From a virus (taxonomy: Duplodnaviria; Caudoviricetes): a stretch of 37,897 bases of DNA. Shown piece after piece: positions 1-37,897 of this stretch. The notes under the pieces are model-generated. The model was not told the origin of the DNA. It saw only the letters and a program-made list of their open reading frames with translations, and ran no database searches. Location of the stretch: the IMG/VR virus record IMGVR_UViG_3300035670_000628, positions 1 through 37,897 of that record; one strand, written 5' to 3'. Both the position numbers and the translations under genes were made by a program. Numbering within the stretch: position 1 is the first letter of the stretch; the number at the start of each line of letters is the position of its first letter.

Positions 1-521
1 CGCACTAAAAATGGTTGGTCTGTTTCGTAGCTAGCCCAAGTAGAAGAATCAACTTGGTAAACATCTGAACTTCCAGTGTATGGACAGACAATGTTTGGTT
101 GATCTTCTTTGCTAGTCATAACAACATCAACCACAGCCATACGATCACGATTCTTCTTACTTGCAGATTCATTTAGTGTTGTATCAAAACTAGCATCAAT
201 AATTCCCAATGATCTTTCGCCTTCTTCAGTAAGGTCATCATCATCCATATCATCAAGAAGATCAATGTCATCTACTGGAACTTCAATTTCGATTGTTTGC
301 CCATCTCTGACAACATACATCTTCTCAAACTTCATATTATGGGAATCGCTATCAACTCCCATAAGTTCATCCATAGCAGCTCTTGTTAGTTCTTCAGCTG
401 TCTTTTCATCAACGATCAAACCAGCAACACCAGGCCTAGTTTTTTCTGAAACTTCTCGTGGCTGATATGCTGGGTGCTGTCCATCGTCATAAGATGTCCC
501 ATCTTTATATTTAATTTTCAT
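1..521 (-). CDS. hypothetical acidic protein, 3'-truncated at window edge (not in ORF track)
   Basis: Manual reverse-strand translation MKIKYKDGTSYDDGQHPAYQPREV...IVCPYTGSSDVYQ stays open to position 1; AGGA upstream; directly follows the 531..1391 gene. Confidence 0.8.
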   Translation of the reverse strand, partial: MKIKYKDGTSYDDGQHPAYQPREVSEKTRPGVAGLIVDEKTAEELTRAAMDELMGVDSDSHNMKFEKMYVVRDGQTIEIEVPVDDIDLLDDMDDDDLTEEGERSLGIIDASFDTTLNESASKKNRDRMAVVDVVMTSKEDQPNIVCPYTGSSDVYQVDSSTWASYETDQPFLV

Positions 522-530
522 ATTTTTTTC

Positions 531-1391
531 CTATGCTATATTTTTGTCAGTAAAGTCATAAAGATTGAAATTTATCTTTATTGGGTAATTCAATCCGCCA
601 ATAGGAATAAATGTAAATACTTCAGGCACATTCTTTTCTACCTTGATATACAATACATCTGATTCTTGCTTGACAGATACAAAATCAGTCATTGTAATTT
701 TACCCTTATGTGAAAATACAAGCAAGCCATCACCACCACGAGGAGAAAAAGACATTTTCATAATTCCAGATTTACGTGGGATTACAGTGAGCTTTATATC
801 GGAACCATACTGACCTAAAACTGTGCCTTCTATCTTTTCTCCGATAACAACAGAGGATGGAATTTTCATATAAACATCAAGAGATTTTTCTAGTTTGTAA
901 TGTAACTGCAAAACATCAAGATAATTTATTGGGTTGTTCTCTACACCTAATCTACATACAACCCTGTCATTTTGCTGAAATTCGCCCTCAATTATGCCAG
1001 ATATAGTTTCTTCTGGATCTAATTTGCAGTAAACATTCAAAGGAGCAGTAGTTTGTTTAGCTGTGAAGAAATTTTTTATTGAATATGCTCCCGCTCTATC
1101 TGGTAAAAAATGAGCATTGAAAGATTTTTTCAATGACTTCACCTTAAGATCAGAATTCATATAAAACTTTTGTGGTTTATCCGTTCCGTTTTTATAATGA
1201 ACAAAATATCTCACTCTTGTATTTTGTGTGTATTTTTTGTCGTGCAACACTCCTGACTTATTAATTGTTTCTGGATTGTTCAAGTATAACAAATAAGATG
1301 ATTGTTGAGAATTTAAAAAGAATAAAGCCGCAATCAAACATTTGATCACAGCATATAGTTTAAGAGATAACGCCATTGTTAAACCCTCCAA
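531..1391 (-). CDS. putative exported protein of unknown function
   Basis: Hydrophobic N-terminus; motifs YLNNPE, GQYG, SPRGG, GGLNYPI resemble uncharacterised bacterial secreted proteins. Confidence 0.6.
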   Translation of the reverse strand: MEGLTMALSLKLYAVIKCLIAALFFLNSQQSSYLLYLNNPETINKSGVLHDKKYTQNTRVRYFVHYKNGTDKPQKFYMNSDLKVKSLKKSFNAHFLPDRAGAYSIKNFFTAKQTTAPLNVYCKLDPEETISGIIEGEFQQNDRVVCRLGVENNPINYLDVLQLHYKLEKSLDVYMKIPSSVVIGEKIEGTVLGQYGSDIKLTVIPRKSGIMKMSFSPRGGDGLLVFSHKGKITMTDFVSVKQESDVLYIKVEKNVPEVFTFIPIGGLNYPIKINFNLYDFTDKNIA

Positions 1392-1485
1392 GGACTAACA
1401 TTAAACTAGTTTAATATTCTAGATATAAAGGGCTGAAAACTCCTAAAAAAGAAAAGTAATCATATCTCTAATTTGGATCTTATTT

Positions 1486-4020
1486 ATGTTCAATTTAAAA
1501 AAACACGTATCAGCTGCAGATTTATCAACTAAAGTATCTCCTGAAGACATTCCGGGTAGAACAGTTGAAGAAAAAGCTGCCTATATTTCTGAATATCTTG
1601 ATAGAGAAATTGGTGAAAAATTAGCCTCTGGAGAAATTGGAATCGATGCTGCTTATAAATTGTTGGCAGAAACAAAAATAACAGGCGTACCACAACAATT
1701 CGAGTTCCTTGAAAAATATAGAAGCAATATCACGACACTTATTCAATCAGCTTGTACCATCAAGGAACAATTAGAACAAACAGGTTTAGATAGAAATCAA
1801 GTTTCAGAAATTATTATCAAGAAATTATTAGAGCGTGTCAATCAAGTATTTATTCCTGAATTGATTGAGTTGAGTAGAACTGGAAAGAGAAACACACCTG
1901 AAGCTACTCAAATTCTCGGAAAATTACCAGATTATCAAGATCCTGATCAAATTTCTTCTATTAAAACTTGGATTTCAAAAGAGATTCAAAAAGAAATTAA
2001 TGAAATCATAGAAGAATATAAAGAAATTAGAAATCGTGCATTGCAAATACCTAATTTAGATGACAGCGATTTAGCTGTGATGATTTCCAATTCACCTGTA
2101 GAAGCCTTGAAAATTCTATTTCCAGATAGAAGAAAAACATCAAAAGAACCATTACCTTCTAAATTTACAGATCCTAGTGTTGTAAAAAGTGTTGAAGAAA
2201 TAAATGAAGAATTACAAAAGTTAGTCAAAAAAACTAATGTCAAAGGCGATACTGGATGGACTAAAGTTCTTGCACTCTCTGGAAAAATGGGTGAAGAAGA
2301 AATATCAAGATGGAAGAAATTAATTGATCATCCAGTTGAATTTAATTTATTTAGTATCGTCAAAAATGCTGGTTTATTAAGTGAAGTAAAGTCTGAAACT
2401 CCAGCAGTGATAAGACAAGCTGGTTTTAAAAATCCAGAACTAAGAGGTAAGTTTTATCAAATTTTCTTCCCTGAAAATGATCCTAATACCGGATTACCAT
2501 TTTTATCAGAATCAGAAATAAGATATATTGAAGAGAATTTCCCTGGCCAAAGACCGAAAGATATTCCCTTTAATATAGATAGAAGAATGGATGCTATCAA
2601 ACGTTCTCAAATAAATTTGAAGGACAAATATGCACTAGATAGACTCTATGAATTTATTCAAGAGGGCTATGATGGTCCAGGATTAGGTAAATTAATACAT
2701 ACCAGTGAATTGGCTTTAGATCAAGCAGGTTTAGCAATTCAGTTTTATTATAGGATTGTAAGCAAATACAATCTTACTGATTTTAGAAATGACTTAAGAA
2801 AAATTGGATTGTTAGATTTATATGAGGCATTGGCATCTTCAAATCATTATCCTGATCCAAACTATGATTCATTAGGACTCACTACAAGATCCACAGAAGA
2901 AGCAAAAATTATTGAAATTTTAAGAAAAGATTTTGGTATAGATGCAATTCCTTACCAAGTATTAGTACCTATTCCTACAGACTGCCCAACGAATGCAAAT
3001 AATTTTGACATTGATTTTATGGTGTATGTAGATGTTCTTGAATACATAGATCCGATTACTTTTCAACCAGTAATTAAGCCAAAAGTTATGTTTGTTGGTG
3101 AATACTTTGGTTATGATAGTGATTCACTTAAAACAATTGTTGATAGAGGTAAACCTTGGGTAGATCCTGATGGTAATGTCTACACTCCTCCAGACAAAAT
3201 AAGCAAGACAACTGGCCAAGTGATGAAAACTTTTGGTCCTATTGTTCCTGGAGCTAAAGTTAGAGAAGGGGATGTTTATAAGCTTAAAACATTATGGAAA
3301 AAGAGAACTTATTCTACATTAGCTCATCTTGTTGGTACAGAAGCATTAAGTTTTGATGAAGAAGACTTAAAAATTCCATTCAATTCAATAGCTCAAAAGT
3401 TAGATGAAAAGAGCATTATTTACACATATTCTGGCTGCAGTACATCAAATAATTTCTGTAAAGCCAAAAAGATGATTGAAAATAGTGTAGATTTTGAATT
3501 ACAAGCAAATCTTGATAATCCAGAATATAGCAAAATGATTGTCAATGATGAAAAAAGAAAATGTATTCGTGCAATTGATTCTGCAATTTTACATTACAAA
3601 TTACAAAATGCTCTAAAACAAGCTAGACAAGAATTTATTGGTAAAGCTGGGTTTGACAGACAAACTATAAAAGAGCATCACGACTATGTTGAAAGCATCA
3701 AGAGCAATATAGATAATGCTTCAAGAATAATCTTGAGTCCTAATGCATCACAAGAACAAAAGATGTCAGCTCAAAGAATGATAGAAGCCAACCAAAGAGA
3801 CTTGATTACTTTGGAAAATTCACCTTTAAGAACATTCAAAACAAGAATTGATGAAATTTTAGCTGAAAAACAACACGCTGAAAAATTACAACAATTTGAA
3901 GAACTCAAGAATGCAATTGAAAGTGAAAGAATTTCTAGCGACTTGAGTGAATTGAGAATATTACTAACAGAAATAGATGAAGGTATTTTTGGATTCGTTC
4001 CAGACCCAGAAAAATTATAA
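1486..4020 (+). CDS. large hypothetical protein, possible PD-(D/E)XK-like central domain; putative virion protein
   Basis: 844 aa ORF; FDIDFMVY...VGEYFG...YKLKTLWKK segment; coiled-coil-like C-terminus; MFNLKK N-terminus. Confidence 0.55.
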   Translation: MFNLKKHVSAADLSTKVSPEDIPGRTVEEKAAYISEYLDREIGEKLASGEIGIDAAYKLLAETKITGVPQQFEFLEKYRSNITTLIQSACTIKEQLEQTGLDRNQVSEIIIKKLLERVNQVFIPELIELSRTGKRNTPEATQILGKLPDYQDPDQISSIKTWISKEIQKEINEIIEEYKEIRNRALQIPNLDDSDLAVMISNSPVEALKILFPDRRKTSKEPLPSKFTDPSVVKSVEEINEELQKLVKKTNVKGDTGWTKVLALSGKMGEEEISRWKKLIDHPVEFNLFSIVKNAGLLSEVKSETPAVIRQAGFKNPELRGKFYQIFFPENDPNTGLPFLSESEIRYIEENFPGQRPKDIPFNIDRRMDAIKRSQINLKDKYALDRLYEFIQEGYDGPGLGKLIHTSELALDQAGLAIQFYYRIVSKYNLTDFRNDLRKIGLLDLYEALASSNHYPDPNYDSLGLTTRSTEEAKIIEILRKDFGIDAIPYQVLVPIPTDCPTNANNFDIDFMVYVDVLEYIDPITFQPVIKPKVMFVGEYFGYDSDSLKTIVDRGKPWVDPDGNVYTPPDKISKTTGQVMKTFGPIVPGAKVREGDVYKLKTLWKKRTYSTLAHLVGTEALSFDEEDLKIPFNSIAQKLDEKSIIYTYSGCSTSNNFCKAKKMIENSVDFELQANLDNPEYSKMIVNDEKRKCIRAIDSAILHYKLQNALKQARQEFIGKAGFDRQTIKEHHDYVESIKSNIDNASRIILSPNASQEQKMSAQRMIEANQRDLITLENSPLRTFKTRIDEILAEKQHAEKLQQFEELKNAIESERISSDLSELRILLTEIDEGIFGFVPDPEKL

Positions 4021-4021
4021 T

Positions 4022-4894
4022 ATGGCAATATATACATCTGATCATATAGGTAAGTGGTATTGGCTTAAATATGGAAACAATATTATTCTGGCTGAAGAAT
4101 TCACAACTGAACTTTCCAGAGCAGTTTCGAATAAGCAACTAATACAAGGAGACGCTGGAGTTCACGTAATGTCAGTTAATGGCAAAACTATGACCAGTAC
4201 TTTAAGTTCAGATGTATTAATAGAAATTCCTCAAGCAAAATACGCTATTGACAATTCTGTACCAAAAGTTGTCATTCCACCTTATAATCCAGGGTACAAA
4301 GATGTTTTGGATTTATTGATAGATGATTTCGCACTTATTAGAGCAAATTTATACAATCCAGATTATTGGTACATGCTACCCAAAAATTTGCTTACTTCAG
4401 CATCTTTGCAAATAGGAAATACTGTAAGATGTTCATTGAATTACAATGCATATTATGATCAATTATTCGAGCATATTCAATTTGCTGATGCTTTTCCTGA
4501 TAATTATGATTTTTTAGCTAGAGTGGCTAAAAATTATGATTGTAGATTTTATGCTACTAATGAAAATGACCAAATATTGAAAGTTTTATCAGGATCAATC
4601 AATATATCTGTAAATTATTCGAAAATGTATCTTGCAGGTACAGAATCTGAATATCCTATTTATTCACCACAAGGTTATGAAGTTGCTGGCACAATAACAG
4701 TTCCTGCTAGAAGTTGGAATTTACTAAGAGATCTTTATAATTCTAAAGTGGTTACATATTCCAATTTTTCATTGCTTGTAGGTACAAGATACTTAAGATT
4801 GGGTCAAGCGGTCATTGAAGATAAAATAAATTTATCCATGGGCGATAATTTGATGACTGCAGAAATATCTTTCAAAGGATACGGAAGATTGTAA
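4022..4894 (+). CDS. putative structural protein, tail-tube-like (paralog A)
   Basis: ATG at 4022 right after the previous stop; beta-rich pattern; aligns by eye with next ORF (LIQGD/FIQGD, GYEVAG/GYSISG). Confidence 0.5.
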   Translation: MAIYTSDHIGKWYWLKYGNNIILAEEFTTELSRAVSNKQLIQGDAGVHVMSVNGKTMTSTLSSDVLIEIPQAKYAIDNSVPKVVIPPYNPGYKDVLDLLIDDFALIRANLYNPDYWYMLPKNLLTSASLQIGNTVRCSLNYNAYYDQLFEHIQFADAFPDNYDFLARVAKNYDCRFYATNENDQILKVLSGSINISVNYSKMYLAGTESEYPIYSPQGYEVAGTITVPARSWNLLRDLYNSKVVTYSNFSLLVGTRYLRLGQAVIEDKINLSMGDNLMTAEISFKGYGRL

Positions 4895-5832
4895 TGCCTA
4901 TTTTGTCAGCAGAATTATTAGCAAATTACTATGCTATTACACTTAATAATAAAACATACATACTTGACTCTTGGAATGAAAATTTACAACAAGATGTGCA
5001 AGATAAATCTTTTATTCAAGGTGATATTGCTAACAGAATTATAGATGTAAATAATCCATCACACCAAGTAACTATGTCAGGTCCTATTTTGTTATTAAAA
5101 GATCTTGATGCTGAATTGAAAGTAGTAGACAATGCTTATATCAATGTAGCAGATGCAAATAAGAATCTTCCACCTTATGGCATTTATGATATTTTTGATT
5201 TAATTATTGAAAACTTAAATATTGTTTCAAGACCAATTACTGAACAAACTGATCTGCCATTTTTTATAGATAGCGGATCAATTTCACTTAATTTTTCTGA
5301 TGTAATGTCTACAGTGACATTAACAAGCATTTATCCACAAGGTTTTGAAAGAACACAAAGTTTAGGATTTACAAAATCAACAGCTGAAAAGAATTTTGAA
5401 GAAGCAAGAATACTAGGAAGAACAGTCAAATTTTGGGATTTTAGATTTAGGATATTTGGTGATTTCTATGCAGTGACTCAAGCAAATATCAATATTAGAG
5501 TGGTGAGTGATAAAAAAACAAATATTGGAAATAATTATTATAATGGTAATTCAAATCCCGATTTTGTTATAACAGGTTATTCAATTTCAGGAGATGCTAT
5601 TATTTCCATACCTCCATCTCAATTTGAGAATTTTAGATTATATCAAGCGCCAGGCAGTTTCAATGTATTTCAAAACTCTATAGGCATGGGGTTGATTGAC
5701 AGTTATAGAGGCCATAGATTTATCGATTTTGGTAATTATTTAATTTTACCAAGAATTGAAATGGATATGAAGTCTAATCAAATGACTACTGCAAGAATTA
5801 GTTTCAATACATTTGTCAGAAGATCTTATTAG
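4894..5832 (+). CDS. putative structural protein, tail-tube-like (paralog B)
   Basis: TAATG coupling to paralog A; shared motifs along the full length. Confidence 0.5.
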   Translation: MPILSAELLANYYAITLNNKTYILDSWNENLQQDVQDKSFIQGDIANRIIDVNNPSHQVTMSGPILLLKDLDAELKVVDNAYINVADANKNLPPYGIYDIFDLIIENLNIVSRPITEQTDLPFFIDSGSISLNFSDVMSTVTLTSIYPQGFERTQSLGFTKSTAEKNFEEARILGRTVKFWDFRFRIFGDFYAVTQANINIRVVSDKKTNIGNNYYNGNSNPDFVITGYSISGDAIISIPPSQFENFRLYQAPGSFNVFQNSIGMGLIDSYRGHRFIDFGNYLILPRIEMDMKSNQMTTARISFNTFVRRSY

Positions 5833-6394
5833 CAACCTGTACAAATTTTGTATGCAAGATTTTTTAAAGTTTCATCTTTCTTGTGAAGATGAAAAGAAAT
5901 ATGAAGAATTACCAGATAATACATTGATATTATCATTCACTATTCCAGGCAGACCATCAACTAAAAAAACTTCTCAAAGAGTGGTTAGAAGGGGGAAATA
6001 CACCAAAATTTTGCCTTCAGCTCTTTATGAGAGATATGAATTGCATTGTAAAGAATATTGTGAATATTTTTGGCAAAGATTTAAATTGCAGCCTATTGAT
6101 TTTGGTATTGGAATCAAATTAAAAGTTTATTTAGACTCTTGGATAGTTGGTGATGAATGTGGTTATCAGCAAGCTCACGGAGACATCATCCAAAAGCACG
6201 GAATTATTGCTGATGATATGTGGATTCATTGGATGGACAGAGATTCACATATGATTAATTACGATAAAGAAAACCCTAGAGTGGAAGTTGAAATTTATCG
6301 ATACCGACATCCAAAAGAGCAATTTAGAAATGAAAAGTTAGAAAAGGAAGCAATAAAGGAAGCAAAGAAAAAAAATAAAACAATCAAGGAATAG
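5813..6394 (+). CDS. RusA-like Holliday junction resolvase
   Basis: FTIPGRPSTKK N-terminal strand, GD...GDIIQKHGIIADD acidic core, YDKENPRVEVEI C-terminal motif. Confidence 0.7.
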   Translation: MSEDLISNLYKFCMQDFLKFHLSCEDEKKYEELPDNTLILSFTIPGRPSTKKTSQRVVRRGKYTKILPSALYERYELHCKEYCEYFWQRFKLQPIDFGIGIKLKVYLDSWIVGDECGYQQAHGDIIQKHGIIADDMWIHWMDRDSHMINYDKENPRVEVEIYRYRHPKEQFRNEKLEKEAIKEAKKKNKTIKE

Positions 6395-6397
6395 TGT

Positions 6398-6679
6398 ATG
6401 AGCAATATTATAATTGTGGATTTCAGAGACAACGAAGACTTTGAAAATCATCCATATATATCATATTTGAAGCAAACTTTGAATATGATTTCTTATCTTG
6501 AAGAAGCTGCCGAATTGTGGAAATTAAATGATTTCTTTGTTGAATGTGTTTCCGATTATTTGCAGATAAAAAGAGAAAGAGTTTTCTTTACTAAATTATG
6601 GGATATTCCGATTGACTTATCATCAAACAGGGTAGGGCTTATTACAAGTCAATCTTTCTTTCCAATTATCAAGACATAA
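6398..6679 (+). CDS. hypothetical protein
   Basis: 93 aa ORF, AAGGA upstream, ends at terminator. Confidence 0.7.
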   Translation: MSNIIIVDFRDNEDFENHPYISYLKQTLNMISYLEEAAELWKLNDFFVECVSDYLQIKRERVFFTKLWDIPIDLSSNRVGLITSQSFFPIIKT

Positions 6680-6710
6680 AAAAAAGCAGGCTGTAAAGCC
6701 TGCTTTTTTT
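6678..6710. terminator. bidirectional intrinsic terminator
   Basis: A-run, GCAGGCT-GTAA-AGCCTGC, T-run between convergent genes. Confidence 0.85.
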
Positions 6711-6723
6711 ATTATAACAATGA

Positions 6724-7053
6724 TTACGAATTAGCTACGATGAAATGAGGCTCAGTATCAGTGATTGTAAATTCACCAGAAACTCCGAGAGGCTCAACAA
6801 TTTCCTTCATTCGCTCTTGAAGTGCTGTGGTATTCTCGGTAAGAGCTTCGTTGATAGCATTCAATTGTTGTTGAGCTTGCTGAAGTTGCGCTGCATACTG
6901 CTGAGCAACATTGACAAACTCGAGAACATCTGACTTTTGTGCTTTAAGTTCAAGCAATGACTGGCGCATAGAAACTAACTCAAGATATTCTTCATGAGAA
7001 ATTGCTGGTTGCTCTTCGCTAACAACTGCTGAAACGTCTGTAGACTCGTCCAT
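6724..7053 (-). CDS. hypothetical coiled-coil protein
   Basis: 109 aa, Q/E-rich heptads, AAGGA upstream. Confidence 0.7.
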   Translation of the reverse strand: MDESTDVSAVVSEEQPAISHEEYLELVSMRQSLLELKAQKSDVLEFVNVAQQYAAQLQQAQQQLNAINEALTENTTALQERMKEIVEPLGVSGEFTITDTEPHFIVANS

Positions 7054-7178
7054 TTGATATATATCCTTCTGATCCCTTGATCTTTATTATGATACCCGAT
7101 AAATTGAGTTTGTCAACTCTTGATATCTGAAAGTTGACAAGGTATCATCTTTGTATCTTTATACAAAAAAGGCAAAAA

Positions 7179-7868
7179 ATGAAAACAATTTTTTTAAGCC
7201 CATCAGATTTAGCATTCTTGTTTGATGATAGTCCTTGGGGATTTTATCAGAAGTACAATTTGGGCATAAAACGTCCTCCAGTTATTATTCCTCGTATCTT
7301 TACTGTTATTGATGTTTTGACAAAAGTTTGCTGTGAAGATAAGACTATGAAAGAATTTGATCCTTCTTTTCCTGATGCAGTATTGACTGGAGCAGATCAA
7401 TGGGTGAAGAGTAAACCTATAATAAATCCAGATTATCCCGATATTGAAATTATTCTTCGTGGAAAAATTGATGGTGTTTTGAAATTTGCCGATGGAACTC
7501 ATTCTGTAATTGATTTTAAAACTTGTGAGATTCAAGAAAAAACATTGCAGAAATATGTTCGTCAATTATCTTGCTATAGTTATGCTATGGCAAATCCAAA
7601 TTCTGCATCAGATTATTCAGTAAAAATAAATGACAAAATTGGCTTATTTGTTTATGAGCCAAATAAATTCACTATTGCTGAAGATGGTTCTGCTAATCTT
7701 GGTGGAAAGCTAAAGTATATTGAATACAATCTTGATTTAGATGAATTTGCAGAGTTCATCAAAAAAGAAGTAATTCCTCTTATTGGTGGAAAAGAACCAC
7801 CTCCTACTGACGACGATCCTTGCTGGGTATATCTGAAGCAATTCGGATTTGAATACGAGGAAGAATAA
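7179..7868 (+). CDS. PD-(D/E)XK nuclease, Cas4/RecB-like exonuclease
   Basis: LSPSDL start, RGKIDG, VIDFKT and YVRQLSCY motifs; ATG at 7179 preferred over TTG at 7134. Confidence 0.8.
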   Translation: MKTIFLSPSDLAFLFDDSPWGFYQKYNLGIKRPPVIIPRIFTVIDVLTKVCCEDKTMKEFDPSFPDAVLTGADQWVKSKPIINPDYPDIEIILRGKIDGVLKFADGTHSVIDFKTCEIQEKTLQKYVRQLSCYSYAMANPNSASDYSVKINDKIGLFVYEPNKFTIAEDGSANLGGKLKYIEYNLDLDEFAEFIKKEVIPLIGGKEPPPTDDDPCWVYLKQFGFEYEEE

Positions 7869-7875
7869 AATCTGT

Positions 7876-7917
7876 ATCAGAATACTAAACAATATCAAGT
7901 TTAGTATTCTGATTTTT
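7876..7917 (+). terminator. intrinsic terminator
   Basis: 15-bp inverted repeat ATCAGAATACTAAAC/GTTTAGTATTCTGAT plus T tract. Confidence 0.7.
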
Positions 7918-7921
7918 AACT

Positions 7922-9403
7922 ATGGAAAAAAACTCATCAATATACAACAACAAGCGCTTTGCTCAGAGAACAGAAAATTATTCTGATTACGAGAGAAGTA
8001 CAAACATTCCAGAGCCTTCTGCAAGAGCATCAAACTGGGGTACTTTTGAAAATTTGGGCGCTCTGAAGATGTTTGGCAATTATGGACATAAAAGTTTTTA
8101 TTACCCTGATTCCATTTCAAATGCAAAAGCATTTTTAAACAATTCTATATTTAAAAATAAAAGCTATATAAAAGAATTTATTTCTTACATGAAAATGCTT
8201 AATGATGGCAATGATGCCAATGAAGATAGTCCAAAGAAAAATTGGCTAAGTGCAAACAGACAGCCCATTGATCAATATAATGAATTTACAAACTGGTCAC
8301 AATCAGAAAGACAAAAGTATAGCCAAAGATTCAACACAATGCTGGGTACGAAAAGAGGTGCAATACTTCAAAAAGCCTTAGTTGCACTTAAAAATGCAGA
8401 AATTGCTGCTGCAAAAGAATCTTTTCCAAATGATCCTCGTGTCAAAGCTGCAGAATATATGTCAGACGCTCAAGCTGTAGAAAAACCACAAGAATCATCT
8501 AAACCATCAACCAAGCCTTCAGATGTAAGTAAGCCTTCTGACACTGAACAAAAGCCACAAAAAACTTACGAAAAATTTAATTATTCTTATATTCCATTCA
8601 TAAAGAAAATCAGCACAGCTAATGATTTATTGTTTTTTGCTGCAATGCAAGCATTGGGCATTAAAATAGGCGATTATAAAAAAGAAAATGAATCATCTTA
8701 TTACACAACAGATAATCACAATAAAATTCAAGCTGAAGTAAATAAAATTGCAGATAGCGAATATTTAAATTCACTCAATCCGAAGCTTAAAGGACTCAAA
8801 AAAGCTGCATTAGATAAATTGTTTGATAAAGTTGGTGGATTGGATGTCAAACCACCTACAGGAGTAGCAGATACACCGTCTGAATCAAATGGTCCACTTA
8901 CAACAACTCACGATGAGCAAGGTCAAACACATTTTGAATCTCCTACAAGAACTGAACGAGGTGACAAAGTACGTGAATTGTTTGATGCTGCTTATCAAAT
9001 AGAAAGAGAAGATCCATCTCAACATAAAAGTTTATGGAAAAATTTAAGACTCCAAATTCTTGCTTTGATGAGAAGTAATGAATTAGATCCAAAAGAAAGA
9101 ATTGAATTTGAAGATAAACTCAAAGACTTAGATCTTAAATACAATTTGGCTTTTCATCCTGAAGGTGGTCAACAATTGTCATCTGGCGCATTTGTTGTTA
9201 ATACTCCTGAAGCATTAGCTAGAATATTGAGAGCTGCATTAGAAGTTGATGATGTGACAGCAGCAAACGATGCAGTAGACAAATTGAAAATTATATTTGA
9301 AGAAAATCCTAGATATAGAGATTATCAAGATTTAAGAAGACAATTAGCCATTGAAATCAATCAGTACAATTTTGGAAAAGATGAAACTGTAAAGAAACTG
9401 TAA
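7922..9403 (+). CDS. hypothetical protein, possible virion protein
   Basis: 493 aa; early KRFAQ motif; low-complexity KPS linker. Confidence 0.65.
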   Translation: MEKNSSIYNNKRFAQRTENYSDYERSTNIPEPSARASNWGTFENLGALKMFGNYGHKSFYYPDSISNAKAFLNNSIFKNKSYIKEFISYMKMLNDGNDANEDSPKKNWLSANRQPIDQYNEFTNWSQSERQKYSQRFNTMLGTKRGAILQKALVALKNAEIAAAKESFPNDPRVKAAEYMSDAQAVEKPQESSKPSTKPSDVSKPSDTEQKPQKTYEKFNYSYIPFIKKISTANDLLFFAAMQALGIKIGDYKKENESSYYTTDNHNKIQAEVNKIADSEYLNSLNPKLKGLKKAALDKLFDKVGGLDVKPPTGVADTPSESNGPLTTTHDEQGQTHFESPTRTERGDKVRELFDAAYQIEREDPSQHKSLWKNLRLQILALMRSNELDPKERIEFEDKLKDLDLKYNLAFHPEGGQQLSSGAFVVNTPEALARILRAALEVDDVTAANDAVDKLKIIFEENPRYRDYQDLRRQLAIEINQYNFGKDETVKKL

Positions 9404-9594
9404 TGCCAAAACCAGTACACGATTTAGTTGATACACTTTTAGATGATCCTGATTTTTATCCTGAAAAATCTAAGGAAGACAGGGAATCAACTGCCTGGGC
9501 AATAGCATATTCAAAATACAATAAAAATAAGAAAAGAAAAAAGAAATCTTTCAATCTTAAAGAATATCGTACAGCACAAAAACCAGATCAATAG
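9403..9594 (+). CDS. small ChaB-like basic protein
   Basis: RESTAWAIAYSKY resembles the ChaB A-W-A helix; basic tail ending FNLKEYRTAQKPDQ. Confidence 0.45.
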   Translation: MPKPVHDLVDTLLDDPDFYPEKSKEDRESTAWAIAYSKYNKNKKRKKKSFNLKEYRTAQKPDQ

Positions 9595-9606
9595 ATCTGG
9601 TTTTTT
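9578..9606 (+). terminator. intrinsic terminator
   Basis: AAAAACCAGATC-AATA-GATCTGGTTTTT. Confidence 0.75.
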
Positions 9607-9621
9607 ATTTATAATACTTTT

Positions 9622-10329
9622 ATGACAAAACTTAGCCTCATTATGCTCACCAATACTGTAAATAATGATATTTACAAGATGACTCAAAATGCTTTAGATT
9701 CTCTTTATAGTTCAATAGGCTCTGAAAATTTCAATGTTGTTTTAGTTGAATCAAACAAAGATAGAGATTGGGATTATCAGCACGTAAATTTTTATCTTAA
9801 GCCACCAGTTGATTTCAATTACAATACATATTTAAATATTGCAATCGAAAACTGTGATTCAGAATACATTGCAATTGTAAATAACGATGTCAATTTTCAT
9901 AAAGATTGGTGGGTGAAAATGGAAGCAGCAATGATAAAGCACGAACTTGACACTGCTTCTCCTAGATCACCAACACAACAAAATGGAATCGTTCCAAGAG
10001 CAGAAATCAAACACAGATATACACCAGAAACAATGGTAAGAGTTGGTTTTGAACTTATTATCAACTTCTGTGGCTGGTGCTGGATTATGAAGAAAGAAGT
10101 GAAAGATTGGCTCTTCCCTTTAGATGAACAATTTGCTTTCTTTTTCCAAGATAACGATATAATTATGAGATTGCAAGAAAAAGGCTGCAAACACGGAATG
10201 GTTGCAGCGTCTAAAGTGGATCATTATGGGCAACGATCTCACGGGACATTCAAGAATCAAGAAGAATATATGAAAAACACATTTGCTCTTGAAAAGAATT
10301 TTATAGAAAAATGGAGGCATCGAATGTGA
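9622..10329 (+). CDS. glycosyltransferase family 2 protein
   Basis: LSLIMLT start, NYNTYLNIAI, IAIVNNDV, GWCWIM, LDEQFAFFFQDND, VDHYG. Confidence 0.85.
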   Translation: MTKLSLIMLTNTVNNDIYKMTQNALDSLYSSIGSENFNVVLVESNKDRDWDYQHVNFYLKPPVDFNYNTYLNIAIENCDSEYIAIVNNDVNFHKDWWVKMEAAMIKHELDTASPRSPTQQNGIVPRAEIKHRYTPETMVRVGFELIINFCGWCWIMKKEVKDWLFPLDEQFAFFFQDNDIIMRLQEKGCKHGMVAASKVDHYGQRSHGTFKNQEEYMKNTFALEKNFIEKWRHRM

Positions 10330-10345
10330 TGCCTCCATTTTAGTT

Positions 10346-11263
10346 TTACTTATTGATTAAAGATAATTCTTTCATTACGTGTTCAGCAAGTGCCTTAGTT
10401 GTATTGTACTTCTTCATATGGTCTAAAACTTCAGCTTGGAAATATTCATAATTCTGATCAAGCCACTTTGGATCATTCTTGTCAAAGAATGCAACCTTGG
10501 TCAATAATGCTTTTGGAAAACGCATCATAGAATATCTTGGACAGTTTACGACATCAGGGAACAAAGGCACACAACCATTCCCCATAATTTCATAATGTCT
10601 CAGACAATCCCAGCCAGCCTTTGGCATAGTGAAAGCATACTTTGAGAACATATAGTCTTGATAATATTCAGCTTCAGTATTAAAAACATAAGTCTTACGA
10701 TCACGAGGATCACTGTGAGCAATTCTACGCTCTTTCTTTTGTCCAGAATTTACTTTATTAGTTGGAAAAGCAAAACTAATTGGAAGAACATGCTGCATAT
10801 ATTCTTGAAGATACATTTGCTTTTGGTCAGGATATAGTTCTCGTTTAAAATAAACTACACCATCCTTGACTCTTTCTTCAAGGAACATATTTGTATCTTC
10901 TCCGTCAATAAATACAATCTTCTTCTTATCATAATTTTCAAGAACTAGCTGAAGATGATCCTGGCAACGCCAAATGCTTCCGTAAATTACATAATCGAAA
11001 TACTTGTTGCGAATCTTCTTTGCGATATCCTCACGATCTGCATTATCAGAAGTGATATTTCTGCAAATCGTAAATCCACGGCCATACTCAGTGGCTAATT
11101 GCTCATCAGAATAATCTGAGTAAAGATGAAATCTCTTATTGCAATCAACAACATCGTCGCCAAAAAGCTCCTTTAGTCCAAGAAGCAAACAGTCATCTTG
11201 ATAATCAGTCAGCCAAGGAAATTGCTGTGATCTTTGGTTTACAGAAATATATAGAATCTTCAT
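10346..11263 (-). CDS. glycosyltransferase-like protein (GT-B type)
   Basis: MKILYI start (ATG 11263), IVFIDGED, YFKREL, GWDCLRHYEIMGNGCVPLF. Confidence 0.7.
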   Translation of the reverse strand: MKILYISVNQRSQQFPWLTDYQDDCLLLGLKELFGDDVVDCNKRFHLYSDYSDEQLATEYGRGFTICRNITSDNADREDIAKKIRNKYFDYVIYGSIWRCQDHLQLVLENYDKKKIVFIDGEDTNMFLEERVKDGVVYFKRELYPDQKQMYLQEYMQHVLPISFAFPTNKVNSGQKKERRIAHSDPRDRKTYVFNTEAEYYQDYMFSKYAFTMPKAGWDCLRHYEIMGNGCVPLFPDVVNCPRYSMMRFPKALLTKVAFFDKNDPKWLDQNYEYFQAEVLDHMKKYNTTKALAEHVMKELSLINK

Positions 11264-11290
11264 ATGTATATTGTACACTCCGAAGCAAAA

Positions 11291-11845
11291 TTACGCTCTC
11301 ACTTCAATTGTACATTTTACGTCAACTTCATAATCAATGCAAAGGTCAGCAAGTTTGTTAAGTAAATTTAATTGACCAATCATTATAAGATTCATTGGTT
11401 TTGGATCAGAAATAGAAATTAATTCCAGGGCTGTTTCAATTCTTCTTTTTATTGCCACTGGATTATAAGACTTATTCTTTGCAATATTCAATGAATATAA
11501 TACTGGCAAAATATATTCATTGGTAATTTCCAATCTATTTAGACCATCTTGCAAATCACACATAAATAATTGAAAACTATAAGCAACTAATGGCTTATCC
11601 TCAATTATATATTCTCTGCAAAATTCGTGGTCATAATTAAGCTCGTATTTAAAGCTATTTTCTCTAAGGATTTTTTCCCATTCACTCATTGTTCTGCGAT
11701 TATTTAATTCAAGAATATCTTGCAGTAAAATGAGCATAATTGAGCTATAGTTTGATGGCGGAATTACTTGTCCTTTCCACAAAACATTTTCGGCACTGGG
11801 ATGATGTTTGATGTCAGGTTCAAAAACTAAAAGTGTATAGCCCAT
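11291..11845 (-). CDS. hypothetical protein
   Basis: 184 aa ORF; TAGAAT 6 nt upstream of ATG. Confidence 0.7.
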   Translation of the reverse strand: MGYTLLVFEPDIKHHPSAENVLWKGQVIPPSNYSSIMLILLQDILELNNRRTMSEWEKILRENSFKYELNYDHEFCREYIIEDKPLVAYSFQLFMCDLQDGLNRLEITNEYILPVLYSLNIAKNKSYNPVAIKRRIETALELISISDPKPMNLIMIGQLNLLNKLADLCIDYEVDVKCTIEVRA

Positions 11846-11865
11846 AATCTTATTCTACATTAAGA

Positions 11866-12336
11866 TTATTCTGGAACAATCAGTTTTTCGTATGTTTCAA
11901 AAAATTCTTGAGAAGCAATCCTGTATACCTCAGTGTAACTAGGAGATGGAGAAACAATATAATCTCCAGGCTTTAAGGACATTAACCTGCCCCATTTTGC
12001 TACGAATTCGAGTTCTGATCCATAATATCTGCAAGCGATAATTCGGCCTTTTGGTATATATATTGCTCCTTGATCATAATAATAGAAAAATTCATATCTG
12101 CTAAAAAGCATATCACAGGGAACAATATATTCTTCTTGACATTCTGTTTGTAAATTTTTCACTACAAAATCGCCTTCTTTTGCATAATTTGTAGTTTCTA
12201 ACCCATCAGCAGTCCAAGTTTCTATATATTGATTTTTGGTAGCAGGATAAGCATAAATTAAACAAGTTTTATAATACTCTTGTCCATTATCTCTTATTTC
12301 AGGAAAGAAATAAGAGTATGCTTCCTCTTGTGTCAT
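11866..12336 (-). CDS. PGDYG-like protein with internal duplication
   Basis: AKEGDFVV...EEYIV...FSRYE and LKPGDYIV...YRIA...FFETYE halves. Confidence 0.65.
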   Translation of the reverse strand: MTQEEAYSYFFPEIRDNGQEYYKTCLIYAYPATKNQYIETWTADGLETTNYAKEGDFVVKNLQTECQEEYIVPCDMLFSRYEFFYYYDQGAIYIPKGRIIACRYYGSELEFVAKWGRLMSLKPGDYIVSPSPSYTEVYRIASQEFFETYEKLIVPE

Positions 12337-13181
12337 TAGGATTCAAGCAATTGTTCGATATTGAAAAGGTTAGTTCCAACATCTTTTAAATTCATATAAA
12401 TTTCTGTAAGTTTTTTTACTTGTTCTTCTGGAAGATTATTAGGATTTTCAGCAGTATTTACCATACGATAATTTTCATCATAACTGCTTTTGACATCTCC
12501 TATTACAGAAGATATAAAACTTTGCATATCTTCTAATTTTCTAGAAATTTCATCTACATTTAATTCTGATAATTTTTCAACGACTTGTGAATATTGATCA
12601 GACAATGCGCTAGATTCATCACCATATTCTACTTCTGTACCTCTTCTGATATCCAATTCATCACGGGTTATATCGTTTCTCTTAAGCCAATCTAATTGTT
12701 GTCTGGTAGGATTAGTGTAAATTGTTGCATTAGCTCTACCATTGTTTAGATTTATTCTCATTGCACCAGTAAGTTCAGAAAGTACGTGTCTATCAGATCG
12801 GTCTTTTAAAGCTTCTGGATTTACACCTAATCTAGATAATAAATATTTATCAAACATTACGTGAGATCTTAAATTAGGCGTGACAGAACCATCAGGCATT
12901 ACATAAAATGCTTCATAAGGTGTGCTAAAATGTGTGTGGGTTTCTCTTGATCCACTAACCCATGGACTAGATTGATCAAATTCAGACATAATTTTAGAAA
13001 TTTCTGAATTGATTACAGACACCATTTCTTCTTCAGATCCATATTTTTCAATCAATTTTCTTTTGATTGTATCTGCGTCATCAGTTGCTGGATCTATATA
13101 AGATTTAGATTGAAGCTCATTTTGAATAATTTGCTCTGCTTCTTCTTTTGAAATTGCTTGTTTAATGAATGAATACCACAT
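12336..13181 (-). CDS. hypothetical protein with MWY leader
   Basis: MWYSFIKQA start; FYVMPDG...H...GAMRI...PTRQQ motifs. Confidence 0.7.
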   Translation of the reverse strand: MWYSFIKQAISKEEAEQIIQNELQSKSYIDPATDDADTIKRKLIEKYGSEEEMVSVINSEISKIMSEFDQSSPWVSGSRETHTHFSTPYEAFYVMPDGSVTPNLRSHVMFDKYLLSRLGVNPEALKDRSDRHVLSELTGAMRINLNNGRANATIYTNPTRQQLDWLKRNDITRDELDIRRGTEVEYGDESSALSDQYSQVVEKLSELNVDEISRKLEDMQSFISSVIGDVKSSYDENYRMVNTAENPNNLPEEQVKKLTEIYMNLKDVGTNLFNIEQLLES

Positions 13182-13204
13182 ACCAATAATATACTGGAAG
13201 AAAT

Positions 13205-13232
13205 AAAAAAGACCCTGATTATTCAGGGTCTT
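13205..13232 (-). terminator. intrinsic terminator
   Basis: GACCCTGA-TTAT-TCAGGGTC hairpin with T tract on the minus strand. Confidence 0.7.
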
Positions 13233-13779
13233 CGAATTTAAGAACTTGCTGTCCTGATAATATACTATTTATTTGAGCGCTATTATCAAATCCGTGTGTA
13301 AAAATATTTCTTGCAGAATTCAAATCTTCTTTAGATAATTCAAGTTTCAAAAATTTCATCAAAGCATTAAATCGTTCTTCATTTTCAGCAGGTGTGGATA
13401 TTGAATTATGAAGAGTGAACATTCCACTATCCATACCAAGACCATAAGTTTCAGGTCCAAAACCAAACTTATCGTATAGCAAACCTCTATAAGAACCATT
13501 ATCTTTGAAATAATTTTCAAAAATTACTTTTGTGATATGAAAGAATAATAAATGCTGATTGTCAACATCTAAAGATTGAAAATATTCTTTGGCTTTTTGC
13601 TCATATTGTTCCAAAGCTTCTTCTTCAATTTTTAATAATTCTTTATGTTCATCTGAATTTGAATATTCAGTGTATGAATTATAAATTTTTCCGTTTACTT
13701 CAAATGATTTACTCATTGGATTACCTGTGCTTTCTCGAATTGAATCTTCTTTTCTTTGTCTAATTTCATCCCAGTTCAT
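13219..13779 (-). CDS. hypothetical phage protein
   Basis: 186 aa; GSYRGLLYDKFGFGPETY...G...LHN motif. Confidence 0.7.
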   Translation of the reverse strand: MNWDEIRQRKEDSIRESTGNPMSKSFEVNGKIYNSYTEYSNSDEHKELLKIEEEALEQYEQKAKEYFQSLDVDNQHLLFFHITKVIFENYFKDNGSYRGLLYDKFGFGPETYGLGMDSGMFTLHNSISTPAENEERFNALMKFLKLELSKEDLNSARNIFTHGFDNSAQINSILSGQQVLKFEDPE

Positions 13780-13780
13780 A

Positions 13781-14002
13781 TTAATCTTTTACAGGTTCAA
13801 TATGAATACATTGGGCTTCTTCTTTTCTCAATCCAATATGACTTTCTCTACAATTCACCACCATCATATCTGAATGTTGTTTGTTGAGGATTGTTATTTT
13901 ACACCCAGGATTGAAACCTAATTCAGAAAGTCTTGTTCTGACAGTTCCACATATTGATTCAATTCTATAAGTATTACCTGCGAGACCATCAAATAAAGTC
14001 AT
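13781..14002 (-). CDS. feoA: FeoA-family SH3-like protein
   Basis: MTLFD...RTRLSELGFNPGCKITIL...IGLRKEEAQCIHIE fits the FeoA consensus; GGTGG upstream of ATG 14002. Confidence 0.8.
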   Translation of the reverse strand: MTLFDGLAGNTYRIESICGTVRTRLSELGFNPGCKITILNKQHSDMMVVNCRESHIGLRKEEAQCIHIEPVKD

Positions 14003-14003
14003 A

Positions 14004-14453
14004 TCACCACCATAATTCAAACCAAAGTTTAGAAAGATATTCTACCGCTAATCGAACATCATCAGTAAGCTTTTTTCTTTCTTCAATATCTACTGAATTG
14101 AAATATTTATCTGTAGCATAATAATTTTCGAAAGCTTGAATAATAAATCTCATCTTTTCATCATAAGATTCTTCAGTCTCACCATTTGCAATTCCATTAT
14201 TAACTTCCATAAATCTTTTCAATCTAGGAATGATAAATAATGCCATAGAGCGATCTAAATGCCAGGTTTCAGTGTCATCAAAGCCATTCTCAAATCTTTG
14301 TTTTTTATGTCGTTCTAATTCAATAGTGCCATTTTTATAACACTCTTCAGCGACACTAAAGCAAATATTATTTAATGCCTCTGGCTTTATAGATAATTGC
14401 AAGTAGTCTTTTGATTTCTTCTGGGTCGATTTTGATTCTTTTTGGCTCATCAT
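14004..14453 (-). CDS. hypothetical phage protein
   Basis: GFDDTETWHLD...IIPRLKRF...LWW motifs. Confidence 0.7.
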   Translation of the reverse strand: MMSQKESKSTQKKSKDYLQLSIKPEALNNICFSVAEECYKNGTIELERHKKQRFENGFDDTETWHLDRSMALFIIPRLKRFMEVNNGIANGETEESYDEKMRFIIQAFENYYATDKYFNSVDIEERKKLTDDVRLAVEYLSKLWFELWW

Positions 14454-14455
14454 CT

Positions 14456-14647
14456 TTACTCATTTTCTTCTTTATTAGCTTTGGAAAAATAATCCATACC
14501 ATTACGCAAGCACCAAACAGAAAGGGCACCCAAAAGAAAATCTGATGGTAATGTTCCAGTTGTTCGCCATACGTGAGTTACAGCAACCAAACCAATAACA
14601 TACCAAAAAAGTCCAGCAGCTTTGTTGTCGTCAATTTTGTTTTCCAT
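14456..14647 (-). CDS. small membrane protein
   Basis: Two hydrophobic segments; TGTGATATAAT 7 nt upstream of ATG. Confidence 0.7.
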   Translation of the reverse strand: MENKIDDNKAAGLFWYVIGLVAVTHVWRTTGTLPSDFLLGALSVWCLRNGMDYFSKANKEENE

Positions 14648-14664
14648 AATATATATTATATCAC

Positions 14665-14696
14665 AAAAAAAGAAGGCCTTGAAGCCTTCTTTTTTT
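14665..14696. terminator. intrinsic terminator
   Basis: A-run, GAAGGC-CTTGAA-GCCTTC, T-run. Confidence 0.8.
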
Positions 14697-14937
14697 ATTT
14701 ACTGAATTCTTGGAAATATGGACACTTTTGATATCCAGATCCATCTCTCACCCAACCATTACCTTTGCAACTTTCTTTGCCTTTTCCCAAACATTCACAA
14801 ACTCCGATTGGTTTTCCATTTCTAATAATGGCATTCTCAATTTTTGCTTGTTCTTCTGGTGTTAGATCAAGAAATTCTGCTACCGATCCAACTTGAAATC
14901 CGGCAGCTTCCAAACGCTTTTTCTTATTTTCATCCAT
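14695..14937 (-). CDS. antitoxin-like N-terminus fused to Cys-rich C-terminus
   Basis: MDENKKKRLEAAGFQVGSVAEFLDLTPEE followed by CECLG...CKGNGW...CP. Confidence 0.65.
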   Translation of the reverse strand: MDENKKKRLEAAGFQVGSVAEFLDLTPEEQAKIENAIIRNGKPIGVCECLGKGKESCKGNGWVRDGSGYQKCPYFQEFSK

Positions 14938-15160
14938 TATTAAATCTCTGAAATCTTTCTACAATTTCAAAATTTCCAGCTATAGGAAGTGTCAACATTT
15001 CGACTTGTTGCCAATCTTGCTGTATTTGATTAGAAATTATAGTTTTCATTTCTAAATTTCCATCAAAAATTCGCCAATATTTGACAGTATTTTTATCTGT
15101 GTTAGAAATTATTGAACCATGTTTTAGTTCATAAAATAAATCAAAATTTATTTTCAACAT
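14930..15160 (-). CDS. hypothetical protein, paralog of 17523..17741
   Basis: Shared YWR...L..K...DW......LP pattern. Confidence 0.7.
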   Translation of the reverse strand: MLKINFDLFYELKHGSIISNTDKNTVKYWRIFDGNLEMKTIISNQIQQDWQQVEMLTLPIAGNFEIVERFQRFNNG

Positions 15161-15576
15161 TACTCTTCCTCATCTTCCTCATCATCGTCAGATTCATCCA
15201 TCAAAACAGCAGATAAATCTTCTGGTACATTATCAATAGTATAGCCTTTACTATCAATAATTTCTACATCAAAATCATCTAACTGATCAAGCCAATCCCG
15301 GTAATCATCATATTCCGTGTCAAATTCATTCTGTAAATCACTGAAATCTAGCTCATATTGCTTACCATAGAATTTCATTGCTTTGTCAAATATTCTGCAA
15401 TCAGAATCAATTTCAAGATAAGCATAACCATCTTCATTCAATGGACTATCACTATTTCCTAAATAAGAATATTCTGAAATAGCATCAAAAATATTCAATT
15501 GGTCAAGAAGATCTAAACTTACTTTCCAATAATCGTGTCTGCCACAATCTACTGTTCCGATGACAACTTTTTCCAT
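15160..15576 (-). CDS. highly acidic hypothetical protein
   Basis: ISEYSY...YLEIDSD motif; D/E-rich C-terminal half. Confidence 0.7.
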   Translation of the reverse strand: MEKVVIGTVDCGRHDYWKVSLDLLDQLNIFDAISEYSYLGNSDSPLNEDGYAYLEIDSDCRIFDKAMKFYGKQYELDFSDLQNEFDTEYDDYRDWLDQLDDFDVEIIDSKGYTIDNVPEDLSAVLMDESDDDEEDEEE

Positions 15577-15587
15577 AATTAACCTTA

Positions 15588-16007
15588 CTAATCTTTAATA
15601 TTTACTTCAGCCTGTGCATCAAAAGCATAATCTACATTTGATTCAGGATCTTCACCCAAAATATCTGTTGCTTTTTCTATATATCCTTCAGGTTTTAAGT
15701 GAGGATACGCTGCTATGAATTTCTTTTTCATTTCATCAAAAAATTTATAATCACTTTCTGTTGGTGGAAATAGTTTAAATAATTGATATTGTAAGAAATG
15801 ATTTTCTTGTTCAATCATATCATCATAAGAAGGTAGTACAGGTCGCTCATTATTCTTATAAACTTCATCTCTAATTGCTCTCCATTCAGGTTGGTCGCAT
15901 TTACATTCACAATCAGAAACACACCATGATTTACCACACTCTGGACATATTGCTTGATTAACTCTACAATGCCAGCAATAACTCCATTTCAAATCTTCTT
16001 TAGTCAT
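15588..16007 (-). CDS. Cys-rich putative zinc-binding protein
   Basis: CWHC...CPECGKSWC..CECKC. Confidence 0.65.
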   Translation of the reverse strand: MTKEDLKWSYCWHCRVNQAICPECGKSWCVSDCECKCDQPEWRAIRDEVYKNNERPVLPSYDDMIEQENHFLQYQLFKLFPPTESDYKFFDEMKKKFIAAYPHLKPEGYIEKATDILGEDPESNVDYAFDAQAEVNIKD

Positions 16008-16008
16008 T

Positions 16009-16326
16009 TTATTCTTCGTCTTTAAAAAGTAATTGATCTTTGAATTTTAAACAATGTTCACAATCACAATCTTGAAATTCTTCCCAATCATCATCAGCTA
16101 ACAATTCACGGATAAAATTTTCTATTGTGTATTGATAACACCATTTTGTATGCATTTCAAAAAAATTGTTGAAATGTTCTCCATAATCATTACTTACTTC
16201 AATAGGATACCATTTGATTATAGAAGAAAATTCACCAGCCATAAAAGCAACTTTGTGATCGCCAGCTCTTCTTACTCTTGTAGCTTTATGCTCTTTGATA
16301 AGCTTAATAATTTCCCAACCTGTCAT
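16009..16326 (-). CDS. divergent DUF2829/Tad2-like protein
   Basis: MTGWEIIKLIKEHKATRVRR...LLADDDWEE; C-terminal CxxC. Confidence 0.45.
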   Translation of the reverse strand: MTGWEIIKLIKEHKATRVRRAGDHKVAFMAGEFSSIIKWYPIEVSNDYGEHFNNFFEMHTKWCYQYTIENFIRELLADDDWEEFQDCDCEHCLKFKDQLLFKDEE

Positions 16327-16538
16327 TCTAATATCTCCCAGTTATTATCGAAAGTTTCTTGAAATGCATTGGCAATTTCGTCAACAATATCAAGATGTTG
16401 ATGTGCCTCTGCTGCGTATTCACCTGATAATTCGATTGTATTATATTTACCAATAAAAATATAACAGCCTTCTGACCAAAACTTTTGCCGAACTTTTTTA
16501 CCTTCTTTGAGTGCTTTTATTGCTTCTTGCCAATTCAT
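16323..16538 (-). CDS. DUF2829/Tad2-like protein
   Basis: MNWQEAIKALKEGKKVRQKFW...NNWEIL. Confidence 0.65.
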   Translation of the reverse strand: MNWQEAIKALKEGKKVRQKFWSEGCYIFIGKYNTIELSGEYAAEAHQHLDIVDEIANAFQETFDNNWEILE

Positions 16539-16553
16539 ATTTTTCTCAATTCA

Positions 16554-16991
16554 TTATGGAATAATTTCACCGTTTTCAACAGCTTCATTGAAATCTCTGA
16601 TAATTTCAGCAGCAAATGGAGGACAAGGAGAAGGACCAGTTATTTCTCTTATTTTATTAAATATTTCAATCCAATTTTTGTCATCAACTAAATCAATAGT
16701 AAATTCTTCTTCTTCACCTGTGTCGTGATTTAAATTGTGCCATAAACCTTGCAAACTCCATATCTTAATCTCAAGGGAAGAATCATTACTATTTATATTC
16801 CATTCTAAAATGACATCATCTCCAACAGCAAATATTTTGGGCAAAGATAAATCTCTGGGATAATTTTTGGTTAAGAAATCAGAAAGAGAAACTAAATCTT
16901 CAGTGTAAAGTTCAGTGTATTCATTTGCTATCCAACCATTTGAAAATATTTCTTGAAATCTATCCCAAAAATATGTAAATTCTTTTTTCAT
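16554..16991 (-). CDS. hypothetical protein
   Basis: 145 aa; P-I...VILEW...SLEI pattern. Confidence 0.65.
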   Translation of the reverse strand: MKKEFTYFWDRFQEIFSNGWIANEYTELYTEDLVSLSDFLTKNYPRDLSLPKIFAVGDDVILEWNINSNDSSLEIKIWSLQGLWHNLNHDTGEEEEFTIDLVDDKNWIEIFNKIREITGPSPCPPFAAEIIRDFNEAVENGEIIP

Positions 16992-17218
16992 TCTTCAGTG
17001 TCCCAAAAATCTATATCCCAATCATCAGCTATAAGTTCACGATGTTCTAAATCAAGACTCCAGGTCCAAAGTTCACAATCTTCGCTGTAATGATATACAA
17101 AGGCTTTATCTTCTTTGTCATAATATAAATATTTATCTTCCCAGGAGGTTCTTGTGATTGGTTTACCTTCCATCAAAGCATCAAATACTTCTGTAAATTT
17201 CATTCTACTATCTCTCAA
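16988..17218 (-). CDS. DUF2829/Tad2-like protein
   Basis: MKFTEVFDALMEGKPITRTSW...LIADDWDI; true start may be the second Met (17203). Confidence 0.65.
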   Translation of the reverse strand: MRDSRMKFTEVFDALMEGKPITRTSWEDKYLYYDKEDKAFVYHYSEDCELWTWSLDLEHRELIADDWDIDFWDTEE

Positions 17219-17519
17219 TCTTCATACCAGTTTCTTTTTCAAATGCTCTGATAGTTCGCTCTCTTGGAGTAAGTTCTTCAAGTTCTTCATTTGCTTTTTG
17301 AAGAACATTGATATACTTTTGTAATTCTTCTTTGTGTAAAATGATTAAATCTGAATCAGTGTAGCCATTAAATAAAATCTTAAATCTATTTTTCCAAGAG
17401 AGCTTACCATTGTGAAATCCATAAAGCCATAAGCCAAGATTGACACAGTTATAATCTTTGTCAACTTTTACATGAAGAGAATGAGATCCACAGTCGCAGT
17501 TAATAATTTCAGTTTTCAT
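17208..17519 (-). CDS. hypothetical protein
   Basis: CDCGSH motif; within the operon. Confidence 0.65.
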   Translation of the reverse strand: MKTEIINCDCGSHSLHVKVDKDYNCVNLGLWLYGFHNGKLSWKNRFKILFNGYTDSDLIILHKEELQKYINVLQKANEELEELTPRERTIRAFEKETGMKIER

Positions 17520-17522
17520 ATT

Positions 17523-17741
17523 TTATTCTTGACTAACTTTCTTTAAGGTATATTTTGCTTCCATAGGTAATATAAGAAATTTTATCTCCATCCAATCAGT
17601 TTCACCAGATTGATGTTTCACTTTATTTTGAAGCTTGTTATCCTGAAATCTCCAATAAGTGGTATTCTTATCATCTTTCACACACAAAATATGGCCAGAA
17701 TTTAAGATTTCAATTACCTGTGTTGGAATAGAAAGCATCAA
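17523..17741 (-). CDS. hypothetical protein, paralog of 14930..15160
   Basis: Shared YWR/DW/LP pattern. Confidence 0.7.
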   Translation of the reverse strand: MMLSIPTQVIEILNSGHILCVKDDKNTTYWRFQDNKLQNKVKHQSGETDWMEIKFLILPMEAKYTLKKVSQE

Positions 17742-18037
17742 TCAACCTCAAAACTTTTTCTAAAGGTTTCTCTAACATTTTGATCCCATAGCATTTCAGA
17801 TGCAAAACCAATTTCACCATCTTCAAAATCTAAATAAACAGTTTTTCCATCTTCAGATAAATTAACACCAAGAACTTGACTTTTATCCAAATGAAACTCT
17901 TCACAAAAAATATCAGAAATTTCTTTCATATATTTCTTGAATTTTAGATAACTGTAAATTCTTCCACGAATATAGCTTTCAGAATAAATAAATCTATCAG
18001 CGCTCATTTCTGTCCTTAAGAATTTTTTCTTGTACAC
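17738..18037 (-). CDS. hypothetical protein
   Basis: Within the operon; start may be MSADR at 18007. Confidence 0.6.
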   Translation of the reverse strand: MYKKKFLRTEMSADRFIYSESYIRGRIYSYLKFKKYMKEISDIFCEEFHLDKSQVLGVNLSEDGKTVYLDFEDGEIGFASEMLWDQNVRETFRKSFEVD

Positions 18038-18548
18038 TGTTCACTTCAGCTACGACATCAACAACTTCCCAGTCATCTGCAATTAAATCTAAATAAATAA
18101 TCTTGCCGTATCTAGCATATTTACCAACACCCCAATCAGGATGCCAACTTTTACGCCTGATTGTTTTTCCAGCATTTAAATCGTCCAAAACATCTTTGAA
18201 TAATTTATTTGGAACTACCACCCAATCTTCAGCAAAAAGATCTTCAGTAGTGATTGTAGATTCTGCATGATCATATTTTTTAGGAAATAATGTAAGACTT
18301 GGATTGCCTTCTCTTGACATCATTTTGCCATGACCTAACATTTTAACAGCCCAATTGATATCTCTCTTAAGTTCTATGTTATTCGTCTTAAGAAAGCTAT
18401 CAAAACTACTTCCTATATGCTTATTCTCTACAGAATATGGTAAATAATCTTCACCTGGATCAATATAATTCATAGCAGCTTTATTGAACTTTGCTTTCTT
18501 AATTTCAACATCGTAATAATATTTTTGATTTTTAGGTAATTTATCCAT
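17997..18548 (-). CDS. tandem DUF2829/Tad2-like domains preceded by an antitoxin-like motif
   Basis: NKHIGSSFDSFLK; WAVKMLGHGKMMSREG...DLFAEDWVVV; FKDVLDDLNAGKTIRRKSW...DLIADDWEVV. Confidence 0.7.
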   Translation of the reverse strand: MDKLPKNQKYYYDVEIKKAKFNKAAMNYIDPGEDYLPYSVENKHIGSSFDSFLKTNNIELKRDINWAVKMLGHGKMMSREGNPSLTLFPKKYDHAESTITTEDLFAEDWVVVPNKLFKDVLDDLNAGKTIRRKSWHPDWGVGKYARYGKIIYLDLIADDWEVVDVVAEVNSVQEKILKDRNER

Positions 18549-18563
18549 ATCTTATAATACCAT

Positions 18564-18601
18564 AAAAAAAGAACTCACAAGTATTTCTTGTGAGTTCTTT
18601 T
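18564..18601. terminator. intrinsic terminator
   Basis: AAAAGAACTCACAAG-TATTT-CTTGTGAGTTCTTTT. Confidence 0.8.
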
Positions 18602-18605
18602 CAAT

Positions 18606-19223
18606 CTACATTTCCATTGAAGTTTGAAGATTCTGAACAGGTTCATTATAGTAATAAACCCCATCTACATATCTCAAGCACTTTTCTTGCTTGGCAAACC
18701 AGGAATGAATATTATCAGCAAGTTTATTCTTCCAAAATTCTCTGCCCTTGCCTTCTTTCAACTTGTCTGAATCTTTAAGCTTATTTCCAAAATTCAATTC
18801 AAAAAATTCAAAAACTCCATTTTGAGAAATTTGCTTTGTTGCTTTGAAAAAATTTCTGAGTTCTGGTTTGAATTCTGCAATAAATTCTTTAGTCCACACA
18901 GATCTGGTTTTGCGAGTTTTTTCAGATTCTGCAACCGCTTGCGGAGATGATTCTGAATTGTCTTCAGTTGATTGTGTAGATGTTTCAGCACTATCATCTT
19001 CTGACTCATTGCAATCTGATTCTACAAATGGATTGAAAAAATCATAAAATGATTTATTAATATCTTGATCAGGCAGATTTGATTCTTCTGAAAGCAAAGA
19101 TGCTTCTAAGATAGCTATCATCCGCAAACCGCCATAAATTTCTGAAGCGTTGAATTCTTTCTTGCCTTCGGTGTACTCAGACAGAAATTTTACTCCGCAT
19201 TGTTTGATTCTTTGATTTGACAT
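18606..19223 (-). CDS. hypothetical protein with C-terminal winged-helix (Mrr N-terminal-like) domain
   Basis: Acidic linker, then EFKPELRNFF...VFEFFE...LKDSD...FWKNKL. Confidence 0.5.
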   Translation of the reverse strand: MSNQRIKQCGVKFLSEYTEGKKEFNASEIYGGLRMIAILEASLLSEESNLPDQDINKSFYDFFNPFVESDCNESEDDSAETSTQSTEDNSESSPQAVAESEKTRKTRSVWTKEFIAEFKPELRNFFKATKQISQNGVFEFFELNFGNKLKDSDKLKEGKGREFWKNKLADNIHSWFAKQEKCLRYVDGVYYYNEPVQNLQTSMEM

Positions 19224-19259
19224 GTGTCTTATCCTTATGTTGTAATTACCAACGATATA

Positions 19260-19288
19260 AGTATAATCACACTTTTTGAATATGTCAA
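19260..19288 (-). promoter_or_regulatory. sigma70-type promoter
   Basis: TTGACA (19288-19283), 17 nt, TATACT (19265-19260) on the minus strand. Confidence 0.8.
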
Positions 19289-19290
19289 AT

Positions 19291-19328
19291 AAAAAAATGA
19301 ACTTGTAAGAAATTCTTACAAGTTCATT
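19291..19328 (-). terminator. intrinsic terminator
   Basis: AATGAACTTGTAAGAA/TTCTTACAAGTTCATT with minus-strand T tract. Confidence 0.75.
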
Positions 19329-19347
19329 AATCAGAAGAACAATCTAT

Positions 19348-22047
19348 TTATAACAATTTCACATCTGGAAAACCCGTAAGCACTTCAAATCCCATATTGT
19401 CCCAGTGTCTTTCATCGGCAAAAGGTCTGAAATTAATCCAATATGAATTGTCTGGTTGATAAGTTTTTTGCTCAAATACTTCTAATCCAGTGTGATAGAT
19501 CAAGTGAGCAAAGTTGACGTTTATTTCATCAAATGGGAAATCAACAGGCAATGGAGAATCAGCAACTAAATATCCATCTTCTGTAATAACAACCCTATTT
19601 TTAGAAACATATAAATCAAATTGAACTCTTCTATCTAATCCTTGCCAAGTTCTGTTTAAAGGATAGTCTCTTCTTTCAACACTAGGCCTAAAGAAAATTT
19701 CACCTTCATATTTGCCTGACAATGAATTAAATGTGGATCTATAAATGATCGCTCCTGAACGATTATCACAATAAGCATCCATCAGTTTGTTCAATGAATC
19801 TTTTGATGATTGCTTTGTCCACCAGTTTTCAGAAGTAAAGTTGATATCATCTATAAGCTTGAATGTTTCTGGTGTCCACTCATATTCAGCAGCACCACCA
19901 AATTCACCAAATCTAATCCAACCTGATCTTGGAGAATAATTAGATTCTAAATTGAATGCTGGAAACTTACTTCCATCAATAAATTTGGATGATAATTTAG
20001 CATTCAATTCACTACCACTTTGAGTAATAGAATTAACTACAAATGTTCCAACCTTGTATTCTGTCTTATAATCAACTCTTCTATAAGGTGTTGGATAGCT
20101 CCATATACTATTTCTATCAGCATACTTGACTGGAATATTATAAGATTTTCTAGAGCCATCAGCATTGTAGCCAGTATCAACATTTAAGTTATGAGAACCA
20201 GCACCAATTTGCCATCTGAATAATTTTCCAGATTTTGTGTTCATAGCAATTTTATCTGCTGCTTTACCTGAATAAACAGTTTCTCCAGCAGGTAATAAAA
20301 GAATATCGCACCATCTTCTACTACTAAAATGGGGATCAACTTCAAATGTAAGGTGAAGAACTTTATCTCCAGCTATATTTGCAGTTTTCTTAGGACTCAT
20401 CAACATTACACCATTGCTAACGTGTGGTGGAGCTGATGATAGTCCAAGCGTCCCTCCATCATAAATTGTATCCATAAAGTGAGAGCCCATTAAGAATACA
20501 GTTGAAGAACTAGTATCAAGGTCATCTAAAAAGAAAGACCATTTATCATTTTCATACCATCTTAATATAATGTCGCTTCTATTCCAATATTGCCAACTAG
20601 GACCACCAAATCTTTGAGCGACAATATCTAATTTTTGAGGCATTTGAACAATAGGTTGGAAATCTCTAAAGTTATCAAAGAAAACTTGCTCTCCAGTTAA
20701 TGTTCTTTGAATAGTGTGTACTTTATAAGGCGCTGATTTTGTAAGAACTATTGGATTATTTGATGGATCACCGTGGCCATTAATACCAGCATGAACTTCA
20801 CCATTAGGACCACTAGCACCAGGACCAACCATACCATCTATTTGTTGATAAGGACCAAATTTATCTAAAGCTTCTACAATCAAGTTGTATGATTGATTAC
20901 TTACTAATCCATTCATTTCAACCATATTGTAGCCAGATGAATACTTTGCTGTATTAGGATTATTCTCAACGTAAACTCTATAATCAACAGCTCCCGGCAC
21001 AAGATCAAACTTTACAACAACACTGTCATCATTAGGGGTAAATCCAGTAATATTAACTGGTGTACTAATAGATTGAGGTGGACCAAATCTTGTATTTATA
21101 TCTACTGCTGGTCCGAAAGTTTCTTGCTCTTGGAATCCATTTCTATTTACAGAAGCAACTACATATCTGTAAGTTTTTCCTGACAAAACATTTGTGTCAA
21201 TAAAATATTGTGACCATAAACCAGAAACAATTTTTACACCATCTCTGTAAATATTGTAGCTATTTGCAGAACTTTGATTATAGGATTGTTGGTCTTGCCA
21301 TTTTATAAAGTTTCTTGGTCTGTCATTATTCCATTCAGGAACAGCAATATACTTTCCAGGAGTTGCAGGAGGATTAGTTGTCCATCCAAAGTTATAATTA
21401 GGAGCATATTCACCTTTAGCAATAGCCAAATTAGAAGGGAATGATTCTAATCCATTCTTATCCACAGCTGAAACTGTATATGTCCAACCATCTTGAAAAA
21501 TAAATTTATCAATAGTGAATGAATTGGAATTAGACGAACCTATTTTTGTGCTATATCTATAAATGTTATATGACACAGCATTTGGACTAGGATCCCAAAC
21601 TAATTGATCATATGCACCATTATTCCAAAAACCAAATGATCTTAAGTTTGTGGGAGCTTCGGGATTCTTAAGTACCAATAAAGGAATTATCGCAGTGGAT
21701 TTGTTTGATAATTGTAAATACCCTGATGGCACTACACCGCAAACATAGTAATCCCATTTTTGCTGATACTTAACATTTCTATCAATAAAAATATTTTCAT
21801 TGTTCGTAAGTTTAGCATAAGGTTTATAATAATCAGGCTTTACACCTTGACCAACCCTATAAACAAAATATCTTGTGCATTTAGGTATCAAATCCCATCT
21901 CAATTTGACGTGATAATTAGATGGAGTACCCACGCAATAGCACAATTCTACTTGAGAAGAAAAATTTTTTACTTGTGGTGGTTTTTGAGCCAACGCACAA
22001 GAAATAAATGTGTACAAAAACACAAATAAAACAATAGCTTTCTTCAT
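19348..22047 (-). CDS. secreted protein with fibronectin type III-like repeats and uncharacterised beta-rich C-terminal region
   Basis: Signal peptide MKKAIVLFVFLYTFISCALA-Q; repeated W...YxVYR...Y.VSAV units; GGAGG SD. Confidence 0.75.
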   Translation of the reverse strand: MKKAIVLFVFLYTFISCALAQKPPQVKNFSSQVELCYCVGTPSNYHVKLRWDLIPKCTRYFVYRVGQGVKPDYYKPYAKLTNNENIFIDRNVKYQQKWDYYVCGVVPSGYLQLSNKSTAIIPLLVLKNPEAPTNLRSFGFWNNGAYDQLVWDPSPNAVSYNIYRYSTKIGSSNSNSFTIDKFIFQDGWTYTVSAVDKNGLESFPSNLAIAKGEYAPNYNFGWTTNPPATPGKYIAVPEWNNDRPRNFIKWQDQQSYNQSSANSYNIYRDGVKIVSGLWSQYFIDTNVLSGKTYRYVVASVNRNGFQEQETFGPAVDINTRFGPPQSISTPVNITGFTPNDDSVVVKFDLVPGAVDYRVYVENNPNTAKYSSGYNMVEMNGLVSNQSYNLIVEALDKFGPYQQIDGMVGPGASGPNGEVHAGINGHGDPSNNPIVLTKSAPYKVHTIQRTLTGEQVFFDNFRDFQPIVQMPQKLDIVAQRFGGPSWQYWNRSDIILRWYENDKWSFFLDDLDTSSSTVFLMGSHFMDTIYDGGTLGLSSAPPHVSNGVMLMSPKKTANIAGDKVLHLTFEVDPHFSSRRWCDILLLPAGETVYSGKAADKIAMNTKSGKLFRWQIGAGSHNLNVDTGYNADGSRKSYNIPVKYADRNSIWSYPTPYRRVDYKTEYKVGTFVVNSITQSGSELNAKLSSKFIDGSKFPAFNLESNYSPRSGWIRFGEFGGAAEYEWTPETFKLIDDINFTSENWWTKQSSKDSLNKLMDAYCDNRSGAIIYRSTFNSLSGKYEGEIFFRPSVERRDYPLNRTWQGLDRRVQFDLYVSKNRVVITEDGYLVADSPLPVDFPFDEINVNFAHLIYHTGLEVFEQKTYQPDNSYWINFRPFADERHWDNMGFEVLTGFPDVKLL

Positions 22048-22119
22048 TTTAATCCCTCCCCAGGTTTATTTTTTAGAACGAGAGCTATTGTTTTATTCTT
22101 GATTTAATAGGGTGATACT

Positions 22120-22368
22120 TTATAAGTTGTTGAATCCTACCTCTTCATAAATCTCCCAAATAGGACCAGCATTATTCAAGATGTGTTGATGAAGGCGAAT
22201 AAATTCTTCCCAAGAGTAATAAAATTCATTACCCATACTATCCATCAATTTTTCTTCGTCCCTGTAAATATAATAATCTTCAGGCCATTTTTGGGATCTA
22301 ACATTTAACTTAAGAGCAATCAAAGGACGGGTAATTTGACTAAACAGCTTCACGACATTTCTCCACAA
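22120..22368 (-). CDS. divergent DUF2829/Tad2-like protein
   Basis: VRSQKWPEDYYIY...WEIYEE; start uncertain. Confidence 0.4.
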   Translation of the reverse strand: MWRNVVKLFSQITRPLIALKLNVRSQKWPEDYYIYRDEEKLMDSMGNEFYYSWEEFIRLHQHILNNAGPIWEIYEEVGFNNL

Positions 22369-22897
22369 TATGTTTTAAAATAATTGCAGCATTATAAGCA
22401 TCCCAATAAGGATCGTGCTTTTCTCCAACAAACTTCAATCCCAACTCTGCTAAAGATCGTTCTAACCCATTGTTGTAAGGCTTTCCCATCACTAAACTAT
22501 AGAGCAAAGATATATTTAAGTATTCATTAGAAAAAGGATATCTGCACTGCTTTTCACGACATTCACTATACATCTTCTCATCATCATTACCCCAAGCAGC
22601 ACAAGGGACAGATTTTGAATTTAATTCTTTCATCACCATCTTGCACATATCACCAAAATCTTCGCCATTTTCAGCTTGCTCTTTTGTGATGCCAGTGATT
22701 CTTGTGCAGTATTCAGAAATTTCACTTCTTATGGGCTTACAAACAACATTGAATTTTTTGCTAATTTCTAGAGTTTTCAAATCTAGTATGCAAGCCCCAA
22801 GAGCAATCACCTCACGATACTTATGAAAATTTTCTCGCCCTTCCCAACAAGTGGCTTCTAGATCAAATACTACGATTCGATCACAATTGAAAGTCAT
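22340..22897 (-). CDS. DEDDh 3'-5' exonuclease (ERI1/KapD-like)
   Basis: VVFDLEATCW, CTRITGIT, AWGNDD, HDPYWDAYN. Confidence 0.9.
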   Translation of the reverse strand: MTFNCDRIVVFDLEATCWEGRENFHKYREVIALGACILDLKTLEISKKFNVVCKPIRSEISEYCTRITGITKEQAENGEDFGDMCKMVMKELNSKSVPCAAWGNDDEKMYSECREKQCRYPFSNEYLNISLLYSLVMGKPYNNGLERSLAELGLKFVGEKHDPYWDAYNAAIILKHIVEKCREAV

Positions 22898-23510
22898 TAA
22901 GTAAATTTCCCATCTTCAAATCTGTCAATATCTTATCATAATCTAAAGAATTATTTGCCCAATAACTATCACGGAAATATTGAATAGAATCATAATATTC
23001 TGAACGATCTTCGTAACCAATAATGATAGGATCTTGCCCTAAATCATTAAGAATTTTCTGAATTAATAATCTACCAGTACGACCATTACCATCTATAAAC
23101 GGATGAACTACTTGAAAGAAATGATGAATGTACAGGGCAGCATCAAGAGAATTGACAGAACCACTTTCCGATTCTCTCATTATATCTTTGGCAAACTTAA
23201 ACCACCGATCCATAAGAGAAGGAATTAATATAGAATTCGGACATAATTCGTGCCCAATGTAAACATCTACATTGCGATATTGACCAGAACTGTTTCTTTC
23301 CTCAAAATAAGGTATGCCACGAGTGAGAAATCTATGGATGTCTAATGGAGTATTAGCACTTAATTCCCAACCATCAGACAAAGCAAAATTTAGAGCTTTA
23401 AGATGATTATCGTACATATGACAACCAGGATAATTACCCATATAACCTGGCTGTGGATCAATCAAATTACTCTCACAAATAAAAATATGTTTCCAAGATT
23501 TAACAAACAT
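22881..23510 (-). CDS. Fic-domain protein
   Basis: Canonical HPFIDGNGRTGR; GQYRNVDVYIG. Confidence 0.9.
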   Translation of the reverse strand: MFVKSWKHIFICESNLIDPQPGYMGNYPGCHMYDNHLKALNFALSDGWELSANTPLDIHRFLTRGIPYFEERNSSGQYRNVDVYIGHELCPNSILIPSLMDRWFKFAKDIMRESESGSVNSLDAALYIHHFFQVVHPFIDGNGRTGRLLIQKILNDLGQDPIIIGYEDRSEYYDSIQYFRDSYWANNSLDYDKILTDLKMGNLLNDFQL

Positions 23511-23617
23511 TTTTACACCTCAAAAGCTTAATATCATATAGAAGCAAACACAACAATATAACAGAATAATATTAAAGTGATACAAATTTTAAATCACAAC
23601 TAGAGAAGGAGAAAATT

Positions 23618-23812
23618 ATGTCCATCTTATCAAAATTATTAAAAAAGACAGTTGGTGTTCCTGAAATAAATATTAATAAATTACCTTTCGCAAACAAAAT
23701 TGTCGGAGATTGGGAAACAAAAAATATGGAAGAACTTGTAAAGCAACTTCCAAAAGAAACTATCCAAAGACTTATCGATGCTTGCAATAGTGAATTAGAA
23801 AAAAGAAGTTGA
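23618..23812 (+). CDS. hypothetical protein
   Basis: 64 aa, AAGGAG SD. Confidence 0.7.
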   Translation: MSILSKLLKKTVGVPEININKLPFANKIVGDWETKNMEELVKQLPKETIQRLIDACNSELEKRS

Positions 23813-23883
23813 ATAAAGTTAGAAGATTGTTTGTTTTCTTTGTAATCGGTTTCATCACTTATCTTTTATTAACAATGAAATAA
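23809..23883 (+). CDS. 24-aa single-TM peptide (TTG start)
   Basis: MNKVRRLFVFFVIGFITYLLLTMK; TTGA overlap with the upstream stop. Confidence 0.4.
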   Translation: MNKVRRLFVFFVIGFITYLLLTMK

Positions 23884-23905
23884 AAGATTTTTCTGGAGGG
23901 AAAGT

Positions 23906-23995
23906 ATGAACGATAGAGACAGAAAACGTGATGCTTTATTTGTAATCTTATATAGCGTCATAGGATATTTGATAATTCTAATAGCGACAAGATAA
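23906..23995 (+). CDS. 29-aa single-TM peptide
   Basis: MNDRDRKRDALFVILYSVIGYLIILIATR; GGAGG SD. Confidence 0.55.
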   Translation: MNDRDRKRDALFVILYSVIGYLIILIATR

Positions 23996-24015
23996 ATTTT
24001 AAGTATAATTAACAT

Positions 24016-24801
24016 ATGCACGAATACTTAAATAAAGATTGTATCGAATATCTTGAAACACTGCAAGATAATTCTGTTGATCTTATCCTCACTGATCCAC
24101 CATACTTTATTGGATTTGATGGAGGAAAAGGATGGGATAAGCAATGGAATTCAGATCAACAATATTTAGATTGGTGTGAAAAGTGGTCAAAAGAATGCGC
24201 TAGAGTACTAAAGCCAAACAAGATGATGTGCGTCTTTGGTACTCTTAAATACAATACATTCTTACGATACAGATTAGAAATATTAGATAAATTACCAAAC
24301 TTCTTCCAACAACCAGAAATTATTTGGTCTTACAATTGGGGAGGAAGAAGCAAGACAAACTTTGCTAGAAAACACGAATTTATTTGGTGCTACTCTAAAG
24401 AAAAAACTTTTACTTTTAATGCTGATAGTGTAAGAACTGAACGCAAACAAAAAGTAAACATTAGAACTGGAAAAGAATACGAACAAGGAACTATCCCAAC
24501 TTGTGTATGGGAAAAGAATAATCACACAACTAGCAAAGAATATTGTAATTGGCATCCTACACAAAAACCAATCAGCATACTAGAAAGATTTATTGAAGCA
24601 TACACAAACCAAGGAGAAACAGTATTAGACATCTTTAATGGCGCTGGATCCACAATGATAGCTTGTGAAAATACTGGACGAATCTTTAAAGGATGCGAAA
24701 TTGATTCTGATTATTACGAAAAATCAATTGCAAGATATACCGAGCTCACTGGACAACAATATAACAATAACTTAATAAAACTACCAGGCAATCAACCCTA
24801 A
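24016..24801 (+). CDS. N4/N6 DNA methyltransferase, beta class
   Basis: LILTDPPY precedes HPTQKP and VLDIFNGAGST. Confidence 0.92.
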   Translation: MHEYLNKDCIEYLETLQDNSVDLILTDPPYFIGFDGGKGWDKQWNSDQQYLDWCEKWSKECARVLKPNKMMCVFGTLKYNTFLRYRLEILDKLPNFFQQPEIIWSYNWGGRSKTNFARKHEFIWCYSKEKTFTFNADSVRTERKQKVNIRTGKEYEQGTIPTCVWEKNNHTTSKEYCNWHPTQKPISILERFIEAYTNQGETVLDIFNGAGSTMIACENTGRIFKGCEIDSDYYEKSIARYTELTGQQYNNNLIKLPGNQP

Positions 24802-24829
24802 AGCAAGGTATTATATTTATAGTGCATTG

Positions 24830-24860
24830 AAGCCCTATTCTTTATGAATAGGGCTTTTTT
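24830..24860 (+). terminator. intrinsic terminator
   Basis: AAGCCCTATTC-TTTAT-GAATAGGGCTT plus T tract. Confidence 0.75.
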
Positions 24861-24877
24861 ATTTAGAGGAGGGTAAT

Positions 24878-25108
24878 ATGAAAACTAACATTGAAAAAAT
24901 ATTTTTTTACTTTATGCTCATCGTGGTAAGTGGTAGTATCGGATATGCAATAAAACCAGAACCACAAAAAGAAAAAACTAACCCCACACAAATTAGAGAA
25001 TGTGTGCAAGCTATACATATGATGCAAGATAAATCTAGCAAAAATTATTACACATCTAATGAGAAAACTAAAAAATTAGCAGCTATAGAAAGGATGATGA
25101 GAAATTGA
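24878..25108 (+). CDS. small membrane-anchored protein
   Basis: N-terminal TM segment; GAGGAGG SD. Confidence 0.7.
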   Translation: MKTNIEKIFFYFMLIVVSGSIGYAIKPEPQKEKTNPTQIRECVQAIHMMQDKSSKNYYTSNEKTKKLAAIERMMRN

Positions 25109-25138
25109 CACTCCTTGACCTACAAATAAATCTATACC

Positions 25139-25168
25139 TTGACAACCTCACAAATCCTAAGGTAAAAT
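25139..25168 (+). promoter_or_regulatory. sigma70-type promoter for a leaderless small ORF
   Basis: TTGACA, 18 nt, TAAAAT; ATG 5 nt downstream. Confidence 0.65.
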
Positions 25169-25173
25169 AAATT

Positions 25174-25263
25174 ATGAAACAACAACGAAAACTAGTAGAT
25201 CTAATCTTTGGACTCGTAGTAGTAATTGCAACAACGATTATTCTAAAAGTAGCTTGCGATTAG
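25174..25263 (+). CDS. 29-aa single-TM peptide
   Basis: MKQQRKLVDLIFGLVVVIATTIILKVACD with its own promoter. Confidence 0.55.
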   Translation: MKQQRKLVDLIFGLVVVIATTIILKVACD

Positions 25264-25292
25264 AATATTCTTTGGTATAATATAAATGATGG

Positions 25293-25573
25293 TCCAACTT
25301 AGCTCAGAGGAAGAGCAATCGGCTGTGGATTGATAGCAGCTTATTAGAGTAATTTAATATAGAAAATTGTCGAAATTCAGTGAAAACTAAGTCGAAAGAT
25401 ATGTCAACACTGAGCCAAGCCCGAAAGGGAAGGTGCAGAGACTATAATGACAACATCCTACTAGGTATTGCTAAGGATGATGGTATAGTCCAGACTACAA
25501 ACAGAATTTCTGGTAGTGAAAACTATAGTAGTAAGTAACCGATCGGTCGCTGGTTCGATCCCAGCAGTTGGAG
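25293..25573 (+). tRNA. trnN: tRNA-Asn(GUU), split; exons 25293-25326 and 25536-25573
   Basis: Joined exons give acceptor TCCAACT/AGTTGGA, anticodon arm ATCGG-CTGTTAA-CCGAT, T arm GCTGG-TTCGATC-CCAGC and discriminator G; TGGTATAAT upstream. Confidence 0.93.
25327..25535 (+). ncRNA. group I intron (209 nt, no ORF) in the tRNA-Asn anticodon
   Basis: P1 exon GCTGT with IGS GCAGC (U.G at splice site); P3 TTGTC/GACAA; P4 TCAGTG/CACTGA; P7 GACTA/TAGTC; P8 CATCCT/AGGATG; terminal G. Confidence 0.92.
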
Positions 25574-25580
25574 GTTATAG

Positions 25581-25614
25581 TCCCCATACTTTTGTATGGG
25601 GATTTTCTTTTTTT
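25581..25614 (+). terminator. intrinsic terminator after tRNA-Asn
   Basis: TCCCCATAC-TTTT-GTATGGGGA plus T tract. Confidence 0.8.
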
Positions 25615-25688
25615 ATATGGTATAATCAAATTTGAAACGAACATTGAATGGTAGTACAATAAAAAATACTACCAAAGGAAATCTTGAT

Positions 25689-26447
25689 ATGAAGAAATGC
25701 AAAAAGTGCGAAAATACCATACCTACCAGAGTTCACTTGGAAGGCAAGTTGATTTTGACTAAAAATCGATTGTATTGTTTTGATTGTTCACCTTTTAAAC
25801 AACATAATTTGAAGCAAACCCAAACAACACCAGAAAAGCCTGTTATGAATACCTGTCGTGTTTGTCAGAAAGAATATCCTGGGGGACATCAAAAGAATAG
25901 AAATATTTGCGGTATATGTCGTACAAACGATTTGAGAAAAAACAAAAAAATAAAATTAGTTGAATATATGGGAGGTAAATGTATTGTTTGCAATTATGAC
26001 AAATGTATTGCAGCATTAAGTTTTCATCATATAGATCCTCTTGAAAAAGAATTTGGTATTTCAAGCAATCTGACTAAACCATTTGAAGTTTTAAAAATAG
26101 AACTTAACAAATGCATTATAGTTTGTTCAAATTGCCACTCTGAAGTACACGCTGAAATGATTGAATTAGATGAGTATGTAGCTCTTCAAGATAAAATCAG
26201 ACCACATTATACTCCAGAAATAATGCCAGTAGTAAATTATGCACCTGTTGTAAAGATATCAAAAAGACCTGACAAAGAAACTTTGGAAAAACTTGTTTGG
26301 GAAATGTCTTGTGTCAAAATAGGTGAGATGTATGGTGTTAGTGATAATGCTGTGAATAAATGGTGCAAATTTTATGGAATACAAAAACCTGGTAGGGGTG
26401 ATTGGGAAAAAATAAAATTTGGAAAGCTAGATAAACCTACAATATAA
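25689..26447 (+). CDS. free-standing HNH homing endonuclease-like protein with zinc fingers and C-terminal HTH
   Basis: CIVC...LSFHHIDP...KCIIVCSNCHSEVH; several CxxC; C-terminal IGEMYGVSDNAVNKW; AAGGA before ATG 25689. Confidence 0.85.
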   Translation: MKKCKKCENTIPTRVHLEGKLILTKNRLYCFDCSPFKQHNLKQTQTTPEKPVMNTCRVCQKEYPGGHQKNRNICGICRTNDLRKNKKIKLVEYMGGKCIVCNYDKCIAALSFHHIDPLEKEFGISSNLTKPFEVLKIELNKCIIVCSNCHSEVHAEMIELDEYVALQDKIRPHYTPEIMPVVNYAPVVKISKRPDKETLEKLVWEMSCVKIGEMYGVSDNAVNKWCKFYGIQKPGRGDWEKIKFGKLDKPTI

Positions 26448-26465
26448 GGTATAATCTAGCTGTAA

Positions 26466-26537
26466 GGCCCGTTCGTCTAGTGGTCAGGATACGAGGTTTT
26501 CATCCTTGAGGCACGGTTTCGACTACCGTACGGGCTA
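26466..26537 (+). tRNA. trnE: tRNA-Glu(UUC)
   Basis: GGCCCGT/ACGGGCT; CGAGG-TTTTCAT-CCTTG; ACGGT-TTCGACT-ACCGT. Confidence 0.88.
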
Positions 26538-26562
26538 TTTTGTGGTATAATGAATTTGTTAT

Positions 26563-26633
26563 TCTCTGGTGGTGTAACGGTAGCACAGAGGTTTTTGGTG
26601 CCTTTAGTTGGAGTTCGAATCTCTACCGGAGAA
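26563..26633 (+). tRNA. trnQ: tRNA-Gln(UUG)
   Basis: TCTCTGG/CCGGAGA; GAGGT-TTTTGGT-GCCTT; TGGAG-TTCGAAT-CTCTA. Confidence 0.88.
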
Positions 26634-26638
26634 CCTTT

Positions 26639-26709
26639 GCTCCATTAGTATAAAGATAGTACGGATCTCTTGTAAAGATTGGGTAGGCGTTTGATTCGTC
26701 TATGGAGCT
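26639..26709 (+). tRNA. trnT: tRNA-Thr(UGU), divergent
   Basis: GCTCCAT/ATGGAGC; GATCT-CTTGTAA-AGATT; AGGCG-TTTGATT-CGTCT. Confidence 0.78.
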
Positions 26710-26756
26710 TCTTTCCCTTTTCTTTGTGATAAAATAATTTTCCAGAAAGTTTTTTT

Positions 26757-27071
26757 ATGTTCACTTTTCAAGATGTTTCAATTATAAATTATGCAAATCG
26801 TTGTAAAGCATATGATGTATATAAAGATGTGCTTGTTTTATTAGATGAAGATTACGATTTTCGAATTTACAATTTTATAGATAGTTTGCGTATTGATTCT
26901 AAAAAATTATGTGCTGTAATGGAAAACGAAGGAAGATTATTTCTTTTATGGCATAATGATATTCCAGAAAAATATACTGAAAACAAAGAAGTTATTGTTA
27001 AGTTCAAACATGATAAAAAATATTTGTATGATCTTTGGCAAATAACAAAATCTGTATCATTGAGCAGCTAA
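26757..27071 (+). CDS. hypothetical protein
   Basis: 104 aa; TGTGATAAAAT upstream. Confidence 0.65.
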   Translation: MFTFQDVSIINYANRCKAYDVYKDVLVLLDEDYDFRIYNFIDSLRIDSKKLCAVMENEGRLFLLWHNDIPEKYTENKEVIVKFKHDKKYLYDLWQITKSVSLSS

Positions 27072-27112
27072 TAAAAATTCAGGTTTACCTTTCCTTGTGA
27101 TATAATAAAGTT

Positions 27113-27268
27113 ATGAACGAAACAATCTTAATATCAATTTTATTTGCTTTAGTGGCAATAATGTTCGTCTTGATATTTATTGTAATTTTTCAGATTAAAA
27201 AAATCTTGAAGTCTTACGATAATAACTTTGAAGCTTTGAATAATAAGACAGCGAAATTGGTGGATTAA
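27113..27268 (+). CDS. 51-aa single-TM protein
   Basis: MNETILISILFALVAIMFVLIFIVIFQIKK...; TGTGATATAAT 6 nt upstream of ATG. Confidence 0.65.
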   Translation: MNETILISILFALVAIMFVLIFIVIFQIKKILKSYDNNFEALNNKTAKLVD

Positions 27269-27406
27269 ATGACTATTACAACAGCAACTTGGATTTCTTC
27301 TGGCATTATTTTTGTTGCCATTATGTCATTTTCTCTTTATTTGAATTATCGATTAGATAAGATGATAAAGATGCTTGACAGTATGATTATCGACCGACCT
27401 GAATAA
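27269..27406 (+). CDS. 45-aa single-TM protein
   Basis: MTITTATWISSGIIFVAIMSFSLYLNYRLDK...; abuts the previous stop and ends at a terminator. Confidence 0.6.
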   Translation: MTITTATWISSGIIFVAIMSFSLYLNYRLDKMIKMLDSMIIDRPE

Positions 27407-27410
27407 TCTT

Positions 27411-27443
27411 CAATCCCATCGAAATCGATGGGATTGTGTTTTT
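27411..27443 (+). terminator. intrinsic terminator
   Basis: CAATCCCATCGA/TCGATGGGATTG plus T-rich tail. Confidence 0.75.
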
Positions 27444-27458
27444 AAGGTAAAATAAATT

Positions 27459-27782
27459 ATGACTGAACGTGAATGGGTTGACAAGATAAAAAAAGAATGT
27501 GTCTTGAATGTTGGCAATTTCGACACTAGATATGCAATTCAGTTAGTTGGGAGAAGTGGTAGCAAGATTGGCATTGTTTCTCTCAATAAGCAATTTATGA
27601 GTGTTGATATAATTGACAAACATAAATATGAGCGTTTTTATGATAAATTTTATTCTAGAAATGATAAAGATAAAAGAGAACCCTTAAGGATTGATTATCA
27701 TATAGAACATAATATTGGCAAAAATGGTTTTAAGGAATTATGGGATTTCTATTATAAGAAAGTGAAGTCTAGAGTAAAATAA
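27459..27782 (+). CDS. hypothetical protein
   Basis: 107 aa; TAAAAT 5 nt upstream of ATG. Confidence 0.65.
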   Translation: MTEREWVDKIKKECVLNVGNFDTRYAIQLVGRSGSKIGIVSLNKQFMSVDIIDKHKYERFYDKFYSRNDKDKREPLRIDYHIEHNIGKNGFKELWDFYYKKVKSRVK

Positions 27783-27797
27783 TTTAGGAGAATTATT

Positions 27798-28061
27798 ATG
27801 GACAGTGCAAGTTGGATTGGACTTATTTTTGGTATTCTTGTGTCAGTTTGGGCTAATAAAAGAGGATACGCTTGGTGGGCCTTTATTTTAGCCAGTCCTA
27901 TTGTTGGTGCTATTGCTTTGGGAATCTTGCCTAATTTATCTGAGCCTGGTAAAGAATTCGACAATAAAGAAGAACTAGTGCGAAAAGGCAATATGACAGG
28001 TCTTTGGATTTCTGGTCTCACTATTGGTTTCTTAATGCTTATTGGAGCAATTAGCAAGTAA
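27798..28061 (+). CDS. small multi-TM membrane protein
   Basis: Three hydrophobic helices; WANKRG..WW...SPIVG...LP; AGGAG SD. Confidence 0.7.
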   Translation: MDSASWIGLIFGILVSVWANKRGYAWWAFILASPIVGAIALGILPNLSEPGKEFDNKEELVRKGNMTGLWISGLTIGFLMLIGAISK

Positions 28062-28666
28062 TGGATCACAAAGAACAACTTATCACTAATGGATATACAA
28101 TTATTGATAATGTATTGCCATTAGATTTAGCCTTATCAATTAATGAGGCTTATAAAAATAATTCTGAGTGGGAAATAATGGATCAGGTTAGACCAGACCA
28201 TTATGGACATGTTTTCAAGAGTGAGAATCCAAATTTACCTCAAGAGGGTGAAATTTATACTGCTAAATTTAAACGTTCTGATTATTTGAGAAATTCTGAG
28301 ATTGTCAAGAAAGCTTTTGATGAATATTTTGTTCCTATGTTGAAAGATTTATCTCCATTTCCAGTAGATGAATTTGACATTAGGTGTTATAAGTTAGATG
28401 CTGGAGATCATTACAGAACTCACTATGATGGTTATGCTGGTAAAATTAACATCATTTATTATGTGAATGATGCTTGGAGATGGGATTGGGGAGGTATTTT
28501 GAATGTATTATCCTCTAATGACCCTGATTATTGTTATCCTATTTTTCCAAAATTTAATAGGGTGGTGTTATTAAACAATCAAAGTTTTTCTGCTCCACAT
28601 TTTGTGAGTTCAGTAGAGAATTATTCAGCTAACCCAAGATTTAGTATAGTATCTTTCAATAAATAA
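28061..28666 (+). CDS. 2OG-Fe(II) oxygenase (prolyl-hydroxylase-like)
   Basis: HYD...YYVN..W..DWGG.L...PKFNRVVL...PHFVS...RFSI. Confidence 0.88.
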   Translation: MDHKEQLITNGYTIIDNVLPLDLALSINEAYKNNSEWEIMDQVRPDHYGHVFKSENPNLPQEGEIYTAKFKRSDYLRNSEIVKKAFDEYFVPMLKDLSPFPVDEFDIRCYKLDAGDHYRTHYDGYAGKINIIYYVNDAWRWDWGGILNVLSSNDPDYCYPIFPKFNRVVLLNNQSFSAPHFVSSVENYSANPRFSIVSFNK

Positions 28667-28694
28667 AAAAGGGGAGAATTTTCTCCCCTTTTTT
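28665..28694. terminator. bidirectional intrinsic terminator
   Basis: A-run, GGGGAGAA-TT-TTCTCCCC, T-run between convergent genes. Confidence 0.85.
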
Positions 28695-29100
28695 AGTCTT
28701 CGAATTGTTGGTCATATCCATCTTCATCAGGTAAAAGAATATTCAAATCTTCGTCTGCTGAAAAATGACAATATGATAAATCTGAATGAGCGATCAATAA
28801 TTTCATAAAAGTTTGATAAAGAGATGGATCTGTGCTATATGGTGTAAAATACTGTAAAACTTTATCATAATTAACAAGAATGAATGGTTTATCATTCAAG
28901 CTAACAATATAAAATCTATTTAAATTTGTTTCAATAAAATGTCCTTGTAAACCAGGGACATTTTTCTTTAACATTTCCCAATCAGCTCCAATATTGTTTT
29001 GAATTTGAAAGATTTTTCTACCAAAATCTTTGAGGTTAAATATATCTTGGACTGGGAATGAGGTTTTTCTTGGTAAATTATATATATCAATTATTTTCAT
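28693..29100 (-). CDS. hypothetical protein
   Basis: Start MKIID at 29100 follows GGTATAAT; the longer track ORF overlaps the divergent gene. Confidence 0.6.
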   Translation of the reverse strand: MKIIDIYNLPRKTSFPVQDIFNLKDFGRKIFQIQNNIGADWEMLKKNVPGLQGHFIETNLNRFYIVSLNDKPFILVNYDKVLQYFTPYSTDPSLYQTFMKLLIAHSDLSYCHFSADEDLNILLPDEDGYDQQFED

Positions 29101-29139
29101 CTTATTTGCATTATACCTGAAGTGTGGTATGCTATCCGT

Positions 29140-29319
29140 ATGAAACACAAGATTACAATTATTGATGAGAATTTTGAGGAGAAGAGCCTTGAAATGACTT
29201 ATGCTCAATTGAAAGAATTGAATCGATGGTTGAATATTTATTTGAACACTGGCAAAACAATTGAATATAAAATTGAAAAATCAAAGAAAAAAATTGAAAA
29301 CGTTAGTGCGCAGATGTAA
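29140..29319 (+). CDS. hypothetical protein
   Basis: MKHKITIID...; TGTGGTATGCT 6 nt upstream of ATG. Confidence 0.6.
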   Translation: MKHKITIIDENFEEKSLEMTYAQLKELNRWLNIYLNTGKTIEYKIEKSKKKIENVSAQM

Positions 29320-29350
29320 AGTTGTGGTATAATAGATATGTAAATGTTTT

Positions 29351-29425
29351 GCACCAGTAACTCAGTCGGATTAGAGTAGCAGGTTTCTACCCTGTTTGTC
29401 GGGGGTTCGAGTCCCTCCTGGTGTA
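29351..29425 (+). tRNA. trnR: tRNA-Arg(UCU)
   Basis: GCACCAG/CTGGTGT; GCAGG-TTTCTAC-CCTGT; A20 identity base; TGTGGTATAAT upstream. Confidence 0.9.
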
Positions 29426-29452
29426 TCAAAGGTTCGAATAAAATGAACCTAG

Positions 29453-29497
29453 AATAACCTTAGTGTGATATAATTCATTTATCACACTGAGGTTATT
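29453..29497 (+). promoter_or_regulatory. 18-bp inverted repeat containing an extended -10 element
   Basis: AATAACCTTAGTGTGATA / TATCACACTGAGGTTATT (one T.G); TGTGATATAAT at 29464-29474. Confidence 0.6.
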
Positions 29498-29502
29498 TTA
29501 TT

Positions 29503-30123
29503 ATGCATCACACAAAAGACAAGGGTGATATTGCCCTTATGAAAACTACTCTAGACCTAACTCTCAAAGGTTATAATATTTTTCTTCCCATTTCAGAACA
29601 TCTTCCATTTGATTTCATAGCCTACAAAGACGGCAAATGTTTTAGAATGCAAGCAAAATATTCTACTGGTGGAAAAGTTAATAATTCAACTTATTCTGGA
29701 AATAAAACCACAAAGCATTACGCCAAAGATGATTTTGATTATTATGCAGTCTATTTACCTGAAATTGACAAATGTATATACCCTTCAATAGATTATGCTG
29801 GGGCTGTTTTCAGATTTACAAAATGTAATTCAGCTACTCCTTTTTATTGGTATGAGGATTTTTTAGAATTCACTGACAATGCTCAAAAGAAAAATTACAG
29901 AGATATGAATTGGACTATAGACATTTTGTCAACTGAAAATATTCTAAATAAACATCTCAAAAGAAGAAAAGTTGAACGACCGCCTTTAGAAGAAATAATT
30001 AAACTTGTTGAAGAAAAAGGGTATTCAGAAACAGGCAGGATGTTTGGTGTAAGTGATAATGCTGTTAGAAAATGGATCAAGTTTGGAAAGCAGTATGAGT
30101 TAAAGGACTCAGAAAGATCATAA
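29503..30123 (+). CDS. free-standing PD-(D/E)XK homing endonuclease-like protein (I-Ssp6803I/PDDEXK_5 type) with C-terminal HTH
   Basis: TKDKGDIA, PISEHLPFDFIA, RMQAKY, Y..DDFDYYAVY; C-terminal TGRMFGVSDNAVRKW. Confidence 0.85.
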   Translation: MHHTKDKGDIALMKTTLDLTLKGYNIFLPISEHLPFDFIAYKDGKCFRMQAKYSTGGKVNNSTYSGNKTTKHYAKDDFDYYAVYLPEIDKCIYPSIDYAGAVFRFTKCNSATPFYWYEDFLEFTDNAQKKNYRDMNWTIDILSTENILNKHLKRRKVERPPLEEIIKLVEEKGYSETGRMFGVSDNAVRKWIKFGKQYELKDSERS

Positions 30124-30148
30124 GATAAGCACCCAGAATAAATTAATT

Positions 30149-30526
30149 ATGTGGTATCGAATTTCAGCAAAGAAAAAAGTTAGTTTAGTGATTGTGTTTA
30201 ATGGTGAAAAAGTTTTGCTAGGTGAAAAATCTTCTGGCTATGAAATTCCTGGTGGGCACGTTGATTATTTGGAAGATGAGAAAGATTGTGCAAGAAGGGA
30301 ATTGGAAGAAGAGACTAACTTAAAGATATCTAAAATTCATCATTTGCGCACTATGGATATGCCAGACAAGATTGTGAATGTTTATTACACAAAGGATTAT
30401 TCTGGTGATCTTTTAGCTGGTGATGATTTAGTTGGTGTAAGTTGGCATAATGTAAATAATCTTCCAAAAATAAAATTCAATGGTGCAGAATTAATTCAAG
30501 AAGCATATAAAAAAAGCTCCCAATAG
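30149..30526 (+). CDS. Nudix hydrolase with MWY leader
   Basis: PGGHVDYLEDEKDCARRELEEETNL Nudix box. Confidence 0.9.
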   Translation: MWYRISAKKKVSLVIVFNGEKVLLGEKSSGYEIPGGHVDYLEDEKDCARRELEEETNLKISKIHHLRTMDMPDKIVNVYYTKDYSGDLLAGDDLVGVSWHNVNNLPKIKFNGAELIQEAYKKSSQ

Positions 30527-30537
30527 GGAGCTTTTTT
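30509..30537. terminator. bidirectional intrinsic terminator
   Basis: A-run, GCTCCC-AATA-GGGAGC, T-run. Confidence 0.85.
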
Positions 30538-30539
30538 AT

Positions 30540-31547
30540 TTACAGTGAAATATGTTTGTATCCAGATTGTTCTAAATATTGTAAATACAATCTGCCATCA
30601 AATCCTCTTTGTTCACCTTCCCAAATAGTTTTTTCTACAAGAGTTTCTCTCCATTTTTTATAATTTGGACAATCCCAATCAAACCAATCATTTTCAAGAA
30701 GTTTAAAATTCATAATAGTTTGTTGTGTTGATGATGAGAATGGAAAAACAAAAAATTTGAAGTTTAGATCATAACTTTGGCTTTTTGTATTGAAGTATAG
30801 TTTATTTCCTAAGGCTGCTTGAGCTGTATCTAAATGATTGAACATTTTTTCGTCAGCAAATATAAAATACCAAAGAGCTTCACAAGTAAGTCCGAAATAA
30901 CTTCCTTTGCCTCTCTCTGTTCTTTTTTTGAAAATTTCATCTTTTGTCAATCCATGAAGATGTGGATGATATTTTAATATATCAGAATAAAACCAATCAG
31001 GTTTTTCTTGTTTTTCAAAAGCTTCATAAAGTGCTTCATCATCATGAAGTTTAATCATATTTTCATAAAATGATTTTGGTTTTTCTCTAATTTTTTCTCT
31101 TGATGCAAAAAATATAACACCAGGGTAGCACATAAATAGTGATTTTGGGGTGTTGTAAAGATTGTGTAGTTTGAATCCAAGAATTTCTAAAAGCAAACCA
31201 CATGGATGACACATTACCCAGTCAGTTGTATATTGATTGTATAGAGATCTTGCATAAGCAAAAGTTCCAAATCCAGACTTAAGGGTTGATTCAAAAGCTA
31301 TTAATGGTTCATGAACATGGTCATCTGGAATAGCTTGTGTGAAAATTGTATATTCTGGAAGATTATCGTAATTATCTACAATCCAAGTGTTGTAAATCCA
31401 TTCTATTCCCTGTTTATTAGAAATTGGAACATCACCTGGTTCTGGATTGCCACCAACATGATATACGGTTTTGGGATGATTTAATTTGTTGATAAATACA
31501 TCTCTATCTTCTTTACAATGCACAATTACAAAATGTTTATCTTGCAT
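30540..31547 (-). CDS. DUF3431-like (glycosyltransferase-like) protein
   Basis: N..G.E...Y..WIVDNYDNLPEYTIFTQ..P.DH; PGVIFFASREKIREKPKSFY; E.LW.FIF. Confidence 0.7.
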   Translation of the reverse strand: MQDKHFVIVHCKEDRDVFINKLNHPKTVYHVGGNPEPGDVPISNKQGIEWIYNTWIVDNYDNLPEYTIFTQAIPDDHVHEPLIAFESTLKSGFGTFAYARSLYNQYTTDWVMCHPCGLLLEILGFKLHNLYNTPKSLFMCYPGVIFFASREKIREKPKSFYENMIKLHDDEALYEAFEKQEKPDWFYSDILKYHPHLHGLTKDEIFKKRTERGKGSYFGLTCEALWYFIFADEKMFNHLDTAQAALGNKLYFNTKSQSYDLNFKFFVFPFSSSTQQTIMNFKLLENDWFDWDCPNYKKWRETLVEKTIWEGEQRGFDGRLYLQYLEQSGYKHISL

Positions 31548-31608
31548 TTTTTACCTCAAAAGAATTATACGCAGAATAAATAGAATATAACTTTTGGAGG
31601 GTATTTAT

Positions 31609-31716
31609 ATGAAGAATAAGTTATCACCAATGGAGTTGATAATTTGTGTAATGGCTGTATTGACATTATTAGCAATTTTCATTCCAATATTTTATTTAGC
31701 ATGGTCAAGTTATTAA
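31609..31716 (+). CDS. 35-aa prepilin-like single-TM peptide
   Basis: MKNKLSPMELIICVMAVLTLLAIFIPIFYLAWSSY; GGAGG SD. Confidence 0.6.
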   Translation: MKNKLSPMELIICVMAVLTLLAIFIPIFYLAWSSY

Positions 31717-32297
31717 TAAATATATTAGAAAAGTTTTTTTCATCTAACAGACATTTTGGGAATATAAGAACAAAGCACGAAATGTCTGCACCTTTAGAGT
31801 GGAAAGAAAGTTTTTGGGATAAACTTAAAAAAGATAAATTGTTCTCTCCTATCGACCTTCATAATAGAGAAAATTTTAAAGAAATAAGAATTAAGATTGG
31901 TAAGAAGTTTATTGTGCTTGCTATTAATATATTTTTGTTTTCTTTTACCTTTAATATCATAAAAGATTCATATAATATAATTCGGGCTGATTATTTATTA
32001 TTGAATAGTTCAAAGATAGATTTTTCTAAAGATTTACCTGAAAATTTTAAGAAAGACGAGCAAGACAAAATTAGATCTTTGAGTAGATATATTCAGAAAA
32101 AAGATATATTAAATATTGCAAAAACCACAGCAGAATTATCTATATATGCCAAATGGAAAGAATATTTTATTAACGACAGAAAACAAAAGTTTATTCAAGA
32201 AAATCAAGATGCAATTAAGGGCAATTTATTTTCTTTTTTGAATAATTTATTTATTTTGTATTTGATATTGAAGAAAAAGATTACTCGTCAACAATAG
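31701..32297 (+). CDS. hypothetical membrane protein
   Basis: Two hydrophobic segments; start uncertain (31701 or 31782). Confidence 0.55.
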   Translation: MVKLLINILEKFFSSNRHFGNIRTKHEMSAPLEWKESFWDKLKKDKLFSPIDLHNRENFKEIRIKIGKKFIVLAINIFLFSFTFNIIKDSYNIIRADYLLLNSSKIDFSKDLPENFKKDEQDKIRSLSRYIQKKDILNIAKTTAELSIYAKWKEYFINDRKQKFIQENQDAIKGNLFSFLNNLFILYLILKKKITRQQ

Positions 32298-32652
32298 AAT
32301 AAGAAATGCAAGTGGTAGGAGATCCAAAACCTTGCAAATATCTCACTTTGACAGATTCTACAAACCTGCTTGTGTCATCAGGAATTATTTCTGCTCTTAC
32401 TAGTAGATCAACAATAGGTTTCACAATATTGTCTGGATCGCTTTTCATTTTCCATTGATAATCAGCAAGAATAAGAATTTCTATTTCTATTGGATATTTT
32501 GTTGCTGGTAATAAATTTTCTTTAATGATTAAGATGTTTTTTTGGATCCAATCATTGTATTTTTTGCTTTTCATCATTTTTCCACGAGCTATTGGGGTGT
32601 ACATTTTGTTTGCGGAAAATGGTTCTTGGATAGTGCAAGATTTTTTAAGCAT
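32281..32652 (-). CDS. rusA: RusA-family Holliday junction resolvase
   Basis: PFSANKMY, SDPDNIVKPIVDLLVRAEIIPDD; ATG 32652 preferred. Confidence 0.85.
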   Translation of the reverse strand: MLKKSCTIQEPFSANKMYTPIARGKMMKSKKYNDWIQKNILIIKENLLPATKYPIEIEILILADYQWKMKSDPDNIVKPIVDLLVRAEIIPDDTSRFVESVKVRYLQGFGSPTTCISYSIVDE

Positions 32653-32736
32653 AGAAGATTTGTACAGAATAGAAAGGTGATAGATCAAAAATTTTGTAAA
32701 AAAATATTTATCCCCCTTTGCAAAGGAAAACAAAAA

Positions 32737-33462
32737 ATGAATAGAAAAACAATTGTAGCTTCATTGAGCAAGATTGCAAACGAGCTTGACAATTCAGGCT
32801 TATTTAATGAAGCTAATGAAATTACTAATATTATGGTAAAAGTTAGCCAAGCAGATGCACCTTGGTTAGCAAAACCTTCCGCTGAAACTTCAAAAGCAAG
32901 TATGCCAGCTAATGAAGTTGTTTACAAAGTTTTATCAGAAATGTTTGGCAGAGATTATAACAAAGATAAAGATTTACAAACAAAAATTAGAAATAATAAT
33001 CAAGAAATTAGAGAAAGAATCGATGAAGTTGCTGGAGAAAATTCTGCAAAAGCTCAACAGAGACTTACTGATTTTATGAATAAATCTAAATGGCATTCTG
33101 AGGCAAATAATCCTCCTATGTTTGGCAACAAAGGTGGAGCAAGCGTTTTTGATCCAATTCAAGTAAGAAACGACAGACCAATTGACAAAACTCCAGGTCA
33201 AATGGGACTTGAGAGTAAAGCTTTCCAATGGATTGCAGAAAACGGTGGTGATGGTGCTGAAAGAGCAATGAATAAAGCAAAAGCAGATAGTGCCGCAACT
33301 GGATTTCCTTCAAAGAAATTATTGAATGAAATTATAGCAATTTTGAAACCAAGAGTTGACAAATATTATAAACAACGTAAAGACATAAAGGGCACTGCAG
33401 CAGATTATTTTGGAGCCCCGATAGGAACTCGTAAAGATCCAGGTTTTGATAGTAGACCGTAG
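32737..33462 (+). CDS. hypothetical protein with helical N-terminal leader
   Basis: AAGGA upstream of ATG 32737; MNRKTIVASLSKIANELDNSGLFNEANEITNIMVKVSQ. Confidence 0.75.
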   Translation: MNRKTIVASLSKIANELDNSGLFNEANEITNIMVKVSQADAPWLAKPSAETSKASMPANEVVYKVLSEMFGRDYNKDKDLQTKIRNNNQEIRERIDEVAGENSAKAQQRLTDFMNKSKWHSEANNPPMFGNKGGASVFDPIQVRNDRPIDKTPGQMGLESKAFQWIAENGGDGAERAMNKAKADSAATGFPSKKLLNEIIAILKPRVDKYYKQRKDIKGTAADYFGAPIGTRKDPGFDSRP

Positions 33463-33475
33463 TTTTTAAGTAAAT

Positions 33476-33505
33476 AAAAAAGAACTGAGAAATCAGTTCT
33501 TTTTT
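33476..33505 (+). terminator. intrinsic terminator
   Basis: AAAAAAGAACTGA-GAAA-TCAGTTCTTTTTT. Confidence 0.8.
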
Positions 33506-33561
33506 ATTTTAAAGGTAAAAATACATTGTGAAGATGAAATAGTTATCTTGAGAACAAAATT

Positions 33562-34371
33562 ATGAATTTAAGATTTGCAGCAAATATATTCGACGATCTT
33601 GGTGATTTTGATGTGGCTGATTTTATTGATGGATTATTAATAAAACAAGCTCAAATTTCAGATGTTGATGAATATAATATGGCTGTTGATGAATATAATA
33701 AAAAACTTTATCAGCAACAGAAGCCAGCTCCGAAAGCAAATTTAAAATTAACTAAACCTTTATCATTTCCTTTGGGTGTTGAAAAAGTTACTATACCTGC
33801 AAATGTTCCAGCTTCAACTCAAGCTCCAGCCAAAGTTCAAACAAATAAAAAAATTCCTAGAGGTAATTTTGATAAATCTATTAATCTTATGCTGGGTTTA
33901 GAAGGCGGTAAAACTAACGAAGGAACAGATAGAGGTGGAAAAACAAATTACGGCATTACACAATTTACATATAATGCTTGGAATAAAAAACATAAACTTC
34001 CTATGAGGGATGTATTTAAAATTACTCCAGATATAGCTAAACAAATTTACAAAGAAGAATATTGGAATTTGATTAAAGGAGATCAATTGCCAAAGAATGT
34101 CGCTAATGCAATTCTTTCTATGGCTTTAACTGATGGTCCACAAGATTCAATAAAGTTTGTTCAAAAAATGCTTGGTGTTGAGCCTGTTTCTGGAGTTATG
34201 GGTCCTATTACATTGGGAAAAATTTTAGAAAAGACTAAAAATGGCGATGCTGATTTTGCCAGAGCTATTCTTAATAAACAAATAGACAGATACCAAAAAG
34301 ATGAGCAAGCTTCAACATATGGTAAAGGTTGGACAAATAGAGTAGAAAAAGTAAAGGACACTATTTCATAA
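33562..34371 (+). CDS. GH108-family lysozyme with peptidoglycan-binding region and N-terminal leader
   Basis: LEGG...DRGGKTNYGIT; A.QIYKEEYW; VQKMLGV...GVMGPITL; YGKGWTNRV. Confidence 0.88.
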   Translation: MNLRFAANIFDDLGDFDVADFIDGLLIKQAQISDVDEYNMAVDEYNKKLYQQQKPAPKANLKLTKPLSFPLGVEKVTIPANVPASTQAPAKVQTNKKIPRGNFDKSINLMLGLEGGKTNEGTDRGGKTNYGITQFTYNAWNKKHKLPMRDVFKITPDIAKQIYKEEYWNLIKGDQLPKNVANAILSMALTDGPQDSIKFVQKMLGVEPVSGVMGPITLGKILEKTKNGDADFARAILNKQIDRYQKDEQASTYGKGWTNRVEKVKDTIS

Positions 34372-35456
34372 TGTGGTATAAATTAGCACAACAATTAGCT
34401 CTTCCTGGATTAGATGTAGAACAATCTGCGCCAAAAACAAAAGAAAAACCAGAACATAAAGAAAAACCTGAACTTCTAGAAACACAAAAAGAACCTAAAA
34501 GTTTATTCTTTAGTGATTGGGCTAAAGATTATTACGTGCCACAAAATCCTGTATATCACGGAACAACACACGAATTTGATAAGTTTGATATTAATAAAGG
34601 TGTTTCATCTAATGCTTTTGGTCAAGGATTTTATTTCACTAGCGATGAGCAAGATGCCACTCAAAATTACACTGGCTCTGGGCCTGATCAATTAGGTAAA
34701 ATATCAGATCTACAATATCAATTAATGGACGAAAATGATGAGGACGAATATTATTTGTGGAATTTGTATGGTGATGATCCAAGATACAGCCCTTATTTCA
34801 ATGAAGATGGCACTGTAGCAAGTCTTCAATACTTAACAGAACTAATTGCAAAAAATACCGTTTTAGGTTCCAATAAGCCAAGAATAATTCCAGCTCACAT
34901 AAGAATGAAAAATCCAATTCATTTAACTTCTGAAAATGATAAAGAACATCCAGAAAAAACTTTTGTTGATGATACAGATGAATCATTAGAGTTCTTAAAT
35001 GAAAATGATGTGGATGAGTCTGATAACAATTCATACAAGACAGTTATTTCAAAACTATATAATATTTTGATAGATTATATGAATTCAGATGACGCATATC
35101 AACTTTGTGAAGATTTGATTCAATTTACAACTGGTTCTGTTGACGGTGTAGTTTCCTCGGTTATGATGATGGATAATCTCAAAGGAGCTTTAGCAACTTT
35201 TGACATTGACGAACAAACAGATTACAAGGGTGAAATTATTCAAAGATTCTTAAATTCATTAGGATTTGATAGCATTATTATGGATCCTAATCAATTTTTT
35301 AGAATGTACTCTCAAGAGAAACCAATTAAGCATTACATTACTTGGGATCCTGAAAACATAAAACACGCTAGAGAAAATATAGAGTTTGATCCAAGCAATC
35401 CTGTTATCACTGCGAAGAGTGGTAAAATTAATTTATGGAAGAATTCCTTGCTGTAG
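34371..35456 (+). CDS. ADP-ribosyltransferase-like protein (ART-PolyVal type) with MWY leader
   Basis: PVYHGT..EFDKFD...FGQGFYFTS...A..Y; GFDSII; WDPENIK...FDPSNP.I. Confidence 0.75.
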   Translation: MWYKLAQQLALPGLDVEQSAPKTKEKPEHKEKPELLETQKEPKSLFFSDWAKDYYVPQNPVYHGTTHEFDKFDINKGVSSNAFGQGFYFTSDEQDATQNYTGSGPDQLGKISDLQYQLMDENDEDEYYLWNLYGDDPRYSPYFNEDGTVASLQYLTELIAKNTVLGSNKPRIIPAHIRMKNPIHLTSENDKEHPEKTFVDDTDESLEFLNENDVDESDNNSYKTVISKLYNILIDYMNSDDAYQLCEDLIQFTTGSVDGVVSSVMMMDNLKGALATFDIDEQTDYKGEIIQRFLNSLGFDSIIMDPNQFFRMYSQEKPIKHYITWDPENIKHARENIEFDPSNPVITAKSGKINLWKNSLL

Positions 35457-35797
35457 TTTTCATCGAATGTATGATGGAAAACAATAGATGTTTTTCAGAT
35501 AAAGATTTTTATAAATTATTAAAAACCCAAAGACTAGATAAATCAAAAATAAACTTTAATGAATTGATGGAAGAATATTTATTAGAATTTGAGTTCGATA
35601 AATATGAAAAAATAGACAATATTTGGCAACCTAAAGGATCATTTGTTTCTCATAAAGCAATTTGGAACATAATTGATGAATTAGATTTGCATTTAGAAGT
35701 GGAAAATTCTTTAGGTGGATTTTACGAAACAAGTTGTGATGTAGTTCAGAAAATCAATAATTATCTTTGGTTATGTGAAAAAGAAGCCTCCCAATAA
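35435..35797 (+). CDS. hypothetical protein
   Basis: 120 aa ORF ending at a terminator. Confidence 0.6.
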   Translation: MEEFLAVVFIECMMENNRCFSDKDFYKLLKTQRLDKSKINFNELMEEYLLEFEFDKYEKIDNIWQPKGSFVSHKAIWNIIDELDLHLEVENSLGGFYETSCDVVQKINNYLWLCEKEASQ

Positions 35798-35815
35798 AGG
35801 GGGGCTTCTTTTTTT
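35778..35815 (+). terminator. intrinsic terminator
   Basis: AAAAAGAAGCCTCCC / GGGGGGCTTCTTTTT. Confidence 0.8.
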
Positions 35816-35855
35816 ATAAGAACCTAATATTTGTATCATTTTAAAGAGAAAGAAT

Positions 35856-36458
35856 ATGAATGCTGATAAATTACTAAAAATTGCAAAATTATTAGATGAG
35901 AAAAATCTTTATTCACTTGCTGATAAAGTTGACAGAATTGCTCAAAATGTTCAAAGAGATATCTATGATTTTAATAATAATCCTAATGCTGGAGAAACGT
36001 GGTACAACCGATTAGGAAGAATATTTTCTGGCAATGCTACAATTTATGATTATCCAGGATTAGCTAATACCTTGAGACAAAATGATAAACAGATGCAATT
36101 TTGGAAAAATCGAAGACAAAATAGATCTCTTAATAGAAATCAATATCAACAAGTTGGACAATACCCTCCGCAAGTTCAACAAAATCAGCAACCACAAATG
36201 ATTCAGCAGCAAAACGTTCCATTGGCTTCAACTACACCTCAACAATTTGTTCAAAATTTGTTTGCATTTGGAAAACAAAACAATATAAAAACTTTATCGC
36301 AAACTATTGATATGTATGCTAAGCAGGGTGGAACTTTCAACGGCCAGCCTATAAATCAAAATCCCCAAGTTATTAATCTTTATAATCAAATAAAAAACAA
36401 CCCAGCAACATTAAATCCTCAACAACTTGTTCAAATGTTGTCTGGAGCTAATAGATAA
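35856..36458 (+). CDS. Q/N-rich hypothetical protein with helical N-terminal leader
   Basis: MNADKLLKIAKLLDEKNLYSLADKVDRIAQ; Q/N-rich middle. Confidence 0.75.
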   Translation: MNADKLLKIAKLLDEKNLYSLADKVDRIAQNVQRDIYDFNNNPNAGETWYNRLGRIFSGNATIYDYPGLANTLRQNDKQMQFWKNRRQNRSLNRNQYQQVGQYPPQVQQNQQPQMIQQQNVPLASTTPQQFVQNLFAFGKQNNIKTLSQTIDMYAKQGGTFNGQPINQNPQVINLYNQIKNNPATLNPQQLVQMLSGANR

Positions 36459-36854
36459 ATGTGGTATAGATTTGCTCAAGATATGTCTGTACCTTATTAC
36501 AGATACCCTGAGCAATCAAGAAATACATACAAAAATCACATCCCCTTGCAAGAAGATTTTCAAGGTATGTCTCAACCTGATATTGACAGAAAATTTTCTC
36601 AAGATGCAAAAATATATGTGCAGCAAATGGTAAAAGATCCATTGGTTCAAAATAATACTCAAGCGAAAATTATGTTTGACACAATAATTAATGATCCCAG
36701 CTATAAGATAGAAAGATCATCTTTTGTTGAATTAATAAATGCGTACAGAAGAATTTACATACTAATATTTGACAATTATAAAAATACAAAAAAGTTATCT
36801 GAATTAAAACCGGATGCAGAACGAATTTTACTTAGAATTTTAAGCAAAATGTAG
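36459..36854 (+). CDS. hypothetical protein with MWY leader
   Basis: MWYRFAQ start; abuts the previous stop. Confidence 0.75.
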   Translation: MWYRFAQDMSVPYYRYPEQSRNTYKNHIPLQEDFQGMSQPDIDRKFSQDAKIYVQQMVKDPLVQNNTQAKIMFDTIINDPSYKIERSSFVELINAYRRIYILIFDNYKNTKKLSELKPDAERILLRILSKM

Positions 36855-36863
36855 GAAAAATTT

Positions 36864-37897
36864 ATGTGGTATAACAGAACAATTTTAGCAGCAATAGAAG
36901 ATGCAATTAACGCCTTACAATCAAAAGGTGTAAGTGAAGGGATTATTCAGTTTGTTCATTCATTACCTAATGACAAAAAAGGTAAAGCTATTGGTGCATT
37001 AAATCAAAATCCTTCTATGATGATTGATGATTTGAAAAGTTTATTCGAATCAGGTTATAAGCCATCTGGAACTGAAAAGCAGCTTGTTCAAGATTATGAT
37101 CCAAGATTTCAAAGTTGGGCATTGTATCAATATAAACTTCAAAGAGCTAACAAATTAAATGATGATCCTTACGATGACAGATGGAATTACAATAAACAAT
37201 TACGTGATATTAAAGACAATCTAGATGAAATTCACGACTTTTGGAGAGTTCACAGTTTAGATAATCCTAATTATAATATTGGGACAAAATCACTCGAAGA
37301 AGCATATGAAGATTCTAATGAATGGCACAGAGCTATGACACAAAGAGGTTCTGGAAAATTCTATTTGCCTTTTAAGAGAGATGAATCTGGGCAATTAATT
37401 GATGAAAAGATTGTTCATAGATTTGAAGATGGATCTATGATGGTAAGAGTAGAAGATCCAAACGACTTAGATGTTGAAGGCAGTTTTATGCATCACTGTG
37501 TTGGTTCATATGCAGACAGTGTTAAGTATGGGGATTGTACTATATATTCTTTAAGAAATAAATTCAACCAACCAGAAGCTACAATTGAAGTTGGCAGAGA
37601 TGGAAAAGTTAAGCAAATTAAGGGCCCAAATAATTCTGAAATTCACGATGAAGATAAAGTAGAAAAGATTGCAGAATTCTTTGAAGGCAGAGATGATATA
37701 AAGAAAAAAGCTGGAGATGGTTGGGTTCATCAAAGAGCTAGAGAATGGGATCCTAGTGAAGTAGATTGGTCTATTTATCCTGATGATTTAAGATATTCTA
37801 TTACTGAGGCTGCTTACGGTCCATATCTTGAAGACTATGGTGATGATGATGACAATGGAGACTTTGCTAGATTTGGAATTACTGCTGAAGAGTTTGA
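36864..37897 (+). CDS. PcfJ-like domain protein with MWY leader, 3'-truncated (not in ORF track)
   Basis: Manual translation MWYNRTILAA...SNEWH...DLDVEGSFMHHCVGSY...IYSLRN..NQPEATIEV...QIKGPNNS is open to the window end. Confidence 0.8.
   Translation, partial: MWYNRTILAAIEDAINALQSKGVSEGIIQFVHSLPNDKKGKAIGALNQNPSMMIDDLKSLFESGYKPSGTEKQLVQDYDPRFQSWALYQYKLQRANKLNDDPYDDRWNYNKQLRDIKDNLDEIHDFWRVHSLDNPNYNIGTKSLEEAYEDSNEWHRAMTQRGSGKFYLPFKRDESGQLIDEKIVHRFEDGSMMVRVEDPNDLDVEGSFMHHCVGSYADSVKYGDCTIYSLRNKFNQPEATIEVGRDGKVKQIKGPNNSEIHDEDKVEKIAEFFEGRDDIKKKAGDGWVHQRAREWDPSEVDWSIYPDDLRYSITEAAYGPYLEDYGDDDDNGDFARFGITAEEF

Follow-up and report, generated by a model that had tools for sequence, protein, structure and literature searches.

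A helix-turn-helix domain shared by tRNA-adjacent phage nucleases of several folds and a T-loop motif in their gene leaders

Two unrelated phage nuclease genes, one of the HNH and one of the PD-(D/E)XK family, share a helix-turn-helix (HTH) domain at the C terminus, and genes with this HTH often carry a T-loop motif of tRNA genes in their leaders. Both genes are located in a 37,897-nucleotide stretch of Caudoviricetes DNA, called the window here (Table 1). Their products are probably SegB-like homing nucleases, with an HTH that is likely to bind the T-loop motif and to repress the promoter of its own gene. If the HTH binds GTTCGA of tRNA genes, as is likely, the genes would target tRNA genes and silence their own promoters.

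Table 1. Features of the two nuclease loci in the window
Feature	Position	Strand	Basis
tRNA-Asn(GTT) 5′ exon	25293..25326	+	ARAGORN with intron search
ORF-less group I intron, 209 nt, within the Asn anticodon	25327..25535	+	ARAGORN; Rfam RF00028, 80.9 bits, E 8e-21
tRNA-Asn 3′ exon, T-loop GGTTCGAT	25536..25573	+	ARAGORN with intron search
Terminator-like hairpin 3′ of tRNA-Asn	25582..25601	+	sequence; relatives
TATAAT, likely -10 box of HNH gene	25621..25626	+	sequence; putative function
CGAAC (minus-strand GTTCG), candidate operator just 3′ of -10 box	25638..25642	-	
HNH leader hairpin, 5′ of ribosome-binding site	25649..25674	+	folding, leader alignment
Free-standing HNH nuclease gene, 252 aa	25689..26447	+	profile, alignment, structure model
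HNH C-terminal HTH with PGRGDW tail	26262..26408	+	
tRNA-Glu(TTC), tRNA-Gln(TTG), tRNA-Thr(TGT)	26466..26709	+	
Intronless tRNA-Arg(TCT) with anticodon loop TTTCTAC	29350..29427	+	
Pair of inverted T-loop-like sites (AGGTTCGAAT, TGAACCT); candidate operator covering -35 region	29430..29450		sequence; putative function
Long hairpin, PD-(D/E)XK leader	29451..29499	+	folding
Free-standing gene for PD-(D/E)XK nuclease of 206 aa (I-Ssp6803I-like domain, HTH)	29503..30123	+	
PD-(D/E)XK C-terminal HTH, without tail	29974..30084	+	

The two proteins align over 37 residues with 20 identities (E 3e-9), and no other significant alignment between them was found outside this HTH stretch, which bears out the preliminary description of one C-terminal HTH on two unrelated families. 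The DNA match it reported between 26327-26353 and 30039-30065 was reproduced at 25/27 nt. This match is no sign of recent exchange, because 47/2016 pairs of cluster representatives, and 33/741 low-GC pairs, reach at least 25/27 nt; another HNH gene (L058) matches the PD-(D/E)XK segment at 26/27 nt. Recent DNA exchange between the window genes was thus rejected, the match being ordinary for the motif. In a tree made by a quick method, the two window HTHs sit in different, weakly supported parts.

The HTH model (pLDDT 84) has helices at residues 10-19, 22-29 and 33-43 and a short fourth one. Its best structural matches are HTH domains with Z up to 5.6, which supports a tri-helical HTH fold. No close solved relative was found by PDB sequence and Foldseek searches, and no named HTH family by Pfam, NCBIfam, PDB sequence, Foldseek and ESM Atlas. 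The nearest ESM Atlas clusters are unnamed proteins of 58-59 aa at 0.90-0.91. Many relatives match RWP-RK (PF02042) weakly or through repeated copies, but the window proteins do not. A shared HTH module crossing nuclease families was not found in the literature searched.

Among 123 of the top 150 representatives scanned, the HTH is attached to the HNH, HNH_3, PDDEXK_5, GIY-YIG, LAGLIDADG_3 and DUF559/RAP folds; Vsr-like is listed as well, and four to five nuclease families carry the HTH in all. Nuclease classes are scattered across the HTH tree, although at low support. This presence on several folds agrees with the swappable module proposed earlier. A tRNA gene lies within 250 nt of 93/104 HTH-nuclease clusters, counted over the best 80 loci per scan rather than a random sample and excluding LAGLIDADG fusions, so the tabulation confirms that nuclease-fused copies are strongly tRNA-linked. 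The adjacent tRNAs are of many isotypes and in both orientations, and in the cultured phages checked, a tRNA is directly upstream of the HTH-nuclease gene in 5/5.

The HTH alone, however, does not define a tRNA-linked family, contrary to what had been proposed. In one HNH subfamily, tRNA adjacency is found for 32/38 HTH-less and 18/21 HTH-bearing members (best 80 loci per scan). The HTH is thus unnecessary for the adjacency, because the HTH-less HNHs adjoin tRNAs equally. In a bacterial branch of the HTH, proteins without a recognised nuclease domain have a tRNA nearby in 0/8 cases. The PD-(D/E)XK control consists of only two HTH-less clusters, adjacent in 0/2. The PD-(D/E)XK clade is beside tRNA-Arg(TCT) in 60/63 distinct relatives, and this fidelity suggests that specificity resides in the nuclease domain.

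What is enriched with the HTH-bearing genes is a word in their leaders. After masking tRNAs, the top 5-mer is GTTCG and the top 6-mer is GTTCGA, in line with the shared tRNA-gene feature predicted earlier. With T-arm remnants removed, RGTTCG is present in 34/101 HTH-gene leaders (best 80 loci per scan), as against 1/32 for HTH-less HNHs, 4/99 for other tRNA-side ORFs and 19/453 for all other ORFs. The remaining 67/101 leaders are without it within 100 nt. The looser RGTTCR is in 40/101 HTH leaders vs 7/32 of the HTH-less HNHs, a difference that is not significant (p 0.09), and an independent HNH scan gave the motif in just 4/23 leaders of HTH-bearing genes. When locus and HNH family were kept the same, in a comparison resting on five sister loci, GTTCG or CGAAC occurred in 10/14 and 11/11 HTH-bearing leaders and 0/4 HTH-less sister leaders. 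The window HNH leader has just the five-base core.

An unlikely explanation is that these are tRNA-locus homing nucleases whose nuclease and zinc-finger parts choose the target, the HTH being an accessory affinity or autorepressor domain that spread among genes already packed into tRNA clusters. The equal tRNA adjacency of HTH-less HNHs, an HTH-less HNH sister occupying the same Asn-Glu site, the same HTH away from tRNAs in bacteria and the tRNA-Arg(TCT) fidelity of the PD-(D/E)XK clade all suit it. It leaves unexplained why the T-loop motif is the enriched word and why HTH-less leaders have almost none of it, and why one HTH is linked to many tRNA types across folds.

The window HNH protein comprises CxxC zinc motifs, an HNH domain, a linker and the HTH. 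It matches PHROG 2255 HNH (E 8e-35), while a Pfam search gave no match. Residues H114, C146, C149 and H150 are invariant among 35 aligned sequences and the CxxCH motif is kept. Modelled residues 84-177 align with the solved HNH domains of Cap5 (Z 6.9, rmsd 3.7, 79 aligned), IscB (Z 5.4) and McrA (Z 4.9), which are of the expected kind but all with middling Z. The gene is outside any intron, with its ATG 115 nt 3′ of tRNA-Asn(GTT) and its stop 18 nt 5′ of tRNA-Glu. The complete tRNA-Asn was detected only with intron search; its intron was missed by whole-window Rfam at the gathering threshold and found by a local E-value search.

The PD-(D/E)XK protein scores 67.2 bits against PF11645, over the Pfam cut-off of 26.1, and matches PDB 2OST with E 6e-4. 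Residues D37, Q50 and K52 (PD...QxK) are invariant in eight relatives. Its ATG is 75 nt 3′ of a whole tRNA-Arg, and this gene too is outside any intron. Accordingly, its earlier assignment as an I-Ssp6803I-type enzyme outside introns holds, as does the placement of both genes directly after tRNA genes.

For both nuclease genes, related phages differ in whether the gene occupies a given tRNA site. The PD-(D/E)XK gene follows tRNA-Arg in 2/17 distinct Arg loci, and the 3′ end of the tRNA is where the junction falls. Asn alleles in the window HNH clade are intron-bearing (14) or AAA-stem (3) and never plain, while at the other loci 8 are intron-bearing or AAA-stem and 22 plain. The intron itself is in 14/17 HNH carriers vs 5/30 others, these genomes being related and not independent. 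The p of 4e-7 for the link between the HNH gene and the alleles is overstated, because the AAA-stem class was defined post hoc and the loci come from related phages. This co-occurrence of a free-standing nuclease and an ORF-less intron across relatives fits a collaborative homing pair of the F-CphI type.

Two further ideas were rejected. The nucleases do not each travel with a tRNA allele of their own, as alleles assort freely; L007, L011, L023, L027 and L049 have the window's Arg allele but no nuclease beside it. Anticodon protection for the PD-(D/E)XK enzyme is contradicted by cyanobacterial carriers, and in at least 54/63 distinct relatives the Arg loop upstream of the gene is uninterrupted. 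Locally, the plain CTTCTAA loop is in 0/3 carriers vs 9/15 non-carriers, counts too few to decide.

In phage phiKZ, the gp296 cassette of ~774 bp contains a replacement tRNA-Asn and an HNH-HTH gene, and the anticodon is the point at which it divides the resident tRNA-Asn. In phages Churi and PaSz, the tRNA-Asn gene is uninterrupted. Such a split tRNA around an HTH-nuclease gene is found in only 5/109 representatives. Protection by the altered T-loop (GTTCTA) of the phiKZ remnant was rejected, since PaSz, whose allele is empty, shares this base, and the carriers 124.01 and PA1C retain GTTCGA.

It is improbable that the nucleases are instead phage tools, kept for cutting tRNA genes of competitors or hosts or for expanding the phage's own array of tRNAs against defences that cut tRNA. 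The tRNA genes have the motif in common, SegB is described as driving tRNA-array amplification against Septu in T6 (PMC13096335), and an intron HNH of phiPA3 is described as interfering with a co-infecting phage (PMC11620839). However, both the patchy presence in phages that are nearly identical and the insertion within a tRNA gene are as expected of selfish spread, and the phiKZ 296 knock-down had a weak effect in one of the two read-outs presented (PMC12571901). Tool use is compatible with homing.

The leaders have further candidate elements of control. The TATAAT of the HNH gene is kept in 8/9 aligned leaders, and the terminator-like hairpin upstream is in relatives both with and without the HNH gene. 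The HNH leader folds with z -2.65 over 25630-25700 and more weakly over a longer stretch. The long PD-(D/E)XK hairpin (-33.2 kcal/mol, z -8.8) is matched by 0/200 shuffles, contains TATAAT (29469-29474) and masks the GAGG ribosome-binding site (29489-29492). Folded from near the -10 box (29466), the leader has z 0.4. The paired inverted T-loop-like sites before it are also in relatives L001 and L499.

Across the HTH-gene leaders, RGTTCG sites are 24 forward and 17 reverse. That the motif is just an RNA element or relic (a hairpin arm, a sequence pairing in the precursor with the T-loop of the upstream tRNA, or duplicated T-arm debris) and the HTH binds otherwise, for example at the TATAAT promoter, is very improbable. 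In cyanobacterial leaders and those of some phages, two inverted copies do pair into a stem that covers the ribosome-binding site, and orphan T-arms lie 3′ of 16/109 genes. But 30/34 motif-bearing leaders have a single orientation (17 forward, 13 reverse), the clade B motif is flanked by the hairpin arms and differs in orientation from relative to relative, and T-arm-like matches had been filtered out.

The homing explanation can be put as a sequence of predicted steps. The shared HTH would bind the tRNA-gene T-loop (RGTTCGA) and so place the nuclease to cut the tRNA gene of a rival phage, and the rival would gain the nuclease gene as the break is repaired from the carrier genome. The nuclease domain, not the HTH, would set the tRNA type and the cut point, which for the HNH enzyme is likely the Asn anticodon, ~19 bp upstream of the T-loop. 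The carrier's own Asn copy would be protected by the ORF-less intron or the altered anticodon stem in collaborative homing. Through the T-loop motif beside its promoter, each gene would be open to repression by the HTH, and the leader hairpin would keep transcripts that read through from the tRNA from being translated.

More tentatively, the unnamed HTH of ~50 residues may be a portable T-loop reader that homing nucleases of five folds have repeatedly acquired, making them tRNA-gene invaders with autorepression. Phage tRNA clusters are full of unexplained nuclease genes, and SegB has the sole mapped target found in the literature searched. One binding module across folds would give a rule to spot tRNA-gene invaders and tie them to ORF-less tRNA intron spread and tRNA allele turnover. 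A portable reader would account for the movement of ORF-less group I introns and replacement tRNAs in phage tRNA clusters, including phiKZ gp296, and could serve as a compact domain with which to target the GTTCGA element. Phages phiKZ, with gp296 within its split tRNA-Asn, and Churi, with the empty site, form a cultured test pair.

HNH genes beside tRNA arrays have been proposed as SegB-like in Anabaena (all8564, PMC8421152) and mycobacteriophages (PMC6409571); compared by description, those accounts mention neither a DNA-binding domain in common nor a target motif or a module crossing families. I-TevI has a target-like operator over its own promoter and a hairpin masking the ribosome-binding site (PMC2988022). 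Its autorepression was shown for an intron-encoded GIY-YIG enzyme, whereas here repression is predicted for free-standing genes with an operator common to families.

The F-CphI system of the S-PM2 psbA intron (PMC6083498) also has a free-standing nuclease adjoining an ORF-less group I intron, and such an intron would shield the carrier's own target, a protection that co-occurrence suggests here. Unlike in F-CphI, a tRNA gene is the candidate target here, and an HNH with the HTH the candidate enzyme. I-Ssp6803I (PF11645, PDB 2OST, a chain of 151 residues) is of the same catalytic family as the PD-(D/E)XK protein. It is encoded within a tRNA-fMet intron, whereas the window protein is free-standing, has the extra HTH and is 3′ of tRNA-Arg(TCT). 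I-Ssp6803I acts as a tetramer on a 23-bp pseudo-palindromic site (PMC3384342).

The closest in mode is SegB of T4 and T6, described as free-standing in the phage tRNA cluster, optional among relatives and equipped with a leader hairpin (PMC2330249, PMC13096335). Its reported recognition sequence, GGTTCRANTCC, is the T-loop motif enriched in the HTH-gene leaders (PMC2330249), so it was already known that a free-standing phage nuclease can target the T-loop. SegB is a GIY-YIG enzyme with NUMOD3 and is without the HTH, its score for the HTH profile being -0.1 bits. Unlike SegB, one HTH here serves HNH, PD-(D/E)XK, Vsr-like, GIY-YIG and LAGLIDADG enzymes, and the leaders carry a T-loop mimic. The window nucleases are therefore likely SegB-like in mode though not SegB proteins, with cutting and over-inheritance as the predicted outcomes.

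The two window nucleases of differing families do share a helix-turn-helix (HTH) at the C-terminus, as the preliminary description had it: one 37-residue block is common to both with 54% identity, and 25/27 nt of the HTH-coding DNA are identical. This match falls on the most conserved HTH motif, and 47/2016 representative pairs reach such identity, so it is no evidence of recent exchange. The HTH is modeled as three helices and a short fourth (pLDDT 84). Structure comparison ranks other HTH domains highest, with Z up to 5.6, none being a close relative. In the HNH model, the nuclease at about residues 84–177 and the HTH at about 190–245 are joined by a low-confidence linker.

With a profile built from 7 sequences, the HTH is detected in 13,692 representatives at E <= 1e-3 and in 2,542 at 1e-10, non-nuclease and multi-HTH proteins included. 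Pfam annotation of 123 of the best 150 representatives (27, mostly short, being omitted) tabulated HNH, HNH_3, PDDEXK_5 (6), GIY-YIG (1), LAGLIDADG_3 (2), DUF559/RAP (2) and one tyrosine integrase as fusion partners. The nuclease classes, approximate for the locus proteins as assigned by motif patterns devised here, are scattered over a quick tree of 128 HTHs. They change 9 times for 9 Vsr-like rows, 5 for 6 PD-(D/E)XK rows and 15 for 16 HNH_3 rows, in a tree of 56 columns with good support on 6/125 branches only. The proposed swappable module thus holds for several folds, with the scatter read from a low-support tree.

The HTH is likewise present on a tyrosine integrase, on one recombinase-like protein, and in a bacterial/plasmid protein family of 360–510 aa with RWP-RK-like matches (protein P0128; loci L465, L461, L462, L468–L472). 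In the HNHs of L386, L390 and L402 the recognition helix is altered (VSW or VSDTT); these HNHs adjoin tRNAs with the CTA anticodon, possibly in recoded phages.

The context sample comprised 354 loci, whose 376 HTH ORFs encode 250 distinct proteins that fall into 109 clusters at 50% identity; the sample, taken as the best 80 loci per scan, is not random and includes no LAGLIDADG fusion. Five clusters were dropped for insufficient flank; of the remaining 104, 93 lie no more than 250 nt from a tRNA and 100 no more than 1 kb. The tRNA lies upstream in 72, on the same strand in 66 of them, and many isotypes are represented. From 44 records, all five cultured phages examined have a tRNA directly upstream, namely phiKZ gp296 (Asn), Munch (Leu), phiSHEF13 GIY-YIG (Pro), SOVA965 (Met) and Izhevsk (Ile).

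The HTH, however, is not required for this adjacency. A control scan with one HNH catalytic domain, itself derived from tRNA-side enzymes, gave among its best 80 loci 18/21 tRNA-adjacent clusters with the HTH vs 32/38 without it. Moreover, the bacterial/plasmid branch, nine rows of which form a supported clade, has a tRNA nearby in 0/8 loci (the 360–510 aa proteins and one recombinase-like fusion). Hence the expected HTH–tRNA association stands for the nuclease-fused copies and fails for the non-nuclease bacterial branch. Often a nuclease ORF overlaps the following tRNA gene by about 10 nt and stops at that point, likewise in HTH-less HNHs.

In the tRNA-masked 150 nt before the start codon, GTTCG is the most enriched 5-mer and GTTCGA and GGTTCG are the 6-mers, all being T-loop sequence. 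GTTCGA occurs in 34/101 HTH-gene leaders vs 34/453 comparison leaders (shuffles: mean 2.9, maximum 8). Within 100 nt and with T-arm-forming matches removed, RGTTCG precedes 34/101 HTH genes, against 1/32 of the HTH-less HNHs (p 4e-4), 4/99 of the remaining tRNA-side ORFs and 19/453 of all other ORFs. The HTH genes from the HNH-domain scan have it in 4/23 only, and HTH genes are no longer distinguished from HTH-less HNHs by the looser RGTTCR (p 0.09).

In clade A, that of the window HNH, 10/14 distinct leaders contain GTTCG/CGAAC, as do 11/11 in a sister clade (B) after tRNA-Glu, in either orientation between hairpin arms; it occurs in 0/4 leaders of the HTH-less 165–167 aa sister that occupies the same Asn-Glu site. 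The phiKZ and Munch leaders have two inverted copies each and SOVA965 one, while phiSHEF13 and Izhevsk have none. RGTTCG sites are 24 forward and 17 reverse, and such orientation independence would suit a duplex-DNA site.

A nuclease-independent anchor pattern collected 20 viral and 52 metagenome stretches, with 47 distinct loci scorable. Clade A neighbors an intron-bearing Asn in 14, an AAA-stem intronless Asn in 3 and the plain allele in 0, vs 5, 3 and 22 at other loci, the AAA-stem class being defined after seeing the data and the genomes being kin.

In phiKZ, the resident tRNA-Asn is interrupted at its anticodon by about 774 bp that contain a replacement tRNA-Asn together with gp296. The resident is intact in Churi and PaSz, and 124.01 and PA1C keep both halves. 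PMC12571901 lists gp296 as an HNH nuclease, and PMC11849849 lists it as missing in Churi. A split tRNA surrounds the HTH-nuclease in 5/109 representatives. Candidates lie also at L347, L307, L287 and L303, two of these cassettes being antisense with a replacement tRNA.

The PD-(D/E)XK gene follows tRNA-Arg in 2/17 distinct Arg loci, and the sequence diverges right at the tRNA-Arg 3′ end. A called tRNA-Arg(TCT), mostly uninterrupted, precedes 60/63 distinct relatives. A cut of the SegB type, at the 3′ end of the tRNA, is possible. The PD-(D/E)XK leader hairpin buries GAGG (z -8.8) and is gone if the fold begins near an internal TATAAT (z 0.4), the same pattern as described for T4 endonucleases (PMC2988022); the HNH hairpin is weaker.

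The 37.9-kb virus record encodes an endolysin, a methylase, a RusA-like protein and an exonuclease, and relatives lie on contigs up to 358 kb; the record is hence a fragment of a large phage. In standard mode ARAGORN calls four tRNAs. Its intron search recovered tRNA-Asn(GTT), whose anticodon is interrupted by a 209-nt group I intron (RF00028, 80.9 bits). Among relatives, near-identical introns interrupt Asn alleles that differ from one another, which indicates that this ORF-less intron moves; several such alleles are represented. A second ORF-less intron-like insert of 229–231 nt, absent in the window, lies in tRNA-Arg(TCT) of relatives (L001, L008, L476, L485, L499, L530). In the tRNA clusters of L002–L028 and L473–L542, the Asn, Glu, Gln and Arg slots each have several very different alleles, assorting independently among closely related phages. 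Some alleles, also in L002, L003 and L014, have non-standard T-loops (window Glu GGTTTCGAC; Gln of relatives TGATCGTAC) and could escape a T-loop reader.

Coordinates of features in the window and in other records
Feature	Record	Position	Remark
tRNA-Asn(GTT) with ORF-less intron	window	25293-25573	missed by standard ARAGORN and Rfam gathering scans
tRNA alleles with non-standard T-loops	window	26563-26635, 26466-26537	
Unrelated proteins with similar MWY.. N-terminal peptide	window	12336-13181, 30149-30526, 34371-35456, 36459-36854	
ART-PolyVal match	window	34371-35456	
tRNA-Arg(TCT) with insert	L001	2620-2923	
Split tRNA-Asn	phiKZ NC_004629.1 (L110)	about 268880-269690	replacement with unusually long variable region; both resident halves persist, unannotated
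HTH-HNH gene after putative tmRNA 3′ end with T-loop	L029/L062	upstream of 2713/2213	

In summary, the shared module is real, and both window nucleases are probably homing nucleases of tRNA genes. That the HTH reads the T-loop and represses its own gene is, overall, the somewhat favored reading. We found no publication on the shared HTH, the leader T-loop mimic or the split phiKZ tRNA, subscription journals being thinly covered. The original NUMOD paper could cover a motif similar to the HTH.

HNH genes next to tRNA arrays (PMC8421152, PMC6409571), collaborative homing (PMC6083498, PMC10448857) and a map of tRNA introns (Williams 2020) are described in the literature. SegB recognizes GGTTCRANTCC and homes together with its tRNA cluster (PMC2330249), and its relatives are tRNA-linked (PMC13096335), but SegB lacks the HTH found here.
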